Assembly (NCBI GenBank): GCA_016281405.1
Contig: JAEEIO010000160.1
Coordinates: 1 to 34,745 of the forward strand
DNA length: 34,745 nt
Source of the DNA: Clostridiales bacterium
GTDB taxonomy: Bacteria; Bacillota; Clostridia; Oscillospirales; RGIG5299
Direction: 5' to 3'
Shown: one piece after another, positions 1 through 34,745 of the stretch
Layout of the letters: the number at the start of each line of letters is the position of its first letter
How positions within the stretch are numbered: the first letter of the stretch is position 1
Translations under genes and position numbers: made by a program
The notes under the pieces: generated by a model
Database searches by the model: none
Seen by the model: the letters and a program-made list of their open reading frames with translations, nothing else
Told to the model about the DNA's origin: nothing

Positions 1-1
1 A

Positions 2-159
2 ATGATGAGCCTCCCTTCGGTCGCCATGATGATTTGCGGTTTCACCGCAAAATGATGAAATGAGTTCCGCTTCATGCGCCGAAGGCGCTCATCATTCGGC
101 GAAGCCGTTCATCATGCGCGAAAGCGCTCATCATGTGCCGCACAAGCGGAACTCATCAT
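2..159. repeat. REP-like hairpin array: TCATCAT/ATGATGA heptamers alternating with GC-rich GAA/GAAA-loop hairpins; probably truncated at the window edge
   Basis: ATGATGA at 2, 26, 52; TCATCAT at 89, 109, 128, 153. Hairpins: TTTGCGGT-TTC-ACCGCAAA (33-51), GCGCC-GAA-GGCGC (76-88), CGGC-GAA-GCCG (97-107), GCGC-GAAA-GCGC (116-127), TGTG-CCG-CACA (134-144). Perfect 13-bp outer inverted repeat ATGAGTTCCGCTT (60-72) / AAGCGGAACTCAT (144-156). Confidence 0.85.
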
Positions 160-162
160 CGG

Positions 163-1095
163 TTATTCGGCGGTCACGCTGAGATTTTTGAAGGACATTT
201 CATGGGTGAAGTTGCCCGAGACCTCGGTGGAAATATAGAAGTTCTGAAGGGCGAGGTCGTCGGCCGTCGTATTCTCGAAGACCTTATGCTTTTTCGCGGC
301 CTCGAGCGCTTCGGCGACGACGGCTTTCAGTTCGACGGTTATCTTATGCCAGTTGCCGTCGTGCATTGAGGAGTCGAGGTAGGCCTTCATATTGGGGCAG
401 TAGATGACGGTGTCGGTGGCGCCCTCGAATCCGCTGTCGACCATAGAGGTCCTGGGAGGGATTCCGAAGCGGTCGTCGAAGACTCTGACGCCGAGCCAGA
501 TAAAGCTGCCGCAGTCATCCGACTGTTCGTTGACGTTTCTCAAAATGAAATAGATATTGGTCTGGGCGCACATAATGTTACGGTTATACTCCTCTGGCGT
601 CATGTGGTTTATAAGCCGGTCGTTTCTCGCCTCGAAGGAGAGGGTCAAGGCGTTATAATCGGTCATTTTAATGTCGTTATCGAAACGCTGTTCGAACATG
701 AGGTGGACCCACGGGTCGGAGGTTTTGGTGCGGACGGTCTCGTATTCGTTGTCGCAGTAGAGCGCGAAGTTAAGGACCGAGGCGCCGTTTTCGTCTTTAT
801 AAACGCGGACCTTTTTGCCCTCGTTTTCGTAGACGACTTCCGTGTCGCTCGATGAGACGAGGGAGTCTCTTTTCATTATGAATCGGCTGTTGTTCTGGTG
901 CATGAACCAGACGCGCTCGCCGTCGGTGGAAAAGGTCCGCAAAAAGCCTATGGACGAGCCTTTGTTGAAGAGCATGAAGCCGTTTTTGAAATCGCAGTCT
1001 TTTAACAGATTGTTCATTTTATTACCTCCGTTGCATGATGAAAGTATTAAAGCGAGGGCGGTTATTACCGTTACGAGCAGGGCTCTTTTTTTCAT
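163..1095 (-). CDS. Hypothetical lipoprotein, 310 aa, last gene of the ROK-ThuA-oxidoreductase operon
   Basis: MKKR + hydrophobic stretch + lipobox LSSC (Cys21). Starts 1 nt after the upstream gene's stop. No family recognised. Confidence 0.8.
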   Translation of the reverse strand: MKKRALLVTVITALALILSSCNGGNKMNNLLKDCDFKNGFMLFNKGSSIGFLRTFSTDGERVWFMHQNNSRFIMKRDSLVSSSDTEVVYENEGKKVRVYKDENGASVLNFALYCDNEYETVRTKTSDPWVHLMFEQRFDNDIKMTDYNALTLSFEARNDRLINHMTPEEYNRNIMCAQTNIYFILRNVNEQSDDCGSFIWLGVRVFDDRFGIPPRTSMVDSGFEGATDTVIYCPNMKAYLDSSMHDGNWHKITVELKAVVAEALEAAKKHKVFENTTADDLALQNFYISTEVSGNFTHEMSFKNLSVTAE

Positions 1096-1096
1096 A

Positions 1097-2338
1097 TCAG
1101 TCGAGCTCCGAAACGTTTACGACGCGCGATTCCCTTCTCGCCTTCTCGGCCGCGAAGACGACCTTGTGGCTGGCGAGGCTTTCGTCGATATCGGTGAGGA
1201 TTATAGAGGGGTCGTTTTTACGGATGGCCTCGAAAAAGTTCTGAATTACGAGGAAGTCGCCGCCGCCGTGGCCGATGGCGCCCGCGGGCGGGATAACGGC
1301 GGTTTCGGCGGTGCGGTGGTCGAATTCGTTTATGACGACGGTGTTGGTGGCGAGGTTGCATTCGAGGCAGCCTTTGGTGCCGTTTACGCGCATTATGCGG
1401 TTGCCGTAGTGGAAGGCGGTGAGGGTGAGGGTCGCGGTCTCGCCTCCCTCGAACTCCATGGCGACGACCTGATGGTCGCAGACGTCGTTATCGCAGTGCC
1501 AGATGCAGCGTCCGTAGGGGCCCGTTCTGAGTTCTTCGAGTATAGAGGCCTCGTCGCTCTTGGGTAAGACTATGCTCCAGCCGTCGCGAAGATAGACTTT
1601 TAAGCAGTTATACTGGCATTCGTTTATGTGAGGACAGCCGTCCATGCAGCGCATGGGGGCGTCCTTAGGTGCGAATTCGGGTTTGAAATAGGAGAGATTT
1701 CCGAAGGAGGAGGCTTTTACGCATTTCTTGCCGAGCAGGTAGCCTATGAGGTCGACGTCGTGGCAGCATTTGGTCATGAGTATAAAGGACGATTTGCTCT
1801 CGACGGCCCAGTTGCCTCTTATGTAGGAGGAGGAGAAATGTATATCGCCTATTCCCTCTATCTGGTCGATATTCATAACGCGGCCGATTCTGCCGCTGTC
1901 GATGACGCGTTTTACATAGGAGTAGAAATTGTTATGGCGAAGCGAGTGGCAGACGCTTGCGAGGACGCCCGTTTCGCGTCTGACCTTTGCTATCTCGCGG
2001 CATTCGTCAAGCGAGACCGACATGGGTTTTTCAAGGAGGATGTTATAGCCCGCTTTCATGAGGGGGACGGCCTGGTGGATATGGTCTTTATCCATCGTCA
2101 TGACGAAGGCGGCGTCGGCGATTTTGCCGAGCTTCAAAAAGTCGTCGAGATTATCGAAGATCATATTGTCGGGAAGGCCCGTGAGCTCCTTGGCAAGGTC
2201 TCTTCTCACCTGACGGGGTTCGACTACGGCGACGACTTTGGCAAGGAGCGTCGGAGTCCCCTTGACTATTTCGTTAAAAAGTTTGCCTCGGTTTCCGAAG
2301 CCTATGATTGCTACTTTGAGTTCGCGCATTTCGTTCAT
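1097..2338 (-). CDS. Gfo/Idh/MocA family NAD(P)-dependent oxidoreductase (YteT-like, Cys-rich)
   Basis: Rossmann motif AIIGFGNRG, LLEKPM motif, KCCHDVD, C-terminal HGGGD; AGGAG RBS upstream. Confidence 0.92.
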   Translation of the reverse strand: MNEMRELKVAIIGFGNRGKLFNEIVKGTPTLLAKVVAVVEPRQVRRDLAKELTGLPDNMIFDNLDDFLKLGKIADAAFVMTMDKDHIHQAVPLMKAGYNILLEKPMSVSLDECREIAKVRRETGVLASVCHSLRHNNFYSYVKRVIDSGRIGRVMNIDQIEGIGDIHFSSSYIRGNWAVESKSSFILMTKCCHDVDLIGYLLGKKCVKASSFGNLSYFKPEFAPKDAPMRCMDGCPHINECQYNCLKVYLRDGWSIVLPKSDEASILEELRTGPYGRCIWHCDNDVCDHQVVAMEFEGGETATLTLTAFHYGNRIMRVNGTKGCLECNLATNTVVINEFDHRTAETAVIPPAGAIGHGGGDFLVIQNFFEAIRKNDPSIILTDIDESLASHKVVFAAEKARRESRVVNVSELD

Positions 2339-2361
2339 TATAGTTTCTCCTAATTATTATT

Positions 2362-3090
2362 TTATTTTTTTTCAAGCGGCGCGGGGTGTCCGCAGTCGGT
2401 GCAGTCGGTAGAATAGTCGGCCGACGGGTTATAGGCCCAGCGGACGGCGTTGCCGATTATTTTTATGATCTCGGGTATCTTATAGGTGGGGTTGGTTTCG
2501 TGACCGGGCTGAAAATAGAATATTCTGCCCGCTTCGCGAAGGAAGCAGCAGCCCGAGCGGAAGACCTCGCCTCCCGCGAACCAGCCTATGAAAACGAGGC
2601 GGTTGGGCTCGGGGATGCCGAAGGGCTCGCCGTACATCTCCTCGGCGGGGATCTCAATATAAGCGGGGACGCCTTTGGCTATCGGGTGGCCGGGGGCGAC
2701 GGTCCAGAGGCGTTCTCTGTCGGCATCGCGCCAGTTGAGTCTGCCCGAGGTGCCCATAAGCTTTAAGAAGGGCTTTGAAAGGTGAGAGGAGTGAAGAGCT
2801 ATGAAGCCCATGCCCTTTCGGACGCGGTCGGCTATCTTTTCGGCAAGGGCGTCCGGCACGTCGCCGTGATGGGCGTGGCCCCACCAGATAAGGACGTCGG
2901 TGTCTTCCAGGACGCTTTGCGGAAGGCCGCATTCGGGGTCGTCCATCGCTACGGCGCGGATCACGAAATCGTCGTTTTCTTTGGAAAGCGCTTTTTTAAG
3001 CTCGTTATGGATGCCCTCGGGGTATATGGCGGCGACCTCGGGCATTTCTTTCTCGTGGCGGTATTCGTTCCAGATAGTCACTCTAATCAT
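2362..3090 (-). CDS. thuA: ThuA-like (trehalose utilization) protein
   Basis: IRVTIWNEYRHE, YPEGIH, DVLIWWGHAHH, LHSSH, EEMYGEPF, WFAGGEVFRSG, FYFQPGHET are characteristic ThuA motifs; AGGAGG RBS. Confidence 0.92.
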   Translation of the reverse strand: MIRVTIWNEYRHEKEMPEVAAIYPEGIHNELKKALSKENDDFVIRAVAMDDPECGLPQSVLEDTDVLIWWGHAHHGDVPDALAEKIADRVRKGMGFIALHSSHLSKPFLKLMGTSGRLNWRDADRERLWTVAPGHPIAKGVPAYIEIPAEEMYGEPFGIPEPNRLVFIGWFAGGEVFRSGCCFLREAGRIFYFQPGHETNPTYKIPEIIKIIGNAVRWAYNPSADYSTDCTDCGHPAPLEKK

Positions 3091-3102
3091 TATAAATCCT
3101 CC

Positions 3103-4062
3103 TTATTTGAGCGTTCTTTTTGCGAACATAGCGGCGCCGATTATCCCGGCGTCGTTTCCGAGCGTCGCGCGGGCGATATGGGGTACTTCTATGATGCCGG
3201 CCCCGAAGCTGTTTTCGGCGACGTATTTTTTAATGGGGCCTATGAGCCGCTCGCCCTCGTTTGAGATGCCGCCGCCGATAAGAATTATCTGCGGGCGGAA
3301 TACGTTTGTGAGGTCTATAAGACCTTCGGAGACGTAGCTTATATATTCGTCGGTGACGGCTTTGGCGACCGGACAGCCCTGTTCGGCGGCGTTGAAAACC
3401 GTCTTGCCGTTTACCGTTTCGGCCTCGGCGACCATTTTTGCAAGCAGAGAATCGGGGTGAGCCGCCGCTTCCTCCATCGTCCGCTTTATAAGAGCGCTGG
3501 CGGAGGCGTAGGTCTCCCAGCAGCCGCGCCTGCCGCAGGAGCAGAGGTTGCCGCCGTGGTTGACGACGATGTGTCCGAGTTCGACGCCTCTTGAGCGGCC
3601 GCCCTCGTAAAGCTCGCCGTTAATGACTATTCCGCCGCCGACGCCCGTGCCGAGCGTTATCATAACTACGTCGGAATAACCTTTGGCCGCTCCCGCCACA
3701 ACTTCGCCGAGCGCGGCGCAGTTGGCGTCGTTGGAGACGGCGACGGGGCGGTTGATGCGCTTCTGTATCTCGCCCGCGAGGCAGACGTTTATCATGTCCT
3801 TAAAGTTGAAGGCGGCTATGACGGTGCCCGTCTCGGAGTCGATGACGCCGGGGCTTCCGATACCTATGGAAGCGACGTTGCTAATACTTATTCCGTATTC
3901 GGCAACGGCGCTTTCGATACATTTTATAATATTTGAAATTACCGTCTCGACGCCTTTGTCGGCCTCGGTCTTGACGGTGTATTTGTAGAGCAGTTTGCCG
4001 TAAACGCTCACTATGCCGACGGCTATCTTGGTGCCGCCGAGATCAACTCCGATGTAATACAT
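3103..4062 (-). CDS. ROK family sugar kinase (glucokinase-like)
   Basis: GVDLGGTKI ATP motif, NDANCAALGE, TLGTGVGGG, ELGH and Zn motif CSCGRRGCWE; no N-terminal HTH; GGAGG RBS. Confidence 0.93.
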   Translation of the reverse strand: MYYIGVDLGGTKIAVGIVSVYGKLLYKYTVKTEADKGVETVISNIIKCIESAVAEYGISISNVASIGIGSPGVIDSETGTVIAAFNFKDMINVCLAGEIQKRINRPVAVSNDANCAALGEVVAGAAKGYSDVVMITLGTGVGGGIVINGELYEGGRSRGVELGHIVVNHGGNLCSCGRRGCWETYASASALIKRTMEEAAAHPDSLLAKMVAEAETVNGKTVFNAAEQGCPVAKAVTDEYISYVSEGLIDLTNVFRPQIILIGGGISNEGERLIGPIKKYVAENSFGAGIIEVPHIARATLGNDAGIIGAAMFAKRTLK

Positions 4063-4092
4063 AACATCCTCCGTTCGATTTCCTTTTTATTT

Positions 4093-4121
4093 ATGTTAAC
4101 ATCATTGATTTCTTTTGTCAA
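4093..4121 (-). promoter_or_regulatory. Putative sigmaA promoter of the ROK-ThuA operon
   Basis: Minus strand TTGACA (4121-4116), 17 nt, TAACAT (4098-4093) with TGn extension; overlapped by palindrome ATGTTAACAT (4093-4102). Confidence 0.65.
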
Positions 4122-4158
4122 TACATTATAAAAATATATTTTTATAAGCTTTTTTGTG

Positions 4159-4187
4159 TTGACACCGCGGCTGTTTTATATTATTAT
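4159..4187 (+). promoter_or_regulatory. Putative sigmaA promoter of the isomerase-oxidoreductase pair
   Basis: TTGACA (4159-4164), 17 nt, TATTAT (4182-4187); GGAGG RBS before ATG 4219. Confidence 0.7.
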
Positions 4188-4218
4188 TATATTATAATAT
4201 TTTTTTCGGAGGCTTATT

Positions 4219-5184
4219 ATGGAACTCGGATTTCTGACCGTTCCCTTCAAGGAGACACCACTCAAAGAGGTGCTTCCCTATCTCAAATCTTTGGGAATAA
4301 CCGCGCTCGAGCTCGGCGCGGGCGGATACCCCGGGACGGGGCATATCGATCCCGCCAAGCTTTTGGAAAGCGAAGGCGAGAGAAAGGCGCTTTTGGCCAT
4401 GCTTTCGGAATACGGAATGAGTATTAGCGCCCTTGCCTGCCACGGCAATCCCGTGTCGCCCGACAAGGCGTTTGCCAAAGAGTCGGACGAGACTCTTAAA
4501 AATACCATACTTCTTGCCGAGAAGCTTAGCGTCAAGACCGTTATAACCTTCTCGGGCTGTCCCGCCGGCGCGCCCGGCGACAAGACGCCGTGCTGGGTGA
4601 CCTGTCCGTGGCCCGACGAATACGCCGAGGCGCTCAAATACCAGTGGAACGAGGTGCTTATTCCCTACTGGAAGAGCATGAACGCCTTCGCGGCGGCGCA
4701 CGGCGTGAGGGTCGCGCTTGAGATGCACCCCGGCTTCTGCGTTTACAACACCGAGACGATGCTTAAGCTCCGCGAGGCGGCGGGCGAAAACATAGGCGCG
4801 AACGTCGACCCGTCTCATCTTGTATGGCAGGGCATCGACGTGCCGCTCGCGATAAGGACTCTGGGTCCCGCGGTCTTCCATTTCCACGCCAAGGATACCA
4901 AGATCGACGTCCACAACACCGCTGTAAACGGCGTGCTCGACACCAAGCATTACGGAAACGAGATCGCGAGATCCTGGGTCTTCCGTTCCTGCGGCTACGG
5001 CATGACAAGAGAGAAATGGACCGAGATCTTCTCGGCTCTGAAGCTTATCGGTTACGACGGCGCGATCTCCATCGAGCACGAAGACAGCGTTATGGAGACC
5101 AAGGAAGGCCTTGAAAAAGCCGTTAAGTTCCTTTCTGACCTTATCATATACAAAGAGAAGCCCAACTCCATGTGGTGGGCCTGA
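4219..5184 (+). CDS. Sugar phosphate isomerase/epimerase family TIM-barrel protein (AP_endonuc_2 / IolE-like)
   Basis: Metal-ligand motifs ALEMHPG, NVDPSHL, HFHAKD, SIEHED; GNP and FSGCP motifs; C-terminal MWWA. Confidence 0.92.
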   Translation: MELGFLTVPFKETPLKEVLPYLKSLGITALELGAGGYPGTGHIDPAKLLESEGERKALLAMLSEYGMSISALACHGNPVSPDKAFAKESDETLKNTILLAEKLSVKTVITFSGCPAGAPGDKTPCWVTCPWPDEYAEALKYQWNEVLIPYWKSMNAFAAAHGVRVALEMHPGFCVYNTETMLKLREAAGENIGANVDPSHLVWQGIDVPLAIRTLGPAVFHFHAKDTKIDVHNTAVNGVLDTKHYGNEIARSWVFRSCGYGMTREKWTEIFSALKLIGYDGAISIEHEDSVMETKEGLEKAVKFLSDLIIYKEKPNSMWWA

Positions 5185-5242
5185 CAGGCGGGTTTCAATA
5201 TTGTAAAGTAATTTTGCTTTATATATTATAGAGGTGTTTTTT

Positions 5243-6292
5243 GTGCATACTTTAGGCATTATCGGATTCGGCGGCGTCGCGAGGTGGCATTACGGCAATC
5301 TGAAGCCGCTTGCCGACATCATTAAGGTAAAAGGCGTTTACGATATTAACCCCGAAAAGGGCAAATACGCCGAGACCTTAGGGCTTGTAAACTACCCTTC
5401 TGCAGACGCGCTGTTTGCCGACGGGGAAATAGACATAGTTCTCGTAAGCACGCCCAATAATTTCCATAAGGAATACGTTATCCGCTCGGTAGAAGCCGGA
5501 AAGAACGTCATATGCGAAAAGCCCGTCGCCCTTTCGGTCGAAGATTTCGACGAAATGCGGGCGGCGGCAGATAAAGCGGGAAAGATATTCACCGTCCACC
5601 AGAACAGGCGGTGGGACCATGATTTCCGCATTATCAAAAAGATCTACGACGAGAATATGATAGGCAAACCCTATTATATCGAGAGCCGCGTGCAGGGAGC
5701 CAACGGCATCCCGGGAGACTGGCGTTTCCGTAAGTTTGCGGGCGGCGGTATGGTTTACGACTGGGGCGTTCATCTGCTCGACCAGATGATGTGGATGGTA
5801 AAATCGCCCGTAAAGAGCGTTTACGCCGACCTTTTCAACGTGAGGTCGCCCGAGGTCGACGACAATTTCAAGGCCATCCTCAAGTTCGAAGACGGCACCG
5901 AAGGGTTCGTGGAGGTCGACACCAACTGCTTTATTCCCCTGCCCCGCTGGCACATGTCGGGCGAGCGCGGGACGGCGGTCATCAAAAGCTTCGACTGCGA
6001 CGGCGAGATAGTAAAGGCAAATCTTATCAAAATGGAATACGAGCCGTCAATCATCTACACGGGGTCGGGCCCCACCAAAACGATGTCGCCGAGACCCAAG
6101 GAGACTATTGAGACAATCCCGCTCCCGACCGACGTCGACAGCGATATTCACAACCTTTTCCGTAATTTCCTCGACGTCATTGACGGCAAGGCGGAAAGGA
6201 TAATAAAGCTCGACGAGGTCAGGCGGGTGCTTGAGGTCATAGAAGCGATATTCGAGTCGGCGGAAAAAGGCAAGGCGGTTTCCCTTAAATAA
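5243..6292 (+). CDS. Gfo/Idh/MocA family oxidoreductase
   Basis: GIIGFGG, ICEKPV, HQNRRWD, GGGMVYDWGVHLLD. Start moved to GTG 5243 because GAGGTG (5231-5236) is a well-spaced RBS. Confidence 0.92.
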   Translation: MHTLGIIGFGGVARWHYGNLKPLADIIKVKGVYDINPEKGKYAETLGLVNYPSADALFADGEIDIVLVSTPNNFHKEYVIRSVEAGKNVICEKPVALSVEDFDEMRAAADKAGKIFTVHQNRRWDHDFRIIKKIYDENMIGKPYYIESRVQGANGIPGDWRFRKFAGGGMVYDWGVHLLDQMMWMVKSPVKSVYADLFNVRSPEVDDNFKAILKFEDGTEGFVEVDTNCFIPLPRWHMSGERGTAVIKSFDCDGEIVKANLIKMEYEPSIIYTGSGPTKTMSPRPKETIETIPLPTDVDSDIHNLFRNFLDVIDGKAERIIKLDEVRRVLEVIEAIFESAEKGKAVSLK

Positions 6293-6298
6293 TGTTTT

Positions 6299-6337
6299 TT
6301 GCGGTCTCCCTTATGGGAGACCGCAATTTTTCTTTTT
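6299..6337 (+). terminator. Rho-independent terminator
   Basis: TTGCGGTCTCCC-TTAT-GGGAGACCGCAA followed by TTTTTCTTTTT, just after the stop at 6292. Confidence 0.9.
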
Positions 6338-6353
6338 CGGGGCAAATTTCGTA

Positions 6354-6382
6354 TTGACAAAAGGCGTAAAATAAAATACTAT
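6354..6382 (+). promoter_or_regulatory. Putative sigmaA promoter of the amidase-GH29-GH106 operon
   Basis: TTGACA (6354-6359), 17 nt, TACTAT (6377-6382); GAGG RBS before ATG 6417. Confidence 0.7.
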
Positions 6383-6416
6383 ATAATATATAGTTTATTA
6401 TTTAGCGAGGCCGAAA

Positions 6417-8330
6417 ATGAGTTTTTTTAAGAAAGCGTCAATAATATTCTTAACGCTGCTCCTTTGCGCCGTTATGACCCTGTCGGCGGCGGCCGCAAAC
6501 TCCAAAGCCGCGGTCGACATTACGGACATGACCGTGGCGGAGCTTCAGAAAGCCGTCGACGACGGCATTATCGACTATTACACCATAACCAAGCTTTATC
6601 TCGACAGAATTACGGCCTACGGCGCGCAGTTCGGGTCCGAAAGCGGCGCTGTCATAACCATAAGTCAGACGGCGCTCGAAGAGGCTAAAGCCAAAGACGA
6701 GGAGCACAAGACGCTCGAAAGTCACAGCGATGTCTTCGGTATTCCGATAGTCGTTAAAGACAATATCGACGTCAAGGGGATGCCGACGACGGCCGCGTCA
6801 AAAGAGATGAGAGATAACTACCCCAACGACGACGCGCCCGTTATAAAGACGCTTAAGGAGCAGGGCGCGATAGTTATAGCAAAGGCCAACATGAGTTATT
6901 TCGCGATATGCGCTTACGAGTCGACCGGCTCTTACGGAAGCGTCGTGAACGCCTACGACTTATCGGCGTCTGCCTACGGCTCGTCAAGCGGGTCGTGCGT
7001 TTGCGTCGCGGCAAAGCTCGCGCCTTTGGCGCTTGGCACCGACACCAACGCCTCGCTTCGTAATCCCGCCTCGGCAAACGGCGTCGTGGCGATAAGGCCG
7101 ACCTACGGCATGCTCTCGCTTGACGGCGTTATTCCCTACGACTATTACAGAGATACCGTTGGCCCCATAGCCGCGAACGTCTACGACTGCGCCACGCTTT
7201 TGGGGGCGCTTACGGGCGACAGCGGGAAATACACGGGCGGTCTTTCGGGGACGAGTCTTGCGGGCATGAAGATTGGTATTCCGAGAGAGCTCGTTTACTC
7301 GGTCGAAAGCAAGAAGGCGACCATACCGATATTGAAATACCAGAACGACACGACGGTCGCGCTTATGAATCAGGTCGCCTCGGTCTTCGAGGCGCAGGGG
7401 GCGACGGTCGAGTGGCTCGACGGACTTGTCGACGACGATATAAACTATCTCGTTCAGATAAGCTTTTCAAACTGGACCTTCGAGCCGTGGTTCAACGAGT
7501 ATATCAAGGGGACGACCGGAAAGATAAGAAAGTTTTCGCAGCTTGCCGCAAAGTCGAGTCAGCTCGACGACTACACCCTCGGGAAGACGCTCGACCAGTG
7601 CAAAGACAGGCTCGATAAAAATATGGCAAACGCCCAGAGGGTGAAAGACCGCATAGACTCCTATTTCGCGAAATACGGCCTTGACGCCATAGTATATCCG
7701 ACCATGCAGACGACGGTGCAGAAGTCGAAGTCTGTGCTTTCGAGCTATTATTCAAACGCCTTTCTGCTGGCGCCGACCTGCCGTTACCCCGCCCTCTCGA
7801 TGCCGATGGGCACCGACGAGAACGGACTTCCGATGGGCTTCGACATCATGTGTCAGGCCGACGGCGAGCAGACGATCTTCAAGATAGCCTACGCCTACGA
7901 GCAGGTGGCGACGAAGATACCCGCGACGACGCTTGCGCCCGCGCTTTACACCGTGCCTCAGAACGTCGAGATCCTCAAGAAGCTCTATTTTGAAGAGCTT
8001 CCCGAGCGAACCGAGGAGCGCTCCGACAGCGTCTACGGCAAGGTCACCGAGGCGCACGACGATATTGCCAAGTTTTTCAAGGAATACGACAGCTGCGCCG
8101 ACCCCGACAAGGAGTCGTTGACTCTTATTGACAATTACAAGGGCGCGGTGCTCGAATACAGACAGTATCAGGATAATTTGAGACGTCAGCACAGTATAAT
8201 GGTGTTCATTATCGTCTTCGTCGCGATCATCGTGCTTCTGACGGTGGGTTACGTTTTCTTTACCGCGGCGAGAAGGAAAAACCGCAAGGCGAAGGCGAGA
8301 ATGAATAATACCAGAAGATACAGAAGATAA
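6417..8330 (+). CDS. Secreted, C-terminally membrane-anchored amidase-signature (AS) family enzyme
   Basis: Sec signal peptide; catalytic Lys in VVKDNI, GSSSGS, nucleophile region GTDTNASLRNPA, RPTYG; C-terminal TM helix followed by a basic tail. Confidence 0.88.
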   Translation: MSFFKKASIIFLTLLLCAVMTLSAAAANSKAAVDITDMTVAELQKAVDDGIIDYYTITKLYLDRITAYGAQFGSESGAVITISQTALEEAKAKDEEHKTLESHSDVFGIPIVVKDNIDVKGMPTTAASKEMRDNYPNDDAPVIKTLKEQGAIVIAKANMSYFAICAYESTGSYGSVVNAYDLSASAYGSSSGSCVCVAAKLAPLALGTDTNASLRNPASANGVVAIRPTYGMLSLDGVIPYDYYRDTVGPIAANVYDCATLLGALTGDSGKYTGGLSGTSLAGMKIGIPRELVYSVESKKATIPILKYQNDTTVALMNQVASVFEAQGATVEWLDGLVDDDINYLVQISFSNWTFEPWFNEYIKGTTGKIRKFSQLAAKSSQLDDYTLGKTLDQCKDRLDKNMANAQRVKDRIDSYFAKYGLDAIVYPTMQTTVQKSKSVLSSYYSNAFLLAPTCRYPALSMPMGTDENGLPMGFDIMCQADGEQTIFKIAYAYEQVATKIPATTLAPALYTVPQNVEILKKLYFEELPERTEERSDSVYGKVTEAHDDIAKFFKEYDSCADPDKESLTLIDNYKGAVLEYRQYQDNLRRQHSIMVFIIVFVAIIVLLTVGYVFFTAARRKNRKAKARMNNTRRYRR

Positions 8331-8342
8331 CGGTGTAAAGAT

Positions 8343-9539
8343 ATGGCTTACGAATATATTGAACGGTTCAAGGGACTGGGCTTCGGGCTGTTCGTCCATT
8401 TCGGGCTTTACAGCGTCGTCGGAAAGGGCGAGTGGCACCGCGTCACCCTTTCGGAAGACGGGAAAAAGGAATACGAAAAGCTGACGGAGCGGTTTGACGT
8501 CAAAAAAGACTGGGCGACTGAACTTGTTAAGACCGCGAAGGACGCGGGATGCAGGTATATTACCATTACCGCGAGGCATCACGACGGCTTTTCGCTTTAT
8601 GACGCGGGAAGACTCTCGGATTTCGACGCGCCGCATTCGGCGGCGGAACGCGACCTTATAAAAGAGTTTGTCGAAGCCTGCCGCGAGGGAGGCGTCGTTC
8701 CCTTCTTTTATCACACGCTTTTGGATTGGCATGATCCAAGATATAAGAGCGATTTCAAGGCTTATACCGATTATCTGATAAAGAGCGTCGAACTGCTTTG
8801 CCGTAATTACGGCGAGATAGGCGGTCTTTGGTTTGACGGTATGTGGGATAAGCCCGACGCCGACTGGCGTGAAGACGAGCTTTACGGGACGATAAGAAAG
8901 TATCAGCCAGAGGCGATGATCATAAACAACACCGGGCTTTCAAAGCTCGGCGAATTGGGACACAAGGAAATCGACAGCGTGACGTTCGAGCGCGGCGCTC
9001 CAAGGAAGGTATTAAACGGAGACAAGCCCGTGGCGGGCGAGATGTGCCAGGTGCTTAACGACCACTGGGGCTATGCGGAAGACGACCTCAATTACAAATC
9101 GTTAAAGTCGCTTATTTGCGACCTCGTCGACTGCCGCATAAACGACTGCAATTTTCTTCTGAACACGGGACTCACGGGCGACGGCGGGGTGCAGGCTTTA
9201 GACCGTGAGATACTCAAAAAAATCGGCCGCTTTATTGAAGTCAACAAAGGGTTTATTTACGGCGCGAGGCCGTGCGATATTAAGGCAGAAGGCGCGGACG
9301 TGCTGTTTGACGGCGTCCACTATTACGCCGTTATAAAAGACGTTCAGATGAGCCTTGACACGAACGTGTCGTTAAAGAGCGGCCGCAGGGTCGTAAAGAT
9401 TGACGCCGACGTCAAAAACGCCGTCTGGCTCGATTGCGGCAAAGAGGCCGCAAGGGACGGCGACGGCTTTACGGTCGAGCCGTTCGAATACGGCGTGAGT
9501 TATATCGCGCGCGTTTTGCAATTTGATATAGGAGCGTAA
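8343..9539 (+). CDS. GH29 alpha-L-fucosidase family glycoside hydrolase (no signal peptide)
   Basis: GLFVHFGLYS, TARHHDGFSLY, nucleophile motif WFDGMW, WGY, NFLLN. Confidence 0.9.
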   Translation: MAYEYIERFKGLGFGLFVHFGLYSVVGKGEWHRVTLSEDGKKEYEKLTERFDVKKDWATELVKTAKDAGCRYITITARHHDGFSLYDAGRLSDFDAPHSAAERDLIKEFVEACREGGVVPFFYHTLLDWHDPRYKSDFKAYTDYLIKSVELLCRNYGEIGGLWFDGMWDKPDADWREDELYGTIRKYQPEAMIINNTGLSKLGELGHKEIDSVTFERGAPRKVLNGDKPVAGEMCQVLNDHWGYAEDDLNYKSLKSLICDLVDCRINDCNFLLNTGLTGDGGVQALDREILKKIGRFIEVNKGFIYGARPCDIKAEGADVLFDGVHYYAVIKDVQMSLDTNVSLKSGRRVVKIDADVKNAVWLDCGKEAARDGDGFTVEPFEYGVSYIARVLQFDIGA

Positions 9540-9543
9540 TAAT

Positions 9544-12372
9544 ATGAAAGAAACCGAGAGCAAATATCAGTGTATTCCCTTCTGGTCCTGGAACGGCGAG
9601 CTTGACGAGGAAAAGCTGTGTAGGCAGATCGAGTGGATGAAGTCTAAAGGCGTGGGCGGCTTTTTTATGCACGCCCGCGGCGGACTTAAGACAGAGTATC
9701 TCGGCGAAAAATGGTTTTCGTGCGTGAGCGCCTGCGTCGAAAAGGCGAACGAGCTCGGCATGCAGGCCTACGCCTACGACGAAAACGGCTGGCCGAGCGG
9801 TTTTGCGGGCGGCAAGCTGCTTGAAGATATTGAAAATCACGATATGTATATCGAATATTACGTCGGCCCGTTTGACGAAAAGGCCGACCTTTCATACGAT
9901 ATTTCGGGGGACAGGCTTATCCGCGCCGAAGGCGGCGAAAACTGCCTTAACCTTTATTTGAAGCATTCTTCGTCGACGGCGGACATTTTAAATCCCGAGG
10001 TCGTCGAAAAGTTTATGGCGCTGACCCACGACGAGTATAAAAAGCGGGACAGGGGCGGTCTCGTCGGCTTTTTCACCGACGAGCCGCAGTATTACCGCTG
10101 GGGGACGTCGTATACCCGCGTTCTTCCGGACTATTTCAAAAAGAAATACGGCGAGGACTTATTCGACGGGTTGGGGCTTTTGTTCGTTGAGAAAGAGGGA
10201 TACAGAGAGTTCCGATACAGGTATTGGAAGAGCATGCAGGAGCTCATGCTCGAAAGCTTCGCGAAAAAGGTCTACGACCGCTGCGAGAAATACGGCTACA
10301 AGTTTACGGGACATTACGTCCAGGAAAACGGCATAGGCGAACAGATAATGTGCTGCGGCGGCGTTATGCCCTTCTACGAATACGAGCATATACCGGGGAT
10401 CGACTGGCTCGGCAGGGGCATTGAGACCGAGCTTGCGCCGAAGCAGCTCGGGTCGGCGGCCGCGCAGCTCGGAAAAAGACAGACTTTGACCGAGACCTTC
10501 GCCTGCGTGGGCTGGGACGCCACGCCGAGAGAGCTCAAGCATATCGCAGAGTTTCAATACGTCCACGGCCTTAATCTTATGTGTCAGCACCTTCTTCCCT
10601 ACGCCGAGGACGGTCAGCGAAAGAGGGATTACCCCGAGCATTTCTCTTACGTCAATCCGTGGATAAACAAGGGCTTTAAGACGTTTAACGGATATTTTTC
10701 CGTTCTTGGAAAAACGCTTTCGCAGAGCACGGAAGTCGTCGACGTCGCGGTGCTTCACCCCTTAAGAAGCGCATATTTCGATTACAGGCGTATGGAAACG
10801 ATGCCTGACGGAAAGCAGCGCGAATTCAGAGGCTTTAACGTCTCGGACATAAACGACTCTTTCCAGAAGTTTGTGGAAGACCTCGGGAAAAAGCAGATAC
10901 CGCACCATTACGTTGACGAGACTATTCTCGCGCGGCACGGTCACGTCGAGGGAGACGTTTTGGTCTGCGGAAAATGCCGTTATAAATACCTGATAATTCC
11001 TAAAATATACACGATGGACGCCTCGACCGAAAAGCTTATAAGGGAATACGTCGAAAACGGCGGCAAGGTATTGCTTACGGACGAAAAGCCTTCGTATCTC
11101 GAGGGGAAGCCGTTTGATTACGGCTATCTGAAATCGAATATTACTCTTGATGAGATAAAGGCGGCGCTTCCGGTGACGGGCGAGGAAAACGCGAATATCC
11201 GCTTTACCTATCGCGTCGGCGACGACGGCAAAGAGTTCGTTTACGCCGTAAATCTCGGCGGCAAGACGAGCTGGAAGGTCATAACCGACAGAGCGAAGTC
11301 GTTTTCGGGATATGATATTCTGAAGGACGAATACTTCCCCGTAGGGAAAGAGATCGAGTTTTCGGAGTATCAGTCTTACCTTCTTTATTTTGACGATAAA
11401 GACTACGAAACCGTAAAAAAGGAAAAGACGTATATAGGCTTGCCCGAGAGGTTTTCGGTTTCGGAGAAGGTCGATAATTATTTAACTCTCGACCTTGTGA
11501 GCTATTCGTTTGACGGAGTGAATTACGGGAAGGCCGTCCACCACATGTGCGCCCTCGACGGACTGCTCCGGGCAAGATACCGCGGGAAGCTTTATCTGAA
11601 ATACGCCTTCGACGTAAAGTCGGCGCCGAAGCGCTGTAAGCTCCTTATCGAAGACACCAATCTACAGAGCGTTTTCGTTAACGGCAAGAAGGCGAAGGTC
11701 TCCGGGCGCTCGGAGGTCGAAGAAAAGCTTTTATACTGCGACGTCGCGGAGTTTATAAAACGCGGCAAGAACGAAATAGTGGCCGTTATAGACTATTATC
11801 AGGGCGATAACGTCTACGACGTGCTTTTCGGCGACGGAACCGAGAGTTTAAGAAACTGTCTGGCATACGATACCACTATCGAGCCCGTTTATCTGAAGGG
11901 CGATTTCGGCGTATACGGCAAGTTCGAGGACGGCAAGACGGAAGGCGCGCTTTTGGGTGAAGAGTTCTATATTGACGAACAGAAGAAAGAGGTCTCTTCT
12001 CTTATCAAGGACGGCTTCCCCTTCTTCAGAGGAGACATTACGTTAAAGGGCAAGGTATATGCCGACAGTGAGAACGCCTCGCTGTTTGTCGGAAAGCGCT
12101 TTCAGATGATGAAAGTCAAGGTAAACGGCAAAGAGGCGGGCGAGATGCTCTTTTCAAAAGAACTCGACCTTTCGGGGCTTTTAAGAAAGGGCGAAAACGA
12201 AATTGAAATAACCCTGACGGTCGGAAACAGAAATCTCTTGGGTCCCTTCCACGCGCCTGACGAGGAGCCCCGCTGGATCGGTCCCTTCACGTTCGAGCGG
12301 TTCGGGAGCTGGAAAGACGGAAAGAGCGATATGTATAGAGAGTCCTACGCCTTTATGAAAACGGTTATATAA
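9544..12372 (+). CDS. GH106-like (alpha-L-rhamnosidase-type) glycoside hydrolase, no signal peptide
   Basis: PFWSWNG, GGFFMHARGGL, YDENGWPSGFAGG, FFTDEP, PGIDWL, RKRDYP; 942 aa with beta-rich C-terminal region. Confidence 0.8.
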   Translation: MKETESKYQCIPFWSWNGELDEEKLCRQIEWMKSKGVGGFFMHARGGLKTEYLGEKWFSCVSACVEKANELGMQAYAYDENGWPSGFAGGKLLEDIENHDMYIEYYVGPFDEKADLSYDISGDRLIRAEGGENCLNLYLKHSSSTADILNPEVVEKFMALTHDEYKKRDRGGLVGFFTDEPQYYRWGTSYTRVLPDYFKKKYGEDLFDGLGLLFVEKEGYREFRYRYWKSMQELMLESFAKKVYDRCEKYGYKFTGHYVQENGIGEQIMCCGGVMPFYEYEHIPGIDWLGRGIETELAPKQLGSAAAQLGKRQTLTETFACVGWDATPRELKHIAEFQYVHGLNLMCQHLLPYAEDGQRKRDYPEHFSYVNPWINKGFKTFNGYFSVLGKTLSQSTEVVDVAVLHPLRSAYFDYRRMETMPDGKQREFRGFNVSDINDSFQKFVEDLGKKQIPHHYVDETILARHGHVEGDVLVCGKCRYKYLIIPKIYTMDASTEKLIREYVENGGKVLLTDEKPSYLEGKPFDYGYLKSNITLDEIKAALPVTGEENANIRFTYRVGDDGKEFVYAVNLGGKTSWKVITDRAKSFSGYDILKDEYFPVGKEIEFSEYQSYLLYFDDKDYETVKKEKTYIGLPERFSVSEKVDNYLTLDLVSYSFDGVNYGKAVHHMCALDGLLRARYRGKLYLKYAFDVKSAPKRCKLLIEDTNLQSVFVNGKKAKVSGRSEVEEKLLYCDVAEFIKRGKNEIVAVIDYYQGDNVYDVLFGDGTESLRNCLAYDTTIEPVYLKGDFGVYGKFEDGKTEGALLGEEFYIDEQKKEVSSLIKDGFPFFRGDITLKGKVYADSENASLFVGKRFQMMKVKVNGKEAGEMLFSKELDLSGLLRKGENEIEITLTVGNRNLLGPFHAPDEEPRWIGPFTFERFGSWKDGKSDMYRESYAFMKTVI

Positions 12373-12374
12373 AT

Positions 12375-12410
12375 TAAAAATCCTCCGCGTAAGCGGAGGA
12401 TTTAATTTTA
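12375..12410. terminator. Bidirectional terminator between convergent GH106 and serS
   Basis: AAATCCTCCGC-GTAA-GCGGAGGATTT (12378-12403) flanked by A- and T-rich tracts. Confidence 0.85.
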
Positions 12411-12411
12411 T

Positions 12412-13698
12412 TTATTTGGTTTTTTCGAGTTTGGTCTGCCCGCGCATATAGGGGACGAGTGCGGGGGGAATGGTCACGCTGCCGTCCTGCTGAAGATGAT
12501 TTTCGAGGAAGGCGATAAGCATTCTCGGCGGGGCGACGACGGTGTTGTTTAAGGTGTGGGCGAAGTATTTGCCGTTTTCGCCCGCGACTCTTATCTTTAA
12601 GCGGCGGGCCTGGGCGTCGCCGAGGTTGGAGCAGCTTCCGACCTCGAAATATTTCTTCTGACGCGGCGACCACGCCTCGACGTCAAGCGATTTTACCTTG
12701 AGGTCGGCGAGGTCTCCCGAGCAGCACTCGAGGGTGCGGACGGGTATCTCGAGGCTTCTGAAAAAGTCGACGGTGTTCTGCCAGAGTTTATTGAACCACA
12801 TGGGCGACTCTTCGGGGCGGCAGACGACTATCATTTCCTGCTTTTCAAACTGGTGGATGCGGTAGACGCCGCGCTCCTCTATGCCGTGCGCGCCCTTTTC
12901 CTTGCGGAAGCAGGGAGAGTAGCTCGTTAAGGTGTAGGGGAGTTTTTCCTCGGGGATGATGGTGTCTATAAAGCGGCCTATCATCGAGTGCTCGCTGGTG
13001 CCTATAAGATAAAGGTCTTCGCCCTCTATCTTATACATCATGGCGTCCATCTCGGCAAAGCTCATAACGCCCGTGACGACGTCGCTTCTTATCATGAAAG
13101 GCGGCACGCAATAGGTGAAGCCGCGGTCTATCATAAAGTTTCTCGCGTAGGTGAGGATGGCCGAGTGAAGCTCGGCGATCGGGCCCGTGAGATAATAGAA
13201 GCCGTTGCCCGCGACCTTTCTCGCGCTGTCTAAGTCTATGCCCGAGAGGCTTTCCATGATCTCGGTGTGATAGGGTATTTCGAACGGAGGCACGACGGGC
13301 TCGCCGAAGCGCTCTATTTCGACGTTTTCGCTGTCGTCCTTGCCTATCGGGACGGAGGGGTCGATAATGTTGGGTATGACCATCATTATCTTCTTTATTT
13401 TTTCGTCGAGCTCGGCTTCCTTCTGCTCGAGGAAAATAAGGCGTTCGGACTGCTCGGTCACGTGTTTCTTTATCTTTTCGGCCTCTTCCTTCTCGCCCTT
13501 CGCCATAAGCGCGCCTATCTGCTTGCTTATGCGGTTGCGGTCTGCGCGCAGCGCGTCGGCTTCCATGATAGTTTTTCTGTTCTCGGCGTCGAAGGCTATG
13601 ACCTCGTCGACAAGCGGCAGTTTGCTATCCTGAAACTTGTTTTTAATATTCTGTTTGACTATATCGGGGTTTTCTCTTAAAAACTTGATGTCGATCAT
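12412..13698 (-). CDS. serS: Seryl-tRNA synthetase
   Basis: MIDIKFLRENP N-terminus with coiled-coil arm, LIGTSE, motif 2 CFRKE...RIHQFEK, EVGSCSN, HTLN...R motif 3. Confidence 0.97.
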   Translation of the reverse strand: MIDIKFLRENPDIVKQNIKNKFQDSKLPLVDEVIAFDAENRKTIMEADALRADRNRISKQIGALMAKGEKEEAEKIKKHVTEQSERLIFLEQKEAELDEKIKKIMMVIPNIIDPSVPIGKDDSENVEIERFGEPVVPPFEIPYHTEIMESLSGIDLDSARKVAGNGFYYLTGPIAELHSAILTYARNFMIDRGFTYCVPPFMIRSDVVTGVMSFAEMDAMMYKIEGEDLYLIGTSEHSMIGRFIDTIIPEEKLPYTLTSYSPCFRKEKGAHGIEERGVYRIHQFEKQEMIVVCRPEESPMWFNKLWQNTVDFFRSLEIPVRTLECCSGDLADLKVKSLDVEAWSPRQKKYFEVGSCSNLGDAQARRLKIRVAGENGKYFAHTLNNTVVAPPRMLIAFLENHLQQDGSVTIPPALVPYMRGQTKLEKTK

Positions 13699-13713
13699 TT
13701 GCCGTCAGACCTT

Positions 13714-14820
13714 TCAACCCATGAGCTTATTGAGGAGGATGTCGAGGTCGTCGTCGGCGGGAACGGGCTCGGCGGGCTTTTCGGGCTCCGTCTCGGCGGG
13801 CTTTTCGGGCTCGGCGACGGTCTCTTCGGATTTAGGCTCTTCAATGGGCTTGCGGGGCTTCGGGACGTCGTCGAAACCGGAGGCAATGACGGTTATCTTC
13901 ATTTCGTCCTGCATGCTGTCGTCAAGCGAGGTGCCCCAGAAGATGTTGCCGTTTTCGTTGACGGCCTCGAATATCATATTGGAGGCGCGGTAGATCTCGT
14001 CGAGGGTTATGTCGGACGACGAGGTGATGTTGACTATGATGCCCTTGGCGCCGTCGATGGAGGTCTCGAGAAGCTGAGACGAGATGGCCGCCTGAGCCGC
14101 CTGCTCGGCCTTATCCTTGCCCTGGCCGTAGCCGATGCCGATGTGGGTCTTGCCCGCGTCCTTCATGACCGACTTGATGTCGGCGAAGTCGAGGTTGACG
14201 AGACCGGGAACGGTGATGAGGTCGGATATGCCCTGTATGCCCTGCTTTAAGACTATGTCGGCGGTTTTGAAGGCTTCACGGAGTTCTATCTTGCCGTCGA
14301 GAATGCTGATAAGACGGTCGTTGGGGATGACGACGAGGGAGTCGACGTTTTCAAGAAGATTGGCGGTGCCGGCTTCGGCCTGCTGCATCCTCTTTCTGCC
14401 CTCGAAGGAGAACGGTTTGGTGACGACGCCTATCGTGAGGATGTCGAGTTCTCTCGCGACGGCGGCGATGATGGGAGCGGCGCCTGTGCCCGTGCCGCCG
14501 CCCATACCGGCGGTGATGAAGACCATGTCGGCGCCTTTCAAAGCGTCGGCGATGAGTTCGCGGCTCTCTTCGGCGGCGAGACGGCCGATCTCGGGATTGG
14601 CGCCAGCGCCGAGTCCTCTCGAGACCTTCTCGCCGATCTGTATCTTATGGTTGGCGTTGGTCATGTAGAGATCCTGCAGGTCGGTGTTTATAGCTATAAA
14701 CTCGACTCCCTGCACGTTCTCGTCGACCATACGGTTAATGGCGTTTTTGCCGGCTCCGCCGACACCGACTACTTTGATTCTGACGACCTTATTTATTTCT
14801 TCAGCTATCCTAAAAGCCAT
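13714..14820 (-). CDS. ftsZ: Cell division protein FtsZ
   Basis: [13 protein letters not shown], tubulin signature [25 protein letters not shown]. Confidence 0.97.
13768..13812. repeat. 24-bp-period duplication in the FtsZ C-terminal linker (EPEKPAE x2)
   Basis: CTCGGCGGGCTTTTCGGGCTC at 13768-13788 and 13792-13812. Confidence 0.85.
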
Positions 14821-14850
14821 TTTCGTTACTCCTTATATTTTATCTATTAT

Positions 14851-14879
14851 ATTTTATAACATATTGCGCTATTTTTCAA
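14851..14879 (-). promoter_or_regulatory. Putative sigmaA promoter for ftsZ-serS
   Basis: Minus strand TTGAAA (14879-14874), 17 nt, TAAAAT (14856-14851); AAGGAG RBS before ftsZ. Confidence 0.6.
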
Positions 14880-14890
14880 GATGTTTATGC

Positions 14891-14921
14891 AAAAAAATTA
14901 GGCGATTATTCGCCTAATTTT
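14891..14921 (-). terminator. Terminator overlapping the ftsQ stop codon
   Basis: AAAATTAGGCGA-TTAT-TCGCCTAATTTT (14894-14921) with a T7 run on the minus strand (14891-14897). Confidence 0.7.
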
Positions 14922-15700
14922 AATTCGATCCATTCGTCGTCGGTCAAGGGTTTGTAAATCGCGGCGCTGACGCTGTCGTCACGGAAAAAAATCTCGGCTT
15001 TGCCCTCCTCGCCCTTGTGGTCCTCGATACATATAAGGGCGGCCGCGATTTTCCTCTGCAGGTTCTCGGTGTTGCCGAGATTTATCATGACGCGGGCGAG
15101 ATAGTCGAAGGTTATGTTATATCTTTTGGATATGTTTATTTCGCTTACGGAATCGTAGACGCCGCCGTCCTCGATGGCCTTTACGACCGTTCTGTAAATG
15201 CGGAGCGAGGTTTCGTCGCGGAATACCGGGACGAGTCCCGGCGTGGCGGAGGTCACGCCCGAGCCTAAAAGTTCGGGGAGGTTTGCCCTCTCACGGCGGA
15301 CGTCAAGCGCCTTGCCGTCTTTCGAGAGTATCGCCCATCCGTCCTCGGCGCGGACGGTGACGTATTCGCGCTCCTCGGTCAGCACTATGTCTATTTTATC
15401 GGGGAAATGTCGTTCGACGGAGGCCGAGGCAACGTAGGGGAATGCGTCCTTTACGGCCTGCTCGGCCTTGTTTTTGTCTATCAAAAAGATATTGTCGCCT
15501 TTTTTAAGGCCGCTCGCCTCTATGACGGCTTCGGCGTCGTAACGGCATTCGCCCGATACGCTTATGTTTCCTATTCTGAAAAATATGGCGGCGAGGACTA
15601 TGAAGGCGACGGCGATGACGAGGAAAAGAAGGAGGCCCTTTAGCCCTCTTCTTTTCTTTCTTGTGAAAGAGCTTTTCTTCTTTTTCGCCGTTGTTTTCAA
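14906..15700 (-). CDS. ftsQ: Cell division protein FtsQ/DivIB (POTRA domain)
   Basis: Basic N-tail, one TM helix, POTRA-like F-I-I-V-G...G-NIF...PYV...V-R-FP; lies between murA and ftsZ; TTG start with GGAG RBS. Confidence 0.85.
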   Translation of the reverse strand: MKTTAKKKKSSFTRKKRRGLKGLLLFLVIAVAFIVLAAIFFRIGNISVSGECRYDAEAVIEASGLKKGDNIFLIDKNKAEQAVKDAFPYVASASVERHFPDKIDIVLTEEREYVTVRAEDGWAILSKDGKALDVRRERANLPELLGSGVTSATPGLVPVFRDETSLRIYRTVVKAIEDGGVYDSVSEINISKRYNITFDYLARVMINLGNTENLQRKIAAALICIEDHKGEEGKAEIFFRDDSVSAAIYKPLTDDEWIELKLGE

Positions 15701-15716
15701 CTTTTTTCTCCGATTT

Positions 15717-16967
15717 TCAGTATCTCTTGACGTCGGCTCCGAGGGCCGACAGGTTTTCTTCTATTTTTTCATAGCCGCGGTCGATATGTCCTACGTTATC
15801 TATGACGGTAAGTCCGTCGGCCGAGAGGGCCGCGACGGCAAGAGCCGCGCCGCCCCTTAGGTCGGTGCATTCGACGCTGGAGCATTGCAGTTTATCCACG
15901 CCCTCGACAACGGCGACGCGATCGTTTACCGTTATTCTCGCGCCCATCCTTATAAGCTCGTTGACGTGTTTGAATCGGTTTTCGAAGATGGTCTCGACGA
16001 ATACGCTGTCGCCTTTTGCCGTCGTCATGAGCGCCATCAAAGGCGCCTGGGCGTCGGTCGGAAAGCCGGGATACGGCATGGTCCTTATGTTACGGACGCC
16101 TTTCAGGCGGCCGTCGGTTTTCACGGTGACGGTGTCCTTCGTCCATCTGACATCGGCTCCCGCGTCGGAAAGCGCCGCTATGACAGACGAAAAGTGGAGC
16201 GGGTTGGCGCCTATGAGTTTTCCCTTCCCTCCCGTCGCGGCTATGGCGGCGAGGTAGGTCGAGGCGACTATTCTGTCGGGGATGACGGTGTGGACGACGG
16301 GATAGAGGCGTTTTACGCCCTCTATTACCATATTGCCGCCGTCGGTGCCTATTTTGGCGCCCATGTCGCGTAGGAGCGAAGACAGGTCGTCGATTTCGGG
16401 CTCTCTCGCGGCGTTGGTTATAACGGTCGTGCCCTTTGCGGTGACGGCCGCGAGCATTATATTCTCGGTGGCGCCGACACTCGGGAACCGCAGATGTATC
16501 TCGGCGCCCCGCAAGCCGTCGGGGCATTTACACTCGAGGTAGCCGCGTTTATCCTCGAATACGGCGCCCATCCGTGAAAGGGCGTCTATATGGAGGTCTA
16601 TCGGTCTCGGGCCGAGCTCGCAGCCGCCCGGCATGCTTATCTTGGCCTCGCCCGCGCGGGAAAGCATGGCGCCAAGGAAGACGATGGAAGACCTCATTTT
16701 TCGCATCAGGGCTTCTTCAATTTCGAAGTTGTCTACGTTATCCGACGAGACGGTGATAACTCCGCTTTGGCGGCTGACGCCGCATCCGAGACATTTGAGT
16801 ATTTCGACGGCCGTGGCCGTGTCGCTTATATCGGGACAGTTCTCTATAACGGTGTTCCCCGCCGTTAAAACGGAGGCCGCGAGTATCGGGAGTATGCTGT
16901 TTTTCGCTCCCTGAACGCGCAAAGTGCCGTCCAAACGGCGGCCTCCCTTTATGTAAAGCTTTGACAT
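15717..16967 (-). CDS. murA: UDP-N-acetylglucosamine 1-carboxyvinyltransferase
   Basis: GAKNS, MRSS, PGGCELGPRPIDLH (active-site Cys retained), SVGATEN, YPGFPTDAQ, DLRGGA. Confidence 0.97.
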   Translation of the reverse strand: MSKLYIKGGRRLDGTLRVQGAKNSILPILAASVLTAGNTVIENCPDISDTATAVEILKCLGCGVSRQSGVITVSSDNVDNFEIEEALMRKMRSSIVFLGAMLSRAGEAKISMPGGCELGPRPIDLHIDALSRMGAVFEDKRGYLECKCPDGLRGAEIHLRFPSVGATENIMLAAVTAKGTTVITNAAREPEIDDLSSLLRDMGAKIGTDGGNMVIEGVKRLYPVVHTVIPDRIVASTYLAAIAATGGKGKLIGANPLHFSSVIAALSDAGADVRWTKDTVTVKTDGRLKGVRNIRTMPYPGFPTDAQAPLMALMTTAKGDSVFVETIFENRFKHVNELIRMGARITVNDRVAVVEGVDKLQCSSVECTDLRGGAALAVAALSADGLTVIDNVGHIDRGYEKIEENLSALGADVKRY

Positions 16968-17029
16968 TTTCCGCCCTCCGTAGAAACGTTTACCTGTTTC
17001 TACATACTATGCGCGGGCGGAAAGGAAGG

Positions 17030-18124
17030 TCAACCGAGGAGGGCTTTTACGTTGTCGACTATTATATCGAGCGCGTCGGGTTTGGCAAGGGTCTTTGCCG
17101 CCTTCGCCATCGACGCGAGGCCGTTTTTGCTTCCGAATATGCTTTTCAAGGCCTCGGACAGCGTTTCGGCGCTGAAATCGTCCTCTTTTATAAGAAGGGC
17201 GGCGCCCGCGTCGGAAAAGGCCTTGGCGTTGTAATACTGATGGTCGTCGGTGACGTTGGGGGACGGGACGAGTATCGAAGGAAGTCCCGTTACGGCTATC
17301 TCGGCAAGCGTTATGGCGCCGCTTCGCGCTATGACGAGGTCGGCGGCGGCCATGATGTCGGGGACGTTTTCGGCGTAAGGGACTATGGTTATATTGTCGG
17401 GGAGGACGAAACCGCGGTTTTTGATCTCGTCTTTTATCTCGTCGTAATACTGTGTGCCCGTCGATAGAATTATATTATAGGCAAGGCGGTTTTCCTCGGA
17501 GGCTAAGAAATCGACCATTGAGAAGTTTATCTTCCCCGCTCCCTGCGAGCCGCCCGAGACGTAGATAAGCGGGCGGGCGTCCACAAGAAGCTCGCGGCGG
17601 CAGACCTCGCGGTCGCGGTTTTGGAAGTCGCTTCTCACGGGGTTTCCGCTTATTATTATCTTTTTCGCCGCGGCGGTATTGGCGTTTCTGTCGAAGCTCA
17701 AAAAGAGTAAGTCGGCTTTTTTGGAGACGATGCGGGTCGCCATGCCGAGAAAGGCGTTCTGTTCGTGGACGGCCGTCTTTATGCCGAGCTGCTGGGCGGC
17801 AAGGACGGTGGGCGCACTTATGTAGCCGCCGGTGCCTACGACTATGTCGGGATTGAACTCTTTTATTATCTTTTTAGCTTTAGAGACGGCGTTAAGAAGT
17901 CTCGCCGCGCTTTTTACGTTTTTTATGAGGTTTTTACGGTAGAAGACGCCCGAGCGGATAAACCTTATCTCGTAGCCCGCGTCGGGCACGAGTTTGGCCT
18001 CGAGCCTGTTTTGCTGACCGACGAACATTATCTCGGCGCCGTAACGGTCCCGAAGCGCGTCGGCAATCGCTATCGCGGGATAGACGTGGCCGCCCGTGCC
18101 GCCGGCCGCCATTATGACCTTCAC
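17030..18124 (-). CDS. murG: MurG lipid II GlcNAc transferase
   Basis: GGTGGHVYP, GTGGY, HEQN, GNPVR, GGSQGA, RSGA, HQYYNA. Confidence 0.97.
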   Translation of the reverse strand: MKVIMAAGGTGGHVYPAIAIADALRDRYGAEIMFVGQQNRLEAKLVPDAGYEIRFIRSGVFYRKNLIKNVKSAARLLNAVSKAKKIIKEFNPDIVVGTGGYISAPTVLAAQQLGIKTAVHEQNAFLGMATRIVSKKADLLFLSFDRNANTAAAKKIIISGNPVRSDFQNRDREVCRRELLVDARPLIYVSGGSQGAGKINFSMVDFLASEENRLAYNIILSTGTQYYDEIKDEIKNRGFVLPDNITIVPYAENVPDIMAAADLVIARSGAITLAEIAVTGLPSILVPSPNVTDDHQYYNAKAFSDAGAALLIKEDDFSAETLSEALKSIFGSKNGLASMAKAAKTLAKPDALDIIVDNVKALLG

Positions 18125-18134
18125 AAAATCACCC

Positions 18135-19355
18135 TCATTTTTTGACGAGTCTTGAATATCTCGAAACGGAGAGGACTATTCCCATTTCGAAGAGGAGTAT
18201 TAAGATCGAGGTGCCGCCGTAGCTGAAGAACGGCAGCGAAATGCCCGTGTTCGGCAGAGTGTTGGTGACGACGGCGATGTTGAGCGCGGTCTGTATCGCC
18301 ACCCTCGTTATTATGCCCGTGACGAGGAAAAAGCCGAATTTGTCGGGCGCCGAAAGGGCTATTTTATAGCCTCTGTATATCAGTATAACAAATAACGCGA
18401 TAATAATCAAGGCTCCGACGAAGCCGAGCTCCTCGCAGACTATGGCGAAGATAAAGTCGTTTTGCGGCTCGGGGATATAGAGGTATTTCTGACGGGAGCG
18501 TCCAAGGCCGAGTCCGAAGAGGCCTCCCGAGCCGATGGCGTAAAGGCCCTGAATAGTCTGGAAGCCGTCACCGAGGGGATCGGAGAAGGGGTCTAACCAG
18601 ATCTTGAGGCGGTCGGTCATATAGTTCCCTCTTTTGAGGAGGAACAAAACGCCCGCGCCGACGCCCGCGAGTCCGACGGGAAGCAGTATGCGAAGCCGCG
18701 TGCCCGCCACTATCATGAGCACGACGCCGACGGACGCTATCAGTATGGCGCCCGAAAGGTGCGGCTCTATGAGGGTGAGGACGGCGGGGACGCCGATTAT
18801 GCCCATAGGTATGACGAAGCCGTATAAAAAGGTCTTCATCTTGTTGTAGTTGACGGACATATAGAGGGACAGCGCCATGATAGTCCCGAGTTTTGCCACC
18901 TCGGAGGGTTGGACCGTTATGCCGAAGACGACTATCCAGCGGTTGACGTCGCCTCTTCCGACGAAGAGGGCGACTATGAGAAGGCCTATCGATACGACGT
19001 AGAAAACGTAGGCGAAAAGTCGGAGGACGTTATAGTTTATATGCGAGACGACGAACATCGCGACAAGTCCGATGCCCGCGAAAATAAGCTGGCGTTTGAT
19101 ATAGTAGTAGCTGTCGCCGTCGTTTCTGTAAAAGCCCCAGACGAAGCTCGCCGAGAAGACCATGACGAGTCCGACGGCAAGGAGCGTCAGTACGAGGACG
19201 AGGAAAAGGGTGTCTAAAGGAAGGCCGCGGGAGAATAACTTCATTGCCGAGGGGGTCTTGCCTACGTTCGCCTTGGCGTCCATCTCGGCGACGGTCTTCT
19301 TCTCTTCCCCGGGGGTGACCTCGGTGAGAGTATCTGTCTGTTCATTATTTTTCAT
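18135..19355 (-). CDS. ftsW: SEDS family peptidoglycan polymerase FtsW/SpoVE
   Basis: MVFSAS, RWI...QPSE.AK, GFQ..Q...AIGSGG, PEPQNDFIFA..EELG, LPFFSYGG. Confidence 0.95.
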   Translation of the reverse strand: MKNNEQTDTLTEVTPGEEKKTVAEMDAKANVGKTPSAMKLFSRGLPLDTLFLVLVLTLLAVGLVMVFSASFVWGFYRNDGDSYYYIKRQLIFAGIGLVAMFVVSHINYNVLRLFAYVFYVVSIGLLIVALFVGRGDVNRWIVVFGITVQPSEVAKLGTIMALSLYMSVNYNKMKTFLYGFVIPMGIIGVPAVLTLIEPHLSGAILIASVGVVLMIVAGTRLRILLPVGLAGVGAGVLFLLKRGNYMTDRLKIWLDPFSDPLGDGFQTIQGLYAIGSGGLFGLGLGRSRQKYLYIPEPQNDFIFAIVCEELGFVGALIIIALFVILIYRGYKIALSAPDKFGFFLVTGIITRVAIQTALNIAVVTNTLPNTGISLPFFSYGGTSILILLFEMGIVLSVSRYSRLVKK

Positions 19356-19387
19356 AACGGCCCTCCTTTCTTGTAATTTGCGTCAAA

Positions 19388-20371
19388 TCAGGTCCCGAAC
19401 ATCAAAAACGCGAGGAGAGAGGCGAAAAAGGTTATGACGGTGAATACCACCACTATTTTGTTCTCTTTCCAGCCGCATAATTCGAAATGGTGGTGAATCG
19501 GCGACATTTTGAAAAGTCTTTTGCCGTGGGATATTTTATAGTAGCCGACCTGAAGAAGAACGGAGACGCTCTCGAAGACCATCATGATACCCGCCAAAAA
19601 GACGAGCATCATAAGGTTAAGCGTGACGCCCGAGAGGACGAATACGGCGCCTAAAAAGAGCGAGCCGGTGTCGCCCATGAAGACCCTGGCGGGATTCATG
19701 TTGAAAATGAGGAAAGCGAGGGTGCCGCCTATCGCGGCCGTTAGCATCGTCGCCATATCGTCGGCGGCAAAGGAAAGGGCGCAAAGGGTCATGGCGGTGA
19801 GGGCGGGTATGGATTCGGCGGCAAGCAGGCCGTCGATGCCGTCGGCGATGTTGAAGCTGTTATTTATGAAGACTATGGCGATTATCGTTATCGGATAGTA
19901 GAAAAAGCCGAGGTCCCAGGTGGCTTGCGTGAAAGGAAGGGATATTTCGGTCGAGGTATAGCCCGAGACGGACATATAGACGACAAAGGCGGCCGCGAAA
20001 AGGAACTGAAGGAGGAATTTCTGTAAGACCGTAAGTCCCTGATTTCTCTTTTTGAATATCTTTATGAAATCGTCGGCAAAGCCTATGGCTCCGAAGCAGA
20101 CTGCGCCCACCATGACGGCTACGACGCGGTAGTCGCCGTTTATGGTCTCGTTCATGGCAAAGCACAGCGTGGCGACTACGTAGGCGAGAATAAAGACTAT
20201 TCCGCCCATTGTGGGCGTTCCCTTCTTCTTCTCGTGCCACTTGGGGCCTTCCTCGAGTATCGTCTGTCCGAACTTAAGCTTGCGGAGCATCGGTATAACG
20301 AGAGGGAGAAGGATCACCGTTATACCGAAGGAGAGAAGAAGCGCGAACATGACTAAAAGCATTCCCGACAT
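19388..20371 (-). CDS. mraY: Phospho-N-acetylmuramoyl-pentapeptide transferase
   Basis: GP.WH.KK.GTPTMGG, GFADD, N.ADGIDGL, FMGDTGS, PIHHHFE. Confidence 0.97.
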   Translation of the reverse strand: MSGMLLVMFALLLSFGITVILLPLVIPMLRKLKFGQTILEEGPKWHEKKKGTPTMGGIVFILAYVVATLCFAMNETINGDYRVVAVMVGAVCFGAIGFADDFIKIFKKRNQGLTVLQKFLLQFLFAAAFVVYMSVSGYTSTEISLPFTQATWDLGFFYYPITIIAIVFINNSFNIADGIDGLLAAESIPALTAMTLCALSFAADDMATMLTAAIGGTLAFLIFNMNPARVFMGDTGSLFLGAVFVLSGVTLNLMMLVFLAGIMMVFESVSVLLQVGYYKISHGKRLFKMSPIHHHFELCGWKENKIVVVFTVITFFASLLAFLMFGT

Positions 20372-21763
20372 TTATTTTTTCCATCCTTCCTTAAAAGCGG
20401 CGAGACAGTCTTCGGCGCGCATTCCGCGGCTTGCCTTGAATAAGACCGCTCCGCCTCTTTTCATAGAGTCTATAACGTCTATTACGGCGGCGTTCTTATC
20501 GGCGTAATGGCGGGAGACGCCTTTCTTTACGCTGTTTGCGCCGTCGGATATATATTTGCCGTTTTCGCCGTAGCATATCACCGCGTCGAAGACCTTCGCC
20601 GCGGCGGCGCCGACGTCGAAATGGTATTTCGGGCTGTCGGGGCCGAGCTCGAGCATATCGCCGAGCAGCGCGACTTTAGGGCTTTCGGGGCGCTCCGACA
20701 TGACGTCGAAGGCGGCCTTCATGCTCGAGGGGCTGGCGTTGTAGCAGTCCTCCATTATCGTCACGCCCTCGAAGGAGAAGATGCTCTGGCGCATTTTTTC
20801 GTTTTTATAGGAGGCGAGGCCCTTTATTATCTCGTCGGTCTCGAGGCCGCAAAGATAACCCGCGACGACGGCGGCGAGGGCGTTTAAGACGTTGTGATTG
20901 CCGAAAGCCGATATTTTCGCGTCGAAGCTGCCGTAGGGGGTGACGACCCTGAAGGCCGTGCCGTCTTCAAGACGGCGGACGTTTTCGGCGCGGTATGCCG
21001 CGGCCTTGTTCTCGATGCCGTAAAGGATCACGGGGTGGGAGAGCGTTCCCGAGGCGGGGTAAAGCATATCGTCGTCGGCGTTTAGGACCATGGTGCCGTC
21101 GGCGCCGAGGCCGTTTTCTATCTCAAGTTTGGCTTTGAGGATGTTTTTACGGCTTCCGAGCGCCTCTATGTGGCTGACGCCGATATTTGTGATCACGGCG
21201 ACGCCGGGACGGGCAATGCGGGTGAGGTAGTCTATCTCTCCCGCGGCGTCCATCCCCATTTCGAGAACGGCGGCGCCTTTTTTGGAGTCCATATTGAGGA
21301 GCGAGAGCGGGAGACCCGTTTCGCTGTTGAAATTGCCTTCGCTTTTCAGGACGTCGTAGCGCGCCGAGAGGACGGCGTAAATCATCTCTTTGGTCGTAGT
21401 CTTGCCGACGCTACCCGTCACGCCGACGAAGGGGCATTCGAAGCGTTTTCTGTAGGCGAGCGCCAAGGCGCCGAGGGCGCGTTCGGAGGAAATGACCTCT
21501 ATGAAGGCCGCCTTTTCGGCTTCGGGAGACAGCGAAAGGGCGCCGTAGGGGCGTTCGATGACTATCACCGAAGCGCCGTTTGCGACGGCGGAGTCAATAA
21601 AGCCGTGGCCGTCGTTTTGCGGCCCTTTTACGGCGAAGAAAATCCAGTCTTTTTTAATTCTGCGGGAGTCGACGTCGGCGCCGACGCATTCGGTTAAGGC
21701 GTCGCCGTGGACAAGCCGTCCGCCCGTCATGCGCGCTACATCGGCGGCAGTAAGTTTTTCCAT
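20372..21763 (-). CDS. murF: UDP-MurNAc-tripeptide--D-Ala-D-Ala ligase
   Basis: DSR, GVTGSVGKTTTKE, VLEMGM, DCYNASP, LGDMLELG, KASRG. Start 21763 (MEKL) preferred over 21784 because AAGGA lies upstream. Confidence 0.95.
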   Translation of the reverse strand: MEKLTAADVARMTGGRLVHGDALTECVGADVDSRRIKKDWIFFAVKGPQNDGHGFIDSAVANGASVIVIERPYGALSLSPEAEKAAFIEVISSERALGALALAYRKRFECPFVGVTGSVGKTTTKEMIYAVLSARYDVLKSEGNFNSETGLPLSLLNMDSKKGAAVLEMGMDAAGEIDYLTRIARPGVAVITNIGVSHIEALGSRKNILKAKLEIENGLGADGTMVLNADDDMLYPASGTLSHPVILYGIENKAAAYRAENVRRLEDGTAFRVVTPYGSFDAKISAFGNHNVLNALAAVVAGYLCGLETDEIIKGLASYKNEKMRQSIFSFEGVTIMEDCYNASPSSMKAAFDVMSERPESPKVALLGDMLELGPDSPKYHFDVGAAAAKVFDAVICYGENGKYISDGANSVKKGVSRHYADKNAAVIDVIDSMKRGGAVLFKASRGMRAEDCLAAFKEGWKK

Positions 21764-21799
21764 TTGGAGTTCATTTCCTTTCATGTCGAAAGCGGCGGG

Positions 21800-23233
21800 T
21801 CAGATATACTCTTTGAGTATTTCGCGCTCGTCGAAATCGACGACTCTGTCTTTCAAAATCTGGTAGGTCTCGTGTCCCTTGCCCGCAAGGAGCACGATAT
21901 CGCCTTTCGAGGCGTTCGAGAGGGCGGTTTTTATTGCAGTCCGCCTGTCTTCTATAATGAGAATCGGAGCGCGGGAAAAGGCGGCGCCCGAGGCTATCTC
22001 GTCTATTATGGCGTAGGGGTCTTCGGTGCGGGGGTTGTCAGACGTGATGACGACGAGGTCGGAGAGCCTTGCGGCGATCTCGCCCATTATGGGGCGTTTG
22101 GTTTTGTCGCGGTCGCCGCCGCAACCGAAAACGGTGACGAGTTTTCCCCTGCCCTTTACGTCGCGGAGGGCGACGAGGACTTTTTCGAGTCCGTCGGGAG
22201 TGTGGGCGTAATCAATGACGACGGTAACGCCGTCTTTGGTCTCTATACGTTCCATGCGCCCCTTAATGCCGCCCGCAGTAGCTATATAATCGGAGGCTTT
22301 GTCGAAGGGGACGCCCGAAAGGACGGCAAGCGAGACGGCAGTAAGGGCGTTATAGACCGAAAAGCGGCCGGGGATGTTAATTTCGGTTTCGCGTTCACGT
22401 CCGTCATAGCAAAGTGTAAAAACGGTCTTTTCGCGGCTCTGGCGGAGGTTTTTGGCGCGGATATCGCAGTTTTGGGAGGATATTCCATAGGAAAGGTTTT
22501 TACCTTTACATACTGACGAGGCCTCTTTAAAGGCGTCGGCGTAAGCGTCGTCGGCGTTATAGGCGAAGTTTTCGCATAACGGGACGAGCAGGAGCTTTGC
22601 GGCGAGGTAATTATCCATATTGCCGTGGTAATCGAGATGGTCGCGGGTGAGGTTGGTCACGGCGCCGCTTTGAAAGTTTACGGCCGATACCCTTTTCTGA
22701 ACGAGTGAGTGGGAGGAGACCTCCATACAGACGTCGGAAAGACGGTTTTTACGCATTTTATCGAGCAGTCCGTAAAGCTCGTCGGGCGGCGGCGTGGTTC
22801 GGGCCGAGGCGACGGCGTCGTCGCCCGTCATATTGGCGACGGTGCCTATAATACCCGCCCGCCGACCGCATTTTTCGAGGATATGCCGTAAGAGAAAGGT
22901 GACGGTGGTCTTGCCGTTTGTCCCCGTCACGCCGTGGATCCGGAGCGATGAGGCTGGGTCGCCGTAATAGTTTCGCCAGATTATCGAACGGGCCGCGGCG
23001 GCGTCCTTTACGGCTATGTCGCCGTCTTCCGTGTCGCCGTCGGCGACTATGAGGCTTCCTTTTTCTCTCGCTTCGCGGGTATAGCGGCCGTCTTTGTTGC
23101 TTAAAACGTCAAGCGATATAAATAACGTCTTTTCGCCTGCGTCCTTCGAGGACGCGACTACTTTTTCCACTTCCCTGTCGCCGTCAAAGCGGGACAGAAC
23201 TTCGACATCCTTCAAAAGCGCTGAAAGCTTCAT
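21800..23233 (-). CDS. murE: UDP-MurNAc-dipeptide--meso-DAP ligase
   Basis: GVTGTNGKTT, MEVSSH, NLTRDHLDYH, DYAHTPD, DNPR (meso-DAP type), AGKGHE; ATG 23233 has a GGGGTG RBS. Confidence 0.96.
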   Translation of the reverse strand: MKLSALLKDVEVLSRFDGDREVEKVVASSKDAGEKTLFISLDVLSNKDGRYTREAREKGSLIVADGDTEDGDIAVKDAAAARSIIWRNYYGDPASSLRIHGVTGTNGKTTVTFLLRHILEKCGRRAGIIGTVANMTGDDAVASARTTPPPDELYGLLDKMRKNRLSDVCMEVSSHSLVQKRVSAVNFQSGAVTNLTRDHLDYHGNMDNYLAAKLLLVPLCENFAYNADDAYADAFKEASSVCKGKNLSYGISSQNCDIRAKNLRQSREKTVFTLCYDGRERETEINIPGRFSVYNALTAVSLAVLSGVPFDKASDYIATAGGIKGRMERIETKDGVTVVIDYAHTPDGLEKVLVALRDVKGRGKLVTVFGCGGDRDKTKRPIMGEIAARLSDLVVITSDNPRTEDPYAIIDEIASGAAFSRAPILIIEDRRTAIKTALSNASKGDIVLLAGKGHETYQILKDRVVDFDEREILKEYI

Positions 23234-23250
23234 AGGATGCACCCCGTTAT

Positions 23251-25470
23251 TTAATCGAATACGTTGTTGTAATCGTCTGTCGGATAGTAAAGCTCGAGCG
23301 TGACGAGGTCGCCCGCCGGTCGGAATTCGCCCGCCGCCGGCTCTTCGGCGACGACGATGACGTCCTTTAAGTCTTTATAGTCCTCTTTCAGTTTGATATT
23401 GAAGCCCTTGGCGTTAAGAAGCTTTCTCGCCTCGTCGAGCGATTTGCCTATGACGTCGGGTATTTCGACGGCTTTTATCGAGTCGACGGTGTCGGTGTAG
23501 AGGTTTACGACGGTGCCGGGGAGGACCTTTTCGCCCTTCTTGGGAAGCTGATATTTGATCTTTTCGCCGGTGCCGACGACTTTGACGGCAAGGCCCGCGT
23601 CGGAGACGGCCTTTTTGGCGTCGGCCGTATTCTGTCCGACGTAGTTGGCGACTGTTATCTTTTTGGTCGCGACCTCGCGGTTGGGCTCGAGGCCGAGGTA
23701 CGGCAGTATGGCGGTCAGCATGTCGCGGTTAAGTCTTGTGGCGGAGCTGTAGTAGTTTACGGCGACGTTGGGCTCTATCGACTCGTCGAAGACCGACAGG
23801 ACGGCTATTTCGGGGTCGTCGGCGGGCGCGATGCTTAAGAAAGACGTGACGTAGAGCCAGACGTTTCCGTCCTTGTCTCTTTTATCGAGTTTTTCACTGG
23901 TGCCCGACTTACCCGCTATGAGATAACCCGAGACGCGGGCGTTTGTGCCCGTGCCGTCCTCGACGACGCCGACCATCATTTCGAGCACCTGCTCGGCCGT
24001 CTCTTTGCTTACTATCTGCTTGACCTCCGTCGTGCCGAAGCTGTCGACGAGACTTCCGTCGGAGGCGGTTATCTCCTTCACGACGTGCGGCTTTACCATC
24101 ATGCCGCCGTTTGCGTAGGAGGAGACTATCTGAAGCATCTGTATCATCGACACCTTGAATTGCTGGCCGAAAGAGGAGGTCGCGATTTCGGTGGCGTTAT
24201 AGTTGGATCTGGTGAAGAAGAAGCCCGCTTCCTCGGAGGGAAGGTCTATGCCCGTCTTGCTGCCGATGCCGAGGCTCTTTATGAAGGAGAACATATTGTC
24301 GCCGCCTATCATTTCGGCGATGGTCATAAAACTCGGGTTGCAGGAGTAGGCAAGCGCGCCCGCGAAGGTCAGTCTGCCGTGGCCCGAGCGTTTGGCGCAG
24401 CGTATTCTGACGCCCGCGACGACGTGGTAACCGGGGCAGTAAAACTCGTGGTCGGGACTGCAGACGTCAAGTTCGAGAGCGAGGGCGGCGGTGACCGTCT
24501 TGAAGACCGAGCCCGGCTCGTATATTTCGGAGACGACCTTGTTCCGCCACATTTCGTAGAGAAGGTCGGTATAGTTGGAGTTATCTTTTTCGAGCCTGGC
24601 GGCGTAAAAGTCGGTGAGGGTGAAGGGTTCGTTCAGGTCGAAGTCGGGCATGGTCGCCATGGCGAGTATCTCGCCCGTTTTGACGTTCATGACGACGCTC
24701 GCGCTGCGGTTTCTCGAGCCGTTTTCGTTCTGATATTCGCGGAGATAATTCTCGACGGTGTATTGGACGACCTGGTCGATCGTGAGGGTGACGTTCTGAC
24801 CGTTGACGGGCTCTATATACATTTCGTTGTCGTAGGGGATCAGGTATTTGCTGCTGCCCGAGGCCCGCGTCGAAATGATGCGTCCCGCGGTGCCGCCCAG
24901 GTAGGCGTCATACTGCGCCTCGACGCCGTAAAGGCCCTGATTGTCGTCGCCGACGAAGCCTAAGACGTGAGAGGCGAGCGAGCCGAAGGGATAGTAGCGC
25001 TTGGGGTCGTCGGTGACGTTGACGCAGTTGGTGAGTTTGTTTTCCTTTATAAAGGCTCTGACCTCGGTGGCGACCGAGGGCTCGATCCTTCTTGCGACGG
25101 CGACGTAGCTGCTCTGGGTCTTTGCGACGGCGTTTTCCATGGTCTCGCGTTTTAAGCCGAGTATTCCGGAGAGGCCGTCTATGACCGTCTCCTTTTCCTC
25201 TTCGGCTATTCTGTTGGGGACTATGTAGACCTTATAGGCGGTCGCAGATTCGGCGAGGACGATGCCGTTACGGTCGTATATGGTGCCGCGGTCGGCGTTG
25301 ACTGTTATGACGGCGGTCTGCTGGTTTATGGCCTGCTGTTCGTAATATTCGTGGTTGATTATCTGAATATTGAAAAGCTGTATCACGAGGACGCCGAAAA
25401 AGAGGAAAAGGATTATTCCGCTCATTATCATCGTGCGTCTTTTTATCGGTTTCGTAACGCCCGCGGACAT
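23251..25470 (-). CDS. ftsI: Class B penicillin-binding protein (FtsI/SpoVD type) with two C-terminal PASTA domains
   Basis: TM anchor, RGTIYDRNG, RYYP, SxxK (GSVFK), SxN (SCN), KSGT; PASTA-like V.NYVG and IPDVIG. Start 25470 follows GAGGGGG RBS. Confidence 0.92.
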   Translation of the reverse strand: MSAGVTKPIKRRTMIMSGIILFLFFGVLVIQLFNIQIINHEYYEQQAINQQTAVITVNADRGTIYDRNGIVLAESATAYKVYIVPNRIAEEEKETVIDGLSGILGLKRETMENAVAKTQSSYVAVARRIEPSVATEVRAFIKENKLTNCVNVTDDPKRYYPFGSLASHVLGFVGDDNQGLYGVEAQYDAYLGGTAGRIISTRASGSSKYLIPYDNEMYIEPVNGQNVTLTIDQVVQYTVENYLREYQNENGSRNRSASVVMNVKTGEILAMATMPDFDLNEPFTLTDFYAARLEKDNSNYTDLLYEMWRNKVVSEIYEPGSVFKTVTAALALELDVCSPDHEFYCPGYHVVAGVRIRCAKRSGHGRLTFAGALAYSCNPSFMTIAEMIGGDNMFSFIKSLGIGSKTGIDLPSEEAGFFFTRSNYNATEIATSSFGQQFKVSMIQMLQIVSSYANGGMMVKPHVVKEITASDGSLVDSFGTTEVKQIVSKETAEQVLEMMVGVVEDGTGTNARVSGYLIAGKSGTSEKLDKRDKDGNVWLYVTSFLSIAPADDPEIAVLSVFDESIEPNVAVNYYSSATRLNRDMLTAILPYLGLEPNREVATKKITVANYVGQNTADAKKAVSDAGLAVKVVGTGEKIKYQLPKKGEKVLPGTVVNLYTDTVDSIKAVEIPDVIGKSLDEARKLLNAKGFNIKLKEDYKDLKDVIVVAEEPAAGEFRPAGDLVTLELYYPTDDYNNVFD

Positions 25471-25496
25471 CTTCTTTTCCCCCTCTTTCAAAAGTG

Positions 25497-25558
25497 AAAG
25501 CCAAGCTCTGATCTTGGCTTTTTATTCATTATAGTATTGTGTCAGCTGAAATATGCAA
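25497..25558 (-). promoter_or_regulatory. Possible internal promoter and leader hairpin upstream of the PBP gene
   Basis: Minus strand TTGCAT (25558-25553), 16 nt, TACTAT overlapping TATAAT (25536-25528); hairpin AAAGCCAAG-N7-CTTGGCTTT (25497-25521). Confidence 0.4.
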
Positions 25559-25934
25559 GTATGATCGAAAGGCCCTTCGCGATGGATGAGAGAAATCCGC
25601 CCGTCTCCTCGGAGGCCTGCTCCACCCTGTCTTCCGACGGGATGCTTATGTATTTGATATTCGACGAGTCGGTCTTTACCATGCCGAGCTCCTCGGCCTT
25701 CTTTTCGACGTTGCTTATGTCGGTTATCCTGTTGATCTCGACGTTGAGCCTCACTATCTCGCTCTCAATGAGCTTGGTCTCGTTCTGTATGGTGGTGGCC
25801 TCGAAGGAAAGCTCGTTAAGCTTGGCGTAATTGAATATCGAGACGACTATGAGGAGCGAAACGGCTATTAAGAAGGTGACGAGGCTGGGACGGGCGCGGC
25901 GGGAACGGGTCTTTTCGGTTTTTTTGGTTTTCAC
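25542..25934 (-). CDS. ftsL: Cell division protein FtsL-like
   Basis: Basic N-tail, single TM, coiled coil ending VEKKAEELGM; between rsmH and the PBP gene; AAGGAG RBS. Confidence 0.85.
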   Translation of the reverse strand: MKTKKTEKTRSRRARPSLVTFLIAVSLLIVVSIFNYAKLNELSFEATTIQNETKLIESEIVRLNVEINRITDISNVEKKAEELGMVKTDSSNIKYISIPSEDRVEQASEETGGFLSSIAKGLSIILAYFS

Positions 25935-25949
25935 GGCCGTTTTCTCCTT

Positions 25950-26882
25950 TCACAGTTTCTTTGCGGCGCGAAGTTTGGCGCTTCTTGCGCGAGGGTTTAT
26001 TCTGATTTCGTCTTCCGACGGAAGTATGGGTTTTCTTGTTATAAGTTCGGCTTCGGGCTTTTTGCCGCAGACGCAGACGGGAAAGTCCTTCGGGCAGGTG
26101 CAGCCCTTCATTTTGTCGGCGAAAAAGCGTTTTACCGCTCTGTCCTCGAGCGAGTGGAAGGTTATCACCGCGAGGACGCCGTCTTTTTTGAGCAGTCCGA
26201 ACACGCTTTCGAGGCCTTCCCCGAGTGACGAGAGTTCGCCGTTGACTTCTATTCTTATCGCCTGAAAGCTCCTTTTGGCGGGGTGCTGTTTTTCGGAAAG
26301 GGCGGCTTTAGGCATCGCGTTTTTGATTATTTCGACAAGTTCGAAGGTGGTTTCTATGGGCTTGGTTTTACGGCGTTCGCATATCGCGGCGGCTATCCTT
26401 CTCGAGTAGCGTTCTTCACCGTAGTTGAAAAGTATATCGGCAAGAGCGGTCTCTGAGTAGCCGTTCACGACGTCGCGGGCCGTGAGGGGCGCGGATTTGT
26501 CCATTCTCATGTCGAGAGGGGCGTCGTGCATATAAGAGAAGCCGCGGGAGGCGTTGTCGAGCTGGTAGGAGGAGACGCCGAGGTCGGCTATCGCGCCGTC
26601 GACGCCCTCTATGCCCTGCTCCCTTAACGACGCCGCCGCGTCTTTGAAGTCGGAGCGGATGACCTTTATTCTTTTATCGTTCGCAAAGCGGCTTTCGCAG
26701 ACCTTGACCGCTTCTTCGTCCTTGTCGAAGCAAAAGAGACGCGAGTTTTCAGACATTTTCGAGGCGATGAGGGCGCTGTGGCCGCCGCCGCCCGCCGTCA
26801 GGTCGACGTAGACGCCGTCGCGGTCGAAGTCGAGCGCGCCGACGGTCTCGTTAAGCAAAACGGAAAGGTGTGAAAACTCCAT
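25950..26882 (-). CDS. rsmH: 16S rRNA m4C1402 methyltransferase RsmH (MraW)
   Basis: H.SVLL.E, DLTAGGGGHS, DLGVSSYQLD..RGFS, PLDMRM, FHSLEDR, NPRARSAKLR. Confidence 0.97.
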   Translation of the reverse strand: MEFSHLSVLLNETVGALDFDRDGVYVDLTAGGGGHSALIASKMSENSRLFCFDKDEEAVKVCESRFANDKRIKVIRSDFKDAAASLREQGIEGVDGAIADLGVSSYQLDNASRGFSYMHDAPLDMRMDKSAPLTARDVVNGYSETALADILFNYGEERYSRRIAAAICERRKTKPIETTFELVEIIKNAMPKAALSEKQHPAKRSFQAIRIEVNGELSSLGEGLESVFGLLKKDGVLAVITFHSLEDRAVKRFFADKMKGCTCPKDFPVCVCGKKPEAELITRKPILPSEDEIRINPRARSAKLRAAKKL

Positions 26883-26883
26883 T

Positions 26884-27303
26884 TTAGAGGCCTATCTGAG
26901 ACATGATCTCGGCTATATTCTCGGACTTGAGCTTTTGCTCGTAGCCGTTCCACTTTTCTTTATCCCATATCTCCGCGCGAGTGGCGGAGCCGGCGAAGAC
27001 CGCCTCTTTGGAAAGTCCGGCGTATTCGCGGAGATTCTGAGGGATGAGTATTCTTCCCTGTTTATCGAACTCGGCTTCGGCGGCGCCGTTCCATAAAAAT
27101 CTGATAACGGGAGTGGCGTCGGAGAGCTTGAGGCTCTTTATACGCTCGTAAAGGGCGTTCCACTCTGTTTCGCCGAAGACGAAAAGACATTCGTCGAGGC
27201 CGCGGGTGATATAAACCTTACCGGCAAAATCGCTTCTGAATTTGACGGGGACCATTATTCGCCCTTTTTCATCGATATTGTGATAGTATTCGCCGATAAG
27301 CAT
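26884..27303 (-). CDS. mraZ: Transcriptional regulator MraZ
   Basis: GEYYHNIDEKGR and DKQGRILIP repeats, EIWD; first gene of the dcw cluster. Confidence 0.97.
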   Translation of the reverse strand: MLIGEYYHNIDEKGRIMVPVKFRSDFAGKVYITRGLDECLFVFGETEWNALYERIKSLKLSDATPVIRFLWNGAAEAEFDKQGRILIPQNLREYAGLSKEAVFAGSATRAEIWDKEKWNGYEQKLKSENIAEIMSQIGL

Positions 27304-27323
27304 TTATCTCACCTCCATTTTTA

Positions 27324-27368
27324 CCACTTTATGACACTTAGAACCACTATTAAGCACTTTTTACCACT
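27324..27368 (-). promoter_or_regulatory. MraZ binding repeats: five AGTG(G/T/C) boxes with exact 10-bp period
   Basis: Plus strand CCACT 27324, ACACT 27334, CCACT 27344, GCACT 27354, CCACT 27364; matches the known GTGG-type MraZ operator architecture. Confidence 0.85.
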
Positions 27369-27396
27369 ATTATACTTATAAGCAAAAAAAAATCAA
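27369..27396 (-). promoter_or_regulatory. Putative sigmaA promoter of the mraZ/dcw operon
   Basis: Minus strand TTGATT (27396-27391), 16 nt, TATAAT (27374-27369), directly upstream of the MraZ boxes. Confidence 0.65.
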
Positions 27397-27434
27397 GAGA
27401 TTTTACGCATTTTCGGCAAAAATCTCTTGATTTT
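27384..27434 (-). terminator. Inverted repeat / probable terminator after the Fe-ADH gene
   Basis: Perfect 16-bp IR AAAATCAAGAGATTTT (27389-27404) / AAAATCTCTTGATTTT (27419-27434), with a T9 run on the minus strand. Confidence 0.6.
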
Positions 27435-27492
27435 CTTTGAATAATGGAACAAAAGTTCGGATTATTCTTTTTATTCGGTTTTTAAGCGGTTT

Positions 27493-28608
27493 TTAACGGT
27501 GCATGGCGTCGTAAAGCTTCTCTACTCCGGAGGGGGTCAGGGGGACGATGGAGTTTTTCAAAGAGGCGCTTTGAGAGGTGAGCGCGGTGAACTCGTCGAC
27601 CTCGGCGTAGGAGAGCGAGGGCGGCTCGGGAAGCAGCTTTTTGAGGTCCTCGTAAAACTCCTCGAAGCCGTATCCGACGGCCGTTTCAAAGATATCGTCG
27701 CGGCGGGGGTCTTCCCCTCTCACCGTCTTCAAAAACGGTATCAGAGAGTGGGCGCAGGCGACGCCGTGGGGGACGTATTTGACGACCGAGAGCGGATAGC
27801 TGACGGCGTGGGCGAAGCAGGTGCCCGTAATGTTTATAGCCATACCCGCGAGTATGGCGGCGTAGGAGAGCTCGTCGCGGACGTCTTCGTTTATGTCGCG
27901 GAACTCGACGAAGGTCTGCCAGTGGGCTTTTTTGAGGGCGTCCCAGGCGCGGGACAGCGCCTCGGAGGCAAAGAGCATACTCATTTCGCCCGCCTTGACG
28001 GAATAGAGCGATTCGATGGCGTGGGCGAGGACGTCGAGCGCCGTCGAGAGGGTTATTTCCCACGGGAGTTTATAGGTGTATTTGGGGTCTATAAGGGCGT
28101 AAAGCGGGTAGAGACGGGGGGACTTTAAGCTTTTCTTATAGCGCATACCGTCGGCCGAGACGGTTATGACCGAGACGGCCGTGACCTCGGAGCCCGTGCC
28201 GGACGTGGTGCCGACGACGATCAAAGGAAGCGGCTTTTTGGGAATGCCGAGGTATATGTCCAACGGACTTCCGAAGTCGTTGGTGGCGTAGACGGCAGCC
28301 GCTTTCGCGGCGTCCATCGCCGAGCCGCCGCCTATGGCTATCATAAAGTCGGCTCCGTATTCCCTTGCTGCGCTGCCCGCGGCCGCGCAGCTTTCGATAG
28401 AGGGGTTCTCCTCGATAGAATTAAAGACGGTGTAGGCTATGTCGGCGCGTTCAAGCGCGCTGACGACGTCCCCTTGCGCGCCGCTTTTGACTGCGCCCGT
28501 GCGGCCCGTGACAAGTATGGCTTTACGGCCGAATTTGGAGAAATCGAATTCTTTTACGCAGTCTTTTTTACAGACCAATCGGGTGGGCATGAAATGGTTG
28601 TATTCCAT
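27493..28608 (-). CDS. Iron-containing alcohol dehydrogenase family protein
   Basis: IGGGSAMDAAKA, TTSGTGSEVT, metal ligands LDVLAHAIE, AHAVSY, PHGVA. Confidence 0.92.
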   Translation of the reverse strand: MEYNHFMPTRLVCKKDCVKEFDFSKFGRKAILVTGRTGAVKSGAQGDVVSALERADIAYTVFNSIEENPSIESCAAAGSAAREYGADFMIAIGGGSAMDAAKAAAVYATNDFGSPLDIYLGIPKKPLPLIVVGTTSGTGSEVTAVSVITVSADGMRYKKSLKSPRLYPLYALIDPKYTYKLPWEITLSTALDVLAHAIESLYSVKAGEMSMLFASEALSRAWDALKKAHWQTFVEFRDINEDVRDELSYAAILAGMAINITGTCFAHAVSYPLSVVKYVPHGVACAHSLIPFLKTVRGEDPRRDDIFETAVGYGFEEFYEDLKKLLPEPPSLSYAEVDEFTALTSQSASLKNSIVPLTPSGVEKLYDAMHR

Positions 28609-28610
28609 TT

Positions 28611-30062
28611 TCAGACTCCTTGATTACACTTCATAATAAGCTCGTTTTTGACGTCCCAAAGCTTCTGGCTGAGGTCGACGTAGTAGTTATGCGGATTTTC
28701 GAAACGGGTGACCTCGTCCCAGAGGTTTGCGACCTCGTTCAGGCAGTATTTCTGTATCGATTTGACGTCGGGCGAGTCGTAGACGCGCTTGCCCTTAGAG
28801 AAGAGCTGAACGGGCAGTTCGCGGACGACGTAGTCCTCGACGACCTTGCGTTTCCAGGTGTAGTCGGGGTCGAATATCTCGATGGGCTTGGTGAAGTCTA
28901 TCTTCTCTTCTCGAAGGGCGACGAGGTCGGCTATGGCCTTGCCCGTCTTCTTTTCGAAGAGGCGGTAGACCGTCTTGAAGTGGGGGATGTTCATCTTGGT
29001 GACGTTTTCGGAGATCTTTATCTTGGGGATTATCCTGCCGTTTTCCTCGATGGCGGCAAGCTTATAGACGCCGCCGAAGACGGGCTCGCTCTTGGAGGTT
29101 ATGAGCCGCTCGCCGACGCCGAAAGAGTCTATCTTGGCGCCCTGGAAGAGGGTGTCGCGGATTATATACTCGTCAAGCGAGTTGGAGGCCATTATCTTGC
29201 AGTCGGGGTAACCCGCCTCGTCGAGCATGACGCGCATTTTGCGGGTCAGATAGGTTATGTCGCCGCTGTCGACGCGGACGGCAAGCGGGCGCTTGCCCAT
29301 GGGCTTCAAGACCTCGTTGAAGCACTTTATGGCGTTAGGCATACCCGACTTGATGACGTTATAGGTGTCGATCAAAAGCGCGCAGGAGTCGGGGTATATT
29401 TCGGCGTAGGCCTTGAAGGCCTCGTATTCGCTGTCGAACATCTGCACCCAGGAGTGGGCCATGGTGCCGACAGAGGGGATGCCGTAGATCTGCTCGCAGG
29501 CGACGCAGGCGGTGCCGAGACATCCGCCTATATAGGCCGCTCTCGCGCCTAAAATAGCGGCGTGGACGCCCTGCGCCCGTCTCGAGCCGAACTCGTAGAC
29601 GGGACGTCCCGCGGCGGCTCTCACTATTCTGTTTGCCTTGGTGGCGATGAGGCTCTGGTGGTTAATAAGAAGGAGGAGCATGGTCTCCATAAGCTGCGCC
29701 TCTATGATGGGGCCCTTGACGGTGAGGATGGGTTCCTTCGGGAAAATGGGCGTGCCCTCGGGGAAGGCGTAGACGTCGCAGGAGAATTTGAAGTTCCGAA
29801 GGTAATCAAAGAATGCCTCGTCGAATATTCCCTTCCTTTTTAAGAAGGCGATGTCTTCTTCGGAGAAGCGGAAGTTTTCGATATAGTCGAGCACCTGCTC
29901 GATGCCCGCCATTATGGCGAAGCCTCCGCCGTCGGGTATCTGACGGAAGAAGACGTCGAAGCAGGCTATCTTGTCGCGGTTGCCCGACTTCAGGTAGCCG
30001 TTCGACATGGTGAATTCGTAGAGGTCGCAAAGCATTGCGGTATTTACTTCTGAAATATTCAT
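28611..30062 (-). CDS. pncB: Nicotinate phosphoribosyltransferase
   Basis: DLYEFTM, FFR, EFGSRRAQG, GTMAHSW, LIDTY, RVDSGD, GVYKL. Start uncertain (ATG 30062 or 30071). Confidence 0.95.
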   Translation of the reverse strand: MNISEVNTAMLCDLYEFTMSNGYLKSGNRDKIACFDVFFRQIPDGGGFAIMAGIEQVLDYIENFRFSEEDIAFLKRKGIFDEAFFDYLRNFKFSCDVYAFPEGTPIFPKEPILTVKGPIIEAQLMETMLLLLINHQSLIATKANRIVRAAAGRPVYEFGSRRAQGVHAAILGARAAYIGGCLGTACVACEQIYGIPSVGTMAHSWVQMFDSEYEAFKAYAEIYPDSCALLIDTYNVIKSGMPNAIKCFNEVLKPMGKRPLAVRVDSGDITYLTRKMRVMLDEAGYPDCKIMASNSLDEYIIRDTLFQGAKIDSFGVGERLITSKSEPVFGGVYKLAAIEENGRIIPKIKISENVTKMNIPHFKTVYRLFEKKTGKAIADLVALREEKIDFTKPIEIFDPDYTWKRKVVEDYVVRELPVQLFSKGKRVYDSPDVKSIQKYCLNEVANLWDEVTRFENPHNYYVDLSQKLWDVKNELIMKCNQGV

Positions 30063-30063
30063 A

Positions 30064-31050
30064 TCAATCATCCAAATCAAAATAAGTATCGAGGCTTATG
30101 CCCGTGCCCTTGACGACGCAAAGCTCGGGCTCTTCTGCGAGATGGACGGGAACGCCTATTCTGTTCTCTATGACCTTACCGAGGCCGTAGAGCATCGATC
30201 CGCCGCCCGTGAGCCAGATGCCGTTTACCGAGATGTCGCCGACGAGTTCGGGCGGAGTGCGCGAAAAGAGGTTATGGACAATATCGAGTATGGCGGCGAC
30301 GGGCTCGGCGAAGGCTTCCGTCGTTTCGTCGCTCCCGACTTCGATGGTCTTGGGAAGGCCCGTTAGCAAGCAGCGGCCTTTTACGGTCATGGTGAGTTTT
30401 TCCTCTCTCGGTATGACGCAGCCGATCTTGCGTTTGACCTCCTCGGCCGTTCTGTCGCCGACGAGGATGTTATACTTTTTGCGAAGGTATTTGACGATGG
30501 CGTCGTCGAATTTGTCGCCCGCTATCTTTATGGATTCGGAGTCGACGATGCTGCCCAGAGAGATGACAGCGGCGTCGGTGGTGCCGCCGCCTATATCGAC
30601 GACGAAGTTGCCGACGGGGCCGCTTATATCGAGTCCCGCGCCGATGGCGGCGGCAAGGGGCTCTTCGATGATCTTTACGTCCTTGGCGCCGGTGTTTCTG
30701 ACGGCGTCGCAGACGGCGCGGTATTCGACGTCGGTCACCTTGCAGGGTATGCAGACTATGACGCGGGTGCGGAAAATGCTTCTTCCGCAGGCCTTTTTTA
30801 TAAAGTAGCGAAGCATCTCCTCGGTGCTCTCGAAGTCGGAAATGACGCCCTCGCGGAGGGGTCTCACGGCGACGATGTTGTCGGGCGTGCGGCCCAACAT
30901 CTCCTGGGCTTCCTTCCCTATTTTGATAATCTTCTTGGTGGTCCTGTTTCTTGCCACGACCGACGGCTCCATGGTGACGAGTCCGCGCCCTTTGACGAAA
31001 ACGCAGACGTTCGCGGTGCCGAGGTCGATGGCGATATCCGTTCCGAACAT
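30064..31050 (-). CDS. mreB: Rod shape-determining actin homolog (MreB/Mbl family), without adjacent mreCD
   Basis: IDLGTAN, RPLREGVI, EEPLAAAIGAG, VDIGGGTTD, LTGGGS; AAGGAG RBS. Confidence 0.92.
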   Translation of the reverse strand: MFGTDIAIDLGTANVCVFVKGRGLVTMEPSVVARNRTTKKIIKIGKEAQEMLGRTPDNIVAVRPLREGVISDFESTEEMLRYFIKKACGRSIFRTRVIVCIPCKVTDVEYRAVCDAVRNTGAKDVKIIEEPLAAAIGAGLDISGPVGNFVVDIGGGTTDAAVISLGSIVDSESIKIAGDKFDDAIVKYLRKKYNILVGDRTAEEVKRKIGCVIPREEKLTMTVKGRCLLTGLPKTIEVGSDETTEAFAEPVAAILDIVHNLFSRTPPELVGDISVNGIWLTGGGSMLYGLGKVIENRIGVPVHLAEEPELCVVKGTGISLDTYFDLDD

Positions 31051-31062
31051 CTTTTTCTCTCC

Positions 31063-32121
31063 TTATCTGAAAAGTTTCTTTATTTCATTATAATCGGCGT
31101 CGCCGTCTATTACGGTGACGTCTATATTATAGCACAGTTTTTCGAACGGTTCTATATATTTCAGCGTGCCGAGCTCGTTTTCTTTTTCGCGGCCCATTAT
31201 GTGGCAGTTGGTGGGCATCATGCCGAAGGCGTAGTCGCCAGAGCGCATGGATTTCCATTCGAGCATGTAGGGGAGGTTTTCTGTTTCGAAGGAAATAAGA
31301 AGTCCGAGGCCTATCTCCTTATTGTAGACGCCGCCGTAGGCCTTGCCGTCAACGGATTTTACGGTGTAGAGGTAGGCGGTCTCCTCGTAGCCGTCGACAG
31401 GGTCGGAGACGTTATAGCGTTCGGCTTTACGGCGTTCGGACTCGTCGTAAATGGGCATACAGTCCTTTTCGGTGACGAAAAACTCGGTCCCCGCGCCTAT
31501 AAGCGGGAAGCTTGTGTTCATATGATACATTATCATAAGGGGTTCTTTTTTGAAACCCTCGTTTTCGACGACATCGCGGATATGGAAGCCTTTTTCGCCG
31601 AAGGCGGTGGTTATCTCGCGGCGGAGGACGAGGTTGTCGTTAAAGAAACCCGAATCGCGGGTCTCGCCTTTTATGCGGATGCGGTAGTCGTCGCCCTCCC
31701 AGTAGCCTTCGCCCGACGCCTTTTCGGCGGGGATGAAGCGGATGCGGCCGTGGGTGTAGTGGCGGGCGACGGCGTCCTCGTATTCCTTGCCGACGTTGGA
31801 AAGTCCGCAGGTATACATAAATCCGCCCGAGATGCTCCGAAGGTAGTTAATGCCCCGAAGGTCGGCGTTTGCCGCCGAGACGGGGCCGGTTTTTGCGAGC
31901 AGGCGGAGGTTTCGGCCTTTATATTTGAGGTCGAGTATATCGAGGCATTTTGACTCCTCGACGGTAAACTCAAGTCCGCCGCCGTTCGCCACCTCGAACA
32001 TCTTTATCCCGTCGCCCTTGCCCTCGTTCAGAATCACTTTTCGGACGTAGGCTATCTGGTCGACGTTGCCTGTGCGGCGAAGGAGGTCGGCCTTGGTGTA
32101 TTTTTTGCCGTCTATTATCAT
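31063..32121 (-). CDS. DUF4432 / aldose 1-epimerase (galactose mutarotase-like) family protein
   Basis: True start ATG 32121 (MIIDGKK; GGAGG RBS; TAATG overlap with nfo stop). Motifs GGFMYTCGL..G...HGRI, MYHMN, EWKSMRSGDY. Confidence 0.85.
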   Translation of the reverse strand: MIIDGKKYTKADLLRRTGNVDQIAYVRKVILNEGKGDGIKMFEVANGGGLEFTVEESKCLDILDLKYKGRNLRLLAKTGPVSAANADLRGINYLRSISGGFMYTCGLSNVGKEYEDAVARHYTHGRIRFIPAEKASGEGYWEGDDYRIRIKGETRDSGFFNDNLVLRREITTAFGEKGFHIRDVVENEGFKKEPLMIMYHMNTSFPLIGAGTEFFVTEKDCMPIYDESERRKAERYNVSDPVDGYEETAYLYTVKSVDGKAYGGVYNKEIGLGLLISFETENLPYMLEWKSMRSGDYAFGMMPTNCHIMGREKENELGTLKYIEPFEKLCYNIDVTVIDGDADYNEIKKLFR

Positions 32122-32975
32122 TATTTCTTCCCTCCGCAGTTTGTTTCGTAGTATTTTTTCATTTCGGCCGAGTCGACGGTCTGAGTGCCCGCCGATTCGG
32201 AAATGACTCGCATATTGAGGTCGTAACGCGAGAATACGTCGAGCATCGGCTCGTAGTCGGGGCCGAAAAGGCGGCCGTCTCTGAAGGTGAGATGCCGTTT
32301 TTCGCCGCCCTCGGTGTATTCTATCATCGAGAAATGGGAGTGGAGGTCTTTCTTGCCGAGAGCCGCTATCTTTTCGGCGACGGCGGCAAAGTCGGCGGCA
32401 GTTTTTAAGCTCCCGTGGGTGCGGGCGTTGAGGTGGCCGAAATCGACGCAGGGTATCACGAATTCGTCGACCTCGCAAAGCGCCAGAACCTCCTCGAGAG
32501 TGCCTAACTGGTTGACTTTTCCCATGGTCTCGGGGCAAAGAAGCACTTTGCCGTAAAAGCCGAGTTCCTTCATGGCGGCGACACACTTCGAAAGGGTGTC
32601 TTTCGCGAGTATGAGAGCTTCTTCTCTCGAAAGTCCCGAGAGGCCGCCCGAGTGGAATATCACGCGGTCGGCGCCCATTATAAGGGCGGCGCGGGCGGTG
32701 TCGGTTATGTAATCTATGCTTTTAAGCCGCTTGGTCTCCTCGACGCCCGACATCGAGATATAGTAGGGCGCGTGGACCGAAAGGGCTATTCCCTTCTCCG
32801 CGGCGGCCGTCTTCAAAACGGCAAGTTCGGCGGCGTTTACGTTTACGCCGCGCACGCACTGGTATTCGAAGGCGTTAAGGCCGTAGGACGAGACGTAGGC
32901 CGCTATGTCGCCCGCTTTTTTGAAGCCCGCGGCGTAAAAGCCGTCGTCGCGGCCGGCGGGGCCGAATCTGATCAT
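32121..32975 (-). CDS. nfo: Endonuclease IV-like AP endonuclease (TIM barrel)
   Basis: Zn-ligand motifs SVHAPYY, FHSG, PETMGK, DFGH, HSHFS, KRH, ISES; IRFGPAG N-terminus. Confidence 0.85.
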   Translation of the reverse strand: MIRFGPAGRDDGFYAAGFKKAGDIAAYVSSYGLNAFEYQCVRGVNVNAAELAVLKTAAAEKGIALSVHAPYYISMSGVEETKRLKSIDYITDTARAALIMGADRVIFHSGGLSGLSREEALILAKDTLSKCVAAMKELGFYGKVLLCPETMGKVNQLGTLEEVLALCEVDEFVIPCVDFGHLNARTHGSLKTAADFAAVAEKIAALGKKDLHSHFSMIEYTEGGEKRHLTFRDGRLFGPDYEPMLDVFSRYDLNMRVISESAGTQTVDSAEMKKYYETNCGGKK

Positions 32976-33451
32976 TTTCCGATTTCCTTTTTATATTTTT
33001 TCATAAGTATCTTTTCGAAGACGCGCTTACAGGCTATGAAGGCGTCTTTATAGCCCGTTATCGGTTCGACCTTGACGGTCTTCATGCCCGAATTTATGCC
33101 GCCTCTGACGTCGGTGAAAAGCTGGTCGCCGACGACGAGGCAGTTTTCTGGCCGGACGCCGAGCTTTTCGGAAAGCGCCAAAAAGCCTTTTGCGGAGGGC
33201 TTATGCGCGAGCGGGAAAAGCGGAGCGAAAAAGGGGTCGCGTTTCAAAGGGTTATTCGATATGTAGCCGACCTTTACGCCCGCGGCTTTGAGGCCGTTTA
33301 TGAAGGCTTGGCACTTTTCGTCGGGGCGCTCCGAGCCGTGAGGGACAACGGTGTCGTCGATGTCGAAGATAACGGCCTTTATACCTTCTTTTTCGAGAAG
33401 GTCGGAGGTTATTTCGAAGGCCGTGTCAAAAATGTGGTCGGGACGGAACAT
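32972..33451 (-). CDS. yqeG: YqeG-family HAD IIIA phosphatase
   Basis: Start reset to ATG 33451 (MFRPD), 1 nt after the secA stop; motifs FDIDDT, ISNN, KP, VGDQLFTD. Confidence 0.88.
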   Translation of the reverse strand: MFRPDHIFDTAFEITSDLLEKEGIKAVIFDIDDTVVPHGSERPDEKCQAFINGLKAAGVKVGYISNNPLKRDPFFAPLFPLAHKPSAKGFLALSEKLGVRPENCLVVGDQLFTDVRGGINSGMKTVKVEPITGYKDAFIACKRVFEKILMKKYKKEIGK

Positions 33452-33452
33452 A

Positions 33453-34745
33453 TCAGTCTTCCTTGCCGCAGCAGCGCTTGTATTTTTTGCCGCTGCCGCA
33501 CGGGCAGGGCGCGTTTTTGGATATGACGGTGTTTTTCTTCTTCTGAACGGGAGTACCGTCGGAGGCGCTTTCGCCCGTCTCCTTGGCAACTTCCTTGCGG
33601 ACGAGTTCCTCGCGCTTTCTCACCACGGCGGTGAGGACAAGGCGGACGGTCTCCTCTTTTATTTCGGCTATCATGGCGTCGAACATATCGGCGCTCTCAT
33701 AGCGGTATTCGACTATCGGGTCGCGCTGGGCGTAGGCGCGAAGCCTTATGCCTTCGCGGAGGTCGTCCATAGAGTCGATATGGTTCATCCAGTGACGGTC
33801 GACGACCTGAAGGAGCACGACTCGCTCTATTTCGCGCATAATCTCGGGGGTGTTCTCGCGCTCGCGCTCGTCGTAGCGGGCTTTGGCCTTTTCCTTTAAG
33901 GTCTCGATTATATCGTCTCTTTCGAGGCGGTCAAGTTCGGCGGGGGTGTATTTGAGATCGTCGGGGCCTAAGAAGACGCCCTCAAAGGCGGCGCGGATGG
34001 CGCCGAAATTCCAGCTGTCCTTGACGTCGGAGGTAAACTGCGAGACGGTGGTCTCGATGACCTCGTAAAGCATCTTCTCGACGGATTCGCGGAGGTTGTC
34101 GCCGTCAAGCACCTTGCGGCGTTCGTTATAGATGACCTCGCGCTGCTTGTTCATGACGTCATCGTAGTCAAGGACGCTCTTACGGCGGGCGAAGTTCATG
34201 CCCTCGACCTTTTTCTGCGCCGACTCTATGGAGTTCGAAAGCATTTTCATTTCGAGAGGCTGATCCTCGGGGATGTTTAAGGCGCTCATGACGTTATAGA
34301 CGCGCTCGCCGCCGAAGAGGCGCAAGAGGTCGTCTTCCATCGAGAGATAGAAGCGGCTTTCGCCGGGGTCGCCCTGACGTCCCGAACGGCCGCGCAGCTG
34401 ATTGTCAATACGCCGCGACTCGTGGCGCTCGGTGCCTATGACGAAAAGTCCGCCCGCGGCGCGTACCTCGTCGGCGTCGACGGAAATCTGTTTCTTATAT
34501 CTCGCGACGGCCTCGTCGAAATAGGCGCGGGCGGCTAAAATATCGGCGTCTTCGGTCTCGGCGTGGCTGTCGGCCTCGGCGAGCATCTCCTCGGAAAAGC
34601 CGTGCTTTTTCATCTCGGCCTTGGCCATATATTCGGCGTTGCCGCCGAGCTTTATGTCGGTGCCGCGTCCCGCCATATTCGTAGCTATGGTGACGGCGCC
34701 TTTTTTGCCCGCCTGCGCGATTATCTCGGCTTCTTTTTCGTGGTG
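33453..34745 (-). CDS. secA: Preprotein translocase ATPase SecA, 3' part (5' end outside the window)
   Basis: Frame stays open to the window edge (EAEIIAQAG...TIATNMAGRGTDI); GTERHESRRIDNQLRGRSGRQGDPG; C-terminal SEC-C motif CPCGSGKKYKRCC. Confidence 0.98.
   Translation of the reverse strand, partial: HHEKEAEIIAQAGKKGAVTIATNMAGRGTDIKLGGNAEYMAKAEMKKHGFSEEMLAEADSHAETEDADILAARAYFDEAVARYKKQISVDADEVRAAGGLFVIGTERHESRRIDNQLRGRSGRQGDPGESRFYLSMEDDLLRLFGGERVYNVMSALNIPEDQPLEMKMLSNSIESAQKKVEGMNFARRKSVLDYDDVMNKQREVIYNERRKVLDGDNLRESVEKMLYEVIETTVSQFTSDVKDSWNFGAIRAAFEGVFLGPDDLKYTPAELDRLERDDIIETLKEKAKARYDERERENTPEIMREIERVVLLQVVDRHWMNHIDSMDDLREGIRLRAYAQRDPIVEYRYESADMFDAMIAEIKEETVRLVLTAVVRKREELVRKEVAKETGESASDGTPVQKKKNTVISKNAPCPCGSGKKYKRCCGKED

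Follow-up and report, generated by a model that had tools for sequence, protein, structure and literature searches.

The stretch of DNA considered here, hereafter the window, corresponds to positions 1-34,745 of contig C208 in genome G000, a 1.7 Mb assembly in 208 contigs that is 89% complete and has a GC content of 54%. At its left extremity the window carries an array of short heptamers interspersed with hairpins (Table 1), which is separated by 3 nt from the stop codon (163-165) of a minus-strand open reading frame (ORF); the product of this ORF has a lipoprotein-like signal peptide and returned no Pfam match. A preliminary description of this DNA had reported seven ATGATGA/TCATCAT heptamers in opposed orientations, situated just beyond the stop codon of a lipoprotein-like ORF, and both the coordinates of the heptamers and the distance to the ORF were confirmed. 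The array holds seven of the nine matches to this motif in the whole 34.7-kb window, and since none of 100 shuffled windows reached nine matches (mean 1.73, sd 1.22), a chance origin of the heptamers was excluded. The hairpins between the heptamers were likewise found as reported, i.e., with stems that differ in sequence while pairing is kept, and with a degenerate first spacer. A CRISPR array is excluded by the 7-nt repeats with their palindromic spacers, and the preliminary description was also right in holding that the element is not a simple terminator.

Table 1. Coordinates of the array and of the neighbouring ORF in the window.
Feature	Position	Strand	Remark
Open arm, truncated by the contig start	2..58	+	three of four ATGATGA heptamers present
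ATGATGA heptamers	2-8, 26-32, 52-58	+	pattern matches
Degenerate spacer of the open arm	9-25	+	
Open-arm hairpin	33-40/44-51	+	8 bp, TTC loop
Long-range closing stem, 5' strand	60..72	+	ATGAGTTCCGCTT
Closed arm	76..134	+	three short hairpins, a TCATCAT after each (89-95, 109-115, 128-134)
Closed-arm hairpin 1	76-80/84-88	+	GAA loop
Closed-arm hairpin 2	97-100/104-107	+	GAA loop
Closed-arm hairpin 3	116-119/124-127	+	GAAA loop
TCATCAT heptamers (complement of ATGATGA)	89-95, 109-115, 128-134, 153-159	+	pattern matches
Local alternative hairpin	138..149	+	CCGC-ACAA-GCGG, 138-141/146-149
Closing stem, 3' strand	144..159	+	144-156, overlaps the last TCATCAT (153-159)
Right end of the element	159	+	contig of DNA run X1 with different sequence left of 159
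Neighbouring ORF	163..1095	-	310 aa, lipoprotein-like signal peptide

The first 160 nt of the window are predicted to be highly structured, both as DNA (z = -6.06) and as minus-strand RNA (-69.5 kcal/mol, z = -4.72), and in neither case did any of 200 shuffled sequences fold as well. The long-range inverted repeat of 13 nt (60-72/144-156), which had been proposed to close the right-hand hairpins into a multi-way junction, is 100% complementary and its equivalent covaries in relatives, but it is left unformed in the minimum-energy DNA and RNA folds of the window, in which the left heptamers pair with the right ones. The closing stem and the local hairpin at 138-149 are mutually exclusive, because the 3' strand is common to both. 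The portion that resembles a catalogued motif (see below) is the minus strand of the closed arm.

The suspicion that the array runs off the window was borne out by other copies in the same genome. ATGATGA-family arrays occur at eight loci in G000 and homologues exist elsewhere, so that the element is not a single-copy curiosity. With the copy on contig C86 as reference, those at the end of C8 and on C71, C157, C159 and C208 (the window) are 93-99% identical to it, while two divergent copies, on C120 and at C8:2170-2352 (C8b), are 82-84% identical. Five of the eight copies lie at contig ends, as is expected of an assembly-breaking repeat. Since the complete copies have a fourth ATGATGA and hairpin on the left, the full array measures 181 nt. 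It consists of an open arm of four ATGATGA units, each with a 7-8-bp hairpin, and a closed arm of three units, each made up of a 4-5-bp hairpin and a TCATCAT, which are bracketed by the 13-bp stem and followed by a fourth TCATCAT as the last element. A long form of ~355 nt (C86, C120) has in addition a conserved module of ~140 nt with a terminator-like hairpin in front of the array, and a palindromic hairpin centred on TTAA after it; C8b is an array without the module. The right-end hairpin is present in C86 and C159 and absent from C71 and from the window copy.

Of note, a 15-nt motif recurs in direct orientation at the two ends of the long form (C86, L002 1366-1380 and 1664-1685; also L257), one occurrence being contained in a perfect TTAA-centred palindrome; the motif is reminiscent of a core site used in site-specific recombination, albeit with no linked recombinase. 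In the C8b copy (L006 1495-1510), the upstream ORF takes its stop codon from the first heptamer. RTGA, a start codon overlapping TGA, is common to all heptamer classes, and the arms therefore offer stop codons in several frames from either side. Heptamer arrays of other classes are also present in G000, namely ATGATAT (C138, C57 and twice on C80), GTGAAAT (C197, C202) and CTTCACT (C205).

The preliminary description regarded the element as undescribed, a view that its relatives do not support, as these belong to the Rfam family Gut-1 (RF01706). An Rfam search of the window returned nothing at threshold, and the best match was to Gut-1, on the minus strand at 64-137, with 19.7 bits (E 0.62) as compared to a gathering threshold of 50 bits; the match to a described family is thus only partial. 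A full copy of the element (L002) also scores 19.7 bits, and matches of the window to C/D-box snoRNAs were dismissed as noise caused by the heptamers. Two loci with a left module like that of the G000 copies, L048 and L043, whose arrays use a GTGATAT heptamer, score 53.6 and 48.2 bits as Gut-1, respectively. Furthermore, a covariance model (R1) of 21 closed arms from other genomes, containing no G000 or G036 sequences, matched the window over its full length at 55-162 on the minus strand, with 22.0 bits and a rough E-value of 0.0078; no second match was present in the window, and elsewhere in the 56.9 kb searched the model matched arrays only. The window copy also exhibits three short hairpins split by a repeated UGA-containing heptamer, as Gut-1 does. 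It is on account of the intermediates L043 and L048 and of the R1 match that the window array is filed as a divergent Gut-1 subfamily, and its score falls below the Gut-1 threshold because its heptamer is AUGAUGA and not GUGAAAU. As judged from sequence, then, the window array is a divergent subfamily of Gut-1 and not a member of the Rfam family as currently modelled, and what is new here is the ATGATGA heptamer variant of the catalogued motif.

The Gut-1 RNA motif was described by Weinberg et al. 2010 (Genome Biol 11:R31; PMC2864571), who list it as certainly RNA and not cis-regulatory, and as known only from human gut metagenomes. A literature search by the name or accession of Gut-1 returned the original paper and one structure-prediction benchmark, and no functional work. 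The Gut-1 model has matches in 67 of 151 genomes of the order, in 50 of them above threshold; the matches total 756 across the 151 genomes, with up to 29 scored per genome. A homologue search of 41 genomes returned only G036, which belongs to another family, with 17 matches of ~72% identity; the heptamers of G036 are all GTGATGT on one arm and ACATCAC on the other. Three genomes of the same genus as G000 gave no clear match to the element. A pattern search for the left module in species-representative genomes returned 16 stretches, four of them real, from gut-derived assemblies of Clostridia and Acutalibacteraceae.

The architecture of the window copy is shared by its relatives. All 38 parsed elements consist of one long-spacer arm beside one inverted short-spacer arm: the former has spacers of 16-20 nt with 7-bp hairpins and usually four heptamers, the latter has spacers of 9-15 nt with 4-5-bp hairpins and three heptamers plus a degenerate or perfect fourth. 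In five array-rich genomes nearly all arrays found by pattern were paired in this manner, and a reversed-pattern control yielded 0 matches. Heptamers are identical within one element, and three or four heptamer classes coexist per genome. An equivalent of the closing stem, perfect over at least 8 bp, is present in 35 of 37 elements in at least eight different sequences, and a local hairpin of at least 4 bp that shares one strand of the closing stem occurs in all 37 relatives. RNAalifold applied to 21 closed arms predicts the closing stem, with changes on both sides at eight of its 11 pairs. Nearest-neighbour folding nevertheless prefers a ladder, in which left and right heptamers are paired and the hairpins branch off as four-way junctions, over a fold in which the closing stem is forced, by 0.5 to 18.5 kcal/mol in five subfamilies. 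In these models the heptamer ladder and the closing-stem fold are each compatible with the conservation seen.

The composition of stems and loops bears on the question of which nucleic acid is folded. A structured non-coding RNA, i.e., a Gut-1 small RNA or a 3'-UTR element made from the minus strand with or after the upstream gene, which might serve to bind proteins or to protect the 3' end from exonucleases, would be in keeping with the strong covariation in the hairpins and in the closing stem and with the strong predicted fold of the minus-strand RNA. Against such an RNA, the stems are nearly all Watson-Crick, and wobble pairs are nearly absent: of ~620 pairs in 125 different spacers, 4 are G-T and 9 are A-C. 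The stems also hold 15 T-C or C-T mismatches, equivalent to tandem G-A on the other strand. An asymmetry in wobble pairs was considered as a guide to the folded strand and abandoned, the wobble pairs being too few. When read in the orientation of the heptamer, loops of the form T..C account for 21 of the 34 hairpins with short spacers and 43 of the 70 with long ones, and those of the form G..A for none of the 34 and one of the 70. Because this bias follows the orientation of the heptamer, the favoured purine-rich loops fall on opposite physical strands in the two arms, and consequently no single transcript has favoured loops in both arms, which again argues against the RNA.

The genomic context was analysed for the 30 Gut-1 loci with the highest scores, each from a different genome. 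In 17 of them the array is preceded, on the same strand, by a tRNA or tmRNA gene that ends at a distance of 32-45 nt, and in 20 such a gene lies within ~400 nt; the genes are of many kinds, and a terminator hairpin is all that separates them from the array. Where loci were inspected, the closed arm is the first part of the array to be met on reading out of the upstream gene, and this also holds for the lipoprotein-like gene of the window and for C8b (C8:2170). At the latter two loci, no terminator intervenes between stop codon and array. The apparently constant orientation relative to the upstream gene, with the closed arm facing the gene's end, and the uninterrupted passage from gene into array at these two loci, with a terminator following the far end of the long form, fit a role as RNA. 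The same may be said of the contigs of three RNA libraries from two studies that hold positions 1-159 at a depth of 4-10 as compared to ~2 for pieces of the gene, although these contigs represent a multi-copy repeat, carry no information on strand or ends and may include DNA, and of the rating of Gut-1 as certainly RNA in PMC2864571. In complete units elsewhere, however, the array is enclosed between a terminator and the next promoter, which leaves no room for a promoter of its own. In view of the evidence from stems, loops and context, an RNA function of this kind seems to us rather unlikely, if still a serious contender.

Several side observations pertain to the surroundings of the arrays. 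The same 8-bp terminator stem, flanked by A/T runs, adjoins the array at six loci (L062, L063, L066, L068, L085 and L107), each in a different genome; in four of these it is next to different tRNAs or tRNA-like ends, and in two no tRNA is called nearby. It occurs with two heptamer classes, and the version at L087 has one compensatory change. The terminator hairpin thus seems to travel with the array. Stretches of ~110-140 nt that resemble a tRNA 3' end, terminate in CCA and are not called as tRNAs were seen between real tRNA genes and the arrays at L059, L061 and L063, where they adjoin the terminator of the array, and at G000 C138 (~3330-3450). At L107 (G001:C25:33700-36400), three complete arrays follow one another in tandem at a spacing of ~615-710 nt, with small membrane-protein ORFs on the same strand between them, and this cassette-like row ends at a tRNA-like sequence. 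A likeness to a tRNA T-arm was noticed in the module behind the open arm (L062 ~1700-1730; L087 ~1700-1725), and at L087 it is the T-arm of the adjacent tRNA-Tyr that is resembled, as far as the T-stem extends. The likeness was considered as evidence that the element integrates into tRNA genes and is retained as an observation only, there being no match to the neighbouring tRNA beyond the T-stem.

The position behind tRNA and tmRNA genes in 17 of the 30 top loci, and behind protein genes in G000, would also suit a punctuation element that is selected by the host and has no dedicated protein, i.e., a two-way terminator, an insulator or a supercoil-absorbing block, built of palindromes behind strongly transcribed genes and spread by recombination and not by transposition. 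The bracketing terminator hairpins, a symmetry that would serve transcripts arriving from either side, and the small genomes with few mobile-element enzymes are all consistent with such an element. Left unexplained by it, however, are the identity of the heptamers within each element and the coexistence of several classes, as well as the tight link and co-variation with a four-helix-bundle gene described below. It is equally at odds with the canonical copies, which are alike nearly base for base while lying beside different tRNAs in genomes of different families. We therefore consider a protein-free punctuation element improbable.

The preliminary description had guessed at a four-helix-bundle protein as a possible neighbour, and such a gene is indeed linked to complete copies in other genomes. 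The corresponding family (TIGR02436/PF05635) is represented by PF05635 matches in 58 of 67 genomes with Gut-1 as compared to 13 of 84 without, an odds ratio of 35; the Fisher p-value for this association is overstated, since the genomes are related and do not constitute independent samples. Of 20 evenly sampled PF05635 loci, 17 fall into two related subfamilies, and inspection showed a two-armed array directly upstream of the gene in every one of these (a script detected it in 14 of the 17, and at L079 as well). The other three loci represent a different subfamily, which has tandem 8-mers and no hairpin arrays. Among the 12 top-scoring PF05635 loci, which are mostly of unlinked kinds, Gut-1 was nearby in two. 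Four or five contiguous tandem 8-mers were observed ~60 nt upstream of the PF05635 ORFs at L249, L250 and L265, and short repeats upstream of the gene may characterise the four-helix-bundle family more generally.

Locus L079 exemplifies the arrangement of a complete unit: a tRNA-Arg gene is followed by a terminator, the closed arm, the open arm, a promoter, a 115-aa TIGR02436 gene and a MazG-like gene. The predicted promoter (TTCACA-17-TATAAT, 11 of 12 matches) begins right after the last heptamer, and the encoded protein is close to PDB 2RLD (five chains; E 1.9e-30). Linked genes score 101 and 82 bits to TIGR02436. Complete units elsewhere run in the same manner from terminator hairpin through array and promoter to the Avd-like gene, which is often followed by a cargo gene. 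Furthermore, protein identity tracks heptamer class (TGAAG, TGATG, TGATAT, TGAAAT) across host families, a co-variation of heptamer class and protein class that could be plain linkage.

Arrays outnumber genes, with 29 scored Gut-1 matches as compared to three genes in G001, 14 to one in G111, and at least 15 array loci to one PF05635 gene in G000. The sole PF05635 gene of G000 (C11:3-224) has its N-terminus cut by the contig start and carries a TGATAT-class signature; a gene cognate to the ATGATGA copies is absent from the assembled, 89%-complete genome. No four-helix-bundle gene lies downstream of the three ATGATGA copies that can be read through (C86, C120 and C8b). In the cassette at L051, the Avd-like gene is followed by a small ORF and then by a conserved 3' module with a terminator, and it is this module that is fused to the long-form arrays of G000. 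The ATGATGA copies are accordingly gene-less derivatives, in which the module of the gene-bearing L051 is joined directly to the array, or the array stands alone. As a separate observation, the Avd-like gene of G000 overlaps a SAM-methyltransferase-like ORF (C11:1-900, L246) in a stretch that is AT-richer than the 54% GC genome, which suggests that this region is an acquired cassette.

Several observations speak for mobility of the element. Near-identical copies occupy unrelated sites in G000, and the distribution across genomes is patchy; the closely similar canonical copies beside different tRNAs, mentioned above, point the same way. At C86, C120 and L043 the two halves of a terminator-like stem flank the element, an arrangement suggestive of insertion into the loop. 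In run X1, a DNA run, the contig of the element has a depth of 75.9 as compared to 5.1 for the flank, and an 824-nt contig joins positions 159-258 to a different left sequence, from which it follows that the element is absent from the window site in the X1 population; the alternative left flank was not found in G000. No consistent target duplication was seen at C8b, C86 or C120, where the ends are inverted at the level of the heptamers only, and there are no sharp common ends, these varying among recent copies. A DNA search for empty sites in the same-genus genomes yielded one 66-nt match, and these genomes are too diverged for the comparison to be informative. The canonical element had no blastn match in reference phages and plasmids. 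In a pattern scan of IMG/VR, only L139 and L168 of 80 loci among the matches listed passed a strict test; L120 has a head-to-head heptamer pair, and the remaining listed matches are chance or other repeats.

As to the enzyme responsible, the preliminary description pointed to HUH proteins, i.e., to a REP/REPIN- or PATE-like single-stranded DNA element that would be moved by a Y1 transposase of the RAYT or IS200/IS605 kind. The multi-copy extragenic palindromes, the conserved motif beside each hairpin and the inverted arms would all agree with this, and DNA triloops of the GAA type with a closing C-G pair are very stable. The comparison with REP/REPIN elements holds in the broad sense of a multi-copy, structured, extragenic repeat. 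The enzyme itself, however, was not found: the Y1 transposase (PF01797) has 0 matches in G000 and none in the array-rich genomes G002, G007, G016 and G036, and across the order it is present in 23 of 67 array-bearing and 23 of 84 other genomes (odds ratio 1.4), i.e., without enrichment in the former. Moreover, IS200/IS605 elements use one strand for both ends, whereas the arms of the present array mirror each other on opposite strands. Movement by an HUH transposase is therefore highly improbable.

IS110-family transposases occur in none of five array-rich genomes, G000 included, and serine recombinases in two of five, with none in G000, G002 or G111. Reverse transcriptase, which had also been named as a possible neighbour, was encountered in just one of the five. 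A single tyrosine recombinase is encoded by G000 and is uninformative as a partner; it was noted in a comparison with integron attC sites, which was considered for the head-to-tail, cassette-like units. The 115-aa helical bundle is itself unlikely to be the enzyme that moves the element.

Taken together, the position of the array after a terminator and before a promoter, the almost exclusively Watson-Crick stems and the mirror symmetry of the loops lead us to the reading that, on balance, the array probably works mainly as DNA, as a multi-site platform for a four-helix-bundle protein that would serve propagation, gene control, or both. Each heptamer with its hairpin would form part of a putative docking platform of two-fold symmetry, which is probably read on extruded or single strands, and its user would be the cognate four-helix-bundle protein. 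The window copy is probably a passive, non-autonomous derivative without a gene, MITE-like relative to its parent. As it directly follows the lipoprotein stop codon, before the expected terminator, it is probably co-transcribed as a very stable 3' structure, which would be a side effect.

A more specific version of the DNA platform, which we put forward tentatively as possible and not as probable, holds that the arrays are docking sites of pentameric Avd-like proteins with class-specific heptamers. Array and gene would in that case constitute a self-propagating cassette that has no enzyme of its own and uses the host machinery, settling behind tRNA, tmRNA or other genes and shedding gene-less arrays, and Gut-1 would be a DNA element and not an RNA gene. 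If this is true, TIGR02436/PF05635 gains its first function outside diversity-generating retroelements.

The catalogued Gut-1 motif corresponds to one arm of a two-armed, two-fold symmetric element, of which genomes throughout an order of gut and rumen Clostridia each contain tens of copies. Two orphans, Gut-1 (in Rfam since 2010) and the four-helix-bundle family, hereby become one testable pair, for which the prediction is that swapping the heptamer should abolish binding of the protein. For purposes of annotation, it is relevant that the arrays break assemblies and that they can be mistaken for small RNA genes or terminators.

Among known systems, Gut-1 shares with the element three short hairpins, a TGA-containing heptamer between them and an occurrence in gut Clostridia; in contrast, the Rfam model comprises the three hairpins without the closing stem, the inverted second arm, the multi-copy nature or the link to a gene. 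REP, BIME and REPIN sequences with their RAYT proteins are short extragenic palindromes with a conserved flanking motif, arranged in inverted groups in many copies, and REP-type units lie mostly behind genes and are co-transcribed. The present arrays are similar in being multi-copy extragenic palindromes in inverted pairs, with palindromic units, a conserved motif and a location mostly behind genes; they differ in the absence of a RAYT/Y1 enzyme, in their ordered 4+4 arrangement with a closing stem and in the linked four-helix-bundle gene.

MITEs, such as Correia, BOX and RUP, are gene-less, multi-copy derivatives that retain the two ends of a longer parent. In a comparable manner, the gene-less long form keeps the array and module of the gene-bearing L051, the left end of the window copy being cut, and the two kinds of element share a multi-copy and assembly-breaking nature, insertion polymorphism and the carriage of terminators. 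Unlike MITEs, the arrays exhibit no terminal inverted repeats beyond the heptamers and no target duplication, and no parent transposase was found.

The linked gene is a clear member of the family (PF05635/TIGR02436; PDB 2RLD) that includes Avd of diversity-generating retroelements and the proteins of 23S rRNA intervening sequences. In intervening-sequence elements, too, a gene of this family is accompanied by flanks that form stems, next to genes for stable RNAs. The present system differs from diversity-generating retroelements in that reverse transcriptase was not found in four of five array-rich genomes and no template or variable repeats were seen, and from intervening sequences in that the arrays lie behind tRNA genes and not inside rRNA. 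Finally, iterons and the ends of Tn7 and Mu present a repeated short protein-binding motif on DNA, for which hairpin spacers are not required. The arrays resemble these in having copies of a motif about two helical turns apart, on inverted sides, with a motif that varies between relatives, and they differ in that the spacers of Gut-1-type arrays are conserved hairpins with biased loops.
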